This document shows, piece by piece, positions 1 through 64,000 of a DNA stretch of 64,000 nt. A program made the translations under genes and the position numbers. This DNA comes from Escherichia phage vB_Eco_OMNI12. Within the stretch, counting starts at the first letter, position 1. Every line of letters begins with the position of its first letter. The stretch lies in the sequence record OL362041.1. The stretch is one strand, 5' to 3'. A model generated the notes under the pieces. It was given only the letters and a program-made list of their open reading frames with translations, did not search any database and was not told the origin of the DNA.

Positions 1-825
1 AATGAAATGGGCTTCCGTATCGATAAGCAAGTTATCGAAGCTAAATCTCGTCAGCTGAAAGCTGCTTACTCTATTGAATTAGCACAAGACCTCCGCGCTG
101 TTCACGGTATGGATGCTGATGCTGAACTGTCTGGTATTCTGGCTACCGAAATCATGCTGGAAATCAACCGTGAAGTTGTTGATTGGATTAACTACTCCGC
201 ACAGGTTGGTAAATCTGGTATGACCCTGACTCCGGGTTCTAAAGCTGGTGTATTTGACTTCCAGGATCCGATTGATATTCGTGGTGCTCGCTGGGCGGGT
301 GAATCCTTTAAAGCTCTGTTGTTCCAGATTGACAAAGAAGCAGTTGAAATTGCTCGTCAGACCGGTCGTGGTGAAGGTAACTTCATTATCGCTTCCCGTA
401 ACGTAGTTAACGTTCTGGCTTCAGTTGATACCGGCATTTCTTATGCTGCACAGGGTCTGGCTACCGGCTTTAACACTGATACTACCAAGTCAGTATTTGC
501 TGGTGTTCTGGGTGGTAAATACCGCGTATATATCGACCAGTATGCTAAACAAGATTATTTCACTGTAGGTTATAAAGGTCCGAACGAAATGGATGCTGGT
601 ATTTACTATGCTCCATATGTAGCTCTGACTCCGCTGCGTGGTTCCGATCCGAAGAACTTCCAACCAGTAATGGGATTCAAAACTCGTTACGGTATCGGTA
701 TCAACCCATTTGCAGAATCCGCTGCTCAGGCTCCGGCTTCTCGCATCCAGAGCGGTATGCCTTCTATCCTGAACAGCCTTGGTAAAAACGCTTACTTCCG
801 CCGTGTATATGTTAAAGGTATCTAA
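1..825 (+). CDS. gp23: Major capsid protein gp23, C-terminal part (5' end outside window)
   Basis: Open frame runs from position 1; paralogous to the downstream gp24 ORF (shared ELAQDL...LATE motif); followed by hairpin terminator and late promoter as in T4. Confidence 0.88.
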   Translation, partial: NEMGFRIDKQVIEAKSRQLKAAYSIELAQDLRAVHGMDADAELSGILATEIMLEINREVVDWINYSAQVGKSGMTLTPGSKAGVFDFQDPIDIRGARWAGESFKALLFQIDKEAVEIARQTGRGEGNFIIASRNVVNVLASVDTGISYAAQGLATGFNTDTTKSVFAGVLGGKYRVYIDQYAKQDYFTVGYKGPNEMDAGIYYAPYVALTPLRGSDPKNFQPVMGFKTRYGIGINPFAESAAQAPASRIQSGMPSILNSLGKNAYFRRVYVKGI

Positions 826-840
826 TCTTTGACGATTTAA

Positions 841-869
841 GGGACCTTCGGGTCCCTTTAGTTGTTTTT
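841..869 (+). terminator. Rho-independent terminator after gene 23
   Basis: GGGACC-TTCG-GGTCCC hairpin followed by TTTAGTTGTTTTT. Confidence 0.7.
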
Positions 870-873
870 ATGG

Positions 874-881
874 TATAAATA
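874..881 (+). promoter_or_regulatory. Late promoter (TATAAATA) for gene 24
   Basis: Exact TATAAATA about 28 nt upstream of the gene 24 start. Confidence 0.6.
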
Positions 882-908
882 AATCATATAAACCAAAAGG
901 AAAGCGCA

Positions 909-2192
909 ATGGCTAAAATCAACGAACTTCTGCGCGAATCAACCACAACGAATAGCAACTCAATCGGTCGCCCAAATCTCGTTGCTTTGACTCGCGCTAC
1001 CACTAAATTAATATATTCTGACATTGTAGCAACGCAAAGAACTAATCAACCTGTTGCTGCTTTTTATGGTATCAAATACCTTAACCCAGACAATGAATTT
1101 ACATTTAAAACTGGTGCTACTTATGCTGGCGAAGCTGGATATGTAGACCGAGAACAAATCACAGAATTAACAGAAGAGTCTAAATTAACTCTCAATAAGG
1201 GCGATTTATTCAAATATAATAATATCGTTTATAAAGTATTAGAAGATACACCATTTGCTGATATTGAAGAAAGCGATTTAGAATTAGCTCTTCAGATTGC
1301 AATTGTTCTTTTAAAGGTTCGTCTATTTTCTGACGCAGCGTCAACAAGCAAATTTGAAAGCTCTGATAGTGAAATTGCGGATGCTAGATTCCAGATTAAT
1401 AAATGGCAAACCGCAGTTAAATCTCGTAAACTTAAAACTGGTATCACAGTTGAATTAGCACAAGATTTAGAAGCAAATGGATTCGATGCTCCTAATTTCT
1501 TGGAAGATTTGCTTGCAACTGAAATGGCAGATGAAATCAATAAAGATATTCTGCAGTCTTTGATTACAGTGTCAAAACGCTATAAAGTTACAGGAATTAC
1601 TGATACTGGATTCATCGATTTGAGTTATGCATCTGCACCTGAAGCTGGTCGTTCATTATACCGAATGGTATGTGAAATGGTTTCGCATATCCAAAAAGAA
1701 TCAACTTATACAGCAACGTTCTGTGTTGCTTCAGCTCGTGCTGCTGCGATTCTTGCTGCATCAGGTTGGTTAAAACATAAACCAGAAGATGATAAATATC
1801 TTTCACAAAATGCCTATGGGTTCTTAGCTAATGGTTTACCGCTTTATTGCGATACTAACAGCCCATTAGATTATGTAATCGTTGGCGTAGTAGAAAATAT
1901 CGGTGAAAAAGAAATTGTTGGATCAATTTTCTATGCTCCGTATACAGAAGGTCTTGACTTAGATGACCCTGAACATGTAGGTGCATTTAAAGTTGTAGTT
2001 GATCCAGAAAGTTTGCAGCCATCTATCGGTTTATTAGTTAGATATGCTTTATCTGCAAATCCTTACACCGTAGCAAAAGATGAAAAAGAAGCAAGAGTAA
2101 TTGATGGTGGAGACATGGATAAAATGGCGGGTCGTTCAGATTTGTCTGTTTTATTAGGTGTTAAATTACCAAAAATTATCGTTGATGAATAA
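909..2192 (+). CDS. gp24: Head vertex protein gp24
   Basis: 427 aa, capsid-protein paralog of gp23, position immediately after gene 23. Confidence 0.9.
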   Translation: MAKINELLRESTTTNSNSIGRPNLVALTRATTKLIYSDIVATQRTNQPVAAFYGIKYLNPDNEFTFKTGATYAGEAGYVDREQITELTEESKLTLNKGDLFKYNNIVYKVLEDTPFADIEESDLELALQIAIVLLKVRLFSDAASTSKFESSDSEIADARFQINKWQTAVKSRKLKTGITVELAQDLEANGFDAPNFLEDLLATEMADEINKDILQSLITVSKRYKVTGITDTGFIDLSYASAPEAGRSLYRMVCEMVSHIQKESTYTATFCVASARAAAILAASGWLKHKPEDDKYLSQNAYGFLANGLPLYCDTNSPLDYVIVGVVENIGEKEIVGSIFYAPYTEGLDLDDPEHVGAFKVVVDPESLQPSIGLLVRYALSANPYTVAKDEKEARVIDGGDMDKMAGRSDLSVLLGVKLPKIIVDE

Positions 2193-2196
2193 AACA

Positions 2197-2214
2197 AAGG
2201 GACCAAAAGGTCCC
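2197..2214. terminator. Bidirectional hairpin between convergent genes 24 and rnlB
   Basis: AGGGACC-AAAA-GGTCCCT, A-run upstream and T-run downstream. Confidence 0.6.
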
Positions 2215-2221
2215 TTTTTAT

Positions 2222-3226
2222 TTAACTTACCAATTCAATCCAAGCCGGACGAAGTACATCTTGTACCATTTTAACTAATTCCTTCTTAATCAAAGAAGGA
2301 TTATCCGCTTGAGCTAAAGTAATACCTTCACGAGAAGTTTCTTCCAAAATATCTTGAACAGTTAGTCCCATCACCTTTCCAAAATCCTTCGGACCAATTT
2401 CACCAATTTTAGAAATAACGTTATTTACTCGGTTCAGTGTAACGTAACAAGCTAAAATTCCAACCAATTTGTTATCAGCTTCTGACAGTTCAACTTTAGC
2501 TTTAATAGGCTTATCAGACTTTTTCTTTTCACTAAATTTAGAGTTCTTGCATTTGATAGCTACGCGATTGCCATTAGGCATCCAAGAAGGATAACAAGGT
2601 TTCAATACATATCCTTCAGCGGTAAATACTTCGCCTTTTACTTCAGCATTCCAAACGCATTTATTTGCATCAACTAATCCAGCATGGTCTACCGTAAAAT
2701 TATAATCCTGGACGACAGAATCTAAATCATTTGGCAATTTAATAAGTTCTTCAAATTTACCACGACCTAAAAGTGGAGCCATTTTAAATTTAAATGTATT
2801 ACAGAATGATTCCATCATATAATCATCGACATAAGTCACATCACCACTTTCGGTAGTAACAATAATGTCAAATACATAAAAATCTTTATCACCATAATCG
2901 ACATTCTTCTGAATGCCAGGTCCAGCGAATTCGCCAAAGACTTGATAAGATACAACCGCTGAAGTTTCCATAATATCTTGTACTGCTTTAATAGAATCAG
3001 CGTAATTCTTCAAAATAATTTCATACCCAAAGAAATCTTCAGCAGGAAGAATAGGACCAGTGCGTTTAGCGCAAGTTACTTTATCACGCTCAATAATCAA
3101 TGAGAAATTTGTGCCGTGAATCTTTTCACGAGCTACCCACTCCCCACCAGTCAATCCCAAGCTATAAAGTTTTTCAATAAATTTAGAGTTGTAATGATTT
3201 TCAAGACTGCTATACTTTTTAAACAT
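2222..3226 (-). CDS. rnlB: RNA ligase 2
   Basis: 334 aa; N-terminal nucleotidyltransferase motif KIHGTN; T4 Rnl2 size and position. Confidence 0.85.
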
Positions 3227-3235
3227 AATTAATCC

Positions 3236-3514
3236 TCAAAATGTAATTTCTAACCAATCACCATCACGCTGATCACTATTGACTTTAAAGCTAAATCCTT
3301 CTTTTCTCAGCCAATCACCAATTTCTTCAGTAATCAATTTATCGCGAGCAGTACAATAATAACTAAAATATGTTTTACCTTGTTCAGCTGCTTTATTAGC
3401 AAGTTCCGAAAAATCTTTAATAAAACACTCTAGCTTAAACTGTTTACTTTTAAGTGCTTTTTCGCGTAATCGATTAGCAAAAGATTCATTTTCATAAAGA
3501 TCATACTGTTCCAT
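3236..3514 (-). CDS. Hypothetical protein (T4 24.2 position)
   Basis: 92 aa ORF, tight packing with neighbours. Confidence 0.55.
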   Translation of the reverse strand: MEQYDLYENESFANRLREKALKSKQFKLECFIKDFSELANKAAEQGKTYFSYYCTARDKLITEEIGDWLRKEGFSFKVNSDQRDGDWLEITF

Positions 3515-3517
3515 TTT

Positions 3518-3715
3518 TCACCTTTTATTAATATGTCTTTTTCTATAGACAACTTTTTCTCGAGTTTCAAATTTATTCTTAGCAGTCATAGCTCGAGCCC
3601 ATAATACAGCCACTTCTTTCGCCTGTAAGTTTAATTCACGAGCAATTTCAATGAATGACTTTCCAGACTCATGAAGAGTAAACACCACAACCTCAGTTCT
3701 CATAATCAATCTCAT
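3518..3715 (-). CDS. Hypothetical protein (T4 24.3 position)
   Basis: 65 aa ORF. Confidence 0.5.
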   Translation of the reverse strand: MRLIMRTEVVVFTLHESGKSFIEIARELNLQAKEVAVLWARAMTAKNKFETREKVVYRKRHINKR

Positions 3716-3784
3716 GTTATCGAGTTGATGCCATTATATACATCATTTTCTGAGTATGTTTTGTGTGCTTTCAAAATGAAGAAA

Positions 3785-3798
3785 GGGGCCGAAGCCCC
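3785..3798 (-). terminator. Hairpin downstream of hoc
   Basis: GGGGC-TTCG-GCCCC on the - strand followed by TTTCTT. Confidence 0.45.
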
Positions 3799-3810
3799 TT
3801 ATGATTATGA

Positions 3811-5517
3811 TTATGGATAGGTATAGATGATACCAGTTTCTAAAGCAGTTTTATGAATGATGTATCCATTGCGTGATTCTTGAACATCAACTTCTGGATA
3901 GTCTTTAATCATCTTCTGAAGAGTGTAACGATGCAGGTAGTATTTACTATCTGGGTCGTCAGTTTTCCAATCTTTACCTTCTTCGGTCATTTTTTGGATT
4001 TCATCCATAACCCACCAACCGCACCAGATATAAGCTGAAGTACGATGTGGAAGAGGATGAACATAAGGCAATTCACCTTCTGGTTCTGGAGCAACTTTAT
4101 CAGTTACCTGAACTTGACCTTCTGCTGTAATAGTTTTGCTATCGTAATCAGTTGCAGTAACGACAGCAGTAACTTCAATAGTTTGACTTCCAACAGATGA
4201 GGTATCGACAGTATATACGTTAGTTGACCCTTCTACAGGAGAAGAATCTTTCTTCCATGAGTAAGTAATTTGTGCTTCTTCTGGAGCACCCGTAACATTA
4301 GCCGTAAATGTAGCCGAAGCATCTTGCTGAACGTTAATAGAAGGAGGAGTCAATGTAACCTGTGGATTCATTGTTTTCTTATTAACAGTCAATGATACTT
4401 CATTAGAAGTAACTTCCTTTTCATTGTAATTTTCTGCAGTTACTTGCGCTACACACTTAACTGTTTTAGCTCCAACTGTGGTAGGAGTATAGTTAAATGT
4501 AGTAGTAGTTTCTCCATCGACCAGAGAACCGTCAACATACCACTGATACGTAGCAGACGCTCCTGGTGGCTGTGAATCCAAGGCAGCAGTAAATTGAACT
4601 GGGGTTCCAATTACTCCGGCAGCAGGATTAGCAGGAGTTACGGCTAACGTAGTTGTCTGTGTCTTCTTATTAACTGTTAATGATACTTCATTAGAAGTAA
4701 CGCTTAGTGCATCATAATCTGTTGCTGTTACTTGCGCTACGCATTTAATTCTTTTTACTCCACTTGTAGTTGGAGTATAGCTAAATGTAGCAGAAGTCGC
4801 TTCACCAATTTGAGAATCATCTACATACCACTGATACGTAGCAGATGCCCCATCAGGTTGAGAAGCTAAGGCAGCAGTAAATTCAACGGCTGTTCCAATC
4901 ACTCCAGCTGGAGGACTATCAGGAGTTACTGCCAAGGTAGTCGTCTGCGTCTTTTTATTAACAGTCAATGATACTTCATTAGAAGTAACGCTTAGTGCAT
5001 CATAATCTGCCGCAGTTACTTGAGCTACACACTTGATTTTTTTAACTCCGCTTGTGTCAGGAGTGTAATTGAATGTAGCGTCAGTTGCTTCGTCTACAGG
5101 AGAACCGTCAACGTGCCATTGATACGTAGCGTTTGCACCTGATGGCTGTGAAGCTAAGGCAGCGGTAAATTCAATTGGAGTTCCAATCACTCCAGCATCA
5201 GGGCTACCAGGAGTTACTGCCAAAGTAGTTGTTTGTGTCTTATTTTGAACTGTGATAGTTGTACTAATTTCAGCTGTTTCAGGTTCAGATTCTGCAACTT
5301 GATTGGTTGCAACTACTTTAATAGTCTTTTGACCGGCAGGTCCTTTTAGTACATAACTAAAAGTTGCTGACGTTTCTTCCTGTGGAGCGTCGTCTACAGT
5401 CCAAGCATATGTAATAGGTCCATCTCCAGTTTGACCACTGGGTGTAGCAGTAAACTGCTTAGTTTCATCAATAACCCCTGTCGGTGTTTTAGGAGTTATA
5501 TCAACTGTAAAAGTCAT
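3811..5517 (-). CDS. hoc: Hoc outer capsid decoration protein, expanded (568 aa) with extra Ig-like domains
   Basis: Ser/Thr-rich Ig-like repeats plus C-terminal capsid-binding region; position after 24.x as in T4. Confidence 0.85.
   Translation of the reverse strand: MTFTVDITPKTPTGVIDETKQFTATPSGQTGDGPITYAWTVDDAPQEETSATFSYVLKGPAGQKTIKVVATNQVAESEPETAEISTTITVQNKTQTTTLAVTPGSPDAGVIGTPIEFTAALASQPSGANATYQWHVDGSPVDEATDATFNYTPDTSGVKKIKCVAQVTAADYDALSVTSNEVSLTVNKKTQTTTLAVTPDSPPAGVIGTAVEFTAALASQPDGASATYQWYVDDSQIGEATSATFSYTPTTSGVKRIKCVAQVTATDYDALSVTSNEVSLTVNKKTQTTTLAVTPANPAAGVIGTPVQFTAALDSQPPGASATYQWYVDGSLVDGETTTTFNYTPTTVGAKTVKCVAQVTAENYNEKEVTSNEVSLTVNKKTMNPQVTLTPPSINVQQDASATFTANVTGAPEEAQITYSWKKDSSPVEGSTNVYTVDTSSVGSQTIEVTAVVTATDYDSKTITAEGQVQVTDKVAPEPEGELPYVHPLPHRTSAYIWCGWWVMDEIQKMTEEGKDWKTDDPDSKYYLHRYTLQKMIKDYPEVDVQESRNGYIIHKTALETGIIYTYP
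4381..5244 (-). repeat. Three tandem ~288 bp coding repeats (Ig-like domain triplication) inside hoc
   Basis: Protein repeat KKTQTTTLAVTP...SNEVSLTVN occurs three times at about 90 percent identity; DNA repeats visible near 4372, 4660 and 4940. Confidence 0.85.
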
Positions 5518-5526
5518 AAGTTATCC

Positions 5527-6207
5527 TTATTTTAATGTTACGAAAGAAGAGTTGCGTGTTTCACGAATTAGAACTGATCCGTCACGGTTAATGTAATAAA
5601 TTAAGCTAAATAAAGTTTGGTGTGCTGACGCATGTTCAAAACTAGTTGGGTGAGATTTCCAATCAGGAGTTTCAGCAATCCATTGATAAATCCACCAAGG
5701 AACAGTACAGAATCCTGGATTTTTTCCAATCAACTGAAGATTCGGGCTAAAGTTTTCCGGAAGAGTAAATACAGACTGCTTTTCAGATTCAATAATCTCA
5801 GCTACAGCCTGTTCAAATTTTTCTTCAACAAATGGAGTATCTTCAATCAAAACATCGGTATTTTCAGGAATTTTATCTGTTTCTACTACTTCAATTTTAA
5901 TGTCAGATTTAACCGGAGAATCAATCAAAAGTGCTGCTTCTGGATTGACTTCTTCATCGTCATATTTTAACCCCTCTGCAGCATCAGCAGCATCAATTAA
6001 GTCTTTAATAGATAACCCATCAGTCTCCGGCATAGGTTCACTAGCGAGCTTCTGGAGAGCTTCTTCAATATCATTAACGATATTATCAAAAGATTTATTC
6101 TTTTTGACCTTTATACCAAACTGTTCAGCATATTCAGCTAATTTAGCTTTAGCTTCTTTATTATCATCAAGAGCCTTCAGCTCTGCAATATAATCTTTAT
6201 CTATCAT
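5527..6207 (-). CDS. inh: Acidic protein at T4 inh position (putative prohead protease inhibitor)
   Basis: 226 aa, highly acidic, located between hoc and uvsW. Confidence 0.5.
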   Translation of the reverse strand: MIDKDYIAELKALDDNKEAKAKLAEYAEQFGIKVKKNKSFDNIVNDIEEALQKLASEPMPETDGLSIKDLIDAADAAEGLKYDDEEVNPEAALLIDSPVKSDIKIEVVETDKIPENTDVLIEDTPFVEEKFEQAVAEIIESEKQSVFTLPENFSPNLQLIGKNPGFCTVPWWIYQWIAETPDWKSHPTSFEHASAHQTLFSLIYYINRDGSVLIRETRNSSFVTLK

Positions 6208-6220
6208 AATATTTCCTCAG

Positions 6221-6228
6221 TATAAATA
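6221..6228 (+). promoter_or_regulatory. Late promoter (TATAAATA) upstream of uvsW
   Basis: Exact TATAAATA about 30 nt before the uvsW start. Confidence 0.6.
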
Positions 6229-6257
6229 TAGATATATTTATTACATGGTATTTAGAC

Positions 6258-7769
6258 ATGACTGACATTAAAGTACATTTTTATGATTTTAGTCACGTGA
6301 GAATTGATTGCGAAGAAAGTACATTTCATGAACTCCGTGATTTCTTTAGCTTTGAAGCTGATGGGTATCGTTTTAATCCGAAGTACAAATATGGCCACTG
6401 GGATGGACGAATTCGTCTTTTAGATTATAATCGCCTTCTTCCATTCGGTTTAGTCGGGCAAATTAAAAAGTTCTGCGATAACTTTGGCTATAAAGCCTGG
6501 ATTGACCCACAGATTAACGAAAAAGAAGAATTATCAAGAAAAGATTTTGATGAATGGCTTTCTAAATTAGAAATCTATTCAGGAAATAAAAGAATTGAAC
6601 CGCATTGGTATCAAAAAGATGCAGTGTTCGAAGGATTAGTTAATCGTCGTAGAATTCTTAATCTTCCAACATCCGCTGGTAAATCGTTAATTCAAGCTTT
6701 GCTTGCGCGATATTATTTGGAAAATTATGAAGGTAAAATTCTTATCATTGTTCCAACAACTGCTCTAACAACTCAGATGGCTGATGACTTCGTTGACTAT
6801 CGTTTATTCAGTCATGCAATGATAAAGAAAATTGGTGGCGGAGCATCAAAAGATGATAAATATAAAAATGATGCACCGGTCGTTGTTGGTACATGGCAAA
6901 CTGTAGTAAAACAACCGAAAGAATGGTTCTCACAGTTTGGAATGATGATGAATGATGAATGCCATCTTGCTACAGGAAAAAGTATTTCATCTATCATATC
7001 AGGTTTAAATAACTGCATGTTCAAATTTGGTCTATCTGGTTCATTACGTGATGGCAAAGCCAATATCATGCAGTATGTTGGAATGTTTGGTGAAATATTT
7101 AAGCCAGTAACGACTTCTAAATTAATGGAAGATGGACAAGTAACTGAGTTAAAAATTAATAGTATTTTTCTTCGCTATCCCGATGAGTTCACTACTAAAT
7201 TAAAGGGAAAAACTTACCAAGAAGAAATAAAAATTATTACTGGGCTTAGTAAAAGAAATAAATGGATCGCTAAATTAGCTATTAAGCTTGCACAAAAAGA
7301 TGAAAACGCTTTTGTCATGTTTAAACACGTATCGCACGGTAAAGCTATTTTCGATTTAATTAAAAATGAATACGATAAAGTTTATTACGTATCAGGGGAA
7401 GTTGATACCGAAACCCGCAATATAATGAAAACCTTAGCTGAAAACGGTAAAGGAATAATTATAGTAGCTAGTTATGGTGTATTTTCTACTGGTATTTCAG
7501 TTAAAAATCTGCATCACGTTGTTTTAGCACACGGTGTTAAATCTAAAATTATTGTATTGCAAACAATAGGTCGCGTATTACGTAAACATGGTTCTAAAAC
7601 AATCGCAACAGTCTGGGACCTCATAGATGACTGTGGTGTCAAGCCAAAATCTGCTAATACTAAAAAGAAATATGTTCACTTGAACTATCTTTTAAAACAC
7701 GGCATTGATCGTATTCAGCGCTACGCAGATGAAAAATTTAATTACGTAATGAAAACAGTTAATTTATAA
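6258..7769 (+). CDS. uvsW: UvsW DNA helicase
   Basis: 503 aa; Walker A (PTSAGKS) and DECH box (MMNDECHLATGKS) helicase motifs. Confidence 0.9.
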   Translation: MTDIKVHFYDFSHVRIDCEESTFHELRDFFSFEADGYRFNPKYKYGHWDGRIRLLDYNRLLPFGLVGQIKKFCDNFGYKAWIDPQINEKEELSRKDFDEWLSKLEIYSGNKRIEPHWYQKDAVFEGLVNRRRILNLPTSAGKSLIQALLARYYLENYEGKILIIVPTTALTTQMADDFVDYRLFSHAMIKKIGGGASKDDKYKNDAPVVVGTWQTVVKQPKEWFSQFGMMMNDECHLATGKSISSIISGLNNCMFKFGLSGSLRDGKANIMQYVGMFGEIFKPVTTSKLMEDGQVTELKINSIFLRYPDEFTTKLKGKTYQEEIKIITGLSKRNKWIAKLAIKLAQKDENAFVMFKHVSHGKAIFDLIKNEYDKVYYVSGEVDTETRNIMKTLAENGKGIIIVASYGVFSTGISVKNLHHVVLAHGVKSKIIVLQTIGRVLRKHGSKTIATVWDLIDDCGVKPKSANTKKKYVHLNYLLKHGIDRIQRYADEKFNYVMKTVNL

Positions 7770-7794
7770 GGGCTTCGGCCCTTTGGAGAAAAAG

Positions 7795-8025
7795 ATGTTA
7801 CTAGAATTTAAACAATTTCTTTATGAAGCTTCTATTGATGAATTTATGGGTAAAATTGCCTCTTGTCAAACATTAGAAGGTTTAGAAGAACTTGAAGCTT
7901 ATTATAAGAAAAGAGTTAAAGAAACTGAATTAAAAGATACTGATGACATCTCAGTCAGAGATGCTTTGGCAGGAAAAAGAGCTGAATTAGAAGATTCAGA
8001 CGATGAAGTAGAAGAAAGCTTTTAA
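7795..8025 (+). CDS. Small acidic protein (UvsW.1-like)
   Basis: ATG at 7795 preceded by GGAG; ORF-track start at 7783 is a TTG. Confidence 0.55.
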   Translation: MLLEFKQFLYEASIDEFMGKIASCQTLEGLEELEAYYKKRVKETELKDTDDISVRDALAGKRAELEDSDDEVEESF

Positions 8026-8080
8026 ATTAAAAAAGGCCCAACCAAAAAGGAAGGGCCAAAACTATAGACTAAAGGTCACA

Positions 8081-8248
8081 CTATAGCAAAAGTTGCGTTT
8101 CATTTAATTGTTCTTCCGAACTTTCTGAAACTGGTAGTTCTTTAATGTAATTATAGCAAGGCCCAGGATGTACAGGACCTTTGTCTGTTTCAACAACCAA
8201 TGCAGAATCGATTGGAGTTTTACAGACAACACAAATCTTATCTGACAT
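8081..8248 (-). CDS. Small Cys-containing protein (55 aa), below ORF-track threshold
   Basis: ATG at 8248 preceded by GAGGAG; translation MSDKICVVCKTP...HPGPCYNY suggests a zinc-ribbon-like CxxC...C. Confidence 0.4.
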   Translation of the reverse strand: MSDKICVVCKTPIDSALVVETDKGPVHPGPCYNYIKELPVSESSEEQLNETQLLL

Positions 8249-8276
8249 GATTGTCTCCTCTGAATTATATATCTAT

Positions 8277-8501
8277 TTATACAACTCTCATATGCATATC
8301 AATGCCCATATCTTTAGAATAAAAATATTCATCAAGATATCCGGCAAATTTTCCTTTAATATAAAGAACATCTTCACCGCACGGGTGGTCGGCCAGGATA
8401 CGAATATCCTGACGCTTAAGATTATGCTTTTTCATTAAGAATTGAATTTCCGTTTCAAATTCTTCTTCATAATTAAAAGCATCATCAATGTTATATCTCA
8501 T
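8277..8501 (-). CDS. Hypothetical protein (uvsY.-2 position)
   Basis: 74 aa ORF abutting uvsY. Confidence 0.55.
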   Translation of the reverse strand: MRYNIDDAFNYEEEFETEIQFLMKKHNLKRQDIRILADHPCGEDVLYIKGKFAGYLDEYFYSKDMGIDMHMRVV

Positions 8502-8914
8502 TATTTTCCAGCCTCAAATGCTCGCATGTCTTGAATATGCTTAATAGCAAATCCACGTGATTTAATAGCATCAAGAGCTCCGCTACAGAAATCTAATAAA
8601 ATCCCCCAATACTGTAACGAGGTATCAACCTTTAAAACATCCTTATCAGCTGATAGAACTGTCTTCATTTCTGATTTCTCGTAACGATCCATACTAAATT
8701 CATCACCATCTCCTCGTCCCGAGTAGTAGTCTAATTTAGCTTTAAGAGCAACTTTTTTCTGTGCATCAATTCTAAGCATTTCCTTTTTAATACTTGAATG
8801 CTTATTAAGCCATTTACTATATAACATCACATTATTAGCTGCTTCATACTGTAATTTAGTCGAATCTATAAACACATCTTTCTTCAATTCTTCTTGAAGA
8901 TCTTCTAATCTCAT
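8501..8914 (-). CDS. uvsY: UvsY recombination mediator
   Basis: 137 aa, size and position as in T4. Confidence 0.85.
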   Translation of the reverse strand: MRLEDLQEELKKDVFIDSTKLQYEAANNVMLYSKWLNKHSSIKKEMLRIDAQKKVALKAKLDYYSGRGDGDEFSMDRYEKSEMKTVLSADKDVLKVDTSLQYWGILLDFCSGALDAIKSRGFAIKHIQDMRAFEAGK

Positions 8915-8954
8915 ATTGTTCTCTATTCAATTGTTATTGGATGGACTTAGATTC

Positions 8955-8981
8955 ATTATACCACGTTTATACGTGAAGCAT
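8955..8981 (-). promoter_or_regulatory. Middle (MotA-dependent) promoter for uvsY
   Basis: On the - strand a MotA box ATGCTTCA, 13 nt spacer, then TATAAT. Confidence 0.45.
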
Positions 8982-9379
8982 TATACTCTATTACTGGAAG
9001 CCAGTTGTAGTTTTATCTGCTCAATATCATCAGGGTTATCGATGACTGAAAAGCGTATTTCTACTATCAAAGTATAATCATCATAAACCGGTATTACATT
9101 AACTGCTAATTTATCAATACGTGGCTCATAGTTTCTTACTGCGCTTTCGATATTACGCTCAACCGTGTCAGCAGTAAGAGGAGTCATATTCTCAAAAAGT
9201 TGGTCAGATAAATCGCATCCAAATTCAGGGTCAAACGGTCTTGAACCTTTTCTTGTTGTAATAATTCCTAAAAGACTATTTTTAATTGACCTTAATCCAA
9301 GTGATCTTGAAACGTCTTTGTTCCAATCCATTTTCATCTCTGGGTCAATATCAGAATAAAGCTTATTAATATTTGCCAT
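8981..9379 (-). CDS. gp25: Baseplate wedge protein gp25
   Basis: 132 aa, gp25/GPW family. Confidence 0.9.
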   Translation of the reverse strand: MANINKLYSDIDPEMKMDWNKDVSRSLGLRSIKNSLLGIITTRKGSRPFDPEFGCDLSDQLFENMTPLTADTVERNIESAVRNYEPRIDKLAVNVIPVYDDYTLIVEIRFSVIDNPDDIEQIKLQLASSNRV

Positions 9380-10005
9380 TACAATAGCTCAAAGAATTCT
9401 TTGAGTCCTCTTATTACATGAGCGTGAGTTTTTCCACACTCTGGACATTTAATTGGAACAGCCAAATAAACAGTAGGCTTTAAAAGCATATCTTTTATAG
9501 CTACAATATCTGACTCTGTGATGATAGAATATAAATCTTCTAGTTCCTTTTCATTTAAGTCTTCAACTGGAATGCTTTCCCCGTTAGCATGAATCGTTTC
9601 TATACATGATACTATCATGTGGGCTATATTTTTATCATCAAAAATTTTAGGGTATCGGAATTTAATTTTAATGTCACCCAGTGTATACCAAAGGTCTTCT
9701 GGTGCATCTATTTGTGTATGTAATAGATTTATATGGGTTGGTATTTCAGTTCCGCAGGTGCACTTCCAGGAGTTTTCGTGATTAACTTCTCCAAGAGAAT
9801 GCGCCCATAAATGAATCAACAATAGTTCTGATTCTTGGCGATTTAAATCTTTTGCATTTGTGCAGTCTTTGATTAGCTTTTTAACAATTACTTCTACAGA
9901 ACCATTATTTTTGGCAGTAATAAGTTCTAGATATTCTTTAAGAGTAAATGCGCGACAGTTGATTATTTTAGAACCAACTCTCACATCAAATTTGTATTCA
10001 TACAT
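9379..10005 (-). CDS. gp26: Baseplate hub protein gp26
   Basis: 208 aa, position between 25 and 51. Confidence 0.8.
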
Positions 10006-10030
10006 ATTTAGCTCCTTTATTTATCATATT

Positions 10031-10038
10031 TATAAATA
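10031..10038 (+). promoter_or_regulatory. Late promoter (TATAAATA) in divergent 26/51 intergenic region
   Basis: TATAAATA on + strand 18 nt before gene 51; near-palindromic so a - strand copy also reads TATAAATA toward gene 26. Confidence 0.6.
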
Positions 10039-10055
10039 GAATAAAAGGAGCATCT

Positions 10056-10805
10056 ATGGCAAACATTATTCGTTGTAAATTACCAGATGGTGTTCATCGT
10101 TTTAAACCATTTACGGTAGAAGATTATCGAGATTTTTTGTTAGTTCGAAACGATATAGAACATCGGTCACCACAAGAACAAAAAGAAATAATTACTGATT
10201 TAATTGATGATTATTTTGGAGACTATCCGAAGACTTGGCAACCATTTATATTTTTGCAGGTATTTGTAGGTTCAATAGGTAAAACTAAAGTACCAGTCAC
10301 ATTTGTATGTCCAAAATGTAAAAAAGAAAAGACAGTTCCATTTGAAATATATCAAAAAGAATTAAAGGAACCTATTTTTGATGTAGCTAATGTTAAAATT
10401 AAATTAAATTTTCCTTCTGAGTTTTATGAAAATAAAGCAAAGATGATTACTGAAAATATTCATTCTGTTCAAGTAGATGAAATGTGGTATGATTGGAAGG
10501 AAATTAGTGAATCGAGTCAAATAGAACTTGTTGACGCCATCGAGATAGAAACATTAGAAAAAATTCTCGATGCAATGAATCCTATTAATTTAACATTGCA
10601 CATGTCGTGTTGTGATAAGTACATTAAAAAATACACTGATATAGTAGATGTGTTTAAGCTATTAGTTAATCCAGATGAGATATTTACTTTTTATCAAATT
10701 AATCACACGCTTGTAAAAAGTAATTATAGCTTAAATTCAATAATGAAAATGATTCCTGCCGAGCGCGGATTCGTATTAAAACTGATTGAGAAGGATAAAC
10801 AATAA
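10056..10805 (+). CDS. gp51: Baseplate hub assembly protein gp51
   Basis: 249 aa, first gene of the hub operon. Confidence 0.8.
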
Positions 10806-11977
10806 TGAGTATGTTGCAACGCCCCGGATATCCAAATCTCAGCGTTAAATTATTTGAGAGTTATGACGCTTGGAGTAATAATAGATTTGTTGAATTAGCT
10901 GCTACTATTACCACATTAACTATGCGGGATTCTCTTTATGGTCGAAATGAAGGAATGCTACAATTTTATGATTCTAAAAATATCCATACAAAAATGGATG
11001 GAAATGAAATAATTCAGATTTCTGTAGCTAATGCAAACGATATTAATAATGTTAAAACAAGAATTTATGGATGTAAGCATTTTTCTGTATCTGTAGATTC
11101 AAAAGGTGATAACATCATTGCTATTGAATTGGGAACTATTCATTCTATAGAAAATCTTAAATTTGGTAGACCATTTTTCCCTGATGCAGGTGAATCTATA
11201 AAAGAAATGCTTGGTGTCATTTATCAAGACCGCACATTATTAACTCCAGCAATAAATGCTATAAATGCTTATGTTCCTGATATTCCATGGACTAGCACAT
11301 TTGAAAACTATTTGTCATATGTAAGAGAAGTTGCTCTAGCGGTAGGAAGCGATAAGTTCGTATTTGTATGGCAAGACATCATGGGAGTTAACATGATGGA
11401 CTATGATATGATGATAAATCAAGAACCATATCCAATGATTGTAGGTGAGCCAACTTTAATAGGTCAATTCGTCCAAGAATTGAAATATCCATTAGCATAT
11501 GATTTTGTTTGGTTGACTAAATCAAACCCGCATAAACGTGATCCAATGAAAAATGCTACTATCTATGCTCATTCATTTTTAGATTCTTCATTACCAATGA
11601 TTACTACAGGAAAGGGTGAAAACTCTATTGTAGTGTCAAGGTCAGGTGCTTATTCTGAAATGACTTATAGAAATGGATATGAAGAAGCTATTCGTCTTCA
11701 GACTATGGCGCAATATGACGGCTATGCTAAATGTTCTACTGTCGGTAATTTTAACTTGACTCCTGGCGTTAAAATTATTTTTAATGATAGTAAAAACCAA
11801 TTTAAAACAGAATTTTACGTTGATGAAGTTATTCACGAATTATCAAATAATAATTCCGTAACTCATCTATATATGTTCACTAATGCAACGAAACTGGAAA
11901 CAATCGACCCAGTTAAGGTTAAAAATGAATTTAAAACTGATACTACCACTGAAGAAAGTAGTTCTTCCGATAAGTAA
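10805..11977 (+). CDS. gp27: Baseplate hub protein gp27
   Basis: 390 aa. Confidence 0.85.
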
Positions 11978-12458
11978 TAAAGAAGTTTCTATTCCTAAGA
12001 TGGGTCTTAAACATTATAACATTTTAAAAGATGTTAAAGGTCCTGATGAAAATTTAAAGCTTCTTATTGATTCTATTTGTCCAAATTTATCACCGGCAGA
12101 AGTTGATTTCGTTTCTATTCATTTATTGGAATTTAATGGAAAGATTAAATCTCGTAAAGAAATAGATGGCTATACTTATGACATTAATGATGTTTATGTA
12201 TGCCAAAGATTAGAATTTCAATACCAAGGAAATACATTTTATTTTAGACCTCCTGGAAAATTTGAACAATTTTTAACGGTGAGCGATATGTTATCTAAAT
12301 GCTTGCTTAAGGTCAACGATGAAGTTAAAGAAATTAATTTTCTTGAGATGCCAGCATTCGTTTTAAAATGGGCAAATGATATTTTTACAACTTTAGCAAT
12401 TCCTGGCCCTAATGGTCCAATAACTGGAATTGGCAATATTATTGGATTATTTGAATGA
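11922..12458 (+). CDS. gp28: Baseplate hub distal protein gp28
   Basis: Overlaps the 3' end of gene 27 in another frame; start at the internal ATG (MNLKLILP...) gives 178 aa. Confidence 0.7.
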
Positions 12459-14227
12459 AAAAGCCACAAGAAATGCAAACGATGCGTAGAAAAGTTATTT
12501 CAGATAATAAACCAACACAGGAAGCGGCTAAATCCGCTTCCAATACTTTATCTGGACTTAATGACATTTCTACAAAATTGGATGATGCTCAAGCTGCTTC
12601 TGAATTAATAGCTCAAACCGTTGAAGAAAAATCGAATGAAATAATTGGAGCAATTGACAATGTAGAAAGCGCAGTGAGTGATACTACTGCTGGTTCTGAG
12701 TTAATTGCTGAAACTGTCGAAATTGGCAATAATATTAATAAAGAAATCGGTGAATCGCTCGGAAGTAAATTAGATAAATTAACGAGTTTACTCGAGCAAA
12801 AAATCCAGACAGCCGGAATTCAACAAACAGGAACTAGTTTAGCTACGGTTGAAAGCGCTATTCCTGTTAAAGTTGTTGAGGACGATACAGCTGAATCCGT
12901 GGGTCCTTTATTACCAGCTCCTGAAGCAGTTAATAATGATCCTGACGCTGATTTTTTCCCTGCCCCTCAACCAGTTGAACCTAAGCGAGAGTCACCGGAA
13001 GAAAAACAGAAAAAAGAAGCATTTAATTTAAAATTATCTCAAGCTTTAGATAAATTAACAAAGACTGTTGATTTTGGATTTAAAAAATCCATTTCAATTA
13101 CTGATAAAATATCAAGCATGCTATTTAAGTATACTGTCAGTGCTGCTATTGAAGCTGCTAAAATGGTTGCATTAATAATGGCTGTTGTTATTGGAATAGA
13201 CCTACTGATGGTTCATTTTAAATATTGGTCAGATAAATTTTCAAAAGCCTGGGATTTGTTTAGCACTGATTTTAAAACTTTTTCAAGCGAAACCGGAACT
13301 TGGGGTCCTTTATTACAGAGCATCTTTGAATCTATTGATGAAATTAAAAAGTTCTGGGAAGCGGGAGATTGGGGCGGTTTGACGGTAGCTATTGTAGAAG
13401 GGCTTGGAAAGGTTCTTTATAATTTAGGAGAACTTATTCAGCTTGGAATGGCTAAATTATCAGCAGCAATTCTTCGAGTTATTCCTGGTATGAAAGATAC
13501 TGCTGACGAAGTAGAAGGAAGAGCACTGGAAAATTTCCAAAATTCTACTGGAGCATCTCTCAATAAAGAAGACCAGGAAAAAGTTGCGAATTATCAAGAT
13601 AAACGAATGAATGGAGACCTTGGTCCGATAGCAGAAGGACTAGACAAAATTGCGAACTGGAAAACTCGTGCATCTAACTGGATTCGTGGTGTTGATAATA
13701 AAGAAGCATTGACAACTGATGAAGAACGCGCAGCAGAAGAAGAAAAATTAAAGCAGCTTTCACCAGAAGAAAGAAAAAATGCTTTAATGAAGGCTAATGA
13801 AGCCCGTGCCGCGATGATTCGTTTTGAAAAATATGCTGATTCAGCTGATATGAGTAAAGACTCAACGGTTAAATCAGTTGAAGCTGCCTATGAAGACCTT
13901 AAAAAACGAATGGATGACCCGGATTTAAATAATTCACCGGCAGTTAAAAAAGAACTTGCTGCTAGATTTTCTAAAATTGATGCTACTTATCAAGAGCTCA
14001 AGAAAAATCAGCCTAATGCCAAACCTCAAACTTCTGCTAAATCGCCAGAAGCAAAACAAGTCCAGGTAATAGAAAAGAACAAAGCACAGCAAGCTCCTAT
14101 TCAACAAGCATCTCCTTCAATCAATAATACTAATAATGTTATTAAGAAAAATACTGTCGTTCATAATATGACACCCGTAACGAGCACGACTGCTCCTGGT
14201 GTATTTGATGCGACTGGAGTTAATTAA
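12455..14227 (+). CDS. gp29: Baseplate hub / tail length determinant gp29
   Basis: 590 aa, coiled-coil-rich. Confidence 0.85.
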   Translation: MKKPQEMQTMRRKVISDNKPTQEAAKSASNTLSGLNDISTKLDDAQAASELIAQTVEEKSNEIIGAIDNVESAVSDTTAGSELIAETVEIGNNINKEIGESLGSKLDKLTSLLEQKIQTAGIQQTGTSLATVESAIPVKVVEDDTAESVGPLLPAPEAVNNDPDADFFPAPQPVEPKRESPEEKQKKEAFNLKLSQALDKLTKTVDFGFKKSISITDKISSMLFKYTVSAAIEAAKMVALIMAVVIGIDLLMVHFKYWSDKFSKAWDLFSTDFKTFSSETGTWGPLLQSIFESIDEIKKFWEAGDWGGLTVAIVEGLGKVLYNLGELIQLGMAKLSAAILRVIPGMKDTADEVEGRALENFQNSTGASLNKEDQEKVANYQDKRMNGDLGPIAEGLDKIANWKTRASNWIRGVDNKEALTTDEERAAEEEKLKQLSPEERKNALMKANEARAAMIRFEKYADSADMSKDSTVKSVEAAYEDLKKRMDDPDLNNSPAVKKELAARFSKIDATYQELKKNQPNAKPQTSAKSPEAKQVQVIEKNKAQQAPIQQASPSINNTNNVIKKNTVVHNMTPVTSTTAPGVFDATGVN

Positions 14228-14235
14228 GGAATAAT

Positions 14236-15330
14236 ATGGCAATTGTTAAAGAAATAACTGCTGATTTAATTAAAAAGTCCGGTGAGAAAATTTCAGCCGG
14301 ACAGAGTACTAAATCAGAAGTAGCAACTAAAACATACACTGCCCAGTTTCCAACTGGGCGTGCTAGTGGTAATGACACTACAGGGGACTTCCAGGTAACA
14401 GATCTATATAAGAATGGATTATTATTTACTGCATACAATATGTCATCTAGGGATTCTGGAAGTCTTAGAACGATGAGATCTAACTACTCTTCTTCATCTT
14501 CGAGTATTTTACGTACAGCCAGAAACACTATCAGTAATACAGTATCAAAACTATCAAATGGACTAATATCAGATAATAATTCAGGAACAATAAGTAAAGT
14601 TCCTGTTGCAAATATTCTTTTACCTAGATCTAAATCTGACGTCGATACGTCATCACATAGATTTAATGATGTTCAAGATAGTCTTATTACAAAAGGTGGA
14701 GGTACTGCTACTGGTGTGCTAAGCAATATGGCTTCAACCGCAGTATTTGGAGCGCTGGAAAGTATAACACAAGGTATAATGGCTGATAATAATGAACAGA
14801 TTTATACGACAGCCAGAAGCATGTACGGCGGTGCTGAAAATAGAACTAAAGTGTTCACTTGGGATTTGACTCCGCGCTCAACAGAAGATTTAATGGCTAT
14901 TATTAATATCTATCAGTATTTTAACTATTTTTCTTACGGTGAAACTGGTAAATCTCAATATGCTGCTGAAATAAAAGGATATCTAGATGAGTGGTACCGT
15001 TCTACTTTTATTGAGCCGTTAACTCCAGAAGATGCAGTTAAAAATAAGACGTTATTTGAGAAAATGACATCGAGTTTAACTAACGTTCTTGTAGTTTCAA
15101 ACCCGACAATTTGGATGGTGAAAAACTTTGGTGCAACATCTAAGTTTGATGGAAAAACGGAAATATTCGGTCCATGTCAAATCCAGAGTATCAGATTTGA
15201 TAAAACACCTAATGGTAACTTTAACGGATTAGCTATTGCTCCAAATCTCCCTAGTACATTTACTCTCGAGATTACTATGAGAGAAATTATCACGTTAAAC
15301 CGTGCTTCTTTATATGCGGGGACTTTTTAA
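14236..15330 (+). CDS. gp48: Baseplate tail-tube junction protein gp48
   Basis: 364 aa. Confidence 0.85.
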   Translation: MAIVKEITADLIKKSGEKISAGQSTKSEVATKTYTAQFPTGRASGNDTTGDFQVTDLYKNGLLFTAYNMSSRDSGSLRTMRSNYSSSSSSILRTARNTISNTVSKLSNGLISDNNSGTISKVPVANILLPRSKSDVDTSSHRFNDVQDSLITKGGGTATGVLSNMASTAVFGALESITQGIMADNNEQIYTTARSMYGGAENRTKVFTWDLTPRSTEDLMAIINIYQYFNYFSYGETGKSQYAAEIKGYLDEWYRSTFIEPLTPEDAVKNKTLFEKMTSSLTNVLVVSNPTIWMVKNFGATSKFDGKTEIFGPCQIQSIRFDKTPNGNFNGLAIAPNLPSTFTLEITMREIITLNRASLYAGTF

Positions 15331-16295
15331 TGTATTCTTTAGAGGAATTTAATAATCAAGCAATAAACGCAGATTTCCAACGTAATAATATGTTCAGCTG
15401 TGTTTTTGCTACAACTCCATCAACTAAAAGCTCTTCGTTGATAAGTTCAATTAGCAACTTTTCTTATAATAACTTGGGCCTAAATTCAGATTGGTTAGGA
15501 TTAACTCAAGGCGATATTAATCAGGGAATTACTACGCTAATTACAGCTGGCACACAAAAACTGATAAGAAAATCAGGGGTTAGTAAATATCTTATTGGTG
15601 CCATGAGTCAACGTACAGTTCAAAGTTTATTAGGCTCATTTACAGTTGGTACATATTTAATTGACTTCTTTAACATGGCATATAACTCATCTGGATTGAT
15701 GATATACTCTGTAAAAATGCCAGAGAATAGATTATCCTATGAAACTGACTGGAACTATAATTCTCCTAATATTCGTATAACTGGGAGAGAATTAGACCCT
15801 TTGGTTATTTCATTCAGAATGGATTCAGAAGCTTGTAACTATCGTGCAATGCAAGACTGGGTTAACGCTGTTCAAGACCCAGTAACTGGATTGCGTGCTT
15901 TGCCGCAAGATGTCGAGGCTGATATTCAGGTTAATCTTCATTCTCGCAATGGATTACCACATACTGCGGTGATGTTCACTGGATGCATTCCAGTGTCCGT
16001 AAGCGCTCCTGAGTTATCATATGATGGAGATAACCAAATAACTACATTTGATGTTACTTTTGCGTATAGAGTCATGCAGGCTGGAGCAGTTGATAGACAA
16101 GCTGCGCTTGAATGGCTTGAATCTGCTGCTATAAATGGTATTCAAAGCGTTCTCGGAAATAGTGGAGGTGTCACTGGACTATCTAATTCGCTTTCACGAC
16201 TTAGTAGATTAGGGGGAACTGCAGGAAGCATTTCAAATATTAACACTATGACAGGAATTGTCAATTCGCAAAGTAAAATATTAGGAGCAATATAA
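15330..16295 (+). CDS. gp54: Baseplate tail-tube initiator gp54
   Basis: 321 aa. Confidence 0.85.
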   Translation: MYSLEEFNNQAINADFQRNNMFSCVFATTPSTKSSSLISSISNFSYNNLGLNSDWLGLTQGDINQGITTLITAGTQKLIRKSGVSKYLIGAMSQRTVQSLLGSFTVGTYLIDFFNMAYNSSGLMIYSVKMPENRLSYETDWNYNSPNIRITGRELDPLVISFRMDSEACNYRAMQDWVNAVQDPVTGLRALPQDVEADIQVNLHSRNGLPHTAVMFTGCIPVSVSAPELSYDGDNQITTFDVTFAYRVMQAGAVDRQAALEWLESAAINGIQSVLGNSGGVTGLSNSLSRLSRLGGTAGSISNINTMTGIVNSQSKILGAI

Positions 16296-16297
16296 CA

Positions 16298-16328
16298 ATG
16301 GGGACCTTTCGGTCCCCATATTTTTATT
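16298..16328. terminator. Bidirectional terminator between gene 54 and the alt cluster
   Basis: TGGGGACC-TTTC-GGTCCCCA followed by TATTTTTATTT. Confidence 0.65.
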
Positions 16329-16614
16329 TACGGAATGAAATGAAAGCAGCAACTGAAGCAACTAAACTGTCTTCAATATAAACTTCAATTTTTACCGGAG
16401 CTTCTGACTCAAATTTACCTGTTACTACACCCTGAAAAATACTTTCAGTCTGTTCTGGCTTTGAAAAATTTTCAGAAGGAAAAATTCCGAACTTTTTATC
16501 TGTTCCAAAAATTTTGATAAATTCATCGTAAACTGCTTCATTAAAAGCATTATCAGCAGGAATAACGCCTTCAACTACAAGTTCTTGACCTAAAAAGCGC
16601 AAAGAAGATTTCAT
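16324..16614 (-). CDS. Hypothetical protein (alt.-3 position)
   Basis: 96 aa ORF with GAGGAA Shine-Dalgarno, preceded by an early promoter. Confidence 0.6.
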   Translation of the reverse strand: MKSSLRFLGQELVVEGVIPADNAFNEAVYDEFIKIFGTDKKFGIFPSENFSKPEQTESIFQGVVTGKFESEAPVKIEVYIEDSLVASVAAFISFRK

Positions 16615-16645
16615 TTTGTGTTCCTCATGTTATGTCAGTAAGACT

Positions 16646-16674
16646 ACTATAACACAACACGAGGGACTTGTAAA
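16646..16674 (-). promoter_or_regulatory. Early promoter (TTTACA-N17-TATAGT)
   Basis: Read on the - strand; a near-identical ~55 bp copy lies at 32568-32622. Confidence 0.6.
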
Positions 16675-18732
16675 CTACATCTTGAACTTTTTAGACATTC
16701 CGTTGATGTTAACCAAAGAAGCTAAGATTTGAGAAACTTCGTTTTCCTCTTCTTTTGATTCTTCTACAAGGAATTGATTAAATCCAGCCATTGGACGAAC
16801 TTCACCAGTTTCCATTAGATGGTCGCCATCATATACTGATTCTTCTAATTGTTCAGAAGGAGGAACGATTGTACCTTCGATTAGATACTTGTTATAAGCA
16901 GTTTCTTTCATAAAGTAAGTACTTACTTTATTAATCTTCAGTAAAATTCCACGTGGTAGAATAACTTCAGCTTCTGACGGAAATCCTGATAAATGACCCG
17001 GAACGATAACTTTGATTCGCTCAGCTCCTTTAATTACCATACCCACGCTAGTTTCAGCATCTTCATTAGCATATGTAGAATGACTACCCATATGCATCAA
17101 ATCTTCTGCATCAACGGAACCTTCTCCTTCACCAGAAAATACTGCGCCGGAATCATCTAGAGCCATATAGTTTTTACCATGCTCACCGAAGATATTTGGT
17201 TTAAGCGATGTGGATACGAAGTTCTTGAAATAGAACATTTTATTTTCAATGTTATGACGCAAAGTTTTAAAGGTAACTTCTTGTCCACGGTAAAGTGTAG
17301 TTCCTGGAGGAAGAACTGAACCTTTAGCGAATGCAGAATCAAGCGTCTCAATATGTTTAATAGCTCGTTCCATATATTCTTCACGGGTAGAATCTGGTTT
17401 ACCCAAAAGGAACGAGTTCATTTCAACATATGAATCTGCACAATAATCTTCAATTACATCAGATTCAGCTTGAGTTAATCCTTTTGGAGTTACTTCAGTG
17501 CTTGCGTATTCATATGCCTGAGCAGCAGATTCATTAATCAATTTATAAATGCCATTCATGACAAATTGAATAATAGCTGTCTTTTCATCTGGCGTAGCTT
17601 TAGAACCTTTAACCAAATCATTGATAATTTTCTTAATAACATCAAAGCTATTAGAAATATTAATATCAGCAAGATCGCTTAAAATTTTATCAGTCTTATA
17701 ATCAAAGAATTCTTTATTCTTTAAATATTCTTGAGAACCTTGATATGTTATATCGCTCTGTAACTTGATAGATGGATCACGTAAACGTGCATGGGCTAAT
17801 GCAATATGATTTCGGAAGCTTTCGAGTTCATAATCACTAGATTTAAAACGAGAAGCGCTTCTCATACCGCCTATAGCTCCTTTGCTGAAGTTTGAACCAA
17901 TTTGAATAACGCCAGAGTTCATTGGTCCTTCTGCTTTATACACCGGAACTTTAGATTCAAACTCTTGATATTTCTTAGCAGCGAAGCTATCACCCTGAAG
18001 TGAAGCATCAACAGTAGAATATTGAGCTTGTGCTGCTAATCGACGACTAATTTTAGTTTTCTGAATAACAGCTTGGTCCGTGCGCTTATCATTTTCTAAA
18101 GCAATAGAAGCAGCAACAGCAACAGCTTTAGGAACAGCATTACCTGTTTTAACATCTACATAAACATCACCAACCTTTGATTCAACTTTTGTGAATAACT
18201 CAGTTGAAATAGGAGGTACACCTGGAATGTCTTCTAAATTGGCATTTTTACGATAAACCATAATATATGCGTACTTTTTATCATAATCCCAGATTTCCTT
18301 TAAAAGAACATATCGACCTGCTCCTTTAGTACGTACTAAACGGTCAGCAATAACTTGCATTTGACGAGCAGCGCCATTTGTTTTACTCTTTAGTACGCGG
18401 AATAAGCATGCATCAATTTTATACTGTTTCATTGTTTGAAGAGCAGTATCAAAAACAGCGTTAATGACGCCAATTGGATTTCCACCCAAGTTTCTAAGTT
18501 TAACCAGTGATAATTTCTCGTTGACACCTATCATTACGATATGCATCATTTTATCGCCTGGCTTAACGTTTTTATTCGTATCACCACCAGAGGTGTATGT
18601 ACAAAATCTAAATCCAGGAAGCACGCTTTCTTCGCCGGCTTGAATAGCAAAAATTTGTGGTATTTTATGCTTAGGATTTAAGTTAACAACCGGCGCCGAA
18701 GCGCCGTCAAATAATTCTGTAATAAGTTCCAT
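16675..18732 (-). CDS. Alt-family ADP-ribosyltransferase, second paralog
   Basis: 685 aa; N-terminus MELITELFD like Alt; C-terminal LYRG...FVSTS...EAEVILP (R-S-ExE ART motifs). Confidence 0.8.
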   Translation of the reverse strand: MELITELFDGASAPVVNLNPKHKIPQIFAIQAGEESVLPGFRFCTYTSGGDTNKNVKPGDKMMHIVMIGVNEKLSLVKLRNLGGNPIGVINAVFDTALQTMKQYKIDACLFRVLKSKTNGAARQMQVIADRLVRTKGAGRYVLLKEIWDYDKKYAYIMVYRKNANLEDIPGVPPISTELFTKVESKVGDVYVDVKTGNAVPKAVAVAASIALENDKRTDQAVIQKTKISRRLAAQAQYSTVDASLQGDSFAAKKYQEFESKVPVYKAEGPMNSGVIQIGSNFSKGAIGGMRSASRFKSSDYELESFRNHIALAHARLRDPSIKLQSDITYQGSQEYLKNKEFFDYKTDKILSDLADINISNSFDVIKKIINDLVKGSKATPDEKTAIIQFVMNGIYKLINESAAQAYEYASTEVTPKGLTQAESDVIEDYCADSYVEMNSFLLGKPDSTREEYMERAIKHIETLDSAFAKGSVLPPGTTLYRGQEVTFKTLRHNIENKMFYFKNFVSTSLKPNIFGEHGKNYMALDDSGAVFSGEGEGSVDAEDLMHMGSHSTYANEDAETSVGMVIKGAERIKVIVPGHLSGFPSEAEVILPRGILLKINKVSTYFMKETAYNKYLIEGTIVPPSEQLEESVYDGDHLMETGEVRPMAGFNQFLVEESKEEENEVSQILASLVNINGMSKKFKM

Positions 18733-18735
18733 GAT

Positions 18736-20793
18736 TTATCCTTGAACGAACTTGTAAGGCATGTTTGCAATATCTATACAAGACGCAATAATTCCAAGAG
18801 ATGATTCTACTTTCTGTTTAACATTTGATGAAACAAATGATGCAAAATCAACTCTGTCTTCTATTTCAATATCACCTGTCATTGTAACTACTTCGCCGGT
18901 TTCCATTAGACGGTCACCGTCATAAATTACCGATTCGGTGAGTTCTTCTGTGGTCATAACTTCAGCTTGAATAAGCTTGTTGTTAGTTTTAACTGTTCCA
19001 TCATTGTAAGATGCATCGGTTATTTTATTAACTTTGACCATTAATCCACGTGGCAAAATGACTTCCATTTCATTTGAAGGTGCTAAACTTCCACCTGGTA
19101 AAACAACATTGACTTTATCAGCCCCAGTAATAACCCATCCAATTCCAACTAAATTATCGCTAGAATTTACTAGTCCTTCATCAGTTTTATCAATAGAAAC
19201 ACTTAAACGCTTTTCGTCTGGTAAAACACCCACAGATGAATCAGTCATCCAGGTACCAAAAATATTTGGATATAATGATGTTGACACAAAATTTCTAAAA
19301 TAAAAAACTCGATTTTTTACCAGTGCTTCATATATTGAAGGTAACATTCGTTGTGAACGATACAAAGTAATACCTTTTGGTAATCGTTCACCATTTTTAA
19401 AGGCAGAATCTAAATTATCAATAGCTTTTTCTATATCAGATGCTGTCAAAATACTTGTACGCTCATCTGGATTATATAATCCCAAAAGAGCGTTATTTAT
19501 GTCTACATATCCTGAACTTACGTATTCACGAATTCCGCGTTTTTGTGCCGGTGTGTATTTAGATGAATCTTTATTTTCGACTATAGGATGTAGTGACCAT
19601 CCAGCGGTAAGAGCATATCCACGCAATTCTCTTCGAATAATCTTTGTTTTTATTGCATTCCAAGAATTTTGTACTAACTCATTCGCAGCATCTTGATTTA
19701 AATGCGAATGCTTGTTAATGTTTCTTTCTAACCAAGCACCTTTATATTTTTCTAAAGTATCATCAACTATAGAAGCAATAGTTTCTAAAGTTTTTATTGA
19801 AGTAATAGATTCTTTTCGTAATCTTTCTAAAGCTTTATTTTTTATTTCTGCATTAACATCAGATTCTTTATCTTCAGGAATTATAGAAGCTTCTCTGAAT
19901 GCCATTCCAGCTGTAACACTACTAAGAGCATTCTCTAATGCAAATCCTGAAGTAGAAATAACAGTTAATTCATTAGCGTCAGAAATTAAAGGAGCGTCAG
20001 CAGGTTTATTTAATTCTGCTGCTGAAGCCTCAAATTTTTGAAACATCGGCGTTTCAAATCTAGAAGATTCCAATGATTGACTTTGCGCAATTGCTCTACG
20101 GGAAATTTTAACTTTAACGATTACAGCTTGGTCAGAACGTTTATCATTTTCTTGTGCAATAGATGCTGCAATTGCCTCATTTTTGGTTACTTGAACTCCG
20201 GTATCTTTATTGATATAAACATCACCGACCTTCGATTCAACTTTAGTAAAGAGCTCGGTACTAATTTCCGGAACTCCTGGAATGTCTTCTAGTGATACAT
20301 TTTTGCGATGTATAAGAATATATGCATACTTTTTATCATAATCCCAGAGTTCCTTAAGAAGGACGTATCTGCCACCTGAACGACTACGGATAAGTCTATC
20401 AGCAATAACTTGAATTTGTCGAGCTTGACCAGCGGTTTTAGACTTAAGAATACGAAGCATACAAGCATCAATTTTATACTGACGCATTGTTTGCATTGCA
20501 ACAGTAAAAACTGAATTGATATAATTAATTGGGCTTGGACCAAGACCTTTTAATTTAGCAATTGAACCTTTAGCAGTTAATGTAAAAGGAACAATATGCA
20601 TCATTTTATCGCCCATCTTTAAATCGCGATTAGTATCACCTCCAGATGTATAGGTACATAAACGAAAACCTGGTTGTTCAATTGCATCATCAACATGAAC
20701 TGAAAAAATTTGTGGTATTTTCTTCTTTGGATTTAAGTTTGTAATCGGAAGAGTAGTATCTTCGTCAAATAATTCTGTAATAAGTTCCATCAT
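18736..20793 (-). CDS. alt: Alt ADP-ribosyltransferase (virion-packaged, modifies host RNA polymerase)
   Basis: 685 aa; LYRS...FVSTS...EMEVILP motifs; position next to gene 30. Confidence 0.85.
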   Translation of the reverse strand: MMELITELFDEDTTLPITNLNPKKKIPQIFSVHVDDAIEQPGFRLCTYTSGGDTNRDLKMGDKMMHIVPFTLTAKGSIAKLKGLGPSPINYINSVFTVAMQTMRQYKIDACMLRILKSKTAGQARQIQVIADRLIRSRSGGRYVLLKELWDYDKKYAYILIHRKNVSLEDIPGVPEISTELFTKVESKVGDVYINKDTGVQVTKNEAIAASIAQENDKRSDQAVIVKVKISRRAIAQSQSLESSRFETPMFQKFEASAAELNKPADAPLISDANELTVISTSGFALENALSSVTAGMAFREASIIPEDKESDVNAEIKNKALERLRKESITSIKTLETIASIVDDTLEKYKGAWLERNINKHSHLNQDAANELVQNSWNAIKTKIIRRELRGYALTAGWSLHPIVENKDSSKYTPAQKRGIREYVSSGYVDINNALLGLYNPDERTSILTASDIEKAIDNLDSAFKNGERLPKGITLYRSQRMLPSIYEALVKNRVFYFRNFVSTSLYPNIFGTWMTDSSVGVLPDEKRLSVSIDKTDEGLVNSSDNLVGIGWVITGADKVNVVLPGGSLAPSNEMEVILPRGLMVKVNKITDASYNDGTVKTNNKLIQAEVMTTEELTESVIYDGDRLMETGEVVTMTGDIEIEDRVDFASFVSSNVKQKVESSLGIIASCIDIANMPYKFVQG

Positions 20794-20813
20794 AGCCTCT
20801 CTAGTGTTTATTC

Positions 20814-20821
20814 TATTTATA
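20814..20821 (-). promoter_or_regulatory. Late promoter (TATAAATA) upstream of alt
   Basis: TATAAATA on the - strand about 20 nt before the alt start. Confidence 0.5.
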
Positions 20822-20843
20822 AAATTAAAGGCCCGAAGGCCTT
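20822..20843 (-). terminator. Hairpin terminator upstream of alt
   Basis: AAAGGCC-TTCG-GGCCTTT on the - strand followed by a T-rich run. Confidence 0.45.
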
Positions 20844-21031
20844 TAGTAATCTAGTGGTAAGAGAGTACGATATATTTCAAACTTTGGTCCTTTTTCATAG
20901 GCATCAAATGTTTCTGTAAATTTATTATAAGCGTATGCATCTACAAATTCGAGAATGACTTGTGATACAGAAGTAGAAACATCTCCACCTTCTTTTTGAG
21001 CAATGACAATTGTTTCTAAGTAAGCTTTCAT
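20843..21031 (-). CDS. Hypothetical protein (62 aa)
   Basis: ORF between ligase and alt, overlapping the ligase stop. Confidence 0.45.
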   Translation of the reverse strand: MKAYLETIVIAQKEGGDVSTSVSQVILEFVDAYAYNKFTETFDAYEKGPKFEIYRTLLPLDY

Positions 21032-22491
21032 AAACCAGTTACCTCATGAAAATCACCAAATACATCCTCGAATGTATTAGCTTTAGTTTTATCTTCACGT
21101 AAACGAATCGCAATCGGAAGAAATAATTTAACGTAATCAGTGCGGCCATCAGATTTTAACCAACCGTTGCATTCGCACTCTAGAATTTTTCCAATATAAT
21201 AATTTTGGTTTTCCATAATGCGAGTACGGTCAAGTTCATGCGATTTTACACCGGCTTTATCTTTTAAGCCTGAACCAGCATTTACCTTAATTTTTCCACA
21301 CTCTGATTCAAGAATAAATCCACCCGCTTTAGTAGGGTCTTTACGGTGAGGATAAATTCCTACAATTTTTAAATCAACATCAATTACTTCTTTAAATTTA
21401 TAGAGATTTTTTGAACGAGCATTTTCCCACAATCCATCGGTATTTTTGAGAATAATACCTTCAAGACCTTGGTCAATATACTTTTTATAAATTACCTTAG
21501 CTTCATCTAGGTTATTTACTACCTGGTTTTCAATTAAAATTACTTTATCATAACCTGATGTCATTTGTTCTAGTTTAGAAAAACGTACATCATATTTCAA
21601 ACGAAATGCAGGAAGACCGTATATTTCTACCAACGGGACATAATCCCAGACCTGAAACTTCATGCATTGAGCTTCTTTTTCAGAAATGGTTCCCTTTAAA
21701 GATTTATTGGCGATGCCATTAGATGCAGTACGTGATTCAGCTACTTCGGCGAATTCTTTAGCTTTACTAATTTCAGGATAAGCATCAAAAAGAAAATCTA
21801 GGCCTTCTGGCTCCTTTTCAACTTGCTCATGGTATACCAATTCGCCATCAATTAACACACCTTCTGGATGAATCTGGCGGGCTTCAGCAGTCATTTTGAT
21901 TAACTCTTCCTTAAGAAGATCTAATCCTAGATATTCATTACCAGCTCGTGATAAAAGACGAACATCATCTAATTCATCACCTCTGACTTCAGCAAAACAC
22001 CGAGCTCCATCAGCTTTTAACTGGGCAAAGGCTGGAAATTTGATATTCTTACTAATGCCTTTTTCATCATAAGAACTTGCAAGCATTTGAGGTTGTTCAG
22101 GAATTAAACCTGGCCAAACTTTGTTTGCAATAGATACTGAAGCACCGCATTCAAGGTCTCGCATCATCACCCGACGCAAAACTTCAACATCATCTTTTTT
22201 ACCGTCAGTAATATATCCAGTTAATTCCTCAATTGCCGCATTTCCAGTCAATTTCCGAGTAGCTAACGTGAATTCAATGAAGTCAAGCATATCGGTAAGA
22301 GTCAACATTCCAAAACTCTGGGTAGCAATACCCGGTTTAGGCCATTTCTTGATATAATACTGTAACCCACGAGAATAAGTCAGACGATATACTCGTTTAA
22401 GCAATTCATTATCTTTATTCTTTTCAAGAATTGCTTGCTTCTGCTTAGTTGAACCAATAGATGCTATTTCGCTCAGAATTTTAAGAATCAT
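21028..22491 (-). CDS. gp30: ATP-dependent DNA ligase
   Basis: 487 aa; adenylation motif AQLKADGARC (KxDG). Confidence 0.95.
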   Translation of the reverse strand: MILKILSEIASIGSTKQKQAILEKNKDNELLKRVYRLTYSRGLQYYIKKWPKPGIATQSFGMLTLTDMLDFIEFTLATRKLTGNAAIEELTGYITDGKKDDVEVLRRVMMRDLECGASVSIANKVWPGLIPEQPQMLASSYDEKGISKNIKFPAFAQLKADGARCFAEVRGDELDDVRLLSRAGNEYLGLDLLKEELIKMTAEARQIHPEGVLIDGELVYHEQVEKEPEGLDFLFDAYPEISKAKEFAEVAESRTASNGIANKSLKGTISEKEAQCMKFQVWDYVPLVEIYGLPAFRLKYDVRFSKLEQMTSGYDKVILIENQVVNNLDEAKVIYKKYIDQGLEGIILKNTDGLWENARSKNLYKFKEVIDVDLKIVGIYPHRKDPTKAGGFILESECGKIKVNAGSGLKDKAGVKSHELDRTRIMENQNYYIGKILECECNGWLKSDGRTDYVKLFLPIAIRLREDKTKANTFEDVFGDFHEVTGL

Positions 22492-22757
22492 TGTTCATCC
22501 TTTAGAGTTTGGTTTACAGCTCTATTATAAATCAATTCATCATTAAGCTCAGTCAAAGACCTGTGGTACGTGGTTCTAACTTTATTTCCTTGCATCCAGT
22601 GCTTGACGTAAATGAAACCTTGCTCTACACATTTTTTAAAAATTCGTTCGTCTTTTTGAGCTCGGAATTCTGGATTGCATCTAAAAAATTGATTTACGTG
22701 ACCGTAATCACGTGTAGTATTACCTTCATTTTCATAAATAGTATGAACAACAAACAT
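22488..22757 (-). CDS. Hypothetical protein (30.1 position)
   Basis: 89 aa ORF. Confidence 0.55.
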   Translation of the reverse strand: MFVVHTIYENEGNTTRDYGHVNQFFRCNPEFRAQKDERIFKKCVEQGFIYVKHWMQGNKVRTTYHRSLTELNDELIYNRAVNQTLKDEQ

Positions 22758-23611
22758 TAGAATGCTCCTTGGAAAATATTATCACCACTACCACTAGTAA
22801 GTCTATTAAAATACCCTGCATCGCCAGGCTTAATATAACTCCATGTATGAAATGGATGCACATGATATGGATGTGTATAATATGGATGATATGGATTATA
22901 AGGATTAAATCCAGGAGTTCTCCAAGTAGTGTTCCAACGAAAAGAATCGTTTTTAATCATCTTTTCAATTACATCTTTTATAGCTTTTTCACTATCAAAA
23001 CTTTCTTTATTTTCCTTTGGTGAAAAAAGCTTATTTTCTACATCATTCCATGTATAAACTCGCTGTGCAGTTTTTGGAATACTGTCACGCTCCCCTCGAG
23101 CCATCCAATAAACTGGAACATTTAATATTTCACTCGCATGATCGCAGTGGTGAGCGAGATCGTCAATATAACAAATCACGTTATATTTCTCTTTTGCCTT
23201 TTTGAACAACTCTTCTTTTGAAGAATCATGACCACACATCATTACTTCTGAGAAGGCACCAGGAAAAAGAGCATTCAAATTAAATTGACGATTCAACAGA
23301 GCGTCAATAGAATCACCCAGCGCTGTAACAGCTACAAAATTATAATCTTCTTTTAATTTGTTAATTACACACAGGGCATCTTTATATGGAGACAAGTAAC
23401 GAATAAAATCTGAACGATTGTATTTTTCAATTAACTTGACGCCAAGTTCTTCATCACAATTAAAGAGTTTACCAGGAGAAATAAATTTCTCATCTTGGAT
23501 CATTTTTAAAATATGTTCTAACGGAAGATTATATTTCTGAGCAAAATAAGGAAGGCCTGATTGCCAGCTTAAACATACTCCATCAATATCAGTTAAAATA
23601 GTAGGCTTCAT
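22757..23611 (-). CDS. HAD-like hydrolase candidate with C-terminal Pro/Tyr/His-rich tail (30.2 position)
   Basis: N-terminal ILTDIDGV resembles HAD motif I; C-terminal NPYNPYHPYYTHPYHVHPFH low-complexity tail. Confidence 0.55.
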   Translation of the reverse strand: MKPTILTDIDGVCLSWQSGLPYFAQKYNLPLEHILKMIQDEKFISPGKLFNCDEELGVKLIEKYNRSDFIRYLSPYKDALCVINKLKEDYNFVAVTALGDSIDALLNRQFNLNALFPGAFSEVMMCGHDSSKEELFKKAKEKYNVICYIDDLAHHCDHASEILNVPVYWMARGERDSIPKTAQRVYTWNDVENKLFSPKENKESFDSEKAIKDVIEKMIKNDSFRWNTTWRTPGFNPYNPYHPYYTHPYHVHPFHTWSYIKPGDAGYFNRLTSGSGDNIFQGAF

Positions 23612-24072
23612 AGAGAGTCTCTTAATAGGTTTAACACATCAATAAATTCAGCTTCGGTTAATATTGTATCATCTTTTGTTAGACCACTAGCCATGCTGTG
23701 CTTCAAAACTTTTCCTTTCGAGGCGTGTAATGCATCACGAAAGCCCTTGTTTTGGATCGCTGCTTCAAAATATGCATTTGTGTATAATTCTTTCCATGCT
23801 GGGGAGTATCTTGAAAACGGAACTCCAAGCCAGAAGAGGGTCCCACGGTCCTGAGCTCTAGCATAAGACCTTCCAGCTTGTTGGGCGGCAAGCCCGGATA
23901 ACCCAAATATACGACGTTGTTGTTCAGCATTTTTCACCTTGCATCCTTGGAAGAATCCTTCAAGACCTCCGAATTGAATACCATCCATGACGAAAGGCCA
24001 TTGGGCGAAATTACTTAATGCACACGATGGCCATCTAAAATTGCTTCTAATCTCTAACTCAGACATTTTCAA
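23608..24072 (-). CDS. NADAR (YbiA-like) domain protein (30.3 position)
   Basis: 154 aa; LSNFAQWPF...DG...EGFFQGCK matches the NADAR signature. Confidence 0.7.
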   Translation of the reverse strand: MKMSELEIRSNFRWPSCALSNFAQWPFVMDGIQFGGLEGFFQGCKVKNAEQQRRIFGLSGLAAQQAGRSYARAQDRGTLFWLGVPFSRYSPAWKELYTNAYFEAAIQNKGFRDALHASKGKVLKHSMASGLTKDDTILTEAEFIDVLNLLRDSL

Positions 24073-24265
24073 TACTTATAATTTCAACATCAGCCCAATG
24101 ACCATAGCAAGGAAGACGAAATTCAACTGGCCAGTTAGGGTCCTTTTCTAATATAATAGACTTAACTTGTGGTTCTTCATGTTCATCAGTATATGGATTT
24201 TTATCTGTTACTTTATATGTGACCTTAATGTACTGAATTCCAAAAATCTTATTAATTATATTCAT
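24059..24265 (-). CDS. Hypothetical protein
   Basis: 68 aa ORF in early operon. Confidence 0.5.
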   Translation of the reverse strand: MNIINKIFGIQYIKVTYKVTDKNPYTDEHEEPQVKSIILEKDPNWPVEFRLPCYGHWADVEIISIENV

Positions 24266-24459
24266 ACTAATTCCTTTAATCCGTAGATAGGAGATAATTC
24301 ATCGCCCATACGAAGGTCTTCATTTCCATCTACCCAAGAAACAATATAAGCCTCTTTTATTTGAATACCACTCCATTTAAACGGAGGTAGAACCTTAGAA
24401 ATTAATCCAGGTATACCAACTCCCTTTAATTCAACAGTTTGACCTAAAAAGAATTTCAT
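24262..24459 (-). CDS. Hypothetical protein
   Basis: 65 aa ORF. Confidence 0.5.
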   Translation of the reverse strand: MKFFLGQTVELKGVGIPGLISKVLPPFKWSGIQIKEAYIVSWVDGNEDLRMGDELSPIYGLKELV

Positions 24460-24746
24460 TAAAACCTCATCTGAAAACCGTGCGATTTAACATTACCGCC
24501 ATTAATATCAGAACTATTAATTTCACGTGCAATTGAGGGATCAATGTCAATTTCGCGATTGAGTTTAGTGATAGCTAAAGTATCGCGCCCATTTACAGTA
24601 CGGAACTCTAAAGGGCAGACTACATTAACGTAGTTTTTAATCGATTCACTGGTAGGTTGCAAATGTGCAGGAAGGTCTTTAGGCGCCTTTGAGAAAACTA
24701 CTTCGCAGAAGTTTTTACGGGTATCAAAATAAGTAGTCATAAACAT
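24459..24746 (-). CDS. Hypothetical protein (95 aa from internal ATG)
   Basis: ORF-track N-terminus overlaps a terminator hairpin; GAGGAAAATGTT-ATG at 24746 is the likely start. Confidence 0.5.
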   Translation of the reverse strand: MFMTTYFDTRKNFCEVVFSKAPKDLPAHLQPTSESIKNYVNVVCPLEFRTVNGRDTLAITKLNREIDIDPSIAREINSSDINGGNVKSHGFQMRF

Positions 24747-24762
24747 AACATTTTCCTCAGTA

Positions 24763-24778
24763 AGGGGCCAAAGCCCCT
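24763..24778 (-). terminator. Hairpin between early genes
   Basis: AGGGGC-TTTG-GCCCCT on the - strand just after the stop at 24787. Confidence 0.45.
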
Positions 24779-24786
24779 CATTTATT

Positions 24787-25164
24787 TTAAATATCAAATT
24801 CGTTAAGAACTACATCAAAGATTGCTTCAAGATGCTCAGGTTTAGCTCTGTTACTCAGAATATGACGAATCCAAGTTTTAACCAAAAGCTTGCGATTAAC
24901 GCCATTCCAGCAAGGATGAGTCCCTAAATCGCGTTCACGGAAATCATCATCCAGAGCGATTTTAAAGTTGGAACCTTCCATCGTGATTGAAACCGTGATA
25001 CCGTTTTCAAATCGCATATAAACGTAATTAGGAGTCATATACTGCTCAATTTCGCATACTGATCCATTTTGATGTTTCCAAAGGCAAATAGTATCAATAG
25101 AACCTGCAATACTATTAGAAACATATTTACGTTCAAAGTTGATGTAGTTCATTTTATTCTCCAA
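24787..25164 (-). CDS. Hypothetical protein
   Basis: 125 aa ORF. Confidence 0.55.
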   Translation of the reverse strand: MENKMNYINFERKYVSNSIAGSIDTICLWKHQNGSVCEIEQYMTPNYVYMRFENGITVSITMEGSNFKIALDDDFRERDLGTHPCWNGVNRKLLVKTWIRHILSNRAKPEHLEAIFDVVLNEFDI

Positions 25165-25219
25165 GATGTTTAATTGCGGTACAGGTATATAATATCATAT
25201 CCTGTACCAAAGTAAACAA

Positions 25220-25552
25220 TTATTTTACTACTTTCCAATGCTGCATGTCAAGTTTACCAACTTTTTTCATCTTCTCAATTAAGCGTTCGGCACGTTGGCG
25301 AGCTGTAACATAATACCATTCACCTAATTCATTTTGTTCAATTTTTCCAACGATTACTGTATTCAATTCATAAATCCAACCAGTAAAGAAATTATGAACT
25401 TGAATTGTAAAGGTGAAATCTGTTCCCATACCTTCTGTTGTTTCTACTTCAATAATATCACCTTCAACTGCCATTAAGAACCACATAGTTTCATCATATT
25501 TACCATTGAAGCATTTAGTTTTAACTGCAGCGTTCAGATTAATCGTTTTCAT
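25220..25552 (-). CDS. Hypothetical protein
   Basis: 110 aa ORF with GGAG upstream. Confidence 0.55.
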   Translation of the reverse strand: MKTINLNAAVKTKCFNGKYDETMWFLMAVEGDIIEVETTEGMGTDFTFTIQVHNFFTGWIYELNTVIVGKIEQNELGEWYYVTARQRAERLIEKMKKVGKLDMQHWKVVK

Positions 25553-25627
25553 TTTATTCTCCTTTGTTTGTGTAAGATAATACTATCACAAAGGAACCAT
25601 ACTGTAAACAACTTTATGCAATCTTTG

Positions 25628-25658
25628 GAAAATAAAAAAGGACTCCCGAAGGAGTCCT
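25628..25658 (-). terminator. Rho-independent terminator
   Basis: AGGACTCC-TTCG-GGAGTCCT on the - strand followed by TTTTTTATTTT. Confidence 0.65.
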
Positions 25659-25662
25659 CAAC

Positions 25663-25839
25663 TTATGCTTTCTGCTTACCAAAACGAGAAGCATCATCTC
25701 GAAGAACCGCACGTGCTCGGCGCATGATCTTCTCAACAGTTTGATTGATACGAGAGTTCGACCCACGCTTGTAGCCAGCGCGTTTAGAATCACCAACTTT
25801 CTTTTCAACTGCTTTCTTTGCTTTAGCTTGTTTTGCCAT
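25663..25839 (-). CDS. Small highly basic protein (58 aa from internal ATG)
   Basis: MAKQAKAKKAVEKK...; Lys/Arg-rich. Confidence 0.45.
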   Translation of the reverse strand: MAKQAKAKKAVEKKVGDSKRAGYKRGSNSRINQTVEKIMRRARAVLRDDASRFGKQKA

Positions 25840-26237
25840 TATAAATTCTCTTTTAAATGAAAATGCAGGACTTATTGGCATTGCCTGCGCAAGCCCTCAA
25901 GGGGAACATAGGTTTTTTGATATTTAACGACCAGGATAACCATAAACCCGTCATCATACCTTATAGCTCTTATCTGTTGCACACCGTTAGCTTAAAGGTT
26001 CCGGGTTCGATTTCTCGAGGATAAGATATATACTGATGGATATATAGGCCTTGAGGCGTACTCCCGATTGGCCATCACCTCGGGGTAGCATGCACTTGCC
26101 GCTATAAGAATAACATTCAAGAGGTACACCGTAAAACTGCCGGGGTCTTAAAACTATAATGATTCGCAAATCATTAATCAGACAGTTCGACGGCTCCTCG
26201 TTTTAACTTCACACTAAGGCAGTGACTCTCCAATAAA

Positions 26238-26486
26238 TTACTTCAGTGTTACCACAAAGTGACGAACTGCTTTTCGTGCAGCAGAAGCCAGAGGCTTAGC
26301 ATATTTAAGTTCATCTTTTTCCTGAAGCTCAGCAGCTAATGCAGTTTGAGCAGGATTCAGATGTTTGAAATAACGCAGGATTTCAAGAGCTTCGGCTTCA
26401 ACATCAATAGATGCGCCATAGTTTTCGTGACCATTATTCCATGCGTTTCGTTGCAGTTCAAGAGCGTGTTGTAATTGTTTAATCAT
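26238..26486 (-). CDS. 82 aa protein adjacent to gene 31; possibly rIII (lysis inhibition accessory)
   Basis: Size and position next to gene 31; the assignment rests on map position only. Confidence 0.4.
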   Translation of the reverse strand: MIKQLQHALELQRNAWNNGHENYGASIDVEAEALEILRYFKHLNPAQTALAAELQEKDELKYAKPLASAARKAVRHFVVTLK

Positions 26487-26633
26487 TTAAAAATTCTCGT
26501 TAGAGATTAAAACTCGGTAGTCACGTTCTTCTGAATTTCATCTTCTTTCGACAGATCTCTCAGTTGTAGACTACCACATAGAATTGTTCGGTTAACTTAT
26601 TATTCCGACACCCAATTCATATTATTATTTATA

Positions 26634-26969
26634 TCACTTATAAAGACATGGAATAGCTTTATAGTGACAGGTAACGAATTTTTGTTTAATTTCTTTTGGC
26701 TGCTTAAGACCCAGAGCTACAAAAGGGTGTGGAACGTTTCGAATTTGACCAACTGGAAGAGAAGTCAAATCACCAACTTCACAGAAACCTTCAGGAACAT
26801 CAGGACCGACAGAGTGAACTACACACAGTTCAGGAACTTCACCTTGAACACGTTTACCGATAATAAGTCCTGATTCTGTAACTTCTTCATCACCGGCTTG
26901 TGCAGGTTCAGAAACTAAAATAACATATTCACCGACAGCACGAATTGGTAGCTGTTGTACTTCAGACAT
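26634..26969 (-). CDS. gp31: Co-chaperonin gp31 (GroES functional analogue)
   Basis: 111 aa; [19 protein letters not shown]... recognised as gp31. Confidence 0.9.
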
Positions 26970-26999
26970 CGTTTTTCCTTTTTGTTAACAGATGAATTA

Positions 27000-27024
27000 A
27001 TAATAACAAATAATTCTTAAAGCA
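27000..27024 (-). promoter_or_regulatory. Middle promoter (MotA box) upstream of gene 31
   Basis: On the - strand AAATGCTTTA, 12 nt spacer, TATTAT. Confidence 0.45.
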
Positions 27025-27025
27025 T

Positions 27026-27334
27026 TTATTTACCAATAAATTGGAGCAAATGCTCAACTTTCATACCATTAACGGAAATCAATTTGTCAATAGAAAAACC
27101 TCGCCATGCACCAAGTTCAACATCAAATACTGGAATCATATCAGTAGATTCTTTCCGAGTAGATTCAGTCAATTTACCAGTTTGCATGGTTGGCATAAAG
27201 TCAGCATCGCGAGTACCTTTCATAACACGAATAGTACCATCAGACTTTTCAAAAACTACGTTTGAAACACCCATGGACAATTTAGTTTTCAAAATTTCAC
27301 GAATTGCTACTTTTTGTTCAGTCGTCAGTTTCAT
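27026..27334 (-). CDS. Hypothetical protein (31.1 position)
   Basis: 102 aa ORF. Confidence 0.55.
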   Translation of the reverse strand: MKLTTEQKVAIREILKTKLSMGVSNVVFEKSDGTIRVMKGTRDADFMPTMQTGKLTESTRKESTDMIPVFDVELGAWRGFSIDKLISVNGMKVEHLLQFIGK

Positions 27335-27571
27335 TTATTTACCTATTACAGTTTTAATATGAGTTGTTCCACGTTCTTTAAGAGTGGAAAGTAATTTTTG
27401 GCATTTTTCTAAATCAGATTTCCAACTATGTGGTCTATCAATACAAACCCAGTTTGACTTATAATACTGCTTCCATTTAGAGAAAAAATACTTCTTATAC
27501 TCTACAGCAAATGAAATGTTCTCATTGGAATAAGAACTAATTGCTGTGAGCTGTACCAAACGAAATTTCAT
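27335..27571 (-). CDS. Hypothetical protein (31.2 position)
   Basis: 78 aa ORF. Confidence 0.5.
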   Translation of the reverse strand: MKFRLVQLTAISSYSNENISFAVEYKKYFFSKWKQYYKSNWVCIDRPHSWKSDLEKCQKLLSTLKERGTTHIKTVIGK

Positions 27572-28152
27572 TATTCACCACAGAATTCGTTGATATTTTC
27601 CCAGTTTAACTTATTTAAGTTTTTCTTAGGAACATTAAACACTTCAATACCTGCATTTCGCAGAATATCATCCCAGCCAGGTTTATTTTTATCGTATGTT
27701 TCACAATAAACCAGCTTTTTAATTCCAGATTGAGCTATTGCTTTTGCACAATCTGGGCAAGGAGAAAGTGTTACATACATAGTAGCACCTTCAATTGAAG
27801 AACCGTTTCGTGCAGCAAACAAAATCGCATTTAGTTCAGCATGAATTTCATTTTTAGACGACCATTCAGAGTGCGCGCTACGATGTTCTTTCGCCAATAC
27901 AAAACGATCAGTTGAACCAAATGATACACATTCAGGCTTATGACCTTGAATGATAGTATGTTTAGGTTTATTCAGCAACCAACCTTGCTCAGCAGCATAA
28001 TCACAACAGTTCACACCACCTGCAGGTGAACCATTATATCCAGTAGAAATAATACGTCCATTCTTTTCAATTACTGCTCCTACTTTCCAGGAGCAACATT
28101 TTGATTCTTGTGATACTAAATATGCAATTTGAAGTACTGTACTCGCTTTCAT
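27571..28152 (-). CDS. cd: dCMP deaminase
   Basis: 193 aa; zinc-binding HAELNA...PCPDC deaminase motifs. Confidence 0.9.
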   Translation of the reverse strand: MKASTVLQIAYLVSQESKCCSWKVGAVIEKNGRIISTGYNGSPAGGVNCCDYAAEQGWLLNKPKHTIIQGHKPECVSFGSTDRFVLAKEHRSAHSEWSSKNEIHAELNAILFAARNGSSIEGATMYVTLSPCPDCAKAIAQSGIKKLVYCETYDKNKPGWDDILRNAGIEVFNVPKKNLNKLNWENINEFCGE

Positions 28153-28487
28153 TTCATAATCACCAGATAAGCAGATTTAGCAGTTTCAACACGATAAATT
28201 TCGTGACGAAGTTTAGTTATACTTTTAATAACAGAACTAATTATATTCTGCCCATCTTTAAAGCGGTTTTTCTTATCAATAAAAATTGCACCAGCCATCT
28301 TTTTGTGAAGCTCAACTGGATACTTCGTCACAATAATAGCATCATACACAGAAGGATGAATACTATTCACTAGAGTATCGTTCATTAAAGTTATTCTAAT
28401 GAACTGTGCTGTTTCAGAGTCAAGCGCTCTATGATCGCCAGTATCATTTTCAAGACAATTATCAATTATATCAGTTAAATTCATCAT
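28149..28487 (-). CDS. Hypothetical protein (cd.1 position)
   Basis: 112 aa ORF. Confidence 0.5.
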   Translation of the reverse strand: MMNLTDIIDNCLENDTGDHRALDSETAQFIRITLMNDTLVNSIHPSVYDAIIVTKYPVELHKKMAGAIFIDKKNRFKDGQNIISSVIKSITKLRHEIYRVETAKSAYLVIMK

Positions 28488-28720
28488 AGTACGCCATACA
28501 CCCTTTGTGCTTCAACTAATCCATCAAAATCCAATTTGAGATGTGTTATTTGGTCACCATCACCTGGATTCACAATTACTAATACCGAACGAGGAGTTTC
28601 GGTAATAACACGAACCGACGTTTCAGGAAATCGTTCAGAAACCTTATTTACCAATTCTTGAGCAAATAGTTTAACTTTTTCTTGGAATTCTTTAACAGTA
28701 ATTGGTTTTTCGCTTAGCAT
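28484..28720 (-). CDS. Hypothetical protein (cd.2 position)
   Basis: 78 aa ORF. Confidence 0.5.
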   Translation of the reverse strand: MLSEKPITVKEFQEKVKLFAQELVNKVSERFPETSVRVITETPRSVLVIVNPGDGDQITHLKLDFDGLVEAQRVYGVL

Positions 28721-29241
28721 GTTGATCCTAGCTCCTTACTTTCAACATTTTTAACTAATTTGACAGAAACTAATTCAGCATCTTGGGTAATCATTACCGG
28801 ACCTTCTTCATGCTCTTCAAGATATTCTAGAGCTTTCTTTTTAGCTTCTTCCTTCGTATCAGTTTGAGCATAGATATAGAACATACAACCAGTAATACCT
28901 ACTACTTTCCACTTAATTTCTTTATCAGTTTTAATTTCAAATTTACTTACAGAATCATCTTTTTGAACTTCTTCGAAAAAAGAATATTCTAACATATAAG
29001 CAATTGAAAATAACGGGCTAACTTTATAGGATTCACCCATTACATCAACAGCTTTATACCAACAATCATCAATTTCACGTTTAATGCTAATAACATTTTT
29101 CGCAGGATCTATTTTTACTTTAAATGAATTTTCCCCAATAAACTGGGCAATTCGTTTATTAGCCCCGCAAGTTTCATTAAAAATATCTTTATATCCAGCT
29201 TTAAAGCGATAAACCTTATCTTCTTCAAACCATTCGCTCAT
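28714..29241 (-). CDS. Hypothetical protein (cd.3 position)
   Basis: 175 aa ORF. Confidence 0.55.
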   Translation of the reverse strand: MSEWFEEDKVYRFKAGYKDIFNETCGANKRIAQFIGENSFKVKIDPAKNVISIKREIDDCWYKAVDVMGESYKVSPLFSIAYMLEYSFFEEVQKDDSVSKFEIKTDKEIKWKVVGITGCMFYIYAQTDTKEEAKKKALEYLEEHEEGPVMITQDAELVSVKLVKNVESKELGSTC

Positions 29242-29303
29242 TTCAATTTCCTCATTTGTTTTGGTAGAGCTATAATATCACAACTCTACCGTAAAGTAAA
29301 CTA

Positions 29304-29609
29304 TTAAATTGCTTTGAATTCTGATGTCTGTGATTCAAAGCGAATGTCGCCTTTGATAACTAGCTCAGCATCAAGACCAAATACAACAATGATATGCGCG
29401 GAACCTGGATACAACGTAATGGCAATAGAATCCACCTGGTCTGGAAGCAAAGCGTTCAATACATGAGTCACTTGAGCGTGGATTCGAAGTTCAGCTGCAT
29501 TATCAAGCTTTTCAAACATGTTATTAGCGATAATTTGGCTAAACACTACTTCTACGATTTTAGAGTAAGTCGGAAACATATTTACCTCACATAATTTTCT
29601 TCGAGCCAA
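29304..29609 (-). CDS. Hypothetical protein (cd.4 position)
   Basis: 101 aa ORF. Confidence 0.5.
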   Translation of the reverse strand: MARRKLCEVNMFPTYSKIVEVVFSQIIANNMFEKLDNAAELRIHAQVTHVLNALLPDQVDSIAITLYPGSAHIIVVFGLDAELVIKGDIRFESQTSEFKAI

Positions 29610-29782
29610 TCAATAACATCCAAAGCGTTATCAAAAGTTGCGCCATCTACTTTGTCTTCTGTTTCATAATCAAGAACATCTAGGCCTACTCTTCCGTCAA
29701 CAATAGGCCATAGACAAAATAGATATTTCTTTTCTTTTTCAATTTTATCACAAAGACGATAAATCTTTTCTAGGTTATTCAT
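29582..29782 (-). CDS. Hypothetical protein (cd.5 position)
   Basis: 66 aa ORF. Confidence 0.45.
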   Translation of the reverse strand: MNNLEKIYRLCDKIEKEKKYLFCLWPIVDGRVGLDVLDYETEDKVDGATFDNALDVIDWLEENYVR

Positions 29783-29971
29783 ACGTTTTCCATGGTAAAG
29801 GCAGTTTAGTTTTCTTTACTACTAGTTCAACATCAGGATTCTTTTCTCTTAATTTAAGGCATTCCTCCCATGCTCTATTTTCACTAGTAAATACACAAAA
29901 TTGCCCATTACTAGTACCAACTAAACCGCTATTTACAATAACAATAGCCCAAGTTTCATGGTGCCAAGCCA

Positions 29972-29972
<1 letters not shown>
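29775..29972 (-). CDS. Hypothetical protein (65 aa from internal ATG)
   Basis: ATG overlaps the pseT stop by one base (TAATG). Confidence 0.4.
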
Positions 29973-31190
<1,218 letters not shown>

Positions 31191-31194
<4 letters not shown>

Positions 31195-31421
31195 TTATTT
31201 TTCTCAACTAATGATTGAATATAATCATGCAGGTCTTTAGATGCTTTACCCCACTTATTTTGATATTCATTTTTGAGATTAGCACGGGATTGAGCTAATA
31301 AAACATCATTAGTTGGAGGTAAAGATTCTAACCGCTGAATCTGGCGTCCATAAATCATTGCAGCCATCTCGGATTCATAAATCAATCCTTTGAGATGTTC
31401 AAATTGATGCCATGAAATCAT
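31191..31421 (-). CDS. Hypothetical protein
   Basis: 76 aa ORF. Confidence 0.5.
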
Positions 31422-31717
31422 TTACATTTATCCTCTTTTAACTCTTGACGATAATAACATATCATAGTTTTTTGGTCATGTACATATCGTTTTACATCAT
31501 TAAGCCAAATACGAAATTCCTGAGAATCTTCAAATGGCATACCGACCCAAGCTTTACCATCAATAACTTTAACTTGCCAAGATAGTTTAGCTTCATCATA
31601 TGACTTTATCTGTACAGGCCAATTAGGATGAACTGTTTCTTTCTTTACTTCTAGAGGCTTTGTCGAACAACCAGCTAGAAGACCGATAGATAATATTACT
31701 GCTGATAGTCTAATCAT
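31418..31717 (-). CDS. Outer-membrane spanin (Rz1-like lipoprotein)
   Basis: Signal peptide with lipobox LLAGC near the N-terminus; follows the i-spanin gene. Confidence 0.65.
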   Translation of the reverse strand: MIRLSAVILSIGLLAGCSTKPLEVKKETVHPNWPVQIKSYDEAKLSWQVKVIDGKAWVGMPFEDSQEFRIWLNDVKRYVHDQKTMICYYRQELKEDKCK

Positions 31718-32067
31718 TTAGAAAGGTCCTGGATGTCTTCTGCGAACTTGTTGAAGGAGTTGTTGATTTGTTTTTCAACCAATCCTGGCTTACGAGCCAC
31801 CACATCCGCCTTCTTTGCATCTTTGCGCAGTTTTTCATTTTCACGCTCAATAGCAGCAATCGCCTCACGATTTTTATTATTCATCGCATCAATATAATTA
31901 TACTGAATTCGCAAATTATTTAATGCTAAGGCGTTTTCATTGGCCGTTTTTGTAATTTCTACAACAGACGTTTCTAATCTTTCAATTTTATTTTTTAAAA
32001 TTAAAGAAGTTCCGCCTAATGCAATTACAATTAATAGCAAACCTGCTGTCGTATTACTTAATTGCAT
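31714..32067 (-). CDS. Inner-membrane spanin (Rz-like)
   Basis: N-terminal transmembrane segment then charged coiled-coil region, 117 aa. Confidence 0.65.
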   Translation of the reverse strand: MQLSNTTAGLLLIVIALGGTSLILKNKIERLETSVVEITKTANENALALNNLRIQYNYIDAMNNKNREAIAAIERENEKLRKDAKKADVVARKPGLVEKQINNSFNKFAEDIQDLSK

Positions 32068-32564
32068 AAAGTTTTAATAACCTCTATAATATCGTCTTGA
32101 GAAAGACCGTTAATTAAAATATGATGTTCAGCCGGAGATTTAGAAATTTTAAAGCATGCCTCAACATCTTCTGCCATATCCGATGCACTACGATTTGGAT
32201 TACTAATTCCAAGACGATGCTTTCCAGTCAAAGGATTAACGATGATATAGCATTTACAACTATTGATATGAACATTAGGTTGAGTCTGATTAATAAATAC
32301 ATCACAATCATATTTCGCAAGCTGATTTTCTAAAAAGACTTTCATCTCTTCAACCGCATCAGGAAGCATATCACGGGCTTGCTCAAGACGACGATTTCGA
32401 TATTCTTTAATGGTCGTTTTCCGCTTGACTTGCTTAGCTAAATCTTTCTTAAGATCGGTGATATATCCAACTCGACGGTTTCCTTTAAATACAGAAATCC
32501 CATCTGTAGTATCACCGTATGCTTCAACGACCATTTCAGTAGTAATGAGCTGCAAATCCATCAT
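32058..32564 (-). CDS. alc: Alc-like inhibitor of host transcription
   Basis: 168 aa, position between rnlA and the spanins as in T4. Confidence 0.65.
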   Translation of the reverse strand: MMDLQLITTEMVVEAYGDTTDGISVFKGNRRVGYITDLKKDLAKQVKRKTTIKEYRNRRLEQARDMLPDAVEEMKVFLENQLAKYDCDVFINQTQPNVHINSCKCYIIVNPLTGKHRLGISNPNRSASDMAEDVEACFKISKSPAEHHILINGLSQDDIIEVIKTLCN

Positions 32565-32592
32565 AAAGTCCTCATGTTATGTCAGTAAGACT

Positions 32593-32621
32593 ACTGTAAC
32601 ACAACACGAGGGACTTGTAAA
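32593..32621 (-). promoter_or_regulatory. Early promoter (TTTACA-N17-TACAGT)
   Basis: Near-identical ~55 bp copy of the element at 16622-16676. Confidence 0.6.
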
Positions 32622-32625
32622 CAGC

Positions 32626-34213
<1,588 letters not shown>

Positions 34214-34220
34214 AATAAAA

Positions 34221-34236
34221 TGGGCCTTGCGGCCCA
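34221..34236 (-). promoter_or_regulatory. GNRA-tetraloop hairpin between the Shine-Dalgarno and the denA start codon
   Basis: - strand reads TAAGGAG-TGGGCC-GCAA-GGCCCA-TTTTATT-ATG. Confidence 0.5.
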
Positions 34237-34240
34237 CTCC

Positions 34241-35419
34241 TTAAAAGTATTTTTTAAAACTCATCATAACTTTATCATCAACATCATTATCAATCTGTGC
34301 AACAAGATAAGATGACAGTTCTACTTCTTGTGGCGCTGATTGAACATTATCAGAATTAAGATATTCACGAATCCAAGGATATGGATGTTTAACCGGAGCA
34401 TCGGTAATTGGGCATGGAAGACCACACTGTTTCATACGAGATACAGTTAAGTAATCAATAAAGCTCCACATGCTATTTGTATTTAATCCAGGAACATCGC
34501 CATCTTTAAATAAATGAACTGCCCAATCTTTTTCTTGGCGGTTAACTTCCATGAAAATATCAACTGCTTCTTGCTCGCACTCTTGAGCAATTTTAACCCA
34601 TTCATCGCCATCAGTACCAGATTGAAGTTGACGAATAATATATTGTGTACCTTTAAGATGAAGCTGCTCATCACGTGCAATGAACTTCATAATCTTGGCA
34701 TTACCTTCCATGATTTCCATGTTTTTATGGAAGTTAAAGGTACACGCAAAGGATACATAAAAACGAATAGCTTCTAATGCATTGATTACATGCAAACAGA
34801 GGTAAAGAGATTTCATTAGCTCACGCTTCCAATATGTCTCATGCTCAATAGCATCTTCAATAACGTCTTCGTCTGCATTAATTTCTTTTTGGTATTCGAT
34901 ATCAGCTTTAGCGTTTTCCCAATAACGAGTTTTAATCAGAACATCATCATAATAACGTCCAATGGATTCAGCACGTTTCATAATAGCTTCATCTAATACA
35001 ATCTCATCAAATACCTTTGACGGATCAGTATAAAGATTTCGCATGATATGAGTGTATGAACGACTGTGAATAGTTTCACTAAAAGTCCATGTAGCAACCC
35101 ATGTATCAAGGCTTGGGTCTGAAATTAACGACATAAGTACAGCAGATGGTGCACGACCCTGAATGCTATCCAAAAGTGATTGATACTTCAAGTTGTTAGT
35201 AAAAATATTTTGCTGATACTGAGGAAGCTTATTAAACTGTGCAGCATCCATCATTAAGTTTACTTCTTCCGGGCGCCAGAAAAATGATAAGGACTTTTCT
35301 GTAAGTTCTTCAAATACTCGATGCCGTTGAATATCATAACGCGCAATACCAAGACCTGAACCAAAAAACATAGGTTCTTTTAAAACATCAACTGGATTTG
35401 TATTAAAAACTGTGCTCAT
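34241..35419 (-). CDS. nrdB: Ribonucleotide reductase small subunit, uninterrupted
   Basis: 392 aa continuous ORF with ferritin-like di-iron core. Confidence 0.9.
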   Translation of the reverse strand: MSTVFNTNPVDVLKEPMFFGSGLGIARYDIQRHRVFEELTEKSLSFFWRPEEVNLMMDAAQFNKLPQYQQNIFTNNLKYQSLLDSIQGRAPSAVLMSLISDPSLDTWVATWTFSETIHSRSYTHIMRNLYTDPSKVFDEIVLDEAIMKRAESIGRYYDDVLIKTRYWENAKADIEYQKEINADEDVIEDAIEHETYWKRELMKSLYLCLHVINALEAIRFYVSFACTFNFHKNMEIMEGNAKIMKFIARDEQLHLKGTQYIIRQLQSGTDGDEWVKIAQECEQEAVDIFMEVNRQEKDWAVHLFKDGDVPGLNTNSMWSFIDYLTVSRMKQCGLPCPITDAPVKHPYPWIREYLNSDNVQSAPQEVELSSYLVAQIDNDVDDKVMMSFKKYF

Positions 35420-35470
35420 AAATTTTCCGCTTAGTTAATAGTTGGTGACTCGTCCGTGAGTCAAATTATA

Positions 35471-37735
35471 TCATAATTTACAGGATGAACAATCTTCAGC
35501 TTTTGGAGTTTCTATTTCATAATCATCAGTACCAGAACCATCACGGGTATTATGATAATAGAAATTTTTAATGCCATAATACCATCCGTATAGCATGTCA
35601 TCAATCATTATTGACATTGGAACCTTTCCTTTTGGAAAAATCTGCGGGTCATAGTATGTATTCGCTGAAGCTGATTGACATACCCATTTCAGCATAATAG
35701 CTACCTGCGTAAGATAAGGTTTATTACCTTTCTTAGCTAATTTCCATGTATAATCATAGAGGTCTATGTTATGCTCAATATTGGGCACGACTTGATTAAA
35801 GGAGCCCTCTTTTGATTCTTTAACAGAGACTGGTCCACGTGGAGGCTCGATACCGTTTGTACTGTTAGAAACTTGGGAAGATGACTCACATGGCATAAGT
35901 GCTGATAATGTGCTATTACGGATGCCAAAGAGCTTAAGGTCTTCCCGCAGCGCCGACCAGTCACAAACGTATTTTGGAGCTGCGATTTGGTCAATCTTTT
36001 TATTGTACCAGTCGATAGGTAATTCGCCTCGAGACCAACGAGTGTCTGAATAATATTCGCAAGGTCCTTTTTCTTTGGCGAGCTTAATGGATGCTTTAAT
36101 GAGCCCATACTGTAATCTCTCAAATAGTTCATGTGTTAAATCGTTAGCATCTTCATAAGAAGCAAAGTTACTTGCCAGCCAAGCTGCATAGTTGGTAACA
36201 CCTACACCGAGGTTACGGCGCTTTTTAGCTTTTTCTGCTTCAGGAACTGGATATCCTTGGTAATCCAAAAGATTATCAAGAGCACGAACTTGAACTTCTG
36301 CCAATTCATTAATTTTATCTTGGTCTTGCCAGTCAAAATTATCTAGTACGAATGCAGAGAGAGTACACAATCCAATTTCAGCATCAGGACTATTCACATC
36401 ATTTGTTGGAATAGCAATTTCACAACACAAGTTGCTCTGACGAATAGGTGCCTTTTCACGAATAAACGGAGTATAGTTATTCGTATTATCTATGAACTGT
36501 ACATAAATCCTTGCTGTTCCTGAGCGTTCAGTCATGAGTAATTCAAACAGTTCACGGGCTTTAATACGCTTTTTACGAATATTAGGGTCTTTTTCTGCGG
36601 CTTCGTATAATTCACGGAAACGGTCTTGGTCTTTAAAATAAGAATAATAAAGCTCGCCACCCATTTCATGCGGACTGAACAAAGTAATGTAATCGTTCTT
36701 TCCAAAACGTTCCATCATCAAATCATTCAGCTGAACACCATAATCCATATGACGAATGCGGTTTTCTTCTACGCCTTTGTTATTTTTCAAAACGAGAAGA
36801 TTTTCAACTTCCAAATGCCAAATAGGATAATAAGCAGTAGCAGCGCCGCCACGAATTCCGCCCTGTGAACATGATTTAACAGCAGTCTGAAAATGTTTCC
36901 AAAAAGGAATAACACCAGTATGGCGTACTTCACCCATGCCAATCTTAGAACCTTCAGCACGAATCATACCAACGTTAATACCAATTCCAGCACGTTTGGA
37001 GATATATTCAACAATTGAAGCAGAAGCCTTATTAATAGACTTTAATGAATCACCTGCCTCAATAACAACGCATGAACTAAACTGCCGAGTTGGAGTACGG
37101 CAACCAGCCATAATAGGAGTTGGTAATGAAATCTGTCGAGTAGATACTGCTTCATAAAAACGAATAACATGTTTTAATCTATCAACAGGTTCATCTTGAT
37201 GCAATGCCATTCCAATAGTCATAAATGCAAACTGTGGAGTTTCATAAATTTGACCAGTGGTTTTATCTTTAACTAGATATTTTTCTTTTAATTGCATCGC
37301 CCCGGAATAAGTAAATTCCATATCCCGCTCGTGCTTAATTTTTGATTCTAAAAATGTAATTTCTTCTGCTGAATATTTTGACAATAATTCAGGGTCATAT
37401 TTACCTTCATTTACACAGTAAGAAATATGGTCAATAAATGAACGTGGTTCATACTGCCCATAAACATGCTTACGAAGAGCAAACATTAAACAGCGTGCAG
37501 CTACATATTGATAATCAGGTTCTTCAACCGAAATAGAATTCGCAGCGGCCTTAATGACAATAGTCTGAATATCATCAGTTGTCATTCCATCACGGAGATA
37601 AGATTTAATATTTTCATATAATTCATAAGGATCTACTGATGTTCCCTCAGCTGCCCAAGATAAAACTTTAATAATTTTTTGTGGGTCAAAGCTCTGAGAA
37701 ACACCACTACTTTTGATAACATTAATTAATTGCAT
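35471..37735 (-). CDS. nrdA: Ribonucleotide reductase large subunit
   Basis: 754 aa; ATP-cone N-terminus and active-site NLCCEI region. Confidence 0.95.
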   Translation of the reverse strand: MQLINVIKSSGVSQSFDPQKIIKVLSWAAEGTSVDPYELYENIKSYLRDGMTTDDIQTIVIKAAANSISVEEPDYQYVAARCLMFALRKHVYGQYEPRSFIDHISYCVNEGKYDPELLSKYSAEEITFLESKIKHERDMEFTYSGAMQLKEKYLVKDKTTGQIYETPQFAFMTIGMALHQDEPVDRLKHVIRFYEAVSTRQISLPTPIMAGCRTPTRQFSSCVVIEAGDSLKSINKASASIVEYISKRAGIGINVGMIRAEGSKIGMGEVRHTGVIPFWKHFQTAVKSCSQGGIRGGAATAYYPIWHLEVENLLVLKNNKGVEENRIRHMDYGVQLNDLMMERFGKNDYITLFSPHEMGGELYYSYFKDQDRFRELYEAAEKDPNIRKKRIKARELFELLMTERSGTARIYVQFIDNTNNYTPFIREKAPIRQSNLCCEIAIPTNDVNSPDAEIGLCTLSAFVLDNFDWQDQDKINELAEVQVRALDNLLDYQGYPVPEAEKAKKRRNLGVGVTNYAAWLASNFASYEDANDLTHELFERLQYGLIKASIKLAKEKGPCEYYSDTRWSRGELPIDWYNKKIDQIAAPKYVCDWSALREDLKLFGIRNSTLSALMPCESSSQVSNSTNGIEPPRGPVSVKESKEGSFNQVVPNIEHNIDLYDYTWKLAKKGNKPYLTQVAIMLKWVCQSASANTYYDPQIFPKGKVPMSIMIDDMLYGWYYGIKNFYYHNTRDGSGTDDYEIETPKAEDCSSCKL

Positions 37736-38052
37736 AAGTCCTCAACTTGAAAATCGTCTTTAAACAATCGGTTAACTATATGAGCTATTATATCACCATG
37801 ACACGGCTTTGGTTTACATGTGCATCCTAGCCTCATTCCACGTAAAGGCTCTAAATGTGCTTTAGTTATTTCTCCGGATTTAATTCGACGTATAAAATCT
37901 TTTTTGAATAATTCAATGGCAGCCTCCCGGCTGCCAGCATCTTTACCGACGTAATTTCCCCAAAATGTACCACGGTGAATATTAACATCAAAGTCGGATT
38001 TGTATTTATTCACTACCCGACATAGACGGCCCGCGCGGTGATAATTCGGCAT
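37726..38052 (-). CDS. Hypothetical protein
   Basis: 108 aa ORF. Confidence 0.5.
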
Positions 38053-38269
38053 ATTGTTTTTCCGTTAAAACAGTAATATCGTAGTAACAGTCAGAAGAAG
38101 TTTTAACTGTGGAAATTTTATTATCAAAATACTCACGAGTCATTTTATGAGTATAATATTTTTTGCCATAAATGATAATAGGCTGATTTGGTCCTGGAAC
38201 TTCTAGCTCACTTGGATTAGGAAGTGTAAAAAGAACTACACCAGAAGTATCTTTAAATCGTAAAATCAT
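38006..38269 (-). CDS. Hypothetical protein
   Basis: 87 aa ORF, overlaps the previous one in another frame. Confidence 0.4.
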
Positions 38270-39126
38270 ATTGCCATTTTCCCTTTAATTGCTGGATGCG
38301 ATTCATAATTTTCAAGGATAAAATCTTTCGGTTTCATGTATTCAGTTAACCAGTAAAGCTGTGTTTCGGTGTCACAATTTCCAAACTCTATAGGCCAATC
38401 AATTTTAAGTTCACATAGTTCTTTAGGCTCACGACGTAAAATTTCTTTACATTGCTCAGTATGATTCATATAGATGTGAGTATTACCACCAGAAAATATC
38501 AAATCTCCTGGGATAAGATTACACATCTTAGCCACAATATGCGTCAAGGCAGCGTACGAGGCAATGTTGAATGGCAATCCCAAGAAAACATCTACACTTC
38601 TTTGGTACCATTGTAAATCAAGATAACCATTACGCACATTAAACTGATAGAACATATGACAGGGCGGTAATGCCATTTGATTGATTTCAGCTGGATTCCA
38701 TGCTGAAACGATTTGACGTCGATCAGTTGGTAATTTTTTAATACGATCAATAGTTTCAACTAATTGATCCACACCGCCGAAATCACGCCATTGTTTACCG
38801 TATATAGGACCAAGTTCACCACTATGATATCCTAGGTCTTTAGCCTGGTTTTCATAGTTATCGTCCCAAATAGTTTTACCTTGAATAAGACTACCATGTG
38901 TGCGAAGACGTAAATCATTAACATTGGTAGAACCGGAAATAAACCATAGAAGCTCAGCAATGCATGCATTCCATGCAAGCTTCTTAGTTGTTACCGCAGG
39001 AAAACCTTTAGTTAAATCCCAACGTAATTTAGTACCGAACAAAGCAATTGTTCCTGTGCCTGTTCGGTCATCGGTTTCATAGCCATTTTCAAAAATGTCT
39101 TTAATTAAATCTTGGTATTGTTTCAT
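38266..39126 (-). CDS. td: Thymidylate synthase, uninterrupted
   Basis: 286 aa continuous ORF including active-site PPCHMFYQF. Confidence 0.95.
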
Positions 39127-39171
39127 TTAGTACCTTATATAAATTATAATACATTTTATGAAGCTAAATAA

Positions 39172-39519
39172 TCAATACGGTTTAGCATCAAATTTTCTCT
39201 CAATTTCAGGCGTGAAATATAATTCTTTACCGCGTTTGGAAAAGCGACCAATAATATGATAATTATTCTCATCAAACGTGATATTACCAATATCCATAGC
39301 TTTCAACCAAATATCGATATTTCTATCCAGCTTTATGTCAAAATTCCAATACGGAGAACTATTACCGAAAATACTGCAAGCGGATTCAGTGAAACAACTG
39401 CTATAAATCTTGTCTTTAGGAACTACTAATTGATAGACACCTTTAATAAACTGAGGACCCTGCCACTTTGGCTGTTTCGTGTCTTTTTCTAATAGAATAG
39501 GGTAATAATTAAAATTCAT
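39172..39519 (-). CDS. Hypothetical protein (115 aa) between frd and td
   Basis: ORF with no recognisable motif; occupies a junction that is contiguous in T4 as I recall it. Confidence 0.5.
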   Translation of the reverse strand: MNFNYYPILLEKDTKQPKWQGPQFIKGVYQLVVPKDKIYSSCFTESACSIFGNSSPYWNFDIKLDRNIDIWLKAMDIGNITFDENNYHIIGRFSKRGKELYFTPEIERKFDAKPY

Positions 39520-39538
39520 ATTTCCGCCACGCGTTATT

Positions 39539-40365
<827 letters not shown>

Positions 40366-40375
40366 ATTATTTTCC

Positions 40376-40618
40376 TTAAACAGACTTTTTCACAATTTTC
40401 CAATCAGCTTTAAACTGATCGACGTCAGAGTGATAAATCCAAAATCCTGCGCTTTCACCGTCTTCATAAAGCGGACACCCATCACATTCATCTTCCCATC
40501 CCATGCCACGTAAAAGGTGTTCAGCTTTTTCAACAAGTTCAGAATCTTTACCGATGATATTAAAATACCATTTACCTCTAACTTCTGAATCTTTGATGCT
40601 CTGGCGTTGTAATCTCAT
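40376..40618 (-). CDS. Hypothetical protein
   Basis: 80 aa ORF with GGAG upstream. Confidence 0.5.
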   Translation of the reverse strand: MRLQRQSIKDSEVRGKWYFNIIGKDSELVEKAEHLLRGMGWEDECDGCPLYEDGESAGFWIYHSDVDQFKADWKIVKKSV

Positions 40619-40727
40619 TTTATTCTCCTTAGCAAGCTTTAATCAAAAGATATAAACAGACCAACATAACTGCTGCCATAATATAAGGTGCGAACATTTT
40701 CTTTTCTCCATTAGTTTTGATAGGGTA

Positions 40728-40756
40728 ATAGTATCACACTACTACCCTTCTGTAAA
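40728..40756 (-). promoter_or_regulatory. Early promoter (TTTACA-N17-TACTAT)
   Basis: Read on the - strand. Confidence 0.55.
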
Positions 40757-41122
40757 CTACTTTTTGAAAGTTTTTCGCAAAAGTTCAATGATTTCATCTA
40801 CATTGTTTTCGTCAACAATGCAGTGAATTTTTGTTACGCCAGAAACTTTGTCTTTGACTTCATCTTCTTCAGAAGTCGGTTCTTTATACTCACGAAAACA
40901 ATGAAATTCGTCTTCACAAACGTTAAAGTAAAAATGCTTTCCATTTGCGCATTCAATGTGTTTTATTACTCTAAATCCATCAACAAAGAAAGCTTCTTTA
41001 ACTTCAAACCATCCGCCATTTTCTTGAATAATTTTAACTATTGCTGAATTAGAACGTGGGCGATAATTAATAAATGTATCAATAAGTCTTGGAACAAGTT
41101 CATACTTTTTACCGATATACAT
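40757..41122 (-). CDS. Hypothetical protein
   Basis: 121 aa ORF. Confidence 0.5.
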   Translation of the reverse strand: MYIGKKYELVPRLIDTFINYRPRSNSAIVKIIQENGGWFEVKEAFFVDGFRVIKHIECANGKHFYFNVCEDEFHCFREYKEPTSEEDEVKDKVSGVTKIHCIVDENNVDEIIELLRKTFKK

Positions 41123-41166
41123 TATGTTTTCCTCATTTTAACGGGGCTGTAATAGCCCCTTGATAA

Positions 41167-41397
41167 TTATTGTTCAATCAATCCCATGTAAAATTCTGCG
41201 TCTTCAGAATCCATACCATCACAATATTCATTAGCCATAAAGCGGGTGAGGTCTTCAAGAGGACCTTCAATGACAATAGAAAAATTGCAATAATTGGGAT
41301 CATCGTGAATACTTGTGATACTAAGTTCAGGATAACGATTACGAATAATTTCTTCGATATATTCAAAATCAACGATGTCAATATCAACTTTAGCCAT
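41167..41397 (-). CDS. Hypothetical acidic protein (76 aa from internal ATG)
   Basis: AGAGGAAAATAAT-ATG downstream of the early promoter at 41441-41469. Confidence 0.5.
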
Positions 41398-41440
41398 ATT
41401 ATTTTCCTCTTTAATCATCAGCAGTATTGCCGATAGTTGT

Positions 41441-41469
41441 ATAGTACCATGGAAGGACAAGGATGTAAA
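41441..41469 (-). promoter_or_regulatory. Early promoter (TTTACA-N17-TACTAT) with A/T-rich upstream element
   Basis: The ~40 bp upstream segment is identical to that at 58318-58360. Confidence 0.6.
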
Positions 41470-41490
41470 CCGTTTTGTGAAAAAATTTTT

Positions 41491-41520
41491 GAAATAAAAA
41501 AGGGGACCTCTAGGGTCCCC
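41491..41520 (-). terminator. Rho-independent terminator after gene 32
   Basis: GGGGACC-CTAGA-GGTCCCC on the - strand followed by TTTTTTATTTC. Confidence 0.7.
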
Positions 41521-41542
41521 AATTAATTAGTAATATAATCTG

Positions 41543-42451
41543 TTAAAGGTCATTCAAAAGGTCATCTAGATCCGTGTCATCAGCACTAGATGAACTGCCA
41601 GAGCTTGAGCTCATAAAATCATCTTCAGTTTTTGTTTTGAAGTCATCAACATTGAATGCATCCAAATCATCAGCAACTTTATCAGCTTTCTTAGCGGCAG
41701 TTGCAGCGGCACCACCCATTGCAGCAGTTCCCATAACTTGACTGAACTTAGTGCTCAGTTCTTCAAATGATTTGAATTTATCTTTAGAAGTCATTTCAGA
41801 AAGGTCAACCATTTGTTCGAACAGTTCTTTCTGGAAAGATTCATCGTCAATGTTTGGAATCGCAGATTGATTCAGGAATTTAGATTCGTCGTAGTTACTA
41901 AAACCAGAAACTTGTTTAACTTTCAGTACAAAGTTAGCACCTTCCCACGGACAAGTTACATCAACCGGAGTTTCACCCATTTCAACATCAACCGCAATCA
42001 TTGCATTGATTTTATCCCAGATTTTCTTACCGAAACGATATTTAAATACTTTACCTTCGTTTTCTGGAGCAGCTGGGTCTTTTACAACAAGAATGTTAGC
42101 CCAGTAAGAAGTTTTACGTTTAACAAGACTGTACTCTTTATTGTCAGTGTTGTACAAATCATTTTTACTGATATACTGACATACTGGACAAGAATCGTAA
42201 TCACCGTGGGTAGATGAACATGTTTCAATATACCATTTACCATTTTTCTTGAAACCGTGATTTACAAGAATTGCGAATGGTGCTTGTTCATCATTTTTAG
42301 ACGGAAGAAAACGAATTACTGCTTGACCGTTACCCGCATTATCGAGTTTCAGTTTCCACTCGCCTTTATCTTCAGAAGAAAAACCACCTTTATTTCCAGC
42401 CAGTTTAGCCATTTGTGCAGCGAGTTCAGCAGTAGATTTACGTTTAAACAT
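41543..42451 (-). CDS. gp32: Single-stranded DNA-binding protein gp32
   Basis: 302 aa; zinc-binding H...C...C...C region and acidic Ser/Asp-rich C-terminal tail. Confidence 0.95.
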
Positions 42452-42550
42452 TTTTATTTCCTTTTTAATTTAATTAACAGTTGGTGCTATGACGATGTAT
42501 GACCTCATAGCTGGTCAGTGAGATAATTATAATCTATTTATAATAAGCAA

Positions 42551-43204
42551 TTAATACTTGCAAGATTTCACAGTTTCAATGAAAACATTTTTAGCTTTCT
42601 GTGAATCAATATTTAAAATTTTTCTATAAGCCTTTAACTTTATAGAATAATTATTCCAGACTAAATTATCAGTCTGTTCATCATGTTTATCAATTATATT
42701 TAAAAACGAATCAAGCAAGATAAACGTCTCAAACGAAATTATGTTCGATTGCAGAAGTTTAAAAATATAACTTGACTGAACCTTTGGATTATATTCAAAG
42801 ATTTCTTTAAAAGCAGAAACTTCAACTTTTTTACTAAAATAATAAATGTTGCGAATATCTTCTTCAAACTTAAATTTAATTTGCTTTAAGCGTCCGATAT
42901 ATTCACGATAAAACACAAGTGCATCAGCGTCAGAGATGTCACCAATCCAAGCATCTTGGTTAGCAACCAAATTACTTATAAAAATTAAAGCAAGTTCCTT
43001 TAATTTATATTTTTCTGATAACTTCTGGAAAAAATACTTATCCCTTCGCCTTTGATAAGCGGCATCAGACACCCGCATGCACCAATTATACTTAATAACA
43101 TCATACTTTCCATTCATATGTTGTTTTATCATTAAGTATAATTTATAAACTGATTTACCATCAATGTATCTTTCACCACCAGCAGGCATGCGGAGTTTAA
43201 TCAT
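42551..43204 (-). CDS. gp59: Helicase loader gp59
   Basis: 217 aa, position between 32 and 33. Confidence 0.85.
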   Translation of the reverse strand: MIKLRMPAGGERYIDGKSVYKLYLMIKQHMNGKYDVIKYNWCMRVSDAAYQRRRDKYFFQKLSEKYKLKELALIFISNLVANQDAWIGDISDADALVFYREYIGRLKQIKFKFEEDIRNIYYFSKKVEVSAFKEIFEYNPKVQSSYIFKLLQSNIISFETFILLDSFLNIIDKHDEQTDNLVWNNYSIKLKAYRKILNIDSQKAKNVFIETVKSCKY

Positions 43205-43539
43205 AGCAGAAAATCTAATGTATTAGTTTTTTCACAACGAACAACAGAAGGACGTAAAAGATTTTCGTCAATGGCTTCTGACTGAATTTTTTCAATTATA
43301 CCCGAAGGAATAAATTTAGCAAATTGAGTTTCAGGAATAGAGTTTTCTTCCAAGAATGCTGTCGTAGCTTCAAGATAACTCATTCCAAATTCTTCTACCA
43401 TTTTTTCAATAATAAATCCATTTTCTTGACGATCAAGAAGCTTTGCTATTTCATCCTTTTCTTTCTTGATTGAAAGTTCTTTTTCTGAAAGACCGGTCTC
43501 ATCGACCGGACGAATGTCATTTAGAGAAAACTGTGTCAT
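43201..43539 (-). CDS. gp33: Late transcription co-activator gp33
   Basis: 112 aa from the internal ATG (MTQFSLN...). Confidence 0.75.
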   Translation of the reverse strand: MTQFSLNDIRPVDETGLSEKELSIKKEKDEIAKLLDRQENGFIIEKMVEEFGMSYLEATTAFLEENSIPETQFAKFIPSGIIEKIQSEAIDENLLRPSVVRCEKTNTLDFLL

Positions 43540-43786
43540 AAAGTTCAACTACCTCTTCAGTTTCAGCTTCAAACACATCACGGTTATCTTTATGATACAA
43601 AGCTAATAGACGATTAAACATCTTACCATCAACGCCAAGTTCATCTTTAGCACGAATTCGAATATCTTTAATCAGTTCATTATAACCGGAAATTTTCAGT
43701 TTATGATCAGATGCTTCTTTAATAAATTTAGCCAAGTCTTCGCCATGGATAGCTTCATCAAATTCAACCATTTCTTTTTTAGCCAT
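43517..43786 (-). CDS. dsbA: DsbA double-stranded DNA-binding protein
   Basis: 89 aa, between rnh and 33. Confidence 0.65.
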   Translation of the reverse strand: MAKKEMVEFDEAIHGEDLAKFIKEASDHKLKISGYNELIKDIRIRAKDELGVDGKMFNRLLALYHKDNRDVFEAETEEVVELYDTVFSK

Positions 43787-43794
43787 TATTCACC

Positions 43795-44712
43795 TCAAAA
43801 TTCATTAATGCTATTAGTTAATTTAGAAAGACCCGCTTTTACAAAATATGAATAAATTTTGCCACGCGGTGGTAATTTATATGAATTATAGTAATTCACA
43901 ATGTTTGAAGCAATATTATCAGGAATATAATCAAAATCAATTAGAACTAAATTTTCTTTATAACGATTATATTCAGATTCTGTGAGAAGCACCTTAGCTT
44001 GCTCACGGTCATTAGCAATAGCTTCAACGATTGAAGTTTTCATTGAAGGAGTCCGTTCACCTTCAACTCTGGTAAACCAAAAGTCAGAACGTACTTTAAC
44101 TGAAGCAACGTTATCCTTTTTGTCACCCTTAAGAATTTTAGTCATACAATCAATTTCAGCAGAACCGCTTTTAATTTTAACCCATTTCTTGTGCATCGGT
44201 GACCATTGCTTAACATTTGGATATTTGTGAAGCTGTGTAAAGTCACCGTCCGATGAAATGATTAAAATCTTGTGTCCTTCTAAAGAGAACTTTTTAACAA
44301 GAACAGCAATGTGATCATCTGCTTCATACTTATCAATATCCATAACAATGTATGGCATATAAGCTTTCAATTCATCTATAACTTTATGACTGGATTCAAA
44401 ATAACCTTCCCAGTCCCAAGTAGATTCTTCTCGTGCTTTTCCACGGTTTTTCTTGTAATAGTAAGCAAAATCACGACGCCAGTATCCAGATTTCGCGTTA
44501 TCAATACACAGCACAATTTTAGTGTATCCAAGCGTTTTTGCTTTTTTGACATTAAACTTAATTGAGTTCAATATCAAATGACGAACCATCGATAAATTAA
44601 TTTTTTCTTTATCTGGGAAGTTTACCAGAGCAGTTGAAAGAGCAATTTGACTAAAGTCAATAAAGCAAATTCCTTCTTTGTAATCTTCATCCAGCATCAT
44701 TTCTAAATCCAT
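43795..44712 (-). CDS. rnh: RNase H (5'-3' exonuclease, FEN family)
   Basis: 305 aa from the internal ATG (MDLEMMLDEDYKEG...). Confidence 0.85.
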   Translation of the reverse strand: MDLEMMLDEDYKEGICFIDFSQIALSTALVNFPDKEKINLSMVRHLILNSIKFNVKKAKTLGYTKIVLCIDNAKSGYWRRDFAYYYKKNRGKAREESTWDWEGYFESSHKVIDELKAYMPYIVMDIDKYEADDHIAVLVKKFSLEGHKILIISSDGDFTQLHKYPNVKQWSPMHKKWVKIKSGSAEIDCMTKILKGDKKDNVASVKVRSDFWFTRVEGERTPSMKTSIVEAIANDREQAKVLLTESEYNRYKENLVLIDFDYIPDNIASNIVNYYNSYKLPPRGKIYSYFVKAGLSKLTNSINEF

Positions 44713-44774
44713 ATGAACCTCGTTCAATTAGTGAGATTTCTATTATATACTATCTAAATCTTAAAGTAAACAGG

Positions 44775-44782
44775 TATAAATA
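44775..44782 (+). promoter_or_regulatory. Late promoter (TATAAATA) for the tail fibre operon
   Basis: TATAAATA about 35 nt upstream of gene 34. Confidence 0.6.
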
Positions 44783-44816
44783 CTTATTATTGAAAACACA
44801 ATAGGAGCCCGGGAGA

Positions 44817-47800
44817 ATGGCCGAGATTAAAAGAAAGTTCAGAGCAGAAGATGGTCTGGACGCAGGTGGCGATAAAATAATCAACGTAGCTTTAGCTGAT
44901 CGTACCGTAGGAACTGACGGTGTTAACGTTGATTACTTAATTCAAGAAAACACAGTTCAGCAATATGATCCAACTCGTGGATATTTAAAAGATTTTGTAA
45001 TCATTTATAATAATCGTTTTTGGGCAGCAACGGATAATATTCCAAAACCTGCTGGAAATTTTAATAGAATTCGTTGGAAAGCATTACGTACTGATGCCGT
45101 ATATACAACCGTATCATCTGGACCATATCAATTAAAATCCGGAGAAGCAATTTCAGTAGATACATCAGTTGGCAATGACATTGAGTTTACTTTACCACCT
45201 TCTCCGCTTGATGGAGAAACCGTAATAATTCAAGATATCGGTGGAAAACCTGGCATAAATCAGGTTAAAATAAATTCTTCAAATCAGAGTATTGTCAATT
45301 TTAGAGGTGAACAAGTACGTTCAGTTTTAATGACTCATCCAAAGTCACAGATGATATTCATTTTTAATAATCGTTTGTGGCAAATGTATGTTGCTGATTA
45401 TAGCAGAGAAGCTGCGATTGTTACTCCATCGACTGCGTATCAAGCACAATCTAATGATTTTATCGTACGTAGATTTACTTCTGCTGCACCAATTAATGTT
45501 AAACTTCCGAGATTTGCTAATCATGGCGATATTATTAATTTCGTCGATTTGGACAAATTAAATCCACTTTATCATACAATTGTTACTACATACGATGAAA
45601 CAACTTCAGTACAAGAAGTTGGAACTCATTCCATTGAAGGTCGTACATCGATTGATGGTTTCTTAATGTATGATGATAATGAAAAATTGTGGAGATTGTT
45701 TGACGGGGATAGTAAAGCACGTTTACGTATTATAACAACTAATTCTAGTATTCGTCCAAATGAAGAAGTTATGGTATTTGGAGCGAATAACGGAACAACC
45801 CAAACAATTGAACTTCAGCTTCCAACTGATATTTCTATTGGTGATACTGTTAAAATTTCCATGAATTACATGAGAAAAGGACAAACAGTTAAAATCAAAG
45901 CTGCTGGTGAAGATAAAATTGCTTCTTCAGTTCAATTGCTGCAATTCCCAAAACGTTCAGAATATCCGCCTGAAGCTGAATGGGTAACAGTTCAAGAATT
46001 AGTTTTTAATGGTGAAACTAATTATGTTCCAGTTTTACAACTTGCTTATATAGAAGATTCTGATGGAAAATACTGGGTTGTACAGCAAAACGTTCCAACT
46101 GTAGAAAGAGTAGACTCTTTAAATGCTTCTACTAGAGCAAGATTAGGCGTAATTGCTTTAGCTACGCAAGCTCAAGCAAATGCTGATTTAGAAAATTCTC
46201 CACAAAAAGAATTGGCAATTACTCCAGAAACGTTAGCTAATCGTACTGCTACAGAAACTCGCAGAGGTATTGCAAGAATAGCAACTACTGCTCAAGTGAA
46301 TCAGAACACCACATTCTCTTTTGCAGATGACCTTATCATCACTCCTAAAAAGCTGAATGAAAGAACTGCTACAGAAACTCGCAGAGGTGTCGCTGAAATT
46401 GCTACGCAGCAGGAAACTAATACAGGTACTGATGATACTACAATCATTACTCCTAAAAAGCTTCAAGCTCGCCAAGGTTCTGAATCATTATCTGGTATTG
46501 TAACTTTTGTATCTACCGCAGGAGCTACTCCAGCTTCTAGTCGTGAATTAAATGGTACGAATGTTTATAATAAAAACACTAATAATTTAGTTGTTTCACC
46601 TAAAGCTTTGGATCAGTATAAAGCTACTCCAACGCAACAAGGCGCAGTAATTTTAGCAGTTGAAAGTGAAGTAATTGCTGGACAAAGCCAAGAAGGATGG
46701 GCAAATGCGGTTGTAACACCAGAAACGTTACATAAAAAGACATCAACTGATGGAAGAATTGGTTTAATTGAAATTGCTACGCAAAGCGAAGTTAATACAG
46801 GAACTGATTATACTCGCGCAGTCACTCCTAAAACTTTAAATGACCGTAGAGCAACTGAAAGTTTAAGTGGTATAGCTGAAATTGCTACACAGGTTGAATT
46901 CGACGCAGGCGTCGACGATACTCGTATCTCTACACCATTAAAAATTAAAACCAGATTTAATAGTACTGATCGTACTTCTGTTGTTGCTCTATCTGGATTA
47001 GTTGAATCAGGAACTCTCTGGGACCATTATACCCTTAATATTCTTGAAGCAAATGAGACACAGCGTGGTACACTTCGTGTAGCTACACAAGTTGAAGCTG
47101 CTGCAGGAACATTAGATAATGTTTTAATAACTCCTAAAAAGCTTTTAGGTACTAAATCTACCGAATCGCAAGAAGGTGTTATTAAAGTTGCAACTCAGTC
47201 TGAAACTGTGACTGGAACGTCAGCAAATACTGCTGTATCTCCAAAAAATTTAAAATGGATTGTACAGAGTGAACCTACTTGGGCAGCTACTACTTTGGTA
47301 AGAGGTTTTGTTAAAACTTCATCTGGTTCAATTACATTCGTTGGTAATGATACGGTAGGTTCAACACAGTCATTAGAATTATATGAGAAAAATAGCTATG
47401 CAGTATCGCCATATGAATTAAACCGCGTATTAGCAAATTATTTGCCGTTAAAAGCAAAAGCTGTAGATAGTAATTTATTAGATGGTCTAGATTCGCTCCA
47501 GTTCATTCGTAGGGACATTGCACAAACAGTTAATGGTTCACTAACCTTAACCCAACAAACGAATCTGAGTGCCCCTCTTGTATCATCTAGTACTGCTACA
47601 TTCGGTGGATCAGTTTCAGCAAATAGTACATTAACTATTTCTAATACTGGAACGGCAACTCGTCTGATTTTTGAGAAAGGACCTCAAACTGGAACAAACC
47701 CAGCTCAAACGATGACAGTCAGAGTGTGGGGAAATCAATTTAGTGGGGAATCAGACACAACACGTTCTACCGTATTTGAAGTTAGTGATGAAACGTCTAG

Positions 47801-48686
47801 TCATTTTTATTCTCAGCGTAATAAAGCTGGAAATATAACATTTAATATCAACGGTACAGTAACACCGATAAATGTTAATGCTTCAGGAACATTGAATGCA
47901 AATGGTGTAGCAACATTTGGTAATTCAGTCACTGCAACTGGTGAAATTATTTCTCGAAGCGCAAATGCTTTCCGTGCTATTAGCGGAAATTATGGTTTCA
48001 TTGTTCGCAATGACGGGTCAGTAACGAATTTTATGCTTACTGCATCGGGTGATCAGACTGGCGGATTTAATGGATTGCGTCCTTTAGCTATTAATAATGC
48101 ATCTGGCCAAGTAACGATTGGTGAAAGCTTAATCATTGCAAAAGGTGCTACTATAAGTTCGGGTGGTTTGACTGTTAACTCGAGAATTCGTTCTCAGGGT
48201 ACTAAAACCTCTGATTTATATACCCGTGCGCCAACATCTGATACAGTAGGATTCTGGTCAATCGATATTAATGATTCAGCCACTTATAACCAGTTCCCGG
48301 GTTATTTTAAAATGGTTGAAAAAACTAATGAAGTGACTGGACTTCCATACTTAGAACGTGGTGAAGAAGTTAAATCTCCTGGTACATTGACTCAGTTTGG
48401 TAACACACTTGATTCACTTTACCAAGATTGGATTACTTATCCAACGACCCCAGAAGCACGTACCACTCGCTGGACACGTACATGGCAGAAAACCAAAAAC
48501 TCTTGGTCAAGTTTTGTTCAGGTATTTGACGGAGGTAACCCTCCTCAACCTTCAGATATAGGAGCGATCCCATCTGATAATGGAATAATAGGTAATCTTA
48601 CTATTCGCGATTTCTTGCGAATTGGTAATGTTCGCATTATTCCTGACCCAGTGAATAAAACTGTTAAATTTGAGTGGATTGAATAA
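44817..48686 (+). CDS. gp34: Long tail fibre proximal subunit gp34
   Basis: 1289 aa with repetitive fibre segments. Confidence 0.9.
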   Translation: MAEIKRKFRAEDGLDAGGDKIINVALADRTVGTDGVNVDYLIQENTVQQYDPTRGYLKDFVIIYNNRFWAATDNIPKPAGNFNRIRWKALRTDAVYTTVSSGPYQLKSGEAISVDTSVGNDIEFTLPPSPLDGETVIIQDIGGKPGINQVKINSSNQSIVNFRGEQVRSVLMTHPKSQMIFIFNNRLWQMYVADYSREAAIVTPSTAYQAQSNDFIVRRFTSAAPINVKLPRFANHGDIINFVDLDKLNPLYHTIVTTYDETTSVQEVGTHSIEGRTSIDGFLMYDDNEKLWRLFDGDSKARLRIITTNSSIRPNEEVMVFGANNGTTQTIELQLPTDISIGDTVKISMNYMRKGQTVKIKAAGEDKIASSVQLLQFPKRSEYPPEAEWVTVQELVFNGETNYVPVLQLAYIEDSDGKYWVVQQNVPTVERVDSLNASTRARLGVIALATQAQANADLENSPQKELAITPETLANRTATETRRGIARIATTAQVNQNTTFSFADDLIITPKKLNERTATETRRGVAEIATQQETNTGTDDTTIITPKKLQARQGSESLSGIVTFVSTAGATPASSRELNGTNVYNKNTNNLVVSPKALDQYKATPTQQGAVILAVESEVIAGQSQEGWANAVVTPETLHKKTSTDGRIGLIEIATQSEVNTGTDYTRAVTPKTLNDRRATESLSGIAEIATQVEFDAGVDDTRISTPLKIKTRFNSTDRTSVVALSGLVESGTLWDHYTLNILEANETQRGTLRVATQVEAAAGTLDNVLITPKKLLGTKSTESQEGVIKVATQSETVTGTSANTAVSPKNLKWIVQSEPTWAATTLVRGFVKTSSGSITFVGNDTVGSTQSLELYEKNSYAVSPYELNRVLANYLPLKAKAVDSNLLDGLDSLQFIRRDIAQTVNGSLTLTQQTNLSAPLVSSSTATFGGSVSANSTLTISNTGTATRLIFEKGPQTGTNPAQTMTVRVWGNQFSGESDTTRSTVFEVSDETSSHFYSQRNKAGNITFNINGTVTPINVNASGTLNANGVATFGNSVTATGEIISRSANAFRAISGNYGFIVRNDGSVTNFMLTASGDQTGGFNGLRPLAINNASGQVTIGESLIIAKGATISSGGLTVNSRIRSQGTKTSDLYTRAPTSDTVGFWSIDINDSATYNQFPGYFKMVEKTNEVTGLPYLERGEEVKSPGTLTQFGNTLDSLYQDWITYPTTPEARTTRWTRTWQKTKNSWSSFVQVFDGGNPPQPSDIGAIPSDNGIIGNLTIRDFLRIGNVRIIPDPVNKTVKFEWIE

Positions 48687-48694
48687 GAGGTATT

Positions 48695-49810
48695 ATGGAA
48701 AAATTTATGGCAGAGTTTGGACAAGGATATGTCCAAACGCCATTTTTATCGGAAAGCAATTCAGTAAGATATAAAATAAGCATAGCGGGTTCTTGCCCGC
48801 TTTCTACTGCGGGGCCATATGTTAAATTTCAGGATAATCCCGTTGGAAATCAAACATTTAGTGCAGGTCTTCATTTAAGAGTTTTTGACCCTTCTACGGG
48901 AGCATTAGTTGATAGCAAGTCATATGCTTTTTCTGCTTCAAACAATACAACATCTGCCGCTTTTGTCAGTTTCATGAATTCTTTGTCAAACAATAGACTT
49001 GTTGCTATATTAACTAGCGGAAAGGTTAATTTTCCTCCTGAAGTGGTATCTTGGTTAAGGGGAGCAGGAACTTCAGTTTTTCCATCAGATTCAGTATTGT
49101 CAAGATTTGACGTATCATATGCTGCTTTTTATACTTCTTCTAAAAGAGCTATTGCATTAGAGCATGTTAAACTAAGTAATAGAAAAAGCACAGATGATTA
49201 TCAAACTATTTTAGATGTTGTATTTGATAGTTTAGAAGACGTCGGAGCGACAGGATTTCCAAAAAGAACTTATGAAAGTGTCGAGCAATTCATGTCAGCA
49301 GTTGGTGGAACTAATAACGAAATTGCGCGATTGCCAACTTCAGCTGCTATAAGTAAACTTTCTGACTATAATTTAATTCCTGGTGATGTTCTTTATCTTA
49401 AAGCACAGTTATATGCTGATGCTGATTTACTTGATCTTGGAACTACAAACATATCCATTCGTTTTTATGATGCATCAAATGGATATATTTCCTCTACCCA
49501 AGCTGAGTTTACTGGGCAAGCTGGGTCTTGGGAATTAAAAGAAGACTATGTAGTTGTTCCTGAAAATGCAGTAGGATTTACGATATATGCACAAAGAACT
49601 GCCCAAGCAGGTCAAGGCGGCATGAGAAATTTAAGCTTTTCTGAAGTATCAAGAAATGGCGGCATTTCAAAACCTGCCGAATTTGGCGTCAACGGTATTC
49701 GCGTTAATTATGTCTGCGAATCGGCTTCACCTCCAGATATAATGGTACTTCCTACACAAGCCTCTTCTAAAAATGGCAAAGTGTTTGGACAGGAATTTAG
49801 AGAAGTTTAA
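48695..49810 (+). CDS. gp35: Long tail fibre hinge protein gp35
   Basis: 371 aa. Confidence 0.8.
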   Translation: MEKFMAEFGQGYVQTPFLSESNSVRYKISIAGSCPLSTAGPYVKFQDNPVGNQTFSAGLHLRVFDPSTGALVDSKSYAFSASNNTTSAAFVSFMNSLSNNRLVAILTSGKVNFPPEVVSWLRGAGTSVFPSDSVLSRFDVSYAAFYTSSKRAIALEHVKLSNRKSTDDYQTILDVVFDSLEDVGATGFPKRTYESVEQFMSAVGGTNNEIARLPTSAAISKLSDYNLIPGDVLYLKAQLYADADLLDLGTTNISIRFYDASNGYISSTQAEFTGQAGSWELKEDYVVVPENAVGFTIYAQRTAQAGQGGMRNLSFSEVSRNGGISKPAEFGVNGIRVNYVCESASPPDIMVLPTQASSKNGKVFGQEFREV

Positions 49811-49815
49811 ACTGA

Positions 49816-49838
49816 GGGAGCCTTCGGGTTCCCTTTTT
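49816..49838 (+). terminator. Terminator after gene 35
   Basis: GGGAGCC-TTCG-GGTTCCC followed by TTTTT. Confidence 0.6.
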
Positions 49839-49841
49839 CTT

Positions 49842-49849
49842 TATAAATA
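49842..49849 (+). promoter_or_regulatory. Late promoter (TATAAATA) for genes 36-37-38
   Basis: TATAAATA about 24 nt upstream of gene 36. Confidence 0.6.
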
Positions 49850-49872
49850 ATATTAAAATAAAGGGGCATATA

Positions 49873-50523
49873 ATGGCTGATTTAAAAGTAGGTTCAACTG
49901 TAGGTGGATCTGTCATTTGGCATCAAGGAAATTTTCCATTGAATTCAGCCGGTGACGATGTACTCTACAAATCATTTAAAATATATTCAGAATATAATAA
50001 ACCGCAGGCAGCTGATAACGATTTCGTTTCTAAAGCTAATGGTGGTACTTACGCCGGTCCAATTACTATTAATTACGGGGTAAATAGTTATCTTCAATTA
50101 AGTAATAATGAAACCCCTATCCGAATTCGTTCTGGTGGCGGCACTGGTAATACTCTTGTAGTTGGCGGCTCTTCCGGTGGTATTAGTTTTAGACCTGCAG
50201 GTAGTGAAATCACTACTGGACAAATTACTATTACGCCAGAAGGTTTGACAACATTTACCAGGGCTGTAACGGCTCCATCGGTAACTGTTACATCTACTCC
50301 TTCCGCAGCATCTGATGTTACTCGCAAAGATTATGTTGATGGAGCAATAAATACTGTTACAGCAAATGCAAACTCTAGGGTATTACGCTCTGGAGACACT
50401 ATGACAGGAAATTTAACTGCGCCAAACCTTTTTTCACAGAATCCTGCATCTCAACCTTCACACGTTCCACGATTTGACCAAATCGTAATTAAGGATTCTG
50501 TTCAAGATTTCGGCTATTATTAA
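49873..50523 (+). CDS. gp36: Long tail fibre distal connector gp36
   Basis: 216 aa. Confidence 0.8.
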
Positions 50524-50531
50524 GAGGACTT

Positions 50532-53498
50532 ATGGCTACTTTAAAACAAATACAATTTAAAAGAAGCAAAACTGCAGGAGCACGTCCTGCCGCTTCAGTA
50601 TTAGCCGAAGGTGAATTGGCTATAAACTTAAAAGATAAAACAATTTTCACAAAAGATGACTCAGGTAGTGTTATAGAATTAGGTTTAAAATATGGAGGAA
50701 CTATAAATGGGTCTTTAGAGGTTACAGAAAATATAACTGGAACTTTAATTGGAAATTCTAGCACAGCTACTAAATTGCAAACACCTAGGAAAATTAATGG
50801 TATATCTTTTGATGGGTCAAAGGACATTACCTTAACTCCATCTGACATAAATGTCAATAGCACAACATTTATAAAAAATAATGGCGAATTACCTACTGAT
50901 GCTAATTTAGATACGTATGGGCCCATTGAAGAATATCTTGGTGTTTGGTCGAAATCTACTTCAACAAATGCGCAACCAGCAAATAAATTCCCAGAAGAAA
51001 ATGCCGTAGGTGTACTAGAAGTGTTTGTGGCCGGCCAATTTGCTGGCACTCAGCGTTATACTGTAAGATCTGGTAACGTCTATATTCGTTCCTTATCTGC
51101 TAAATGGAATGGCGTCGATGGTCCATGGGGTGTGTGGCGTAATGTTCAAGCGTCAACTCGTCCACTTTCACAAACGATTGACCTTGATAGCTTGGGAGAA
51201 TTAGAACATTGCGGCTTATGGCGAAACAGTTCAAGCGCAATCGCATCATTTGATCGCCATTATCCAGAAGAAGGATCAGCCGCACAAGGATTTTTAGAAA
51301 TATTTGAAGGTGGTTTATACACGAGAACTCAGCGTTATACTACCCGAATGGGTGTTGTATATGTTCGTTGTCTTGCTGGTGCATGGGATCCAGAAGCTCC
51401 GAATTGGGGACCGTGGCAACAAGTAGGTATGGTTACTCCCAACACATTCTATGACGGGGATCTTAATAATTTTCGTTCTCCTGGCTTATATAATATTTTA
51501 GGCACTGATGCCGTTATTAACCGTCCAGTTGCAGAAGGTGTTCCGGTTGAGATGACCGGATTGCTTGAGGTTAAACAGCGTGCTTCCGGTGCCGCTATTT
51601 TCCAACGTTTCACTACCGCAGGAACGGGTGCAACTACGCGATCTCGCGTGTTTGAACGTGCGATGACAAATAACATCTGGGGAAATTGGTACGAAGTATA
51701 TACGTCCTATTCTATGCCGATCACTCTGGGTATGGGTGGTGTTAAATCTCAATTAGCGGAGCTAGACTGGCAAACCTTTGATTTTGTCCCTGGTAGTATG
51801 TTTAGTGTTCCTTTGAACAAAATAAAGAATATGCCAGCAAATATGGATTGGGGGACGATTGACGGAAACTTGGTTATGTTTTCTGTCGGTCCTAGCGAAC
51901 ATACCGGAACGGGTCGAACTGTTCAAGTGTGGCGCGGTACTGTATCTCAGGCGAACTATCGTTATTTCGTTGTTCGTATCGCTGGTAATCCAGGAAGTAG
52001 GACTAATACTTGTCGTCGTGTTGTTGTGGAAGATGGTCGCCACACATGGACAGCACAGCAAGATTTTAATGGTGCTGTCAACTTTGGTGGTTCGACAACT
52101 TTTAAGTCCACTACAACTTTTAACACAGAAGTTAAATTCCGTTCATCCAATGCATTTAAAATGTATGGCGGTAATTTTGGCACAATTTTCCGTAATGATG
52201 GTGAAAGTCTTTATATTCTTTCCACCGACGAAGATGATCAAGATGGAAACTTTAATACAAATAGACCTTTCCGTTATGAATTAAGAACTGGTGATGTTAC
52301 TTTAGGTGGTACTAGTGGTGCTAACGTTTTAAAATTAAAACGTGATTCTCTCACCGCATTTTTTGGTGGTGATATTAACATGAAAGGCTTGATGACTTTT
52401 GACGCCGGACGTTTAGGATCACGAGATTATTTTAAATTTAACCATTGGGGTGATAGTAATAATGCGCGCGATAACATTATTCAGTTAGAAGACAGCAAAG
52501 GCGTTCATTTTTCCACTGAACGTACTTTAGCGACAGGTGCAATTAAGACTAAATTTTTTGGTGAAATTGAATCCGATGGTAAATTGATTATTAAACGTCC
52601 GGGCGATTCTATTGTATTATCAACAACTGCTAGTAATTCTTTGCATATTCGCGGTGATATAGACGGGACTGGTAACTGGTATATTGGTAAAGGTGGTGCT
52701 GATAATGGATTAGCGTTCTATAGTTATGCTACTAATGCTGGTGTATACATTACAAACGCAGGAGATATCTCGCTAAGTCCAAAGGGTGCCGAAATGGCTC
52801 AGGTCAATAACGTTCGATTATATGTTCATGGTGAACGTTGGACCGCTAGTCAACCAGGTGATTGGGGCAGTCAGTGGCAAGTGGAAGCGCCAATATTCGT
52901 CGATCATGGTTATGTTGGACCAGATAGCTATTATCCAATTATTAAAGGAAGAAGTGTAGTCACCAATCAAGGGTTTGTAACTGCCGTCGATCTTGGTATT
53001 CGTCGTGTCCCTAACAATTGGGGGCAAGCAATTATTCGTGTTGGATCTGCAGAGGCATCGCCAGCGGCTGGACACCCTAACGCGGTATTTGAATTTCATT
53101 ACGACGGTACTTTCTATTCTCCTGGTAATGGTAACTTTAACGATGTGTATATTCGTTCCGATGGTCGTCTTAAGATTAATAAAAAAGAGCTAGAAAACGG
53201 AGCACTTGAAAAAGTATGTCGACTGAAAGTTTATACATACGATAAGGTTAAGTCTATTAAAGATCGTAGTGTTATTAAACGTGAAGTTGGTATTATTGCT
53301 CAGGATCTTGAAAAAGAATTATCAGAAGCTGTATCTAAAGTTGAAGTTGATGGATCTGATGTTCTGACAATTTCTAACTCCGCTGTAAATGCTCTTTTAA
53401 TTAAGGCTATCCAAGAAATGAGCGAAGAAATTAAAGAATTGAAAACGCCTTTCTTCACTAAAATTGCTCGCAAAATTGGTAAATACTTTAAATTCTAA
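50532..53498 (+). CDS. gp37: Long tail fibre distal subunit gp37 with C-terminal intramolecular chaperone domain
   Basis: 988 aa; C-terminal ~113 aa matches the S74-type autoproteolytic chaperone domain (SDGRLK ... [11 protein letters not shown]). Confidence 0.9.
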
Positions 53499-53531
53499 TA
53501 ACAAGGGGCATTGCCCCTTTGGAGATAAATT

Positions 53532-54332
53532 ATGGCAGTAGTTGGTGTTCCTGGTTGGATTGGAAGTTCATCCGTAAATGAAACAGGGCAACGATGGATG
53601 AGTCAAGCGGCTGGTCAATTAAGATTGGGTGTTCCTTGCTGGATGAGTCAATTTGCAGGTCGCTCGCGAGAAATTATTCACACGCTTGGAGCAGACCATA
53701 ACTTCAATGGTCAATGGTTCCGAGATAGATGTTTTGAGGCAGGTAGTGCACCTATAGTGTTTAATATTACAGGTGATTTAGTATCATATTCTAAAGATGT
53801 TCCTTTATTCTTCATGTACGGGGATACGCCTAATGAATATGTTGTTCTTAATATTCATGGCGGTGTTCATATGTGGGGTCGTGGTGGTAATGGTGGATAC
53901 ACTCACTCAGGAGGCGACGGTAACGGTACACAAGGCGGTCATGTTATTCAAAATGATATCGGTGGACGGCTTCGTATTTGGAACTACGGTGTTATAGCTG
54001 CTGGCGGTGGCGGCGGTGGTGGTATTGCATATCGTCCACACTCAGGGGCAAACTGGCAAGATATCGGTGGCGGTGGTGGTCGACCTTTCGGTGCCGCGGG
54101 CGGTGGCGGTTATTCCGGTGGTGCTGCTTCGTATGAAGGTCCGGGTGGTGGTTATGACTATGGTAACGCACACTCCGGCGCAGGTGGTAATGCTGGTGCT
54201 GCTGGTCAGAATGCATGGTCTGACGGCGGTAAAGTTCTTAAAGTTGGTGTTGGTGGTGCGTCTGGTCATGCAGTGTTTGGGTCTTCTCCAACTTGGGGTG
54301 CTGTTGGAACAATTTACGGACCAAGAGTATAA
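53532..54332 (+). CDS. gp38: Tail fibre adhesin gp38, T2-type with glycine-rich motifs
   Basis: 266 aa; poly-Gly blocks separated by short variable segments; conserved N-terminus [13 protein letters not shown]. Confidence 0.8.
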
Positions 54333-54362
54333 TGTGAATAAATACCCTTAAAAGGAGGGTCT

Positions 54363-55019
54363 ATGGCAGCACCTAGAATATCATTTTCGCCCTCTGATAT
54401 TCTGTTTGGTGTTCTAGATCGCTTGTTCAAAGATAACGCTACCGGGAAGGTTCTTGCTTCCCGAGTAGCTGTCGTAATTCTTTTATTTATGATGGCGATT
54501 GTTTGGTATAGGGGAGATAGTTTCTTTGAGTACTATAAGCAATCAAAGTATGAAACATACAGTGAAATTATTGAAAAGGAAAGAAATGCACGCTTTGAAT
54601 CTGTCGCCCTGGAACAACTCCAGATAGTTCATATATCATCTGAGGCAGACTTTAGTGCGGTGTATTCTTTCCGCCCTAAAAACTTAAACTATTTTGTTGA
54701 TATTATAGCATATGAAGGAAAATTACCTTCAACAATAAGTGAAAAATCACTTGGAGGATATCCTGTTGATAAAACTATGGATGAATATACAGTTCATTTA
54801 AATGGACGTCATTATTATTCCGACTCAAAATTTGCTTTTTTACCAACTAAAAAGCCTACTCCCGAAATAAACTACATGTACAGTTGTCCATATTTTAATT
54901 TGGATAATATCTATGCTGGAACAATAACCATGTACTGGTATAGAAATGATCATATAAGTAATGACCGCCTTGAATCAATATGTGCTCAGGCGGCCAGAAT
55001 ATTAGGAAGGGCTAAATAA
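54363..55019 (+). CDS. t: Holin T
   Basis: 218 aa; single N-terminal TM (VAVVILLFMMAIVWY) and large periplasmic domain. Confidence 0.85.
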   Translation: MAAPRISFSPSDILFGVLDRLFKDNATGKVLASRVAVVILLFMMAIVWYRGDSFFEYYKQSKYETYSEIIEKERNARFESVALEQLQIVHISSEADFSAVYSFRPKNLNYFVDIIAYEGKLPSTISEKSLGGYPVDKTMDEYTVHLNGRHYYSDSKFAFLPTKKPTPEINYMYSCPYFNLDNIYAGTITMYWYRNDHISNDRLESICAQAARILGRAK

Positions 55020-55292
55020 TTATTTGTTCGTATACATCTCTAGATATCGATATACACCCTCAAAACCCTCGTTGAATTCGTCGATGAGGGTTTTCTTATC
55101 TTCTTGAGTTAATTCAGAAACAATTTTACGGAATGAATTCTGATTTAACTTTCTACCTTCATGTGTTACTCCAATCTCATTCAGAAATGCAATAAAATTA
55201 GCACGATTTTCAACAATATCTTCTCTGGAAAATTTAATCAAAATAGACGCAACAGTAATAATTTCACGAACTGTATCAATGTTTTTATTCAT
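55020..55292 (-). CDS. asiA: Anti-sigma-70 factor AsiA
   Basis: 90 aa; MNKNIDTVREIITVASILIKFSRE... recognised as AsiA. Confidence 0.9.
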   Translation of the reverse strand: MNKNIDTVREIITVASILIKFSREDIVENRANFIAFLNEIGVTHEGRKLNQNSFRKIVSELTQEDKKTLIDEFNEGFEGVYRYLEMYTNK

Positions 55293-55453
55293 TAACTATA
55301 CCACTCAATTAGTTGACTTTATTATAATATCATCAGACGCTTGATTTGTAAACTGATCTGTGTTGTTTTCTTCAAAAATTTTTTCTACGAATTCCTTGAA
55401 CGACTCGCGTTCCTGAGCTACATTATGCTCGATTACCTTTTCAAGATTATGAC

Positions 55454-55732
55454 TCATTCGAAATAATCTTCAATTTCATAATCATGGACATAAATCATTA
55501 TAGTTTTTAATACATCATCAATACTTTTTCCTGGAGCTGGAATTACGTAGAAATATCCTGCTTTTGAGAGGTCTTTATAAGTTCCAATCAAGAAATCATT
55601 ATTCTCGAGATGTAGTTCTTCAACCAATTCATTAACAATTGAATGGTATAGGTTTGGTAGAAACTTATATAGCTTTTCTAGAATATCAATTTTGATTGTA
55701 TATTGAACCACAGATTGAGAATCAATAATCAT
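55454..55732 (-). CDS. Acidic 92 aa protein, possibly Arn (anti-restriction DNA mimic)
   Basis: Size, acidity and position next to asiA; assignment by position only. Confidence 0.45.
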   Translation of the reverse strand: MIIDSQSVVQYTIKIDILEKLYKFLPNLYHSIVNELVEELHLENNDFLIGTYKDLSKAGYFYVIPAPGKSIDDVLKTIMIYVHDYEIEDYFE

Positions 55733-55815
55733 AGACCTTCCCCTTATGTTTCTGTTTGCGATTAGATTCTTTAAACGCTTTCTTCTTATCCTTATGAACA
55801 GAAGCTTTATTAAAA

Positions 55816-56034
55816 TTATGCTTTGCGACTAAATTGTTCATAGTGCTGAATTACCTCTCTTAAACATTTGCATGTGAATGAAAACTTTTTAGCTACACCA
55901 CATTCAAATATATGTTCTCTTAAATCACGTGTATCAGTATATCCCATCTCAACAATAAAATGCCTTATTAGATTTTTATCTTTATCATTGAGAGAATTAA
56001 AATAATCAGATTTTGAATTAATTTCCCTGGCCAA
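55816..56034 (-). CDS. Hypothetical protein
   Basis: 72 aa ORF. Confidence 0.45.
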   Translation of the reverse strand: MAREINSKSDYFNSLNDKDKNLIRHFIVEMGYTDTRDLREHIFECGVAKKFSFTCKCLREVIQHYEQFSRKA

Positions 56035-56314
56035 ATTGAATCACCTTCAGTTGACGTTTTAGCTCTTTTATCATCTCTTCGTTCATCGCAATATAAAGAT
56101 CGCGTAAAGCAGGTTTTATCATTCCATTTATTGGGGAACTAAATGGGCATACATAATCTTTTCCTACGAGCTTTTTAGTGAATTCCATATCACAAAACTG
56201 AAATGCAGGTTCATTAGCATAAATTCCCCAATTGGTTGACATCATTTTATTGGCATATTCCAATGCTTGGATTTGATTAGTAATTCCATCAATTTGAAAC
56301 TTTTTAATATTCAT
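56018..56314 (-). CDS. Hypothetical protein
   Basis: 98 aa ORF. Confidence 0.5.
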   Translation of the reverse strand: MNIKKFQIDGITNQIQALEYANKMMSTNWGIYANEPAFQFCDMEFTKKLVGKDYVCPFSSPINGMIKPALRDLYIAMNEEMIKELKRQLKVIQFGQGN

Positions 56315-56781
56315 TAGTAAAGGTCCTCAGAGTAAAGTTCTTTTTCACTACCACCACGTTCAATACGCACTTGTCCAGCGTAAGTTGCAATAATCATTGC
56401 TTCTTCACGTGTCCAGTAATTGCTATACTGGTCAATAAATCCTTGGTCTTCACCACAAACATGGTCTGATACAAGTTTATCACTTACCTGGTCAAGAACT
56501 TCAGCCATATCTTTAGAATAATGACGAGCACCAGGAATAACCAGAGTCCCACCATCTTTTAACTTAAAGCGGTTGGCTGCACACACAATTCGACGTTGAT
56601 ATTTTTCATTATTGTTCCAATGAGCTACTTGCCAACAGATTTCAGGAACCTCTTCTAAAACATCCTCTTCCGTATATTCGGTGTAGTCGCCATAGGCCTG
56701 TAATTTAGCTGCTAGACTTTCTGGAGTTTCACGTAATAAAGCCAGGTCTAATAATTCAAGACGCTCTTTGAAGGTTTTCAT
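56314..56781 (-). CDS. Hypothetical protein
   Basis: 155 aa ORF. Confidence 0.55.
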
Positions 56782-56929
56782 TTGGTTTCCTCAACACTTT
56801 TAATTTTTATAGCTTGTTTAGAACTTTCAAAGCATTGACAATATACTCTTACCGCATCAAACTGGTTGGCCGCTTTAAGATGGACTACACCTTCGTCGTT
56901 ATAAAATTCTACGACAATTTTAAATGTTT

Positions 56930-57259
56930 TCATTTAAACCATCCTTTAATACGTTGCCATAAAGTTTTCTGTTGAGCTTTGTTAACACCAATTGAACGAA
57001 TAACTGGTTGAGATTCCTGAAATTCTTTATAATCAGCAAGGTAAATTTCGTAAGCTGCATCCGTAAATGAACTTATCGCTGCCATAAAATTATTGCGAAT
57101 ACCTACTGGAGCATCTTTACTTTCACGAATAATCATGTATTTACCAGTCTTAATTTTTACAATAGTTCCAAGATAAGCTCCGTGGTACCAAATATCCCAA
57201 CCCTCTTGAGTAGGTTCTGCACAACGACGAAGTTCATTAACAATTTCTAACTTGTTCAT
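56930..57259 (-). CDS. Hypothetical protein
   Basis: 109 aa ORF. Confidence 0.5.
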   Translation of the reverse strand: MNKLEIVNELRRCAEPTQEGWDIWYHGAYLGTIVKIKTGKYMIIRESKDAPVGIRNNFMAAISSFTDAAYEIYLADYKEFQESQPVIRSIGVNKAQQKTLWQRIKGWFK

Positions 57260-57269
57260 TATTTATTCC

Positions 57270-57905
57270 TCACAGTTCAGATGCTACAGTGATTACAGCT
57301 TCAATGTTTTCTGCCGAGCGTTTAATGTCAAGATACACATTACCGTTTTTAGCGATTTTACATGACATTCCGATGTCAGTAAATTTCTGAATATGATGTT
57401 CCATCATTTTGTATCCAAAAATTCGCATATTTCCATTGTTGTTAATTTCAAAATTACGAATTCCGTGAGTGCGTTTTTCTAAAATAGCGAGATAGTTACT
57501 GCGGTAAGTTTCAACCTTTTTAAGAACAAATCCATTTTCATCTAAAAGTTTTAACATGAAGTCTTTATCTTCTTCCATATCAGAAGTAATTTCGCGAGCT
57601 TTACGAGTTGCTCGTTTTTTCAGTAGTTCCGGAGCGTTTTCCTGTGCGTATAAAGTTGCTGCATTTGAAATAATATCCTGAGCTTCACCAGTAATGATTA
57701 ATCCATCACCAGATTTCTCCACCAGGCCTTTTTTAATCAATACCCCAATATTACTATTAACTACTGCATTACCTAAATCTGGATGCACCTCACGAACTTC
57801 TGCGGCTGTAATGAAATCTTTCTTAGCAATGGTAATTAAAATCGCAGCAGTTTTTTCATTCAGAACATCGTTAGAAGCTTTGATGATGTAAGTTACTTTA
57901 GACAT
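57270..57905 (-). CDS. motA: MotA middle-transcription activator
   Basis: 211 aa, position next to gene 52. Confidence 0.85.
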   Translation of the reverse strand: MSKVTYIIKASNDVLNEKTAAILITIAKKDFITAAEVREVHPDLGNAVVNSNIGVLIKKGLVEKSGDGLIITGEAQDIISNAATLYAQENAPELLKKRATRKAREITSDMEEDKDFMLKLLDENGFVLKKVETYRSNYLAILEKRTHGIRNFEINNNGNMRIFGYKMMEHHIQKFTDIGMSCKIAKNGNVYLDIKRSAENIEAVITVASEL

Positions 57906-57942
57906 TTTAATCTCCGTTTCAGTTCATTTATTTGATAGGTCT

Positions 57943-57971
57943 ATAGTATCATGTTTAAAGCAGAAGTAAAC
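57943..57971 (-). promoter_or_regulatory. Early promoter upstream of motA
   Basis: GTTTAC ... TACTAT on the - strand, then a leader shared with the 58262-58300 element. Confidence 0.5.
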
Positions 57972-58010
57972 ACTTTTTTGCACTCTTTTTCAAGAGCTCT
58001 AATAAAGTAC

Positions 58011-58238
58011 TTACTTAATGTTCAGATTACGAACTTCGATTTCGTCTTCATGGGCAAAATCAAACTGTTTGAATTCTGTGTCACCTTTAAATTTAAAAAT
58101 CATTGTGAAGAAAGTCAGAACACCAGGTTTTTCTTCACGAACTCCACAGATATCATATTCAATACCATCTACAACCAGTTTGTTAGCAGTCAGAGCATTT
58201 TTAGCTTTAACGATTTCGTTTTCGATTTTAAATTTCAT
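58011..58238 (-). CDS. Hypothetical protein
   Basis: 75 aa ORF. Confidence 0.5.
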   Translation of the reverse strand: MKFKIENEIVKAKNALTANKLVVDGIEYDICGVREEKPGVLTFFTMIFKFKGDTEFKQFDFAHEDEIEVRNLNIK

Positions 58239-58287
58239 TTTTTGTATCTCCGGGTTGTTTGTTTCAGTTCATTTATTTGATAGTTGT

Positions 58288-58316
58288 ATAGTACCACAGT
58301 ATGCTTTGGTTGTAAA
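58288..58316 (-). promoter_or_regulatory. Early promoter (TTTACA-N17-TACTAT)
   Basis: Read on the - strand; upstream A/T element identical to 41468-41510. Confidence 0.6.
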
Positions 58317-58340
58317 CCGTTTTGTGAAAAAATTTTTGAA

Positions 58341-58368
58341 ATAAAAAAGGGAGAGCCGAGGCTCTCCC
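58341..58368 (-). terminator. Rho-independent terminator
   Basis: GGGAGAGC-CTCG-GCTCTCCC on the - strand followed by TTTTTTATTTC. Confidence 0.65.
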
Positions 58369-58373
58369 TAAAA

Positions 58374-58523
58374 TTACTGCATGACTGTGATAACTGTCAT
58401 GATAACACGTTGAATTCCGAACGCAAGAAGACCTCCTGCTACGGCAGGAACAACACCTAAACCCGCCAGTAAAATGCCACCAGATACTAATGCAGCGCTT
58501 GTGATACCAATGAATGGACTCAT
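58374..58523 (-). CDS. Small hydrophobic membrane peptide (49 aa), below ORF-track threshold
   Basis: ATG overlaps the gene 52 stop (ATGA); GAGG upstream; translation MSPFIGITSAALVSGGILLAGLGVVPAVAGG... Confidence 0.4.
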   Translation of the reverse strand: MSPFIGITSAALVSGGILLAGLGVVPAVAGGLLAFGIQRVIMTVITVMQ

Positions 58524-59848
58524 TTGATTTCCTCTAAATCTTTGGTGTATTCTGTAACTACATCAGTAGTTTTCCAATATTCGTTTTCTTCTTTTTTGGC
58601 TTTAGCTTCTTCAGCAAGTTTCTTTGCTTCGTCGGAAGTCATATGAAAAATGTTCATTCCAACTAGTTTATCAACATAAGAAGAATACATATCAATTTTA
58701 GAAAGTTCTTCGGTCAGTTCTTTGCGAGTTTTACCTTGTACAACAATTTCACCTGAAATTACTTTCTTAATGAAATGTGCCTTGGCAAAAGCTAAACGAA
58801 ATGCTGATTCAGTTTCTTTGATTTTGTTATCAATTCGTTTTTGGACATAAGTTTTACGAACTTCAACGAAGTCTTTGATTAAATCAACTACATTATCGTA
58901 AACTTGCAGCTTTCCTTTCTCATTAATGACGGTAATATTCTGGGAACGACGCTCAATCAACCCGAAGTCTTTCATAATTTTTGCATGGCGTTCTTCTTCA
59001 TTATCGCTCAAAGAGTATTCTTTTCGGAATTTAACTTTGAAGCCAAAGCCATGCTCACCACAAGCATCATCCCATGTAATGAAGCCTTTATCTTCAAGCG
59101 GGTCTAAGATTTTACTCACATAAGTTTCACGATCATACTTATATGGAATCTCAGTGATATGCATTTGAGTTCGTGAAGTAAACTTATATGTTCCACGAAT
59201 TTCATATTGCCCATCAATTTCAACGACTTCACCACGAAATTCTGGGAATTCTACCTTCGGTTTAGTTACTTTCTTTCCTTGAAGAGCTTGCAGTACAGCT
59301 TTCTTGACAGAAGAAACACTATGAGGAAGAATGTAAGTTGCATAACCAGTTGCAATACCGGAAACGCCATTAAGAAGAACAGTAGGAATAATAGGCAAAT
59401 AGAAAGCAGGCGGAATGTGTTCTTTATCTTGATGTACTGGAGCATATTCAGTATCTTTATATACGTTATAGAAATTTTTACTTACACGAGCAAAAATATA
59501 ACGACTTGCTGCTGCCTTTTGGACAGTACGAGAACCAAAGTTTCCTTGACCGTCTAACAGAGGAAAGTTATTATTCCAAGTGTTAGCCATCAAAGCACCT
59601 GCGTCTTGCGCAGAGTTTTCACCATGATGATATCCAAGGTCCGCTACACCGCCTGCGATAGAAGCGAGTTTGTGAAACTTATCTTTATTTCCTCGTGCCA
59701 AATCAAGAGCTCGAGCAATAACAAATCGTTGAACTGGCTTAAATCCGTCAATCATATTTGGAATGGCACGATTTTCAACCGTGTACATAGCATAAGCCAA
59801 TGCTTCATTATCAATGATACTTTTTAAATCACGATTATTCAGTTGCAT
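58520..59848 (-). CDS. gp52: DNA topoisomerase II medium subunit gp52
   Basis: 442 aa; topo II DNA-cleavage domain region. Confidence 0.9.
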   Translation of the reverse strand: MQLNNRDLKSIIDNEALAYAMYTVENRAIPNMIDGFKPVQRFVIARALDLARGNKDKFHKLASIAGGVADLGYHHGENSAQDAGALMANTWNNNFPLLDGQGNFGSRTVQKAAASRYIFARVSKNFYNVYKDTEYAPVHQDKEHIPPAFYLPIIPTVLLNGVSGIATGYATYILPHSVSSVKKAVLQALQGKKVTKPKVEFPEFRGEVVEIDGQYEIRGTYKFTSRTQMHITEIPYKYDRETYVSKILDPLEDKGFITWDDACGEHGFGFKVKFRKEYSLSDNEEERHAKIMKDFGLIERRSQNITVINEKGKLQVYDNVVDLIKDFVEVRKTYVQKRIDNKIKETESAFRLAFAKAHFIKKVISGEIVVQGKTRKELTEELSKIDMYSSYVDKLVGMNIFHMTSDEAKKLAEEAKAKKEENEYWKTTDVVTEYTKDLEEIK

Positions 59849-59852
59849 AAAT

Positions 59853-59993
59853 TTACCATACTAGTGAATGTAGTGCCATAATAACATCAGAAATGAAAAG
59901 CACGACTTGAATTAATCCGAACATTATTCCGTAATATAATGCTATCAATAAAATAGCAAGGGCTAATGAATAGCCCAAGATTTTCTTAATCAT
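59853..59993 (-). CDS. Small membrane peptide (46 aa), below ORF-track threshold
   Basis: Start overlaps the stop of the upstream ac-like gene (ATGATTAA); hydrophobic. Confidence 0.35.
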   Translation of the reverse strand: MIKKILGYSLALAILLIALYYGIMFGLIQVVLFISDVIMALHSLVW

Positions 59994-60144
59994 TAGTAGA
60001 TAACAACACAAATGTTAAATATGCACACATACCCTGAGCTAAAGCTTGCGAAAACACACTGCTGGCATCAATACAGATAGTTAAAACACATGCTACTATC
60101 CAACAAATAAATGAAATAACTCCTAATAATTTTGCGATATTCAT
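59986..60144 (-). CDS. ac: Ac-like small membrane protein (52 aa)
   Basis: GAGGAAAAT-ATG; hydrophobic 52 aa; position between stp and gene 52. Confidence 0.5.
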   Translation of the reverse strand: MNIAKLLGVISFICWIVACVLTICIDASSVFSQALAQGMCAYLTFVLLSTND

Positions 60145-60151
60145 ATTTTCC

Positions 60152-60232
60152 TCACTGGCGTCCGAAGACGCCTTTAGTTTTAAGATTATTACGATAGAAC
60201 TGCATCACGTGTTCGTTGTGGAAATTACTCAT
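60152..60232 (-). CDS. stp: Stp peptide (26 aa)
   Basis: Translation [26 protein letters not shown]; start overlaps the ndd stop (TAATG). Confidence 0.6.
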
Positions 60233-60690
60233 TAATATGCCTGCAAAACGAATTTAAAATTATCAGCCAACATACGGTTCATTTCTTCAAGTGTTTGATA
60301 CTCAGAATGATGATTACGAGTAAACGCTAAAGCTAACTGTCCTTTTCCAAATCCCGTCGTCAGAGGTTTCATCTTAGAAGCAGGCAGATAAAATACTGCG
60401 TATGGAACATTGTTATTTGCAATAGTACGTGCAAGCTGAGACCGACGTTGACGAATATGACTTAGAACTGCACTGAATCCTTGCTTAGAACGCTGATTAC
60501 CTACATAAAATCGTGCAGACACACATGGATTACTAAATGGACGACCATCTAATTTACTTACTAAAAAATAAAATCCAGGTTTAGATAAAATATCTTTATG
60601 CGGAGTTCCCAAAAACCACTCACCACCCTTGATTGTACCAATAACAGTAGCGCCTGCATTATTCAGATCAGTAACAGTCATGTATTTCAT
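60232..60690 (-). CDS. ndd: Ndd nucleoid disruption protein
   Basis: 152 aa from the internal ATG with GAGGAA upstream. Confidence 0.7.
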
Positions 60691-60750
60691 ATTAATTTCC
60701 TCTAAATTATTTTCTACTCCAAGGCCGCATGAATACACGCGGCCATTAAA

Positions 60751-60966
60751 TTAATCGTCGCAGTCGACGCTCAATTCCCAAAACTCTTCTACGGTATAAG
60801 TTTCAGTATCATTTTCAATACAGAAACGTTCATTACTGTTATTTGCTAAAGTAGCATTAACTGTCATTTTTTCGCTAGTGCTCTTAAGAGGTGAAATACG
60901 AATTAACTGATCACCGTTATCTAAACAAAAAATTTCACCAACTTTTACATCTTTAAAACTTTTCAT
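60751..60966 (-). CDS. Hypothetical protein
   Basis: 71 aa ORF. Confidence 0.5.
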   Translation of the reverse strand: MKSFKDVKVGEIFCLDNGDQLIRISPLKSTSEKMTVNATLANNSNERFCIENDTETYTVEEFWELSVDCDD

Positions 60967-61081
60967 AATTCACCTCAAGGAGTATAAAATCCAAACGCAG
61001 TTGTTGACCATCCCATCCAATATGGAAAATTTGCACCAATGTAAAACATAAGAATATAAAACCAACCGCTCAGCAAATTCA

Positions 61082-61279
61082 TCATTTTACACCGTTCCAA
61101 ATTGTTTCAACTACGGATTTTAAACCATTTTGATGAATATCAATTCCGACTACTGTCATCAAATAGATTCCAACTACAACTGAACCTAAGGCAAAAATCA
61201 GCATGAAAATGAATAAAGCCGGAAAAATATTATCGAAAAACCATTCAATAAATGTAAAAGCACTGCGTTTACGCTTCAT
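61082..61279 (-). CDS. Small membrane protein (65 aa from internal ATG)
   Basis: GAGGAAAAT-ATG; hydrophobic core FPALFIFMLIFALGSVVVGIYLM. Confidence 0.45.
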   Translation of the reverse strand: MKRKRSAFTFIEWFFDNIFPALFIFMLIFALGSVVVGIYLMTVVGIDIHQNGLKSVVETIWNGVK

Positions 61280-61286
61280 ATTTTCC

Positions 61287-61400
61287 TCACATAAATCCAA
61301 AGTAAGCGTTTAATACATCAATCATTAAAACGATTGGGAATATACTCAAAACTATTAGTATTATAACTACATTCCATATAGCTTTAACAATCTTTTTCAT
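61287..61400 (-). CDS. Small membrane peptide (37 aa from internal ATG)
   Basis: GGAGGAACAGAAA-ATG directly after the early promoter; MKKIVKAIWNVVIILIVLSIFPIVLM... Confidence 0.4.
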   Translation of the reverse strand: MKKIVKAIWNVVIILIVLSIFPIVLMIDVLNAYFGFM

Positions 61401-61428
61401 TTTCTGTTCCTCCGTAGTTGATAGGGTA

Positions 61429-61457
61429 ATAGTACCACGGAAGAACAGTCTTGTAAA
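61429..61457 (-). promoter_or_regulatory. Early promoter (TTTACA-N17-TACTAT)
   Basis: Read on the - strand. Confidence 0.6.
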
Positions 61458-61643
61458 CAACTTTTTTAAAAATATTCGTAATAAATGTGAATACCAATCA
61501 CTACTGCCGAAACTTGTGCAACCCACCACGCACAAGCAATAAGCACAGAATTCAAAATTTTCATAATAACCTCATCACAAAAGTAAATGTTAAACAAATT
61601 AATGGAATACTAATTAACCAAACGAAACACCAACATAATGAAC

Positions 61644-61907
61644 TCATAGTTCAATCTCAACGATTTCCAAGTGTTTTTGTTTTATTGCCTTTTTAACACA
61701 ATCATGGACTAAATATGACCATGAATCATTATATTCTCCATTAACTAATCGTTGGAGATCTTCACGTGATGATAAGTAAGGTTGATCTGATTCCCATTTT
61801 GATAAAAATACTGCAGTAAAAATATCTCCTTCATCTGTAGTTGAAGTCGTAAATGCAATAAATTCACCGGTAATTTTATGTTTAGCGTAATAAAATTTAA
61901 ATTTCAT
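61644..61907 (-). CDS. Hypothetical protein (87 aa from internal ATG)
   Basis: GGAGGAGTAAAA-ATG after the early promoter at 61935-61963. Confidence 0.5.
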   Translation of the reverse strand: MKFKFYYAKHKITGEFIAFTTSTTDEGDIFTAVFLSKWESDQPYLSSREDLQRLVNGEYNDSWSYLVHDCVKKAIKQKHLEIVEIEL

Positions 61908-61934
61908 TTTTACTCCTCCGTAGCTGATAGTTGT

Positions 61935-61963
61935 ATAGTACCACGGTCCTTGTGGTATGTAAA
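61935..61963 (-). promoter_or_regulatory. Early promoter (TTTACA-N17-TACTAT)
   Basis: Read on the - strand, lies inside the 3' end of the denB ORF. Confidence 0.55.
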
Positions 61964-61981
61964 CTGTTTTGTGAAAATTTT

Positions 61982-62539
61982 TTAAATGGAAAGATACCAT
62001 CCATTGTAGTTGCTTTTTCTTACAACCTTACGAAGGTCTTCTCTGTCACCGATGAACTTCGGAGTGTACTGGATGACACCTGGATGAATTTCTTTAGTGT
62101 TGAATATAATTATACAGTCAGCGACTTGATGATTTAGAATGGGCCCTAGATTTATTCCAGAACCGTATGGATACTCTCCGCTGCATCCTGTTGTTACAGA
62201 AATCCAACGTGAGCCAGTTTGATGTGTCTTAACTTCTACACGAAGCCCACAGTATTTTGGATGTGCTAAAACATCCCACGCGTATGTATATGGATCATCG
62301 ACATCTTCTTGACCTTTATTAACATACCCGCTTAGCCAATCTGCTACAAAAAACTCTGCGTATACAGCAATACGACATCTTTCAATAACTTCTGCTTTAT
62401 CCTGGTTCGGGTTTTGTTTTAAAGAGTATCTTGCAGTATCAGCAATTTTGACCTTCATTTCACTAGTCAAGTCACTGTTCGATAGGGTAAATGTCGGAAT
62501 CTGAAATAGTCTCTGTAAACCCGGATTCGTTTTCTGCAT
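61982..62539 (-). CDS. denB: 185 aa protein at denB position (endonuclease IV candidate)
   Basis: Size and map position between rIIB and ndd. Confidence 0.5.
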   Translation of the reverse strand: MQKTNPGLQRLFQIPTFTLSNSDLTSEMKVKIADTARYSLKQNPNQDKAEVIERCRIAVYAEFFVADWLSGYVNKGQEDVDDPYTYAWDVLAHPKYCGLRVEVKTHQTGSRWISVTTGCSGEYPYGSGINLGPILNHQVADCIIIFNTKEIHPGVIQYTPKFIGDREDLRKVVRKSNYNGWYLSI

Positions 62540-62801
62540 TTAGACTTTCCTTTTTACCACTGAGATAAGCGTTATATACTTTAAGAGTGCCGTAATAAAT
62601 TCGGTCATTTTCATCTAAAGACTCGCGGTCAAGTTCATCGAGCTCCTTTTTATCCATGACTATAACATCATTACAGTAAAGAAACCCAAGTTTTTCGTGA
62701 CCAAACTCAAATTTATTACAGTACACAATATTAGCGTGATGATTTCCGTGCAGTTTAATCTCTTTTATGTCGGAATCACCGATATTCATACAATAAATCA
62801 T
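62472..62801 (-). CDS. Hypothetical acidic protein
   Basis: 109 aa ORF; its 3' end overlaps the denB-like start in another frame. Confidence 0.45.
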   Translation of the reverse strand: MIYCMNIGDSDIKEIKLHGNHHANIVYCNKFEFGHEKLGFLYCNDVIVMDKKELDELDRESLDENDRIYYGTLKVYNAYLSGKKESLNAENESGFTETISDSDIYPIEQ

Positions 62802-62818
62802 AATTTCTCTTAAAACAA

Positions 62819-62834
62819 AAGGGCCGAAGCCCTT
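62819..62834 (-). repeat. GGGC-TTCG-GCCC hairpin, copy 1
   Basis: The ~20 bp AAGGGCCGAAGCCCTTATTT is repeated at 63047. Confidence 0.4.
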
Positions 62835-62837
62835 ATT

Positions 62838-63032
62838 TTATTTGAATTGTGCAATTCTTTTCTCTAGACATTCAGCATAAGATTTCATTGAGATAAACTG
62901 CGAAAGTAACAGTTCTTGCTCAACTGCATTAACTGTTAGAAACTTTGCGCTTTCTAAAAATTTACTCAGTGCATTAATTTTGAGCATTAATTGATCGTAT
63001 TCTTCTTTTACTCGTGCTTGATAACCTAACAT
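62838..63032 (-). CDS. Hypothetical protein (64 aa)
   Basis: ORF flanked on both sides by the same hairpin. Confidence 0.5.
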   Translation of the reverse strand: MLGYQARVKEEYDQLMLKINALSKFLESAKFLTVNAVEQELLLSQFISMKSYAECLEKRIAQFK

Positions 63033-63046
63033 AATTTTCCTCAGTT

Positions 63047-63062
63047 AAGGGCCGAAGCCCTT
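63047..63062 (-). repeat. GGGC-TTCG-GCCC hairpin, copy 2
   Basis: Immediately downstream of the rIIB stop. Confidence 0.4.
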
Positions 63063-63999
63063 ATTTAAATTGTTCAGTAACGTCTTCAACTACTTCGTAT
63101 TGGCAGGTACGCATTTTAGCATCGTTGTAATCAATCGGAATTGATACTACATCACGCGGATGTACTTTAACTTTTACAACTCGGCTAGTTGAACTGCCAA
63201 AGTGACGAATATAAGATTTAGAACACACATGCAGACCGCGAGAACAAGTTTGTGTATCATCGTCATTCACACGAGTACGTGGCATTTTAACTACTTTACC
63301 AGGGCTGTTATCAAAAGTATTTGAATGACAGTCAAAGTAATTACTGCGAACTACTTTCCAAGCATAGAAGTAACCGTCTTCTGTAATTTCAATATCGTTT
63401 GCTACCAAGAAATCAAAGAGTCGAGATACCGCTTTTTGGCTTGGGTTTTCCAACAGATTTTCCAAGAACGGAAAATAGAATTCAAAGTTTTCGCCTTTTT
63501 CCATCGAGTCAAGAATACGATCAACCAAACCAGATCGCAATTCAATATTTTGATAGAACAAGCTTCCACCTTCAATTCGAACATCGCCGGAAATATATTT
63601 TTCAACAGCGCGACGAACATTAATTTTTTGTGCCGCTTCTTCCAACTTATCCGCTACAAGCAGATTAAGAATTTCCTGGAAGTTTGAATGAGTATTAGGA
63701 GTTGCGTTATAAGTTACACCGTCAACAGTAATTGAAATGAATTTTTTAGATGCATTCCAAATAATGTCAGATTTAGCAACTGGAGCAATAACTGCATCGC
63801 TATTAACTTTAACTGTAATATCACCACTAATAGTAACTTTAGGGCGTTTAGCTTCTTCAGCATTTTTCAAAACACGACGGATTGTGTCAACCGATACACC
63901 TTGCCAATCAGCCAATTCCTGCTGGGTGTAATTACCACTTGAATACAGTTTAACAATTTCAGCTTGTTCGTTTTTGGTCAGGCATTTAATATTGTACAT
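63061..63999 (-). CDS. rIIB: rIIB protein
   Basis: 312 aa; MYNIKCLTKNEQAEIVKLYSSGNYTQQELADWQG... recognised as rIIB. Confidence 0.85.
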   Translation of the reverse strand: MYNIKCLTKNEQAEIVKLYSSGNYTQQELADWQGVSVDTIRRVLKNAEEAKRPKVTISGDITVKVNSDAVIAPVAKSDIIWNASKKFISITVDGVTYNATPNTHSNFQEILNLLVADKLEEAAQKINVRRAVEKYISGDVRIEGGSLFYQNIELRSGLVDRILDSMEKGENFEFYFPFLENLLENPSQKAVSRLFDFLVANDIEITEDGYFYAWKVVRSNYFDCHSNTFDNSPGKVVKMPRTRVNDDDTQTCSRGLHVCSKSYIRHFGSSTSRVVKVKVHPRDVVSIPIDYNDAKMRTCQYEVVEDVTEQFK

Positions 64000-64000
64000 A

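Follow-up and report, generated by a model that had tools for sequence, protein, structure and literature searches.

Three diverged copies of Ig-like domain 2 in Hoc of Escherichia phage vB_Eco_OMNI12, a probable state of a recombination-driven copy-number polymorphism

Hoc is a non-essential fibre present on the mature capsid in up to 155 copies, in which the C-terminal domain sits on the centre of a gp23 hexamer and a string of Ig-like domains points outward. It is a model phage mucus adhesin and a display scaffold in T4 vaccine and vector engineering. In T4 Hoc, the residues that contact gp23 are Y293, H295, R300, W309, W310, D313 and E355-G359 (Fokine et al. 2023, PMC10385173). The number of Ig-like domains in Hoc is known to vary, in general statements (PMC10385173); e.g., the Hoc-like fibre of Serratia phage Muldoon has 1174 aa and 10 Ig-like domains (PMC10385173). 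A function has been assigned to one domain: domain 2 (N92-N187) of PNJ-9 Hoc binds MUC2 (fucose) via S183-L184-T185 (PMC11853027). The closest description of a domain gain is the record of RB30 (AY101183.1), whose 472-aa Hoc has a tandem extra domain 2 and is annotated with the remark 'intragenic repeat led to appearance of additional immunoglobulin-like domain'. Apart from this annotation and the generalities in PMC10385173, no published account of copy-number polymorphism of domain 2 was found in the literature searched.

The window analysed here, 64,000 nucleotides of the vB_Eco_OMNI12 genome, encodes a Hoc of 568 aa (Table 1). This gene, in a Tequatrovirus (T4-like) phage, is hoc, as the first-pass annotation had named it, and several lines of evidence bear this identity out. 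The protein matches T4 Hoc in the PDB (5vf3_Z) with an E-value of 2e-208 (phmmer), its residues 369-568 aligning with T4 Hoc 177-376. The gene lies between inh (ORF 5527-6207) and 24.3/24.2/rnlB, near the head genes 24 and 23, and the order inh-hoc-24.3-24.2-rnlB-24-23 is that of T4-like phages (window ORFs compared with annotated YUEEL01, ime09, RB32 and JK08). Finally, all named capsid-contact residues are kept, shifted by 192 relative to T4: Y485, H487, R492, W501, W502, D505 and E547-S-R-N-G551. The G10400 and fPS-65 records mark a terminator at the corresponding position downstream of hoc. No opposite-strand ORF of at least 60 aa is present within hoc, and the 64-kb window contains no tRNA, no Rfam family and no tandem repeat other than the hoc array; nothing therefore supports a further repeat system here, or an RNA element.

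Table 1. Features of the hoc locus, in window coordinates; all lie on the minus strand.
Feature	Position	Strand	Remarks
hoc coding sequence	3811..5517	-	568 aa plus TAA stop (3811-3813); five Ig-like domains and a C-terminal capsid-binding domain
hoc ribosome-binding site, AAGGA	5524..5528	-	read from the sequence; overlaps the inh stop codon
Ig-like domain 1, aa 1-91	5245..5517	-	predicted beta-sandwich, pLDDT 82-92
Unit u1, aa 92-187	4957..5244	-	cassette type C ('proximal' type); in-frame unit comparison
Unit u2, aa 188-283	4669..4956	-	cassette type F, nearest to T4 domain 2; in-frame unit comparison
Unit u3, aa 284-379	4381..4668	-	cassette type D; in-frame unit comparison
43-nt tract identical in u1 and u2 (unit nt 236-278)	4967..5009 (u1); 4679-4721 (u2)	-	exact-run comparison
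33-nt unit tail identical in u1 and u3 (unit nt 256-288)	4381..4413 (u3); 4957-4989 (u1)	-	encodes ...TSNEVSLTVN
10-nt u2 patch	4702..4711	-	5 sites differ from YUEEL01 and phiD1; DAKT -> DALS
S183-L184-T185 motif	4963..4971 (u1); 4675-4683 (u2, aa 279-281); 4387-4395 (u3, aa 375-377)	-	sequence comparison
Ig-like domain, equivalent of T4 Hoc domain 3, aa 380-473	4099..4380	-	Pfam Ig_3 and I-set at aa 385-469; predicted beta-sandwich
C-terminal capsid-binding domain, aa 474-568	3814..4098	-	homologous to T4 Hoc residues 281-376; lies within the PDB match
Probable intrinsic terminator	3783..3800	-	GC-rich hairpin, then a T-run; 10 nt past the hoc stop

T4 Hoc (376 aa; 5vf3 chain Z, 8t1x) has the same gene position, domain 1, domain 3 and C-terminal domain, but only three Ig-like domains against five in the window protein, in which u1 and u3 flank a T4-like u2. 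The added length is accounted for completely by two extra copies of domain 2 (568 = 376 + 2 x 96), in keeping with the first-pass annotation's comparison of 568 with 376 aa. Tandem Repeats Finder reports a single array at 4372-5241 (period 288, 3.0 copies, score 1040, 79% matches); read in frame, it comprises three 288-bp / 96-aa copies of Ig-like domain 2, contiguous, in register and of equal length. The array limits first proposed, 4381-5244, are exact, and so is the repeat period of about 288 bp. The accompanying estimate of ~90 percent protein identity between repeats is too high: the three pairs of units are 82, 73 and 73% identical in protein and 78.8, 78.8 and 77.4% in DNA, i.e., they differ at 21-23% of nucleotides, more than 60 of the 288 positions. 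Synonymous divergence between units (dS 0.54-0.89, with dN/dS 0.13-0.31) is two to four times that between the window and T4 in the flanking hoc domains (dS 0.18-0.26), and the longest exact in-register run common to two units is 43 nt.

The flanking domains are distinct from the array. Domain 1 is 39-41% identical to the repeat units and is the most variable flank between phages (83-98% DNA identity); domain 3 is 100% identical in DNA in YUEEL01, KMB26, JK08, HP3.1, U115, PYPS2T and fPS-65, whatever their copy number; and the C-terminal domain has a dN/dS of 0.02-0.10 against other phages. Pfam matches above cut-off are PKD, Ig_2, Ig_3, I-set and PKD_4, with three stretches each for PKD and Ig. 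In the AlphaFold model, the protein forms five beta-sandwiches (pLDDT about 85-94), and prediction of each repeat's fold, which had been proposed as a check, makes every unit a beta-sandwich with a matching strand pattern. Foldseek retrieves multi-Ig chains and a 568-aa viral model at TM 0.81; against the PDB, the full model finds only generic multi-Ig chains, at low TM scores that reflect differing inter-domain geometry, and these matches support the fold class only.

Comparison of Hoc length across isolates, another proposed check, yields classes of one to four units, from 376 to 664 aa. In an even sample of phage records, hoc spans 1131, 1419 and 1707 bp in 29, 20 and 2 records, respectively, and besides this sample a 1995-bp hoc (664 aa, four units) occurs in slur03 and FJ1; the classes step by exactly 288 bp / 96 aa. 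Among the matches listed, the best 120 proteins, Hoc lengths are 376, 472 and 568-570 aa, and the four-unit proteins of slur03 and FJ1 are not included. Match spans at the 21 Hoc loci on IMG/VR viral contigs never extend beyond a two-unit gene. Even genomes about 98% identical over 25 kb differ in having one, two or three units.

The long Hoc form is already known, being deposited in at least 12 phages: the three-unit architecture is present in 13 GenBank records (12 phage names; submitters in South Korea, Slovakia and the USA among others), and 8 protein clusters drawn from NCBI, ENA and Logan have it too. Specialists will be unsurprised by it, as variable Ig-domain number in Hoc is published and the three-unit form is in the databases. 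The best match to the window gene, 98.8% identical in DNA over its whole length, encodes the 568-aa Hoc of YUEEL01 (NC_054935.2, YP_010074903.1; annotated 'Hoc-like head decoration'), which shares the u1-u2-u3 order; the two genes differ at 21 nucleotides, ten of them in domain 1 and five in the u2 patch. The same order is found in TOPO13, ECML-123-2, KMB26, EC101, ESh16/26/34/36, UGKSEcP1/2 and T4_ev151, and no deposited record is identical to the window hoc. Among the protein clusters, nine unit types make up six different three-unit combinations. The tandem domain of RB30 resembles the window array; however, RB30 has two units rather than three, and their cassette types are not those of the window (DNA identity 88% to u1 and 86% to u2). 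In the 664-aa Hoc of slur03 (NC_042129.1), units 1, 3 and 4 correspond to u1 (94%), u2 (93%) and u3 (99%), and u2-like and u3 units are present in that of vB_EcoM_FJ1 (MZ170040.1); compared with the window, the four-unit proteins have an extra unit between u1 and u2 that is 82-84% identical to any window unit. Long fibres of the Muldoon type share a conserved capsid-binding domain and an Ig-like string of variable length, but are distant in sequence, and their domain strings are not near-identical cassettes common to one genus.

Each window unit has DNA twins of 98-100% identity in other Tequatrovirus phages, and these twins are spread across one-, two-, three- and four-unit genes. u1 shares 99.3% identity with the one domain 2 that PYPS2T has, and with unit 1 of phiD1, JK08, G10400 and YUEEL01. 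For u2, identity is 98.3% with unit 2 of phiD1, ESh33 and YUEEL01 and 91.7% with the single domain 2 that T4 has. u3 recurs unchanged (100%) as the final unit in YUEEL01, KMB26 and U115, and at 99.3% identity as the sole domain 2 in fPS-65. The unit content of these genes can be written as u1 alone in PYPS2T, u3 alone in fPS-65 (its first ~21 nt being of u1 type), u1-u3 in U115 and JK08, u1-u2 in phiD1 and u1-u2-u3 in YUEEL01. Overall, positional counterparts in other phages are 92-100% identical in DNA, whereas neighbours within the array reach only 75-84%. Orthologous units are thus closer than paralogous ones, as the cassette model requires. Since positional counterparts are 98-100% identical and neighbours only 75-84%, the units predate the hoc alleles sampled, and homogenisation is not under way.

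The junctions between units point to how copy number changes. The second unit of JK08 follows u2 through nt 15 and u3 from nt 21; the sole unit of fPS-65 follows u1 through nt 21 and u3 from nt 24; the first unit of U115 follows u1 through nt 235 and u2 from nt 279, switching exactly across the 43-nt tract and leaving a u1 with a u2-type tail, unlike every other u1 examined; and in PYPS2T u1 joins domain 3 directly, inside the shared 33-nt tail. All four chimeric junctions are located in tracts of inter-unit identity, and the units of HP3.1 and G10400 are u2/u3 mosaics. On a 100%-identical domain 3, whole in-frame units number one (PYPS2T, fPS-65), two (JK08, U115) or three (YUEEL01 and the window).

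The reading we favour, with a probability of roughly 0.85, is that T4 domain 2 is represented here by three old, diverged cassettes, and that the array is one state of a standing polymorphism of one to four copies, produced by unequal homologous recombination. u1, u2 and u3 would be old, diverged paralogue or allele types, each under purifying selection. The unit has conserved ends, its final ~40 nt and its initial ~25 nt, and homologous recombination out of register within these ends would insert or delete whole domains in frame; the 43-nt tract shared by u1 and u2 is a putative substrate for it. One- and two-unit relatives on nearly the same backbone would, in the simplest reading, be single-crossover deletions from a u1-u2-u3 array; we infer this direction of change, deletion, by parsimony. 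The recombination scars would explain the pattern without diversity-generating retroelements or phase variation. The first-pass annotation's expectation that the array is recombinationally unstable stands in part: copy number does change by recombination over evolutionary time, but instability on the laboratory scale may be low, given exact repeats of no more than 43, 33 and 23 nt.

It is possible, although we think it improbable, that the shorter forms are older and the three-unit array is derived, having arisen by one unequal crossover between co-infecting phages, one u1-u2 (phiD1-like) and the other u1-u3 (U115-like). T4-like phages recombine freely in mixed infection, all the parents needed exist, and a crossover in the 23-43-nt tail shared by u2 of the one and u1 of the U115-like parent gives the window junctions exactly. 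The u2-type tail on u1 of U115 and the chimeric starts of the units in JK08 and fPS-65 argue against this order of events: a single deletion from u1-u2-u3 accounts for each of the three junctions, whereas build-up in the other direction would call for special parents every time. Exchanging the two histories alters the direction of change only; the mechanism is unchanged.

The first-pass annotation had instead proposed a recent triplication of the Ig-like domain in situ or its ongoing concerted evolution within the phage lineage. The exact register, equal length and contiguity of the units fit a recent triplication, but their DNA identity of 77-79% and dS of 0.54-0.89 contradict it. Concerted evolution can draw on the u2 patch, the sole homogenisation signal in the array. 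All five changes in this patch, which account for five of the 21 differences from YUEEL01 and cluster at hoc nt 807-816, are in the u1 state, and through them the stretch over which u1 and u2 match exactly grows from 23 to 43 nt; the patch is a candidate for gene conversion or inter-allele recombination. However, the patch need not derive from u1, because T4 domain 2 has the same state. Moreover, units with counterparts of 98-100% identity elsewhere, even as a sole domain 2, display the opposite of the pattern that concerted evolution predicts, and the differing divergence of the flanking domains argues against these counterparts being recent horizontal copies of array units. On unit divergence and on the identity pattern of orthologues and paralogues, recent triplication and concerted evolution are rejected as highly improbable. 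An assembly artefact, a possibility that the first-pass annotation had itself raised, is barely credible: tandem repeats are a classic source of expanded or mis-joined assemblies, and the window alone does not prove copy number, but the units differ at so many positions, with exact runs so short, that ordinary reads can be assigned to them without ambiguity, no unit breaks the reading frame, and the u1-u2-u3 order recurs at 94-98.8% identity in phages that were sequenced independently, as well as in 8 protein clusters.

Under the favoured reading of old cassettes exchanged by unequal recombination, the array may also have functional consequences. The sequence NEVSLTVN closes all three units (aa 180-187, 276-283 and 372-379), with the S-L-T residues of the PNJ-9 mucin-binding motif inside it, although the architecture of PNJ-9 Hoc differs in lacking domain 3. 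Because this motif is kept in every unit, it is plausible, as the first-pass annotation had proposed, that the extra domains add reach or avidity, and the PNJ-9 result fits this idea. The two additional domains would lengthen the fibre from the about 18 nm of T4 to a predicted length of roughly 27 nm, and the number of domain-2 glycan-binding sites per Hoc would be tripled, so that reach and avidity for mucus or cell surfaces would change. A bolder proposal, which we regard as tentative and rather unlikely, is that domain 2 is an accordion of interchangeable adhesin cassettes whose copy number is adaptive and rapidly tunable, not a neutral length polymorphism. If it held, the conserved unit boundary would both encode the S-L-T glycan-binding strand and act as a recombination substrate, co-infecting phages would change the number (1-4) and type of cassettes, and mucosal or surface environments would select fibre length and avidity.

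Natural hoc alleles with one to four copies on near-identical backbones offer an isogenic-like series for the effect of fibre length and site number on mucus retention, and the natural long Hoc alleles show that the capsid tolerates extra Ig domains. For annotation, differences of 96 aa in Hoc length between close relatives are to be read as genuine and homologous rather than as errors. The differences between units favour predicted loops, falling at 19 of 43 loop positions and 12 of 53 strand positions (Fisher p = 0.03).

The repeat array lies in hoc, a capsid decoration protein gene set in a T4-type gene order. Escherichia phage YUEEL01 is annotated with the same order, and its corresponding gene is labelled 'Hoc-like head decoration'. 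The best solved-structure match of the 568-aa protein is T4 Hoc (5vf3_Z, E 2e-208), and the T4 Hoc capsid-contact residues named by Fokine et al. (PMC10385173) are all kept, offset by +192. Pfam PKD, Ig_2 and PKD_4 each match three stretches, and Ig_3 and I-set fall on the domain after them. The hoc ribosome-binding site, AAGGA, overlaps the stop codon of inh. Tandem Repeats Finder reports a single array (4372-5241, period 288, 3.0 copies, 79% matches, score 1040) and no other within the 64-kb window; neither tRNA genes nor Rfam families at gathering threshold were found in window 1-64000.

Coordinates of hoc, its repeat units and neighbours in the window, and of four-unit hoc genes in loci from other phages
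Feature	Coordinates	Strand	Remark
RNA ligase	2222-3226	minus	hoc neighbour
Small ORF like 24.2	3236-3514	minus	hoc neighbour
Small ORF like 24.3	3518-3715	minus	hoc neighbour
Hairpin + T-run	3783-3800		3' of hoc stop codon
hoc ORF	3811-5517	minus	568 aa; contains the repeat array
u3	4381-4668		in-frame unit, aa 284-379
u2	4669-4956		in-frame unit, aa 188-283
u1	4957-5244		in-frame unit, aa 92-187
inh-like ORF	5527-6207	minus	226 aa; hoc neighbour
uvsW-type helicase	6258-7769	plus	hoc neighbour
Four-unit hoc, slur03 (NC_042129.1)	L022 367-2361
Four-unit hoc, FJ1 (MZ170040.1)	L023 556-2550

By sequence, the window hoc is T4 hoc with two added copies of T4 domain 2 (376 + 192 = 568 aa), giving three tandem units, or cassettes, u1, u2 and u3. 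The first-pass annotation had placed its repeats exactly on these units and was right about the length relative to 376 aa in T4, the 192-aa excess being two units of domain 2; its protein identity of ~90% was too high. Unit pairs are 82, 73 and 73% identical in protein (78.8, 78.8 and 77.4% in DNA); their identity to domains 1 and 3 is 32-41%.

The same annotation took the array for a recent duplication or a product of ongoing concerted evolution. Added copies of an Ig-like domain are indeed present, but both synonymous divergence and the identity of orthologous units contradict recent origin and homogenisation. Nei-Gojobori dS between units is 0.89 (u1/u2), 0.54 (u1/u3) and 0.68 (u2/u3), above the 0.18-0.26 that separates the flanking hoc domains from those of T4; the divergence of the units therefore predates the sampled Tequatrovirus hoc alleles. 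With inter-unit dN/dS of 0.13-0.31, all three are under purifying selection. The only trace of homogenisation is a 10-nt patch at 4702-4711 (hoc nt 807-816), which holds five of the 21 differences (in 1707 positions) from YUEEL01, the nearest deposited allele; it turns DAKT of u2 into DALS, as in u1 and T4 domain 2, and extends to 43 nt an exact u1/u2 match that is otherwise 23 nt long. The patch is either a small gene conversion with u1 as donor or the outcome of exchange with a different allele.

Each unit was searched singly against 50,697 phage records, and hoc was dissected from 21 phages. Positional counterparts are 92-100% identical, non-counterparts 75-84%. u1 matches the only domain 2 of PYPS2T (99.3% DNA identity) and likewise the first unit of phiD1, JK08, G10400 and YUEEL01; u2 matches unit two of phiD1, ESh33 and YUEEL01 (98.3%) and, at 91.7%, the single domain 2 of T4; u3 recurs unchanged (100%) as the final unit of YUEEL01, KMB26 and U115 and, at 99.3%, as the sole domain 2 of fPS-65. 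The window units are cassettes common to several phages. Protein-level typing at 88% identity distinguishes nine types among 167 units from 121 Hoc proteins; u1-u2-u3 reads C-F-D, one of six type combinations among three-unit proteins.

Domain-2 copy number is a standing polymorphism that ranges from one to four, and across related isolates Hoc exists in 376-, 472-, 568-570- and 664-aa forms. In an evenly spaced sample drawn from the 678 matching records, hoc spans of 1131, 1419 and 1707 bp occur 29, 20 and 2 times; the 1707-1713 bp form is found in 13 records under 12 phage names. Among the best 120 whole-protein matches, clusters of 376 aa (n=78), 472 aa (n=29) and 568-570 aa (n=8) are seen, a list that understates the longest forms, as slur03 and FJ1 (four units, 1995 bp, 664 aa) are absent from it. 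The slur03 order is u1-like, an extra unit, u2-like, u3. The 25 kb around hoc are ~98% identical to ESCO58 (one unit), G4498 (two) and YUEEL01 (three), and domain 3 DNA is 100% identical in the window, YUEEL01, KMB26, JK08, HP3.1, U115, PYPS2T and fPS-65; copy number therefore shifts far more quickly than unit sequences do.

T4-type phages are highly recombinogenic, and unequal (out-of-register) homologous recombination between units changes cassette number. At the sites where u1, u2 and u3 can be told apart, short relatives display clean single switches: the second unit of JK08 is u2-type through nt 15 and u3-type from nt 21, the first unit of U115 u1-type through nt 235 and u2-type from nt 279, and the only unit of fPS-65 u1-type through nt 21 and u3-type from nt 24. 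In PYPS2T, the junction of its only unit, u1 to domain 3, lies inside the 33-nt tail that u1 and u3 share exactly. These switch points sit within tracts of exact inter-unit identity, the signature of such recombination. The short alleles probably derive from a u1-u2-u3-like array, because three different junctions each need one deletion only; the reverse direction, a three-unit array built up from phiD1-like and U115-like parents, is less likely. The longest exact tracts between window units are 43 (u1/u2), 33 (u1/u3) and 23 nt (u2/u3). With less than about 50 bp of homology, T4 recombination frequency drops sharply; if this is correct, laboratory instability of the array may be low.

HP3.1 and G10400 carry u2/u3 mosaic units. 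The second unit of HP3.1 (OK275722.1), a derivative of HP3 whose record gives 'in vitro directed evolution' as source, reads u3-u2-u3-u2 and changes type near unit nt 57-66, 111-135 and 255-279.

An AlphaFold model from 22 homologues (mean pLDDT 82.9) has five beta-sandwiches at pLDDT of about 85-94, with a shared strand pattern in u1, u2 and u3, and a low-confidence C-terminal domain. Foldseek matches multi-Ig chains in PDB and a 568-aa model in BFVD (95% identical, TM 0.81). Inter-unit differences are enriched in predicted loops (19/43 loop vs 12/53 strand positions, p = 0.03). The T4 capsid carries up to 155 Hoc fibres with a length of about 180 Å (PMC10385173); scaled proportionally, a fibre with two added domains would measure roughly 27 nm. 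Domain 2 of PNJ-9 Hoc (N92-N187, the numbering of u1) binds MUC2 and requires S183, L184 and T185 (PMC11853027); u1, u2 and u3 all end in NEVSLTVN. Because the fibre would be longer and offer three domain-2 sites per Hoc, altered reach and avidity are a reasonable model.

The five-Ig feature is already known and its mechanism ordinary: deposits from at least 12 phages carry the form, as does UniProt/BFVD, the RB30 record (AY101183.1) states that an 'intragenic repeat led to appearance of additional immunoglobulin-like domain', and Ig-like domain number varies among Hoc homologues (PMC10385173). Our literature search found no paper on variation between one and four cassettes or on the junctions involved, which lends the comparative picture some modest value.

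The three-unit hoc of UGKSEcP2 (OV876900.1 113103-114815; 1713 bp, 570 aa) has 2 aa inserted upstream of its first unit, and its unit ends are offset by +2. hoc matches that are much shorter, spanning about 495-870 bp, occur in some Tequatrovirus records, namely BEU50 (OM632671.1), F2 (MN864145.1) and vB_EcoM_WFK (MK373775.1); they recall PNJ-9 Hoc, which lacks domain 3 (PMC11853027), and therefore point to domain loss as well as gain. hoc is split into two annotated CDS in vB_EcoM_ACG-C40 (JN986846.1, L015 301-1432), where the reading frame ends after 169 aa, and in T2 (NC_054931.1) and T6 (NC_054907.1), which suggests that some isolates and laboratory strains have a frameshifted and perhaps inactive hoc. 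Between alleles that are otherwise close, hoc diverges most in domain 1 (5245-5517), where DNA identity is 83-98% and dN/dS in comparisons with T4 and RB30 reaches 0.5-0.6. Ten of the 21 changes relative to YUEEL01 fall there, and eight of these lie in hoc nt 4-58, close to, yet upstream of, the codons for E29 and G33, the reported MUC2-binding residues of PNJ-6 Hoc.

Follow-up and report, generated by a model that had tools for sequence, protein, structure and literature searches.

Two genes lying about 16 kb apart in the genome of Escherichia phage vB_Eco_OMNI12 are preceded by almost the same short stretch of promoter and leader, and this raises the question of whether the likeness records a past copying event or also preserves a function. 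The window analyzed here is a stretch of 64,000 nucleotides from sequence record OL362041.1 and is a Tequatrovirus genome segment. An initial annotation had described the near-identical pair, and an exact repeat comparison across the 64-kb window confirmed it as a 54-bp direct repeat at 16622-16675 and 32569-32622 with a single mismatch, a match that was absent from all shuffles of the window. The start given for copy 1 (16622) was correct; that of copy 2 had been set at 32568 and is in fact 32569. The repeat string as originally quoted was right but 4 nt (TCCT) too short, and the identical leader of about 25 nt that had been followed up to the Shine-Dalgarno sequence in fact runs through the whole of it (GAGGA). 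The borders of the repeat are sharp, with the G of GTTTACA as the first identical base, GAGGA as the last and unrelated flanks on either side. The sole mismatch is a T/C difference at the third base of the -10 box, which on the minus strand reads TATAGT in copy 1 and TACAGT in copy 2. From the -35 box to the ATG the two copies show an identity of 0.89, compared with a median of 0.60 and a maximum of 0.73 over the same stretch for the other ten early-promoter modules of the window, and no third copy of the 54-bp repeat was found in the window at up to 3 mismatches. The two cassettes and the genes around them are as follows.

16622-16675, minus strand: cassette copy 1, 54 bp (early promoter, hairpin, leader, Shine-Dalgarno), 5' of alt.-3; from the exact repeat and the R1 covariance model
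16324-16614, minus strand: alt.-3 homologue, 96 aa, DUF5498, driven by copy 1
16298-16319, no strand assigned: two-way terminator-like hairpin between gene 54 and alt.-3, marking the end of the unit
16675-18732, minus strand: intact Alt paralogue (ADP-ribosyltransferase), whose stop TAG overlaps the G of GTTTACA
18736-20793, minus strand: alt, upstream of the Alt paralogue
20814-20821, minus strand: late-promoter consensus TATAAATA just 5' of alt, a candidate source of read-through toward alt.-3
32569-32622, minus strand: cassette copy 2, 54 bp, 5' of alc, one mismatch to copy 1; from the exact repeat and the R1 covariance model
32058-32564, minus strand: alc, 168 aa, Pfam ALC, driven by copy 2
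32626-33750, minus strand: rnlA (RNA ligase 1, 374 aa), whose stop lies 3 nt before the GTTTACA of copy 2, a candidate source of read-through into alc

The two copies serve the genes pointed to initially, alc and the gene after the Alt paralogue; the latter gene is a DUF5498 homologue of alt.-3, and the paralogue ahead of it is intact. What lies upstream of copy 1 varies among relatives, the gene being the intact paralogue here, a single alt gene in KAW1E185 and, in T4, only the remnants alt.-1 and alt.-2 at that position; the alc locus is conserved across Tequatrovirus records. The late-promoter consensus TATAAATA occurs neither directly upstream of rnlA nor within either cassette. A MotA-box-like TGCTT followed by TACTAT does lie upstream of rnlA; it is not among the middle promoters mapped in Hinton 2010 and is not relied on here. 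Published work on these genes includes the CmdTAC paper (PMC11618068), the subject of which is the Alt.-3 protein and not the alt.-3 promoter, and a T4 time-course omics paper that names alc in its reference list only.

Read on the minus strand, each copy consists of GTTTACA, 17 nt, TATAGT or TACAGT, a leader of about 25 nt and GAGGA, and thereby shows the marks of a T4-type early sigma-70 promoter (-35 GTTTAC(A), a 17-bp spacer, TAnnnT and TGn). A promoter scan recovered the anatomy originally annotated, with 10/12 matches for TTTACA-17-TATAGT in copy 1 and 9/12 for TTTACA-17-TACAGT in copy 2, and added a TG extended -10 (TGn before the -10 box) in both. The 'uber' promoter (Hinton 2010, PMC2988021) has an A/T-rich UP element upstream of -35; here the sequence at that place is CTAAAAAGTTCAAGATGTA at the alt.-3 copy and CCCAGAAGGATACTAAGCT at the alc copy, is not conserved between the two and is not clearly A-rich at the alc copy. 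Some GenBank records carry a predicted 'promoter' annotated under the repeat match. The promoter elements are located as follows.

16669-16674, minus strand: -35 hexamer TTTACA of copy 1 (GTTTACA with 16675), promoter scan
16646-16651, minus strand: -10 hexamer TATAGT of copy 1, preceded by TGn, in the hairpin loop; promoter scan and RNA fold
16639, minus strand: predicted transcription start of copy 1 (A about 7 nt past the -10 box), between the arms, placed from the -10 position
32616-32621, minus strand: -35 hexamer TTTACA of copy 2, promoter scan
32593-32598, minus strand: -10 hexamer TACAGT of copy 2, likewise within the loop; promoter scan and RNA fold
32586 or close to it, minus strand: predicted transcription start of copy 2

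The cassette holds more than a promoter and a leader. Each copy contains an inverted repeat, not recognized in the initial annotation, in which the promoter spacer pairs with the leader and the Shine-Dalgarno sequence, the 5' arm CCTCGTGTTGTGTT being complementary to the 3' arm GACATAACATGAGG, and the -10 box and predicted start fall in the loop. The 5' arm lies wholly inside the 17-nt spacer, and transcripts from the predicted start would lack it.

16651-16664, minus strand: hairpin 5' arm of copy 1, CCTCGTGTTGTGTT, within the 17-nt spacer; RNA fold, -26.2 kcal/mol, z -4.1, and a separate fold of the module alone
16623-16636, minus strand: hairpin 3' arm of copy 1, GACATAACATGAGG, covering 4/5 bases of GAGGA (16622-16626); RNA fold
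32598-32611, minus strand: hairpin 5' arm of copy 2; RNA fold, -28.9 kcal/mol, z -4.0
32570-32583, minus strand: hairpin 3' arm of copy 2, covering 4/5 bases of GAGGA (32569-32573); RNA fold

None of the shuffled sequences folds as well as either hairpin (-26.2 and -28.9 kcal/mol). In transcripts begun upstream, four of the five Shine-Dalgarno bases have a predicted probability of being unpaired of at most 0.03, and the predicted cost of opening the site falls from 11.5 kcal/mol in read-through RNA to 3.8 in RNA from the predicted start at alt.-3, and from 7.1 to 1.0 kcal/mol at alc. For the alc Shine-Dalgarno sequence the predicted probability of being unpaired is 0.03 in read-through RNA versus 0.76 in own-promoter RNA. 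In the alt.-3 own-promoter RNA the site is predicted to stay weakly paired with the start of the coding sequence (probability unpaired 0.16, about 4 kcal/mol), and the modeled contrast between the two RNAs of alt.-3 is one of energy and is not all-or-none. Complementarity between spacer and Shine-Dalgarno sequence is significant in 5 of the 11 early-promoter modules of the window. The early promoters at 25217 and 29301 have stems across -10 that leave the Shine-Dalgarno sequence untouched. No Rfam family was matched in the window at gathering thresholds, and none around copy 1 at E values up to 1.

The reading that we favor, at somewhat better than even confidence, is that the cassette is an early promoter nested in a hairpin that hides the Shine-Dalgarno sequence, an arrangement ancestral at alc and copied to alt.-3. 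Read-through RNA would hold both arms and the Shine-Dalgarno sequence would be buried; at alt.-3 this RNA would be late RNA running from the alt promoter across both alt genes, and at alc it would be RNA running across rnlA. The own-promoter RNA would be made without the 5' arm and would keep its ribosome-binding site accessible. If only this RNA offers an accessible site, alc and alt.-3 could be translated only from transcripts of their own early promoters.

Upstream stop codons lie 0-6 nt before the -35 box, and a ribosome terminating there could melt the lower stem and couple translation of the two genes rather than silence the second. That the masked Shine-Dalgarno sequence is freed in this way is an explanation we consider unlikely. 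The stop abuts or overlaps GTTTACA in both copies and in other genera (TAG overlaps the G in Bragavirus, Dhakavirus, Kanagawavirus and Winklervirus), and the bases that pair with the Shine-Dalgarno sequence begin about 5-10 nt past the stop codon, a distance that would fall within reach of a terminating ribosome. However, the tight packing of T4 genes sets stops beside most promoters, with a stem or with none, and coupling leaves the position of the promoter within the hairpin unexplained.

The comparison of genera bears on whether the stem itself is maintained. The layout of the alc cassette, with a stem sequence of its own in each case, is found in Gelderlandvirus, Jiaodavirus, Bragavirus, Dhakavirus, Karamvirus, Kanagawavirus and Winklervirus. 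In a MAFFT alignment of all genera, Tequatrovirus and Dhakavirus were out of register with the stem; a covariance model (R1) was built from the five genera in register, without any Tequatrovirus, and the remaining sequences were aligned by the model. The two copies in the window are the top matches of R1 there (29.5 bits, E about 1e-3). Across the five genera 96.9% of the cells of the 13-pair stem are paired and 8 pairs are changed on both sides, while controls with the arms slid reach at most 57%; across the 11 model-aligned sequences the figure is 94.9%, with 10 of the 13 pairs changed on both sides and a covariation score of 0.737 versus at most 0.165 when slid. Because 10 of 13 pairs show compensatory changes, the comparison indicates that the stem of the alc cassette is under selection. 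The stem is missing from alc of Mosigvirus, and that of Providencia phage PSTCR6 is present but leaves the Shine-Dalgarno sequence free, suggesting that it is dispensable in some lineages.

The same comparison suggests a direction of copying. The alt.-3 genes of Dhakavirus, Mosigvirus, Kanagawavirus and Gelderlandvirus have an early promoter but no stem over the Shine-Dalgarno sequence. Given that the alt.-3 stem is missing in these genera and that the alc layout recurs in seven other genera under different stem sequences, the ancestral cassette is probably that of alc, and the alt.-3 cassette is probably a copy of the alc type acquired in the Tequatrovirus lineage. An earlier alt.-3 cassette would have been overwritten by the alc type in Tequatrovirus.

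Within Tequatrovirus both copies are found with the same neighbors, 5' of alt.-3 and 5' of alc, in T4 and in about 497 of about 500 records. A pattern scan of IMG/VR returned only about ten true copies together with many chance matches, and GenBank phages were sampled instead. The stem substitutions seen within the genus all keep or create pairs (C15T with G50A; C15T alone, giving U-G; G16A, turning G-U into A-U; C11T, pairing with A54; and A54G, pairing with C11), while loop positions vary freely. In phage G28 all copies carry G29A and G32A, which elsewhere occur at alt.-3 only; in GBLB0003 both copies share G16A and T27C; and the haplotype C11T-C15T-G16A occupies the alc locus of UTI-E4 and the alt.-3 locus of GBLB0003. 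These derived variants common to both loci, within and across genomes and drawn from about ten sampled genomes out of about 500, point to gene conversion, in agreement with the duplication or conversion first proposed. Selection on the stem together with occasional gene conversion may have kept the copies alike since. The further proposal that the repeats serve as recombination substrates for module shuffling finds no support for this pair, given the constancy of neighbors in those records, and a survey of relatives for rearrangement breakpoints located none inside either copy. The sole extra copy found, in phage G28, belongs to a tandem duplication with its junction outside the module. Crossover between the copies would remove about 16 kb including genes 30 and 31, which are essential, and such a deletion would be expected to be lethal. 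In the ndd-denB region of JK45 and mobillu, a partial cassette (-10 box, leader, Shine-Dalgarno and AACACAAAATG) lies 5' of an unrelated 66-aa ORF.

Identity that extends well beyond the promoter hexamers had been taken to imply duplication or conversion. Copying stands, but it does not suffice as the whole explanation, since the stem is kept by covariation. A plainly duplicated promoter and leader, alike through recent copying only, with an idle inverted repeat and a main role as recombination homology, is correspondingly a doubtful account. It would fit the near-identity and sharp borders of the repeat, the derived variants common to both loci, the partial cassette of JK45 and mobillu, the identity of 0.79-0.81 between the Mosigvirus alc module and alt.-3 modules, and the publication of related cassettes as recombination substrates (PMC2839356, PMC4122927). 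Set against these are the compensatory stem changes of seven other genera and the Tequatrovirus substitutions that all keep pairing, from which selection on the inverted repeat would follow, as well as the lack of a breakpoint at either copy in about 497 of about 500 genomes, the G28 junction lying outside the module.

The related cassettes, known from T4-like phages, are the promoter-early stem-loop cassettes or PeSLs (Arbiol et al. 2010, PMC2839356; Comeau et al. 2014, PMC4122927). A PeSL is a repeated intergenic unit of upstream stop, early promoter, stem-loop, Shine-Dalgarno sequence and start codon, a description that the present cassette fits; the PST/T4 type consensus TTTACW-N17-TAYWAT and the ability of copies to exchange sequence are further points of likeness. 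In RB49 and phi1 the stem-loops lie between -35 and -10 or overlap -10 (PMC2839356). The published role of the stem-loop is that of a terminator or attenuator, with the cassettes as recombination points, and the word 'translation' is absent from the main text of PMC2839356. Were the same true here, the stem-loop would stop or dampen upstream transcription and the promoter of the cassette alone would set the downstream level. An RB49/phi1 stem-loop did cut lacZ expression like a strong terminator (PMC2839356), and the present element directly follows the upstream stop codon. However, neither copy has a U-run behind its stem (GAGGAACACAAAAUG, GAGGACUUUAUGAUG), the other genera likewise all have A-rich sequence there in place of one, and neither cassette site is among the predictions of a terminator scan of the window; an intrinsic terminator signature was rejected on these grounds. 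Termination alone also leaves unexplained why the 3' arm always lies over the alc Shine-Dalgarno sequence, and this role is thus improbable. The present cassettes differ further from PeSLs in that the 3' arm is the Shine-Dalgarno sequence itself, that the copies flank 16 kb of conserved genes and not small ORFans, and that no indel breakpoint maps to them. A PeSL is expected to lie in a hyperplastic region, beside indels or gene replacements that distinguish close relatives; of the two loci here, the one at copy 1 has a variable upstream gene and the one at alc is conserved.

It is very improbable that the inverted repeat is a DNA-level element, either a cruciform exposing -10 or a site for a dimeric protein controlling promoter or recombination: although it is centered on the -10 box, stems cross -10 without touching the Shine-Dalgarno sequence at 25217 and 29301, and in several genera the antisense fold roughly equals the sense fold in stability, the arm sequences vary freely between genera save for the Shine-Dalgarno complement, unlike a protein-binding site, the tolerated G-U pairs (G16-U49, G21-U44, and U15-G50 in UTI-E4) amount to mismatches at the DNA level, with C opposed to A on the complementary strand, and in Tequatrovirus the sense fold exceeds the antisense in stability by 6-8 kcal/mol. 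As a discriminator between RNA and DNA this comparison of folds was mixed and not decisive, the sense strand not being consistently favored across genera.

An early promoter enclosed by a hairpin that hides the Shine-Dalgarno sequence, the reading favored here, has its closest counterpart in T4 genes e, soc, 49 and I-TevI (reviewed in PMC3014915), where promoter-enclosing hairpins sequester the ribosome-binding site. Common to both are a Shine-Dalgarno sequence paired in RNA started upstream, own transcripts that lack the 5' arm and are translated (here both predictions), and conservation in relatives. Those genes enclose a late promoter (TATAAATA) and silence early or middle transcripts that read through; the present cassettes enclose an early promoter of the sigma-70 type and would silence middle or late ones. 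Neither alc nor alt.-3 is among the cases listed in PMC3014915. The promoter repeats conserved at the internal-protein (IP) loci of T-even phages (Repoila et al. 1994, in the accounts of PMC2839356 and PMC4122927) are also T4-type early-promoter elements with weak AT-rich stem-loops that lie between genes and are linked to exchange of neighboring genes; by the same accounts, they differ in flanking highly variable genes and being associated with gene replacement. The cassette is thus a variant of known T4 designs and not a new type of element.

The pair offers a clean natural case in which two 54-bp regulatory cassettes of one phage genome, 16 kb from each other, have evolved in concert. If the mechanism holds, the T4 principle of a promoter in a hairpin would reach from late to immediate-early genes, providing an uncomplicated means of confining a protein such as Alc in time; PeSL stem-loops would gain an alternative role open to testing, and the spacer of a strong promoter could bear a second, RNA-level code. 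More tentatively, and at slightly less than even confidence, T4-like phages may use self-insulating early cassettes in general, in which an anti-Shine-Dalgarno arm encoded in the spacer leaves only the own-promoter RNA translatable. Were this true, many PeSL stem-loops now taken as terminators would acquire a translational meaning, the movement and conversion of cassettes between genes as plug-and-play units would be accounted for, and Alc-like proteins would be limited to the first minutes of infection despite later transcription through their genes.

The segment that the initial annotation described as a near-identical promoter and leader duplicated 16 kb apart is a 54-bp direct repeat with a single mismatch, and no dinucleotide-preserving shuffle of the window yields a comparable match. 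Its two copies are placed as follows:

16622-16675, minus strand: copy 1, between the stop codon of the Alt paralogue and a 96-aa ORF
32569-32622, minus strand: copy 2, between rnlA and alc

All four flanking genes are on the minus strand. The 96-aa ORF (16324-16614, minus strand) is a homologue of T4 alt.-3 (Pfam DUF5498) and the gene upstream of copy 1 is an intact 685-aa Alt paralogue with an ADP-ribosyltransferase domain; gene context thus agrees with the earlier placement of one copy before the gene following the Alt paralogue and the other before alc. The borders are abrupt in alignment, with identity running from the G of GTTTACA to the end of GAGGA between unrelated flanks, so that the similarity does extend past the -35/-10 hexamers as had been claimed. 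Among 11 early-promoter modules extracted from the window, the two copies are 0.89 identical from -35 to ATG, and the remaining pairs reach at most 0.73 (median 0.60).

The window is a Tequatrovirus sequence, 100% identical around copy 1 to phages such as vB_EcoM_G4498 and 98.8% identical around copy 2 to close relatives. T4 (AF158101) likewise has both, with unchanged borders; a single change of its own, G to A in the loop, is found in the alt.-3 copy. Of two 121-bp queries compared with the GenBank phage collection, the one centred on copy 1 is largely present in 497 records and the one centred on copy 2 in 496, with two places per record in nearly all matches listed. The repeat is real, conserved genus-wide and rightly read as a promoter and leader.

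Several features of the surroundings were also recorded. Full-length Alt ADP-ribosyltransferase paralogues, 41% identical, stand in tandem at 16675-18732 and 18736-20793 (minus strand); only the fragments alt.-1 and alt.-2 are left of the second paralogue in T4, and phage KAW1E185 carries just one alt gene. Published work links alt.-3, the gene driven by copy 1, to anti-phage defence: T4 mutants with C-terminal extensions of Alt.-3 evade CmdTAC by blocking degradation of CmdA (PMC11618068). Elsewhere, a 300-nt unit occurs in three tandem copies at 4373-5248 (spacing 288 nt, identity 78%), whose position makes them probable Ig-like repeats of hoc; the counterpart of this gene in KAW1E185 is annotated 'PKD domain protein'.

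Read on the minus strand, copy 1 consists of GTTTACA, 17 nt, TGT and TATAGT, and copy 2 of GTTTACA, 17 nt, TGT and TACAGT; in both, about 31 nt after the -10 box end in GAGGA, with the start codon 4-7 nt further. Both copies fit published descriptions of T4 early promoters, namely the PST/T4-type consensus TTTACW-N17-TAYWAT (PMC4122927) and the -35/TGn/-10 type (PMC2988021). The proposed early-promoter motifs and leader ending at a Shine-Dalgarno sequence are therefore present, and from these motifs we infer promoter activity for both copies.

The cassette is also an inverted repeat, a feature absent from the initial annotation. Its minus-strand RNA is predicted to form a hairpin of -26.2 kcal/mol in copy 1 and -28.9 kcal/mol in copy 2 (z about -4 for both, every shuffled sequence folding less stably). 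The 17-nt promoter spacer contains the whole 5' arm, CCTCGTGTTGTGTT; leader that takes in the Shine-Dalgarno sequence forms the 3' arm, GACATAACATGAGG, and the loop holds the -10 box together with the predicted start site. Thus, RNA derived from upstream would possess both arms and RNA from the cassette's own promoter would lack the 5' arm. The predicted cost of opening the Shine-Dalgarno sequence in RNA with 150 nt of upstream context is 11.5 kcal/mol for alt.-3 and 7.1 kcal/mol for alc; in RNA from the predicted start site it is 3.8 and 1.0 kcal/mol, respectively. The predicted unpaired probability of the alc Shine-Dalgarno sequence rises from 0.03 in read-through RNA to 0.76 in own-promoter RNA; in the short alt.-3 RNA, this sequence is predicted still to pair weakly with the beginning of the coding region.

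The region upstream of alc was taken from 12 other genera or lineages, and seven share the layout (Gelderlandvirus, Jiaodavirus, Bragavirus, Dhakavirus, Karamvirus, Kanagawavirus and Winklervirus): GTTTACA followed directly by the 5' arm, a -10 box in the loop, and a complementary 3' arm with the Shine-Dalgarno sequence. Arm sequences vary between genera, for example UCUCCGUUUAGUU/AACUAAACGGAGA and ACCUCUCAUUUUUA/UGAAAAUGAGAGGU. Across the 13-pair stem of the five in-register genera, 96.9% of cells are paired, with two-sided changes in 8 pairs, versus at most 57% when the partner is slid by 1-3 columns. A covariance model trained on these five, without any Tequatrovirus sequence, recovers held-out Jiaodavirus and Dhakavirus modules, and the two window copies and two T4 copies are the top matches in their sources (29.5-29.7 bits, E about 1e-3). 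In an alignment of 11 sequences fitted to this model, and hence biased towards the structure, 94.9% of cells pair, 10 of 13 pairs show compensatory change, and the covariation score is 0.737 versus at most 0.165 when slid. Among the other lineages compared, the alc promoter of Mosigvirus comes without a stem over the Shine-Dalgarno sequence, the stem of Providencia phage PSTCR6 leaves that sequence free, VR7 has an additional ORF upstream of alc, and Ac42 and phiAS4 have nothing comparable there. Within about 10 sampled Tequatrovirus genomes the loop varies at module positions 27, 29, 32, 33, 34 and 40, and all changes in the stem preserve or add a pair:

C15T with G50A: C-G to U-A
C15T alone: U-G
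G16A: G-U to A-U
C11T: new pair with A54
A54G: new pair with C11

Cross-genus covariation indicates that the stem is under selection, and the Tequatrovirus variation points the same way.

A late-promoter consensus, TATAAATA, lies directly upstream of alt. In scans for terminator-like sites the stretch from this consensus to alt.-3 has none, the first beyond that gene being a two-way hairpin at 16298-16319; late alt transcripts should therefore enter alt.-3. Nor is there one in the interval between rnlA and alc, which lies downstream of rnlA. Directly upstream of rnlA (33770-33805, minus strand) is a MotA-box-like TGCTT followed by TACTAT, a site not among the mapped T4 middle promoters in Hinton 2010. 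Both cassettes follow genes transcribed from upstream, so that read-through RNA would reach them, and translation would be confined to transcripts that begin at each cassette's early promoter. With no terminator-like site in between, and with Alc described as an immediate-early product (PMC2988021), translational insulation by each cassette is the favoured reading, and this proposed mechanism is well supported by comparative evidence. Alternatively, translation could be coupled to that of the preceding gene by ribosomes that finish at its stop codon, which lies 0-6 nt before the -35 box, although this seems unlikely. A terminator or attenuator of the PeSL type (the promoter-early stem-loop cassette of T4-like phages; PMC2839356) is about as unlikely; against it, the stem lacks a downstream U-run in all the genera. 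A DNA-level role of the inverted repeat would be compatible with strand energetics, but it is very improbable given that G-U pairs are tolerated and arm sequences vary freely.

The evolutionary history of the two copies differs. Upstream of alt.-3, Dhakavirus, Mosigvirus, Kanagawavirus and Gelderlandvirus have an early promoter with a small hairpin confined to the spacer, and in none of the four does a stem cover the Shine-Dalgarno sequence. Because other genera possess the stem at alc and not at alt.-3, it appears old at the former and Tequatrovirus-specific at the latter; replacement of the alt.-3 promoter and leader by the alc cassette would account for this most simply. In other genera the two loci already have ends in common, GTTTACA on one side and (A)ACATGAGGA-like sequence on the other, and these ends coincide with the identity borders of the repeat.

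Phage vB_EcoM-G28 carries a third cassette copy within a 351-bp tandem duplication (locus L058, 20030-20434) that runs from the 3' end of rnlA through the module into the first ~190 nt of alc; its junction is in coding sequence, and it joins a truncated piece of alc to sequence derived from rnlA. In G28, G29A and G32A occur in the alt.-3 copy and both alc copies, a haplotype restricted to alt.-3 in KAW1E185 and Manna. GBLB0003 has G16A and T27C in both copies, and the 5'-arm haplotype C11T-C15T-G16A is carried by the alc copy of UTI-E4 and by the alt.-3 copy of GBLB0003. Since parallel mutation is unlikely to give three shared multi-site haplotypes, gene conversion between the two loci appears the better explanation in this small sample, in support of the duplication or conversion first proposed. 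The further suggestion that the copies are recombination substrates for module shuffling was not upheld, as no rearrangement breakpoint was found inside either copy in the related genomes examined. Crossover between the direct repeats would delete ~16 kb including genes 30 and 31, presumably not viable, and only non-crossover conversion would thus be visible. A selected hairpin, together with copying and conversion between the two loci, accounts for identity over this length.

The Mosigvirus alc module (phage AV114, locus L041, about 544-606) is 0.79-0.81 identical to the Mosigvirus and Dhakavirus alt.-3 modules, which suggests a reverse replacement that put an alt.-3-type cassette at alc. In AV114 the start annotated for alc (locus position 562) looks misplaced, by ~42 nt in the upstream direction. 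Parts of the alt.-3 copy (-10 box, leader, Shine-Dalgarno sequence and AACACAAAATG) are found again, with a different spacer, ahead of a 66-aa ORF, itself unrelated, within the ndd-denB region in JK45 (locus L038, 2500-2561) and mobillu (locus L039). Together with the Mosigvirus similarity, this recurrence hints at cassette sharing with other genes. The JK45 record is labelled Tequatrovirus jaykay, and its ndd-denB stretch has the gene layout of Mosigvirus mobillu.

Within the window, the spacer is significantly complementary to its own Shine-Dalgarno region in 5 of the 11 early-promoter modules, including:

61398-61458, minus strand: module with GTTTACA starting at 61458; 15-bp run, p<0.0005
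25550-25609, minus strand: module at 25609, upstream of the 30.8 homologue; 9-bp run, p 0.02
61905-61964, minus strand: early-promoter module; 7-bp run, p 0.017

Such a design appears to be used repeatedly across the genome's early regions and is not confined to the duplicated pair. Two further modules have a strong hairpin across the -10 box:

25150-25217, minus strand: early-promoter module; -19.4 kcal/mol
29239-29301, minus strand: early-promoter module; -16.3 kcal/mol

These hairpins stop short of the Shine-Dalgarno sequence and are classic PeSL-like, and sequestration does not explain their role.

The cassette itself has the published PeSL anatomy, including a stem-loop between -35 and -10 or across -10, but lacks the terminator sequence signature; translation is not discussed in the PeSL papers (for the 2010 paper, PMC2839356, in its main text). 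In the established cases of T4 e, soc, 49 and I-TevI, the hairpin sequestering the ribosome-binding site encloses a late promoter (PMC3014915). The cassette is proposed to work in the same way in mirror image, the promoter inside its hairpin being early instead. No Rfam family matches it, and alc is unlisted in the review of T4 post-transcriptional control (PMC3014915); the older T4 literature, largely unsearched, may describe it. The cassette is a variant of known T4 regulatory designs, and as such is of moderate interest.

Follow-up and report, generated by a model that had tools for sequence, protein, structure and literature searches.

Organization of the alt locus

The window, i.e. the whole 64,000-nucleotide stretch of Escherichia phage vB_Eco_OMNI12 that we analyzed, carries two adjacent minus-strand genes of the Alt family, hereafter copy 1 (upstream) and copy 2 (downstream), separated by only 3 nt (18733-18735). 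This arrangement, put forward in the original prediction, was confirmed by the open reading frame listing and by family matches. Copy 2 lies between DNA ligase/alt.1 and alt.-3/gene 54, with the baseplate genes on the other strand. The locus comprises the following features.

20826..20845, minus strand: terminator-like hairpin of the intrinsic type, TAAAGGCC-TTCG-GGCCTTTA followed by a T run, after alt.1 and directly upstream of the late promoter
20814..20821, minus strand: T4-type late promoter TATAAATA, just past the hairpin, 24 nt ahead of the copy 1 start
18736-20793, minus strand: listed open reading frame of copy 1, 685 aa from its first ATG
18736..20790, minus strand: alt (copy 1), the T4 Alt orthologue, most likely 684 aa from the second ATG
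18733..18745, minus strand: gene junction, with an AAGGA ribosome-binding site in the last alt codons, the TAA stop, an ATC spacer and the copy 2 ATG
16675-18732, minus strand: listed open reading frame of copy 2, 685 aa
16675..18732, minus strand: copy 2, an alt.-2/altB-type gene coding for an intact 685-aa Alt paralog
16646..16674, minus strand: sigma-70 promoter-like site of the T4 early type (TTTACA, 17 nt, TATAGT, with TG), between copy 2 and alt.-3
16324..16614, minus strand: alt.-3 (T4 annotation), 96 aa, DUF5498 (PF17602 at 1.4e-64), the final gene of the cluster
16298..16319, no strand assigned: bidirectional terminator hairpin between alt.-3 and gene 54

Copy 1 shares 98% identity with T4 Alt (NP_049811) and matches both PF03496 (ADPrib_exo_Tox, 5.5e-35) and phrog_802 (residues 1-683, E = 2.3e-261), while a sequence search of solved structures returned only a marginal match to CdtA. 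Both products had been predicted to count 685 aa and to begin with MELITELFD. The shared start held, but the length of copy 1 did not: its reading frame opens with two ATGs (MMELITE...), and because the second ATG follows a GAGAGG ribosome-binding site at a distance of 5 nt, opens the annotated T4 Alt and fits the published ITE-6 numbering, its product is most likely the 684-aa protein (18736-20790) that begins MELITELFD like copy 2. The mature mass calculated for copy 1 (68,160 Da) agrees with the 68.2 kDa published for T4 Alt. Copy 1 contains R478, S503-T-S505 and E574-x-E576, as well as the gp21 motifs ITE-6 and LTE-619.

As originally proposed, only the upstream gene has a late promoter of its own: TATAAATA occurs exactly once on the minus strand of 16200-21200, and T4 carries the identical sequence in the same place. 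A second late promoter was considered for copy 2 and rejected, no exact TATAAATA being found near it on that strand and interval. The nearest promoter-like site upstream of copy 2 is TATAGATA (18778-18771), which has one mismatch and may act as a weak promoter. Since no terminator was found between the two copies, AAGGA lies within the end of alt and the 3-nt gap is kept in RB51, JS10 and the metagenomic relative L003, the suggested co-transcription of copy 2 with copy 1 is plausible, and the layout of the junction makes translational coupling probable. The promoter-like sequence at 16646..16674 is also kept in T4, and the record of phage G4498 annotates as terminators both the hairpin at 20826..20845 and the one between alt.-3 and gene 54.

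alt.-2 is intact and under strong purifying selection

Copy 2 preserves intact what T4 has only as two fragments, alt.-1 and alt.-2, and the comparison with T4 genes called for by the original prediction thereby assigned copy 1 to Alt and copy 2 to alt.-1/alt.-2. Its DNA is collinear with T4 alt.-1/alt.-2/alt.-3 except for two deletions in T4, of 1 bp and 1,699 bp, with near-identity in alignment columns 1-368 and 2068-2463. The T4 genes (NP_049810 and NP_049809) match copy 2 base for base over the first ~113 and the last few codons; unlike copy 2, they are a frameshifted remnant that lacks the following segment, bounded by the 9-bp direct repeats CTAAAGAGT (18393-18385) and CTAAAAAGT (16694-16686).

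16695..18393, minus strand: copy 2 segment deleted in T4, 1,699 bp, codons ~114-679, from the DNA alignment

PHROG families built from the T4 fragments scored 138 and 129 bits against copy 2 versus 78 and 70 bits against copy 1. The T4 record itself remarks that alt.-1/alt.-2 is an old partial duplication of alt.

The RB51 gene named "alt.-2" (ACP31114), at the same locus, is the same gene (98.4% identity), whereas "altb" of JS10 (ACL78419) occupies the copy 2 slot behind the same 3-nt gap but is only 48% identical overall; RefSeq calls the intact gene "Alt-like RNA polymerase ADP-ribosyltransferase". Genes at least 95% identical to copy 2 (hereafter alt.-2) occur in ~396 phage records, T2 included, while 91 records of T4-type phages lack alt.-2. 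The intact gene is present in about four fifths of the sequenced Tequatroviruses, and two full-length alt copies are the majority state of the genus, with nothing peculiar to the present window. The existence and family assignment of alt.-2 are therefore already known in public annotation. For the full-length gene, our literature search found no functional, proteomic or descriptive work beyond an alt-paralog note in Nolan et al. 2006 and general Alt reviews.

Both copies are predicted to share an N-terminal alpha/beta domain, a helical middle, an R-S-E ART domain and an acidic C-terminal tail, which in alt.-2 are placed as follows.

18019..18732, minus strand: N-terminal alpha/beta domain, residues 1-238, PF26846, a module common to Alt
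16840..17500, minus strand: ART catalytic domain, ~residues 411-631, with an acidic PN-loop insert and the ARTT turn G-F-P-S-E-A-E
16678..16839, minus strand: predicted C-terminal propeptide, residues 632-685, acidic (pI 4.6), opening with the conserved SVYDGDHLMETGEV

The alt.-2 product matches PF03496 (E = 5.8e-20, 71.9 bits for a cutoff of 23.4) and, over residues 1-685, phrog_802 "Alt-like RNA polymerase ADP-ribosyltransferase" (E = 2e-256); precomputed Pfam labels on its orthologues are PF26846 (Tevenvirinae_ADPRT) and PF03496. No NCBIfam family matched, and a sequence search found no solved structure for it. The ART fold was recovered for alt.-2, with the long acidic PN-loop insert (~517-555) modelled at pLDDT <50. 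R482, S507-T508-S509 and E587-A-E589 follow in the Arg, Ser-Thr-Ser, [E/Q]-x-E order, and a 21-sequence family alignment shows no variation at R482, S507, S509, E587 or E589. The R-S-E signature attributed to both copies (LYR, FVSTS, E-x-EVILP) is therefore present and invariant in that alignment.

The two paralogs share 41% identity (BLASTP, E = 2e-158), distributed as anticipated between a conserved first ~230 residues (67.5% over residues 1-238) and a diverged middle (18% over 239-400) and catalytic core (39% in the ART region). Only their first 28 nt are identical, which is also their longest common exact word. Because dS is saturated (~1.3) along the whole gene, the tandem duplication is ancient and the conservation of the N-terminus reflects selection; recent gene conversion was rejected, the N-terminal dS of 1.28 being as saturated as elsewhere. 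Among alt.-2 orthologues, dN/dS is 0.035 against RB51 (dS 0.196) and 0.128 against the 74%-identical L003 protein, and falls to 0.008-0.033 in the N-terminal domain, where constraint on the protein is strongest. These values rule out a decaying pseudogene, confirming the earlier view that alt.-2 is intact, and show that it is under strong purifying selection.

Predicted processing and packaging, and modular exchange

T4 Alt is cut by gp21 at ITE-6 and LTE-619, as mapped by mass spectrometry (PMC5694885). At the positions aligned with these sites, alt.-2 has ITE-6 and LEE-631; E6 and the C-site P1 glutamate are invariant in the 21 sequences, with L, I or M at P3 across the family. The motif [LI]-x-E being short, with 7 matches in alt.-2 overall, it is aligned position and conservation that make cleavage of alt.-2 by gp21 a reasonable prediction. 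MELITELFD had been read as a packaging leader. MELITE is indeed a cleaved propeptide in Alt, but experimental proof of a capsid-targeting role for such a propeptide exists for IPIII and not for Alt. The PF26846 domain is always N-terminal and occurs almost only on Alt-family ART proteins, and 8 of 10 divergent representatives still carry PF03496; residues 1-238 of alt.-2 may thus be a module for association with the prohead core. In the protein P0184, the region that follows an Alt-type N-terminal domain was not recognized; the ART-like region of P0183 is short and reads LYK instead of LYR.

Alternatively, the alt.-2 product might not be packaged at all, acting late in infection and solely within the cell that makes it, or serving as a non-catalytic structural or core component. 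Our literature search found no virion proteomics, activity assay or target list for alt.-2, nor proteomic evidence of its incorporation into virions, although the copy number may be too low for notice. Against this reading, conservation in alt.-2 peaks in the module that it has in common with the packaged Alt, both gp21 motifs stand at aligned positions, the catalytic residues do not vary and hybrids bearing the N-terminus of Alt are viable, so that we consider it highly improbable.

In these natural hybrids, which include isolates ECML-134, SCS4 and PST, a single gene joins the N-terminus of Alt to the body of alt.-2 at one of four crossover points; the catalytic part of Alt is missing from ECML-134 and PST. 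Assembly artefacts were rejected as their source: the longest exact word common to the paralogs is 28 nt, and hybrids are also present in complete isolate genomes with one gene at the locus. As read from these genes, the existence of hybrids shows that the N-terminal modules of Alt and alt.-2 are interchangeable. Exchange also affects Alt itself: between RB51 Alt and the Alt of the window, identity is 98.7% N-terminally, 94% for the tail and as low as 34-68% for the center. Tentatively, Alt-family proteins could be modular head-delivery devices in which a fixed N-terminal core domain and a cleavable tail flank exchanged centers. Alt.-2 would then be a class-B effector for a target untouched by Alt, e.g. 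a defense or translation factor, its activity being hidden in T4, a natural alt.-2 null. We regard this as a possibility, on balance doubtful.

Such a cassette-like locus, with conserved N- and C-terminal modules around an allele-swapped center (RB51 versus window Alt), could also reflect an arms race in which the chief role of alt.-2 is to inactivate a toxin or a defense protein of the host rather than to reprogram transcription. Reviews report such an inactivation for Alt and MazF, and the neighboring alt.-3 gives CmdTAC escape mutants. However, alt.-2 is nearly invariant (at least 95% identity in the ~396 records), which is atypical of arms-race genes, slot 1 rather than slot 2 is polymorphic, and no defense phenotype of alt.-2 has been reported. 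Counter-defense as the main role thus seems quite improbable, yet it is compatible with the explanation that we favor below.

Predicted function of alt.-2 and comparison with known systems

The ARTT turn of alt.-2 is GFPSEAE, with an aromatic residue, versus APSNEME in copy 1, in keeping with two classes, [F/Y]-x-x-E-A-E for the alt.-2 type and S-[N/Q]-E-M-E for the Alt type. Both loops, ARTT and PN, keep their class-specific form in different genera, and the ART core of JS10 altb is 64% identical to alt.-2 and 39% to copy 1. The original prediction had invoked a further host target or class of substrates; we do not regard this as established, since the argument for it comes solely from the ARTT and PN loops, which differ by class, and the role of the ARTT loop in specificity is borrowed from C3 and iota-type toxins rather than from Alt. 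RNA or DNA substrates, including NAD-capped RNA, had also been envisaged, and nothing in our analysis points to them.

The reading that best accounts for these data, to which we assign a probability of roughly 0.72, is a Tequatrovirus two-gene alt locus whose alt.-2 codes for a late, head-packaged and injected arginine mono-ADP-ribosyltransferase with targets that differ from those of Alt, since its ARTT turn and PN loop belong to a distinct class. The single TATAAATA promoter would drive late transcription of alt and alt.-2, with translation of the latter coupled over the 3-nt gap. The product would enter the prohead core through its conserved N-terminal module, be trimmed by gp21 after ITE-6 and LEE-631 to a ~69 kDa protein and be injected with the DNA. 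Using NAD+, it would then mono-ADP-ribosylate arginines of host proteins, a specificity predicted from the E-x-E type and knowledge of the family only, and its target set would overlap that of Alt partly or not at all.

The natural loss of either gene counts against this reading, being also expected if Alt and alt.-2 were largely redundant. Packaged and active, alt.-2 could have essentially the substrates that Alt has in the host, RNA polymerase alpha among them, and be kept for dosage or insurance instead of for a new target. Consistent with such a backup, each gene is dispensable in nature (T4 does without alt.-2, ECML-134 and PST without the catalytic part of Alt), T4 Alt is itself non-essential, and the two copies have their architecture, E-x-E motif type and processing motifs in common. 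Yet the two genes were already neighbors before Tequatrovirus and Dhakavirus split and have stayed so, with dS saturated, and a dN/dS of ~0.04 over such a time is not normal for fully redundant duplicates. The ART cores are, moreover, merely 39% identical, with class-specific ARTT and PN loops. Redundancy is thus unlikely, and we favor distinct targets for alt.-2.

Knowledge of injected T-even ADP-ribosyltransferases comes nearly entirely from T4, in which the second gene is a remnant with a 1.7-kb deletion; if alt.-2 has its own targets, typical T-even host takeover includes a step invisible in the T4 model. T4 and the hybrids ECML-134 and PST provide ready-made genetic contrasts for studying it.

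Among the closest characterized systems is T4 Alt (gpAlt), a head-packaged, injected NAD+:arginine mono-ADP-ribosyltransferase of which copy 1 is the orthologue. Alt.-2 has in common with it the architecture, the N-terminal domain, the R, S-T-S and E-x-E residues, the gp21 motifs, the presumed late unit and the slot between ligase/alt.1 and alt.-3/gene 54, but differs in its helical middle (18% identity), its ART domain (39%), a longer acidic PN-loop insert and the aromatic ARTT turn. In motif and fold, alt.-2 also conforms to the C3-like, Vip2 and iota-type R-S-E toxins (PF03496), e.g. Vis of Vibrio splendidus. T4 ModA and ModB belong to the same Alt/VIP2 R-S-E clade in published classifications; unlike alt.-2, they are early, non-packaged proteins of ~200 aa without the N-terminal and middle domains, and ModB also RNAylates.

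The two Alt-family genes and their T4 counterparts

The phage belongs to the T4-like genus Tequatrovirus, and its 4.8-kb alt region, which matched 528 records of the phage collection, shares 99.2% identity with those of Yersinia phage PYps55T and Escherichia phage UPWr_E2. As originally predicted, this region contains two tandem ORFs separated by 3 nt on the minus strand:

18736-20793, minus strand: upstream ORF, 685 aa by mechanical ORF call (copy 1, alt)
16675-18732, minus strand: downstream ORF, 685 aa by mechanical ORF call (copy 2, alt.-2)

The upstream ORF opens with ATG-ATG. Since the spacing of the GAGAGG ribosome-binding site is better for the second ATG, and since T4 alt, which has the same ATGATG, is annotated from the second one, the upstream product is most likely a 684-aa protein (18736-20790) starting with MELITELFD like the downstream product, in line with the shared start that had been proposed. 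Pairwise comparison of the two proteins revealed 41% identity (E = 2e-158), with 67.5% over residues 1-238, 18% over residues 239-400 and 39% over the catalytic region (residues 401-625), thereby bearing out the predicted conservation of the first ~230 residues and divergence of the centre and core. Both proteins matched Pfam PF03496 (ADPrib_exo_Tox) well above threshold and PHROG 802 ('Alt-like RNA polymerase ADP-ribosyltransferase') from end to end. The predicted R-S-E signature (LYR, FVSTS and E-x-EVILP) is present in both copies, and its columns are invariant in a 21-sequence family alignment. By every feature that can be read from sequence, copy 2 qualifies as a Tevenvirinae Alt-family protein and as an R-S-E superfamily ART.

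Alignment with T4 Alt, alt.-1 and alt.-2, which had been suggested along with the original prediction, identified copy 1 as the counterpart of T4 Alt (98% identity) and pointed to copy 2 as the intact form of the locus that is fragmented in T4. The downstream gene could be aligned nucleotide by nucleotide with the part of T4 that contains alt.-1, alt.-2 and alt.-3, in which T4 lacks one A of a run at window position ~18573, resulting in a frameshift, as well as 1,699 bp corresponding to window positions 16695-18393 (codons ~114-679; compared with T4 5066-5451). Two imperfect direct repeats of 9 bp, CTAAAGAGT and CTAAAAAGT, flank the deleted segment. The PHROG families of T4 alt.-1 and alt.-2 scored 138 and 129 bits on copy 2 compared to 78 and 70 bits on Alt, indicating that the two T4 fragments are the remnant of a copy-2 gene. 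In the T4 record, alt.-1/alt.-2 are noted only as an ancient, incomplete duplication derived from the beginning of alt.

An intact copy-2 protein (at least 95% identity) was found in ~396 records of the phage collection, including T2 and RB6, and the T4-type deletion junction in 91. Carrying two full-length genes is therefore typical, and T4 departs from the rule. In phage JS10 (genus Dhakavirus), alta and altb are likewise 3 nt apart. Because the ART core of JS10 altb is closer to copy 2 (64% identity) than to Alt (39%), the alt/alt.-2 pair is older than the Tequatrovirus-Dhakavirus split.

Selection, predicted fold and functional motifs of copy 2

Synonymous divergence between the paralogs is saturated throughout (dS ~1.3), including in the conserved N-terminus, for which dN/dS is ~0.22. 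Since synonymous sites are saturated everywhere, these values indicate that the duplication is old and that N-terminal conservation reflects selection on the protein. Recent gene conversion of the N-terminus was ruled out by the saturated dS in that region, where identity is limited to the first 28 nt. These 28 nt are identical in both paralogs (window 20705-20732 and 18705-18732, minus strand), with synonymous sites saturated elsewhere; possible causes are selection acting on the region where translation starts or on the codons of the propeptide, or else gene conversion over a very short stretch.

The view that copy 2 is not a decaying duplicate was upheld by comparison with its orthologues, which yielded a dN/dS of 0.035 (dS 0.196) against RB51 and of 0.128 against a 74%-identical metagenomic relative, values comparable to those of Alt itself (0.05-0.07), and by the invariance of its catalytic Arg, Ser-Thr-Ser and Glu-x-Glu in the 21-sequence alignment. 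The most constrained part of copy 2 is the N-terminal domain (dN/dS 0.008-0.033 among orthologues). The AlphaFold model of copy 2 (mean pLDDT 74) is divided into four parts:

residues ~11-225: N-terminal alpha/beta domain
residues ~245-470: middle domain, all-helical
residues ~470-625: ART domain
C-terminal: poorly ordered tail

The T4 protease gp21 cleaves T4 Alt after ITE-6 and LTE-619 to produce a mature protein of 68.2 kDa (head mass spectrometry, PMC5694885; reviewed in PMC9026906). Virions carry about 40 copies of Alt. Both motifs are present in the window's Alt, whose computed mature mass is 68,160 Da. Copy 2 carries gp21-type motifs at the two aligned positions, ITE-6 near the N-terminus and LEE-631 near the C-terminus, the latter followed by the strongly conserved SVYDGDHLMETGEV. 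In the 21-sequence alignment, the P1 glutamates of both sites are invariant and P3 is always L, I or M. If copy 2 is cut like Alt, its mature form would consist of 625 aa (~69.1 kDa).

The N-terminal domain defines a very small family: clustering at 50% identity gave 69 representatives from 1.84 billion proteins. The domain invariably occupies the N-terminus, and eight of the ten divergent members tested also carry PF03496. Two distant relatives of this domain, P0184 (541 aa) and P0183 (485 aa), gave no Pfam ART match: the C-terminal region of P0184 is unrecognised, while P0183 has a short ART-like region in which LYK replaces LYR. Both may combine the delivery domain with a different or degenerate effector.

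In the C3/iota/Vip2 family, the ARTT loop, located just before [E/Q]-x-E, and the PN loop, located after S-T-S, help to recognise the substrate, and E-x-E is associated with arginine acceptors. Our alignment separated these loops into two conserved classes. In the copy-2 class, which comprises copy 2, its 74%-identical relative, JS10 altb and related clusters, the ARTT loop reads [F/Y]-x-x-E-A-E, with an aromatic residue at the fourth position ahead of the first Glu, and the PN region starts with FGE[H/Y/F]G[K/R]. In the Alt class, which comprises the T4-type and RB51-type slot-1 genes and those of the type found in the same metagenomic relative (L003), the ARTT loop reads S-[N/Q]-E-M-E, without the aromatic residue, and the PN region starts with FG[T/G]W. 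Copy 2 also has a longer acidic insert in the PN region, which AlphaFold models with low confidence. The existence of two loop classes supports, without proving, that substrate recognition by copy 2 differs from that of Alt; nothing in this analysis pointed to nucleic-acid substrates for copy 2.

Slot-1 polymorphism and natural hybrids

The position occupied by alt (slot 1; compared over window 18736-20076) is polymorphic: the T4-type centre occurs in 174 records, and ~317 carry an RB51-type centre that is ~56% identical to it. RB51 Alt (2787-4880 of its locus, L007) and the window's Alt are nearly the same at both ends, with 98.7% identity over the first 238 residues and 94% over the C-terminal tail, but identity drops to 34-68% between these conserved flanks, where dS exceeds 1. 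Near-identical flanks around a diverged centre are read as a signature of recombinational exchange; the slot-1 centre thus looks like a cassette swapped between conserved flanks.

Four protein clusters (P0003-P0006) are exact chimeras, whose N-terminal part is 100% Alt and whose remainder is 100% copy 2, with crossovers near residues 60, 115, 180 and 230. A hybrid is the sole Alt-family gene between alt.1 and alt.-3 in a metagenomic contig (L005, 5001-7055) and in the isolate ECML-134 (L006, 1501-3561). A single genomic match to the Alt-family query was obtained in SCS4 and in Yersinia phage PST. A de Bruijn assembly artefact is an unlikely source of the hybrids because the longest exact word common to the paralogs is 28 nt. 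The hybrid phages have lost Alt's own catalytic part and depend on the copy-2 type, showing that the N-terminal modules of Alt and copy 2 are interchangeable and that each catalytic type is singly dispensable, T4 being the example for copy 2.

Expression, neighbouring genes and known counterparts

The flanking genes and candidate regulatory elements of the pair are as follows:

20843-21031, minus strand: alt.1, 62 aa, Pfam PF24647 'Phage blade protein' (E = 1.9e-29)
20821-20814, minus strand: late promoter, exact TATAAATA
18778-18771, minus strand: TATAGATA, one mismatch to the late-promoter consensus, inside the end of alt
16674-16646, minus strand: T4-early-type promoter-like site (TTTACA, 17 nt, TATAGT, extended -10 TG)
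16324-16614, minus strand: alt.-3, 96 aa, DUF5498, conserved in the window
16298-16319: GC-rich hairpin, 9-bp stem, T runs on both strands, between convergent genes 54 and alt.-3

The prediction that only the upstream copy has its own late promoter held, as the TATAAATA that directly follows a terminator hairpin and precedes the upstream gene is the only exact copy on this strand between 16200 and 21200. Downstream of it, no terminator-like site was found between alt and alt.-2; one weak hairpin lies within the copy-2 coding sequence. Given this, together with an AAGGA ribosome-binding site within the last codons of alt and a 3-nt stop-to-start distance, an arrangement kept in RB51, JS10 and L003, alt and alt.-2 are likely co-transcribed and translationally coupled. 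TATAGATA precedes the copy-2 start by 39 nt and may act as a weak internal late promoter.

The early-type promoter-like site lies between alt.-2 and alt.-3, which are 60 nt apart, suggesting that alt.-3 may be expressed early and independently, in addition to late expression via read-through. T4 mutants whose Alt.-3 is extended at the C-terminus evade the CmdTAC defence by preventing CmdA from being degraded (PMC11618068). The hairpin at 16298-16319 resembles a bidirectional terminator; its stem is also present in T4, with a TTTC loop instead of the window's GAAA (minus strand). At the other end of the region, alt.1 and the end of the ligase gene share 4 nt.

A literature search found no paper characterising a full-length alt.-2 protein. 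The intact gene is annotated as 'alt.-2' in RB51, where it is the same gene as copy 2, as 'altb' in JS10, where it is the counterpart of copy 2, and as 'Alt-like RNA polymerase ADP-ribosyltransferase' in RefSeq, and Nolan et al. (2006, PMC1524935) listed alt paralogs for a number of T4-like phages, among them 44RR with a full-length copy. The existence of copy 2, its family and its relation to the T4 fragments were already known from public annotation and the 2006 comparative paper. To these, the present analysis adds the exact deletion behind the T4 fragments, estimates of selection, a second gp21 motif that is conserved, the division of the ARTT and PN loops into two classes, the cassette-like polymorphism seen at slot 1 and the natural hybrids.

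Follow-up and report, generated by a model that had tools for sequence, protein, structure and literature searches.

The gene at 23608..24066 on the (-) strand of the window (the whole 64,000-nt stretch of Escherichia phage vB_Eco_OMNI12, OL362041.1, analysed here) is, as judged from sequence similarity and gene order, the ortholog of T4 gene 30.3 (adfN). We consider it very probable that it encodes a minimal, core-only NADAR-fold enzyme, made during infection, which removes the ADP-ribose attached by DarT1 from phage DNA. In the proposed mechanism, the host DarT1 of a DarTG1 system would move ADP-ribose from NAD+ to the guanine N2 in phage DNA and thereby block replication, and AdfN would cleave the guanine-ribose N-glycosidic bond, so that ADP-ribose would be released, unmodified DNA restored and phage replication resumed. 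Catalysis would be carried out by Glu36 and Lys43 on one helix together with His123 in the last strand. The fold, the enzymatic activity and the anti-DarTG1 role have already been published (2023-2025) for a 97%-identical protein, and the gene adds nothing new to biology. The positions that define it are as follows:

23608..24066, (-) strand: adfN (ortholog of T4 gene 30.3), predicted phage-type NADAR DNA ADP-ribosylglycohydrolase, 152 aa plus stop
24067..24072, (-) strand: TTG AAA, the two codons by which the original prediction is longer, probably untranslated according to annotations, the homolog alignment and the 30.4 overlap
24059..24066, (-) strand: ATGTCTGA overlap of the 30.4 stop and the 30.3 start, read from the sequence
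23608..23611, (-) strand: ATGA overlap of the 30.3 stop and the 30.2 start, read from the sequence

The original prediction placed the gene at 23608-24072, with a 154-aa product translated from TTG. The open reading frame and its (-) strand were confirmed, but translation probably begins at the ATG at 24066, which gives 152 aa. The same ATG is used in the T4 (459 nt), Bp7 and TU01 annotations of 30.3, and the homolog alignment begins at MSELEIRS, which corresponds to the ATG two codons 3' of the TTG. Based on these three annotations, the homolog alignment and the overlap with the 30.4 stop codon, the coding sequence of 30.3 is most likely 23608..24066 (152 aa). The ATGTCTGA overlap between 30.4 and 30.3 would possibly allow translational coupling of the two genes. 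An internal ORF in the +1 frame, 30.3' (75 aa, 23703..23930, (-) strand), is annotated in T4 within gene 30.3 and has its own PHROG family, which may merely reflect copied annotation. This frame is open in most relatives checked (here, Bp7, CJ20 and a 64%-identical metagenomic relative), with its Met conserved, and is broken by a stop codon in Mosigvirus TU01. In view of the interruption in TU01, we regard 30.3' as at most a candidate gene.

To place the gene in its genomic context, we compared the surrounding region with related phages. The 1.6-kb stretch around 30.3 showed 99.4% identity to Escherichia phage GADU22 and 95-99% identity to several hundred other Tequatrovirus records, and by this similarity the window belongs to a T4-like phage, Tequatrovirus. 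When its coordinates are shifted to those of T4, the window should correspond to about 104.7-168.7 kb of T4, a range that we take to leave out tk.4, a T4 gene referred to below. The gene order around 30.3 agrees with the T4 map gene for gene, with the following features:

20826..20845, (-) strand: terminator-like hairpin after alt.1, an 8-pair stem followed by a T-run
20843..21031: alt.1
21028..22491: DNA ligase gene 30
22488..22757: 30.1
22757..23611, (-) strand: 30.2 (gp30.2, 284 aa)
24059..24265: 30.4
Beyond 30.4, in order: 30.5, 30.6, 30.7, 30.8, rIII and 31
25222..25251, (-) strand: best sigma-70-like match upstream of 30.7, TTGACA-18-TAAAAT, 11/12 consensus

The reported proximity of 30.3 to the DNA ligase gene was thus borne out, with gene 30 lying two genes away. 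Bracketed by the promoter-like site and the hairpin, 30.3 is plausibly co-transcribed in a unit comprising 30.7...30.3-30.2-30.1-30-alt.1; a promoter and terminator scan of the region gave site counts no higher than in shuffled sequence. Acinetobacter phage Acj61 and the 64%-identical metagenomic relative share the order 30.3, 30.2, ligase and alt, and RB16 has it in part; in all three, small genes separate 30.3 from 30.2. Judged from these gene orders, the linkage of 30.3, ligase and alt is an old synteny of the Straboviridae. In the Enterobacter phage KKP_3262 (Karamvirus), the 30.3 homolog was found at 3001..3450 inside a large tRNA gene cluster, away from 30.2 and ligase, and 30.3 has therefore moved at least once within the Tevenvirinae.

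Orthology with T4 30.3 was evident in the protein itself. The product matched the Pfam family PF08010 (Phage_30_3) with 230.1 bits against a cut-off of 36 (E 8.7e-69), over profile positions 1-138 of 138, and was 97% identical to T4 gp30.3/AdfN over all 152 aa. Both genes are flanked by 30.4 and 30.2 with the same overlapping stop and start codons, and both proteins share E36, K43, H123 and the C-terminal helix; the assignment was further backed by a gene order like that of Bp7 and the metagenomic relative. The OMNI12 allele differs from T4 AdfN by four substitutions (L39F, V47A, Q114H and I125M). Position 39 lies between E36 and K43, and in the profile alignment the Phe of the OMNI12 allele coincides with a Phe of YbiA, so that L39F is compatible with NADAR activity and is unlikely to harm the enzyme. 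We infer from the aligned sequences that the OMNI12 allele would be functionally equal to T4 AdfN, with no difference expected, and by analogy with the T4 protein it should be active against DarTG1 and hydrolyse guanine-ADP-ribose (G-ADPr).

The homology to NADAR enzymes was demonstrated through fold and profile comparison, since direct Pfam, NCBIfam and PADLOC searches gave no threshold match to them. The NADAR motifs quoted in the original prediction are present (LSNFAQWPF at aa 17-25, DG at aa 28-29 and EGFFQGCK at aa 36-43, in the 152-aa numbering). That prediction was to be abandoned if no significant NADAR profile hit was obtained; the Pfam search gave no PF08719 match at E ≤ 1 and reported PF08010 alone, and such a rule would therefore wrongly reject a true NADAR. 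A Pfam NADAR search used alone would thus give a false negative for the 30.3 protein. The NCBIfam riboflavin N-glycosidase model TIGR02464 scored 12.5 bits against a cut-off of 73.7 (E 0.13), and the 30.3 protein matched none of the PADLOC models. The description of the protein as closely resembling YbiA was overstated: in a phmmer search of the PDB with the single protein, YbiA was the sole match, at E 0.16 over 53 residues, which is too weak by itself, and structural alignment gave 18% identity. With an 8-sequence profile, YbiA was found in the PDB at E 0.0023, and hhalign reached 91% over 52 residues; hmmsearch against the PDB found it at E 0.0018; and hhalign of a 44-sequence family profile against E. 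coli YbiA gave a probability of 94.5% and E 7.6e-8 over 137 aligned columns. The AlphaFold2 model of the 30.3 protein, built from a 7-sequence alignment, had a pLDDT of 82.5 and a pTM of 0.80. Taken from these profile and model comparisons, the OMNI12 30.3 protein is a member of the NADAR superfamily.

The family alignment comprised 44 diverse single-domain members, all of which (44/44) matched PF08010, while 6/44 also cross-matched PF08719 below threshold. Five residues are invariant among the 44 members, namely N19, E36, H123, T137 and L145. The predicted catalytic residues and the C-terminal helix were located in the gene as follows:

23959..23961, (-) strand: GAA codon of predicted catalytic Glu36, invariant in the 44 members and aligned with the Glu of YbiA 'SEHYFQAQK'
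23938..23940, (-) strand: AAG codon of predicted catalytic Lys43, in E-x6-K spacing and aligned with the Lys of YbiA 'SEHYFQAQK'
23698..23700, (-) strand: CAC codon of His123 in the last strand, a mark of phage NADARs, invariant in the 44 members and aligned with the Glu of YbiA 'LVEH'
23611..23655, (-) strand: last 15 codons (aa 138-152), the C-terminal helix (138-151 in the model), intact and identical to T4

The E-x6-K arrangement of E36 and K43 has the same spacing as E88 and K95 in the E. coli C7 NADAR. All NADARs have this Glu and Lys in common, and the types differ in a third residue of the last strand: YbiA-type proteins have Glu, those of the DarG1 type have Asp and phage NADARs have His (PMC11125620, PMC11543638, PMC12945103). 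The recognition of gp30.3 as a distinct phage NADAR subfamily with His is credited to an earlier bioinformatic superfamily study (PMC11125620, PMC11543638). An alternative reading would make 30.3 an N-glycosidase of the YbiA type, with small molecules (riboflavin-pathway intermediates or soluble immune signals derived from ADP-ribose) as substrates in place of DNA adducts. We regard this reading as very unlikely, given that TIGR02464 scored far below its cut-off, that the last-strand Glu defining YbiA is replaced by His, and that for T4 AdfN both the DarTG1 phenotype and the removal of ADP-ribose from DNA are directly established. Beside the predicted action on DNA, the 30.3 protein may have a side activity on soluble substrates.

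The function of the T4 protein has been established by genetic and biochemical experiments. The DarTG1 resistance of T2 and T4 was mapped to gene 30.3 by means of recombinant phages, and the gene was renamed adfN, for anti-DarT factor NADAR (Johannesman et al., Nat Commun 2025, PMC11825919). Without adfN, T4 and T2 formed no plaques on DarTG1 hosts, and ectopic AdfN rescued RB69, whose own allele is 15 residues short; the RB69-type 15-residue C-terminal truncation, E36A and K43A each weakened T4 AdfN (PMC11825919). Purified T4 AdfN stripped ADP-ribose from DarT1-modified DNA, the E36A protein was inactive in vitro, and AdfN had no effect on DarTG2 (PMC11825919). T4 gp30.3 hydrolysed G-ADPr and not T-ADPr in vitro (PMC11125620), and removal of G-ADPr by the T4 NADAR was also reported elsewhere (PMC12945103). 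In a HIDEN-SEQ transposon screen described in a preprint, 30.3/adfN insertions were lost specifically on DarTG1 hosts and the gene was non-essential on E. coli K-12 (10.1101/2025.11.20.689424). Experiments on the T4 protein, which is 97% identical, have thus borne out the NADAR anti-defence function originally proposed for this gene; the target is specifically the product of DarT1 (guanine) and not of DarT2 (thymine). The screen report also describes a second T4 factor, the macrodomain anti-DarTG2 protein tk.4/AdfM (10.1101/2025.11.20.689424). As a further observation on the published work, the Toxins 2024 paper (PMC11125620) lists a construct named 'E. coli T4 phage NADAR (gp30.3; residues 1-208)', and the T4 record has 152 aa.

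The activity of T4 AdfN depends on the context of infection. DarT1 toxicity in uninfected E. coli was not rescued by T4 AdfN, and T5 and Bas25 were barely helped (PMC11825919, PMC11125620). The DNA modification status was irrelevant to this restriction to T-even phages, and a T-even-specific factor or context has been suspected (PMC11825919, PMC11125620). The failure in uninfected cells indicates that glycohydrolase activity alone does not fully explain the function in vivo, and also that rescue of DarT toxicity, which had been suggested as a check on the prediction, would be negative even for a genuinely functional protein. One speculative reading of this restriction is that AdfN needs the help of another phage protein, encoded in the translationally coupled cluster to which 30.3 itself belongs, with gp30.2 and gp30.4 as candidates. 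From T4 to Acinetobacter phages, 30.2 stays downstream of 30.3, between 30.3 and ligase; however, several relatives carry further genes between 30.3 and 30.2, and the available part of the DarTG1 transposon screen names only adfN (10.1101/2025.11.20.689424). We consider a dedicated partner of this kind unlikely.

To assess the relation of 30.3 to the ADP-ribosyltransferase (ART) genes of the phage, we located these genes in the window. The original prediction noted two of them about 3 kb away; both are intact:

18736..20793, (-) strand: T4 Alt ortholog, 98% identity, PF03496, 2.8 kb from 30.3
16675..18732, (-) strand: full-length Alt paralog, 41% identical to Alt, PF03496, 4.9 kb from 30.3

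Both Alt-type proteins show R / STS / ExE motifs by eye. Residues 1-56 and 62-116 of the paralog at 16675..18732 have counterparts of 95-96% identity in the small T4 ORFs alt.-1 and alt.-2, respectively; T4 therefore appears to have kept mere fragments of a gene that OMNI12 carries in full. The neighbourhood had suggested that the phage carries both writers and an eraser of ADP-ribosylation, with 30.3 acting as the eraser for Alt and the Alt paralog. Both PF03496 genes have the same orientation as 30.3, the linkage of 30.3, ligase and alt persists in distant T4-like phages, and Iyer et al. 2022 pointed out that the NADARs of T4-like phages are early genes near ARTs and noted their co-expression. 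Nevertheless, the annotated role of T4 Alt is that of an ADP-ribosylase carried in the virion whose target, the RNA polymerase alpha subunit, is a protein, whereas guanine-ADPr in DNA and RNA, but not thymine- or cytosine-ADPr, is the substrate demonstrated for the T4 NADAR (PMC11125620, PMC12945103). In the HIDEN-SEQ screen, moreover, 30.3/adfN was dispensable on E. coli K-12 and lost on DarTG1 hosts (10.1101/2025.11.20.689424), and in Karamvirus KKP_3262 the gene lies among tRNA genes, off the ligase/alt block. An internal pair of writer and eraser is therefore unsupported, and we judge it extremely unlikely; the removal of host-derived DarT1 modification from phage DNA is the preferred function of 30.3.

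To determine the distribution of the gene, we searched phage records and protein databases. A tblastn search detected the 30.3 protein in 1,511 of the 50,697 phage records, which were for the most part Straboviridae of Escherichia, Klebsiella, Shigella, Aeromonas, Acinetobacter or Vibrio, and among the matches listed it was annotated as 'hypothetical protein' in almost all records. When 1.84 billion representative proteins were searched with a profile, 991 clusters at 50% identity matched (E ≤ 0.001). The PF08010 family also includes multi-domain proteins, with tandem domain copies, GDSL lipase/acylhydrolase fusions and BspA-type leucine-rich repeat fusions, and several PF08010 proteins are 460-500 aa long and carry an unassigned N-terminal part of about 300 aa. 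The PHROG 652 profile has 296 positions, of which the 30.3 protein covers only 126-272, and longer family members therefore exist.

We also examined the neighbouring gp30.2. Motifs like those of HAD phosphatases were seen by eye (LTDIDGV near the N-terminus, VAVTAL and YIDD), and its C-terminal tail is rich in His, Pro and Tyr and 6 residues longer than in T4. The protein gave no Pfam match, and phmmer against the PDB gave a faint match to 5'(3')-deoxyribonucleotidase 2jao (E 1.5); in one GenBank record, a feature under the gp30.2 gene match is named 5'-3' deoxyribonucleotidase. The single-sequence AlphaFold model of gp30.2 had a pLDDT of 37.5 and was unusable.

The value of these results lies in annotation, and moving the adfN name onto the 'hypothetical protein' records would improve many of them. 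With its adfN intact (full length, with E36, K43 and H123), OMNI12 is predicted to resist DarTG1, unlike RB69-like phages with a truncated allele.

Compared with known NADAR systems, the 30.3 protein differs from DarG1, the NADAR antitoxin of DarTG1 (E. coli C7 and Geobacter lovleyi, PDB 8bat; Schuller et al., Mol Cell 2023, PMC11543638), to which it has 13% identity in structural alignment. It is an orphan gene without an adjacent darT1: Pfam scans of ten proteins around 30.3, including the direct neighbours 30.4 and 30.2, found no DarT domain. It carries His123 where DarG1 has Asp (D171 in the E. coli C7 NADAR) and consists of the core domain alone, without the N-terminal additions of DarG1 (PMC12945103), and in uninfected cells the T4 protein is unable to serve as the antitoxin in place of DarG1 (PMC11825919). 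We accordingly rejected 30.3 as a DarG1 antitoxin, given the lack of a neighbouring darT1 and the presence of His123 instead of Asp. [quoted passage not shown] In E. coli YbiA (PDB 2b3w; 18% identity), the last-strand residue is Glu, and the gene, annotated as coding for an N-glycosidase, neighbours dinG in an operon under LexA control. Cytosine-ADPr is a further substrate of YbiA-type NADARs, one for which phage NADARs are not listed (PMC12945103). AdfN-Bas32 and AdfN-Bas60, from T5-like and Vequintavirinae phages, are likewise phage-encoded, orphan, guanine-specific NADARs that counter DarTG1 (PMC11825919). They fall elsewhere in the NADAR tree and need no phage infection in order to act, whereas the T4-type protein is fully active only in T-even infection (PMC11825919).
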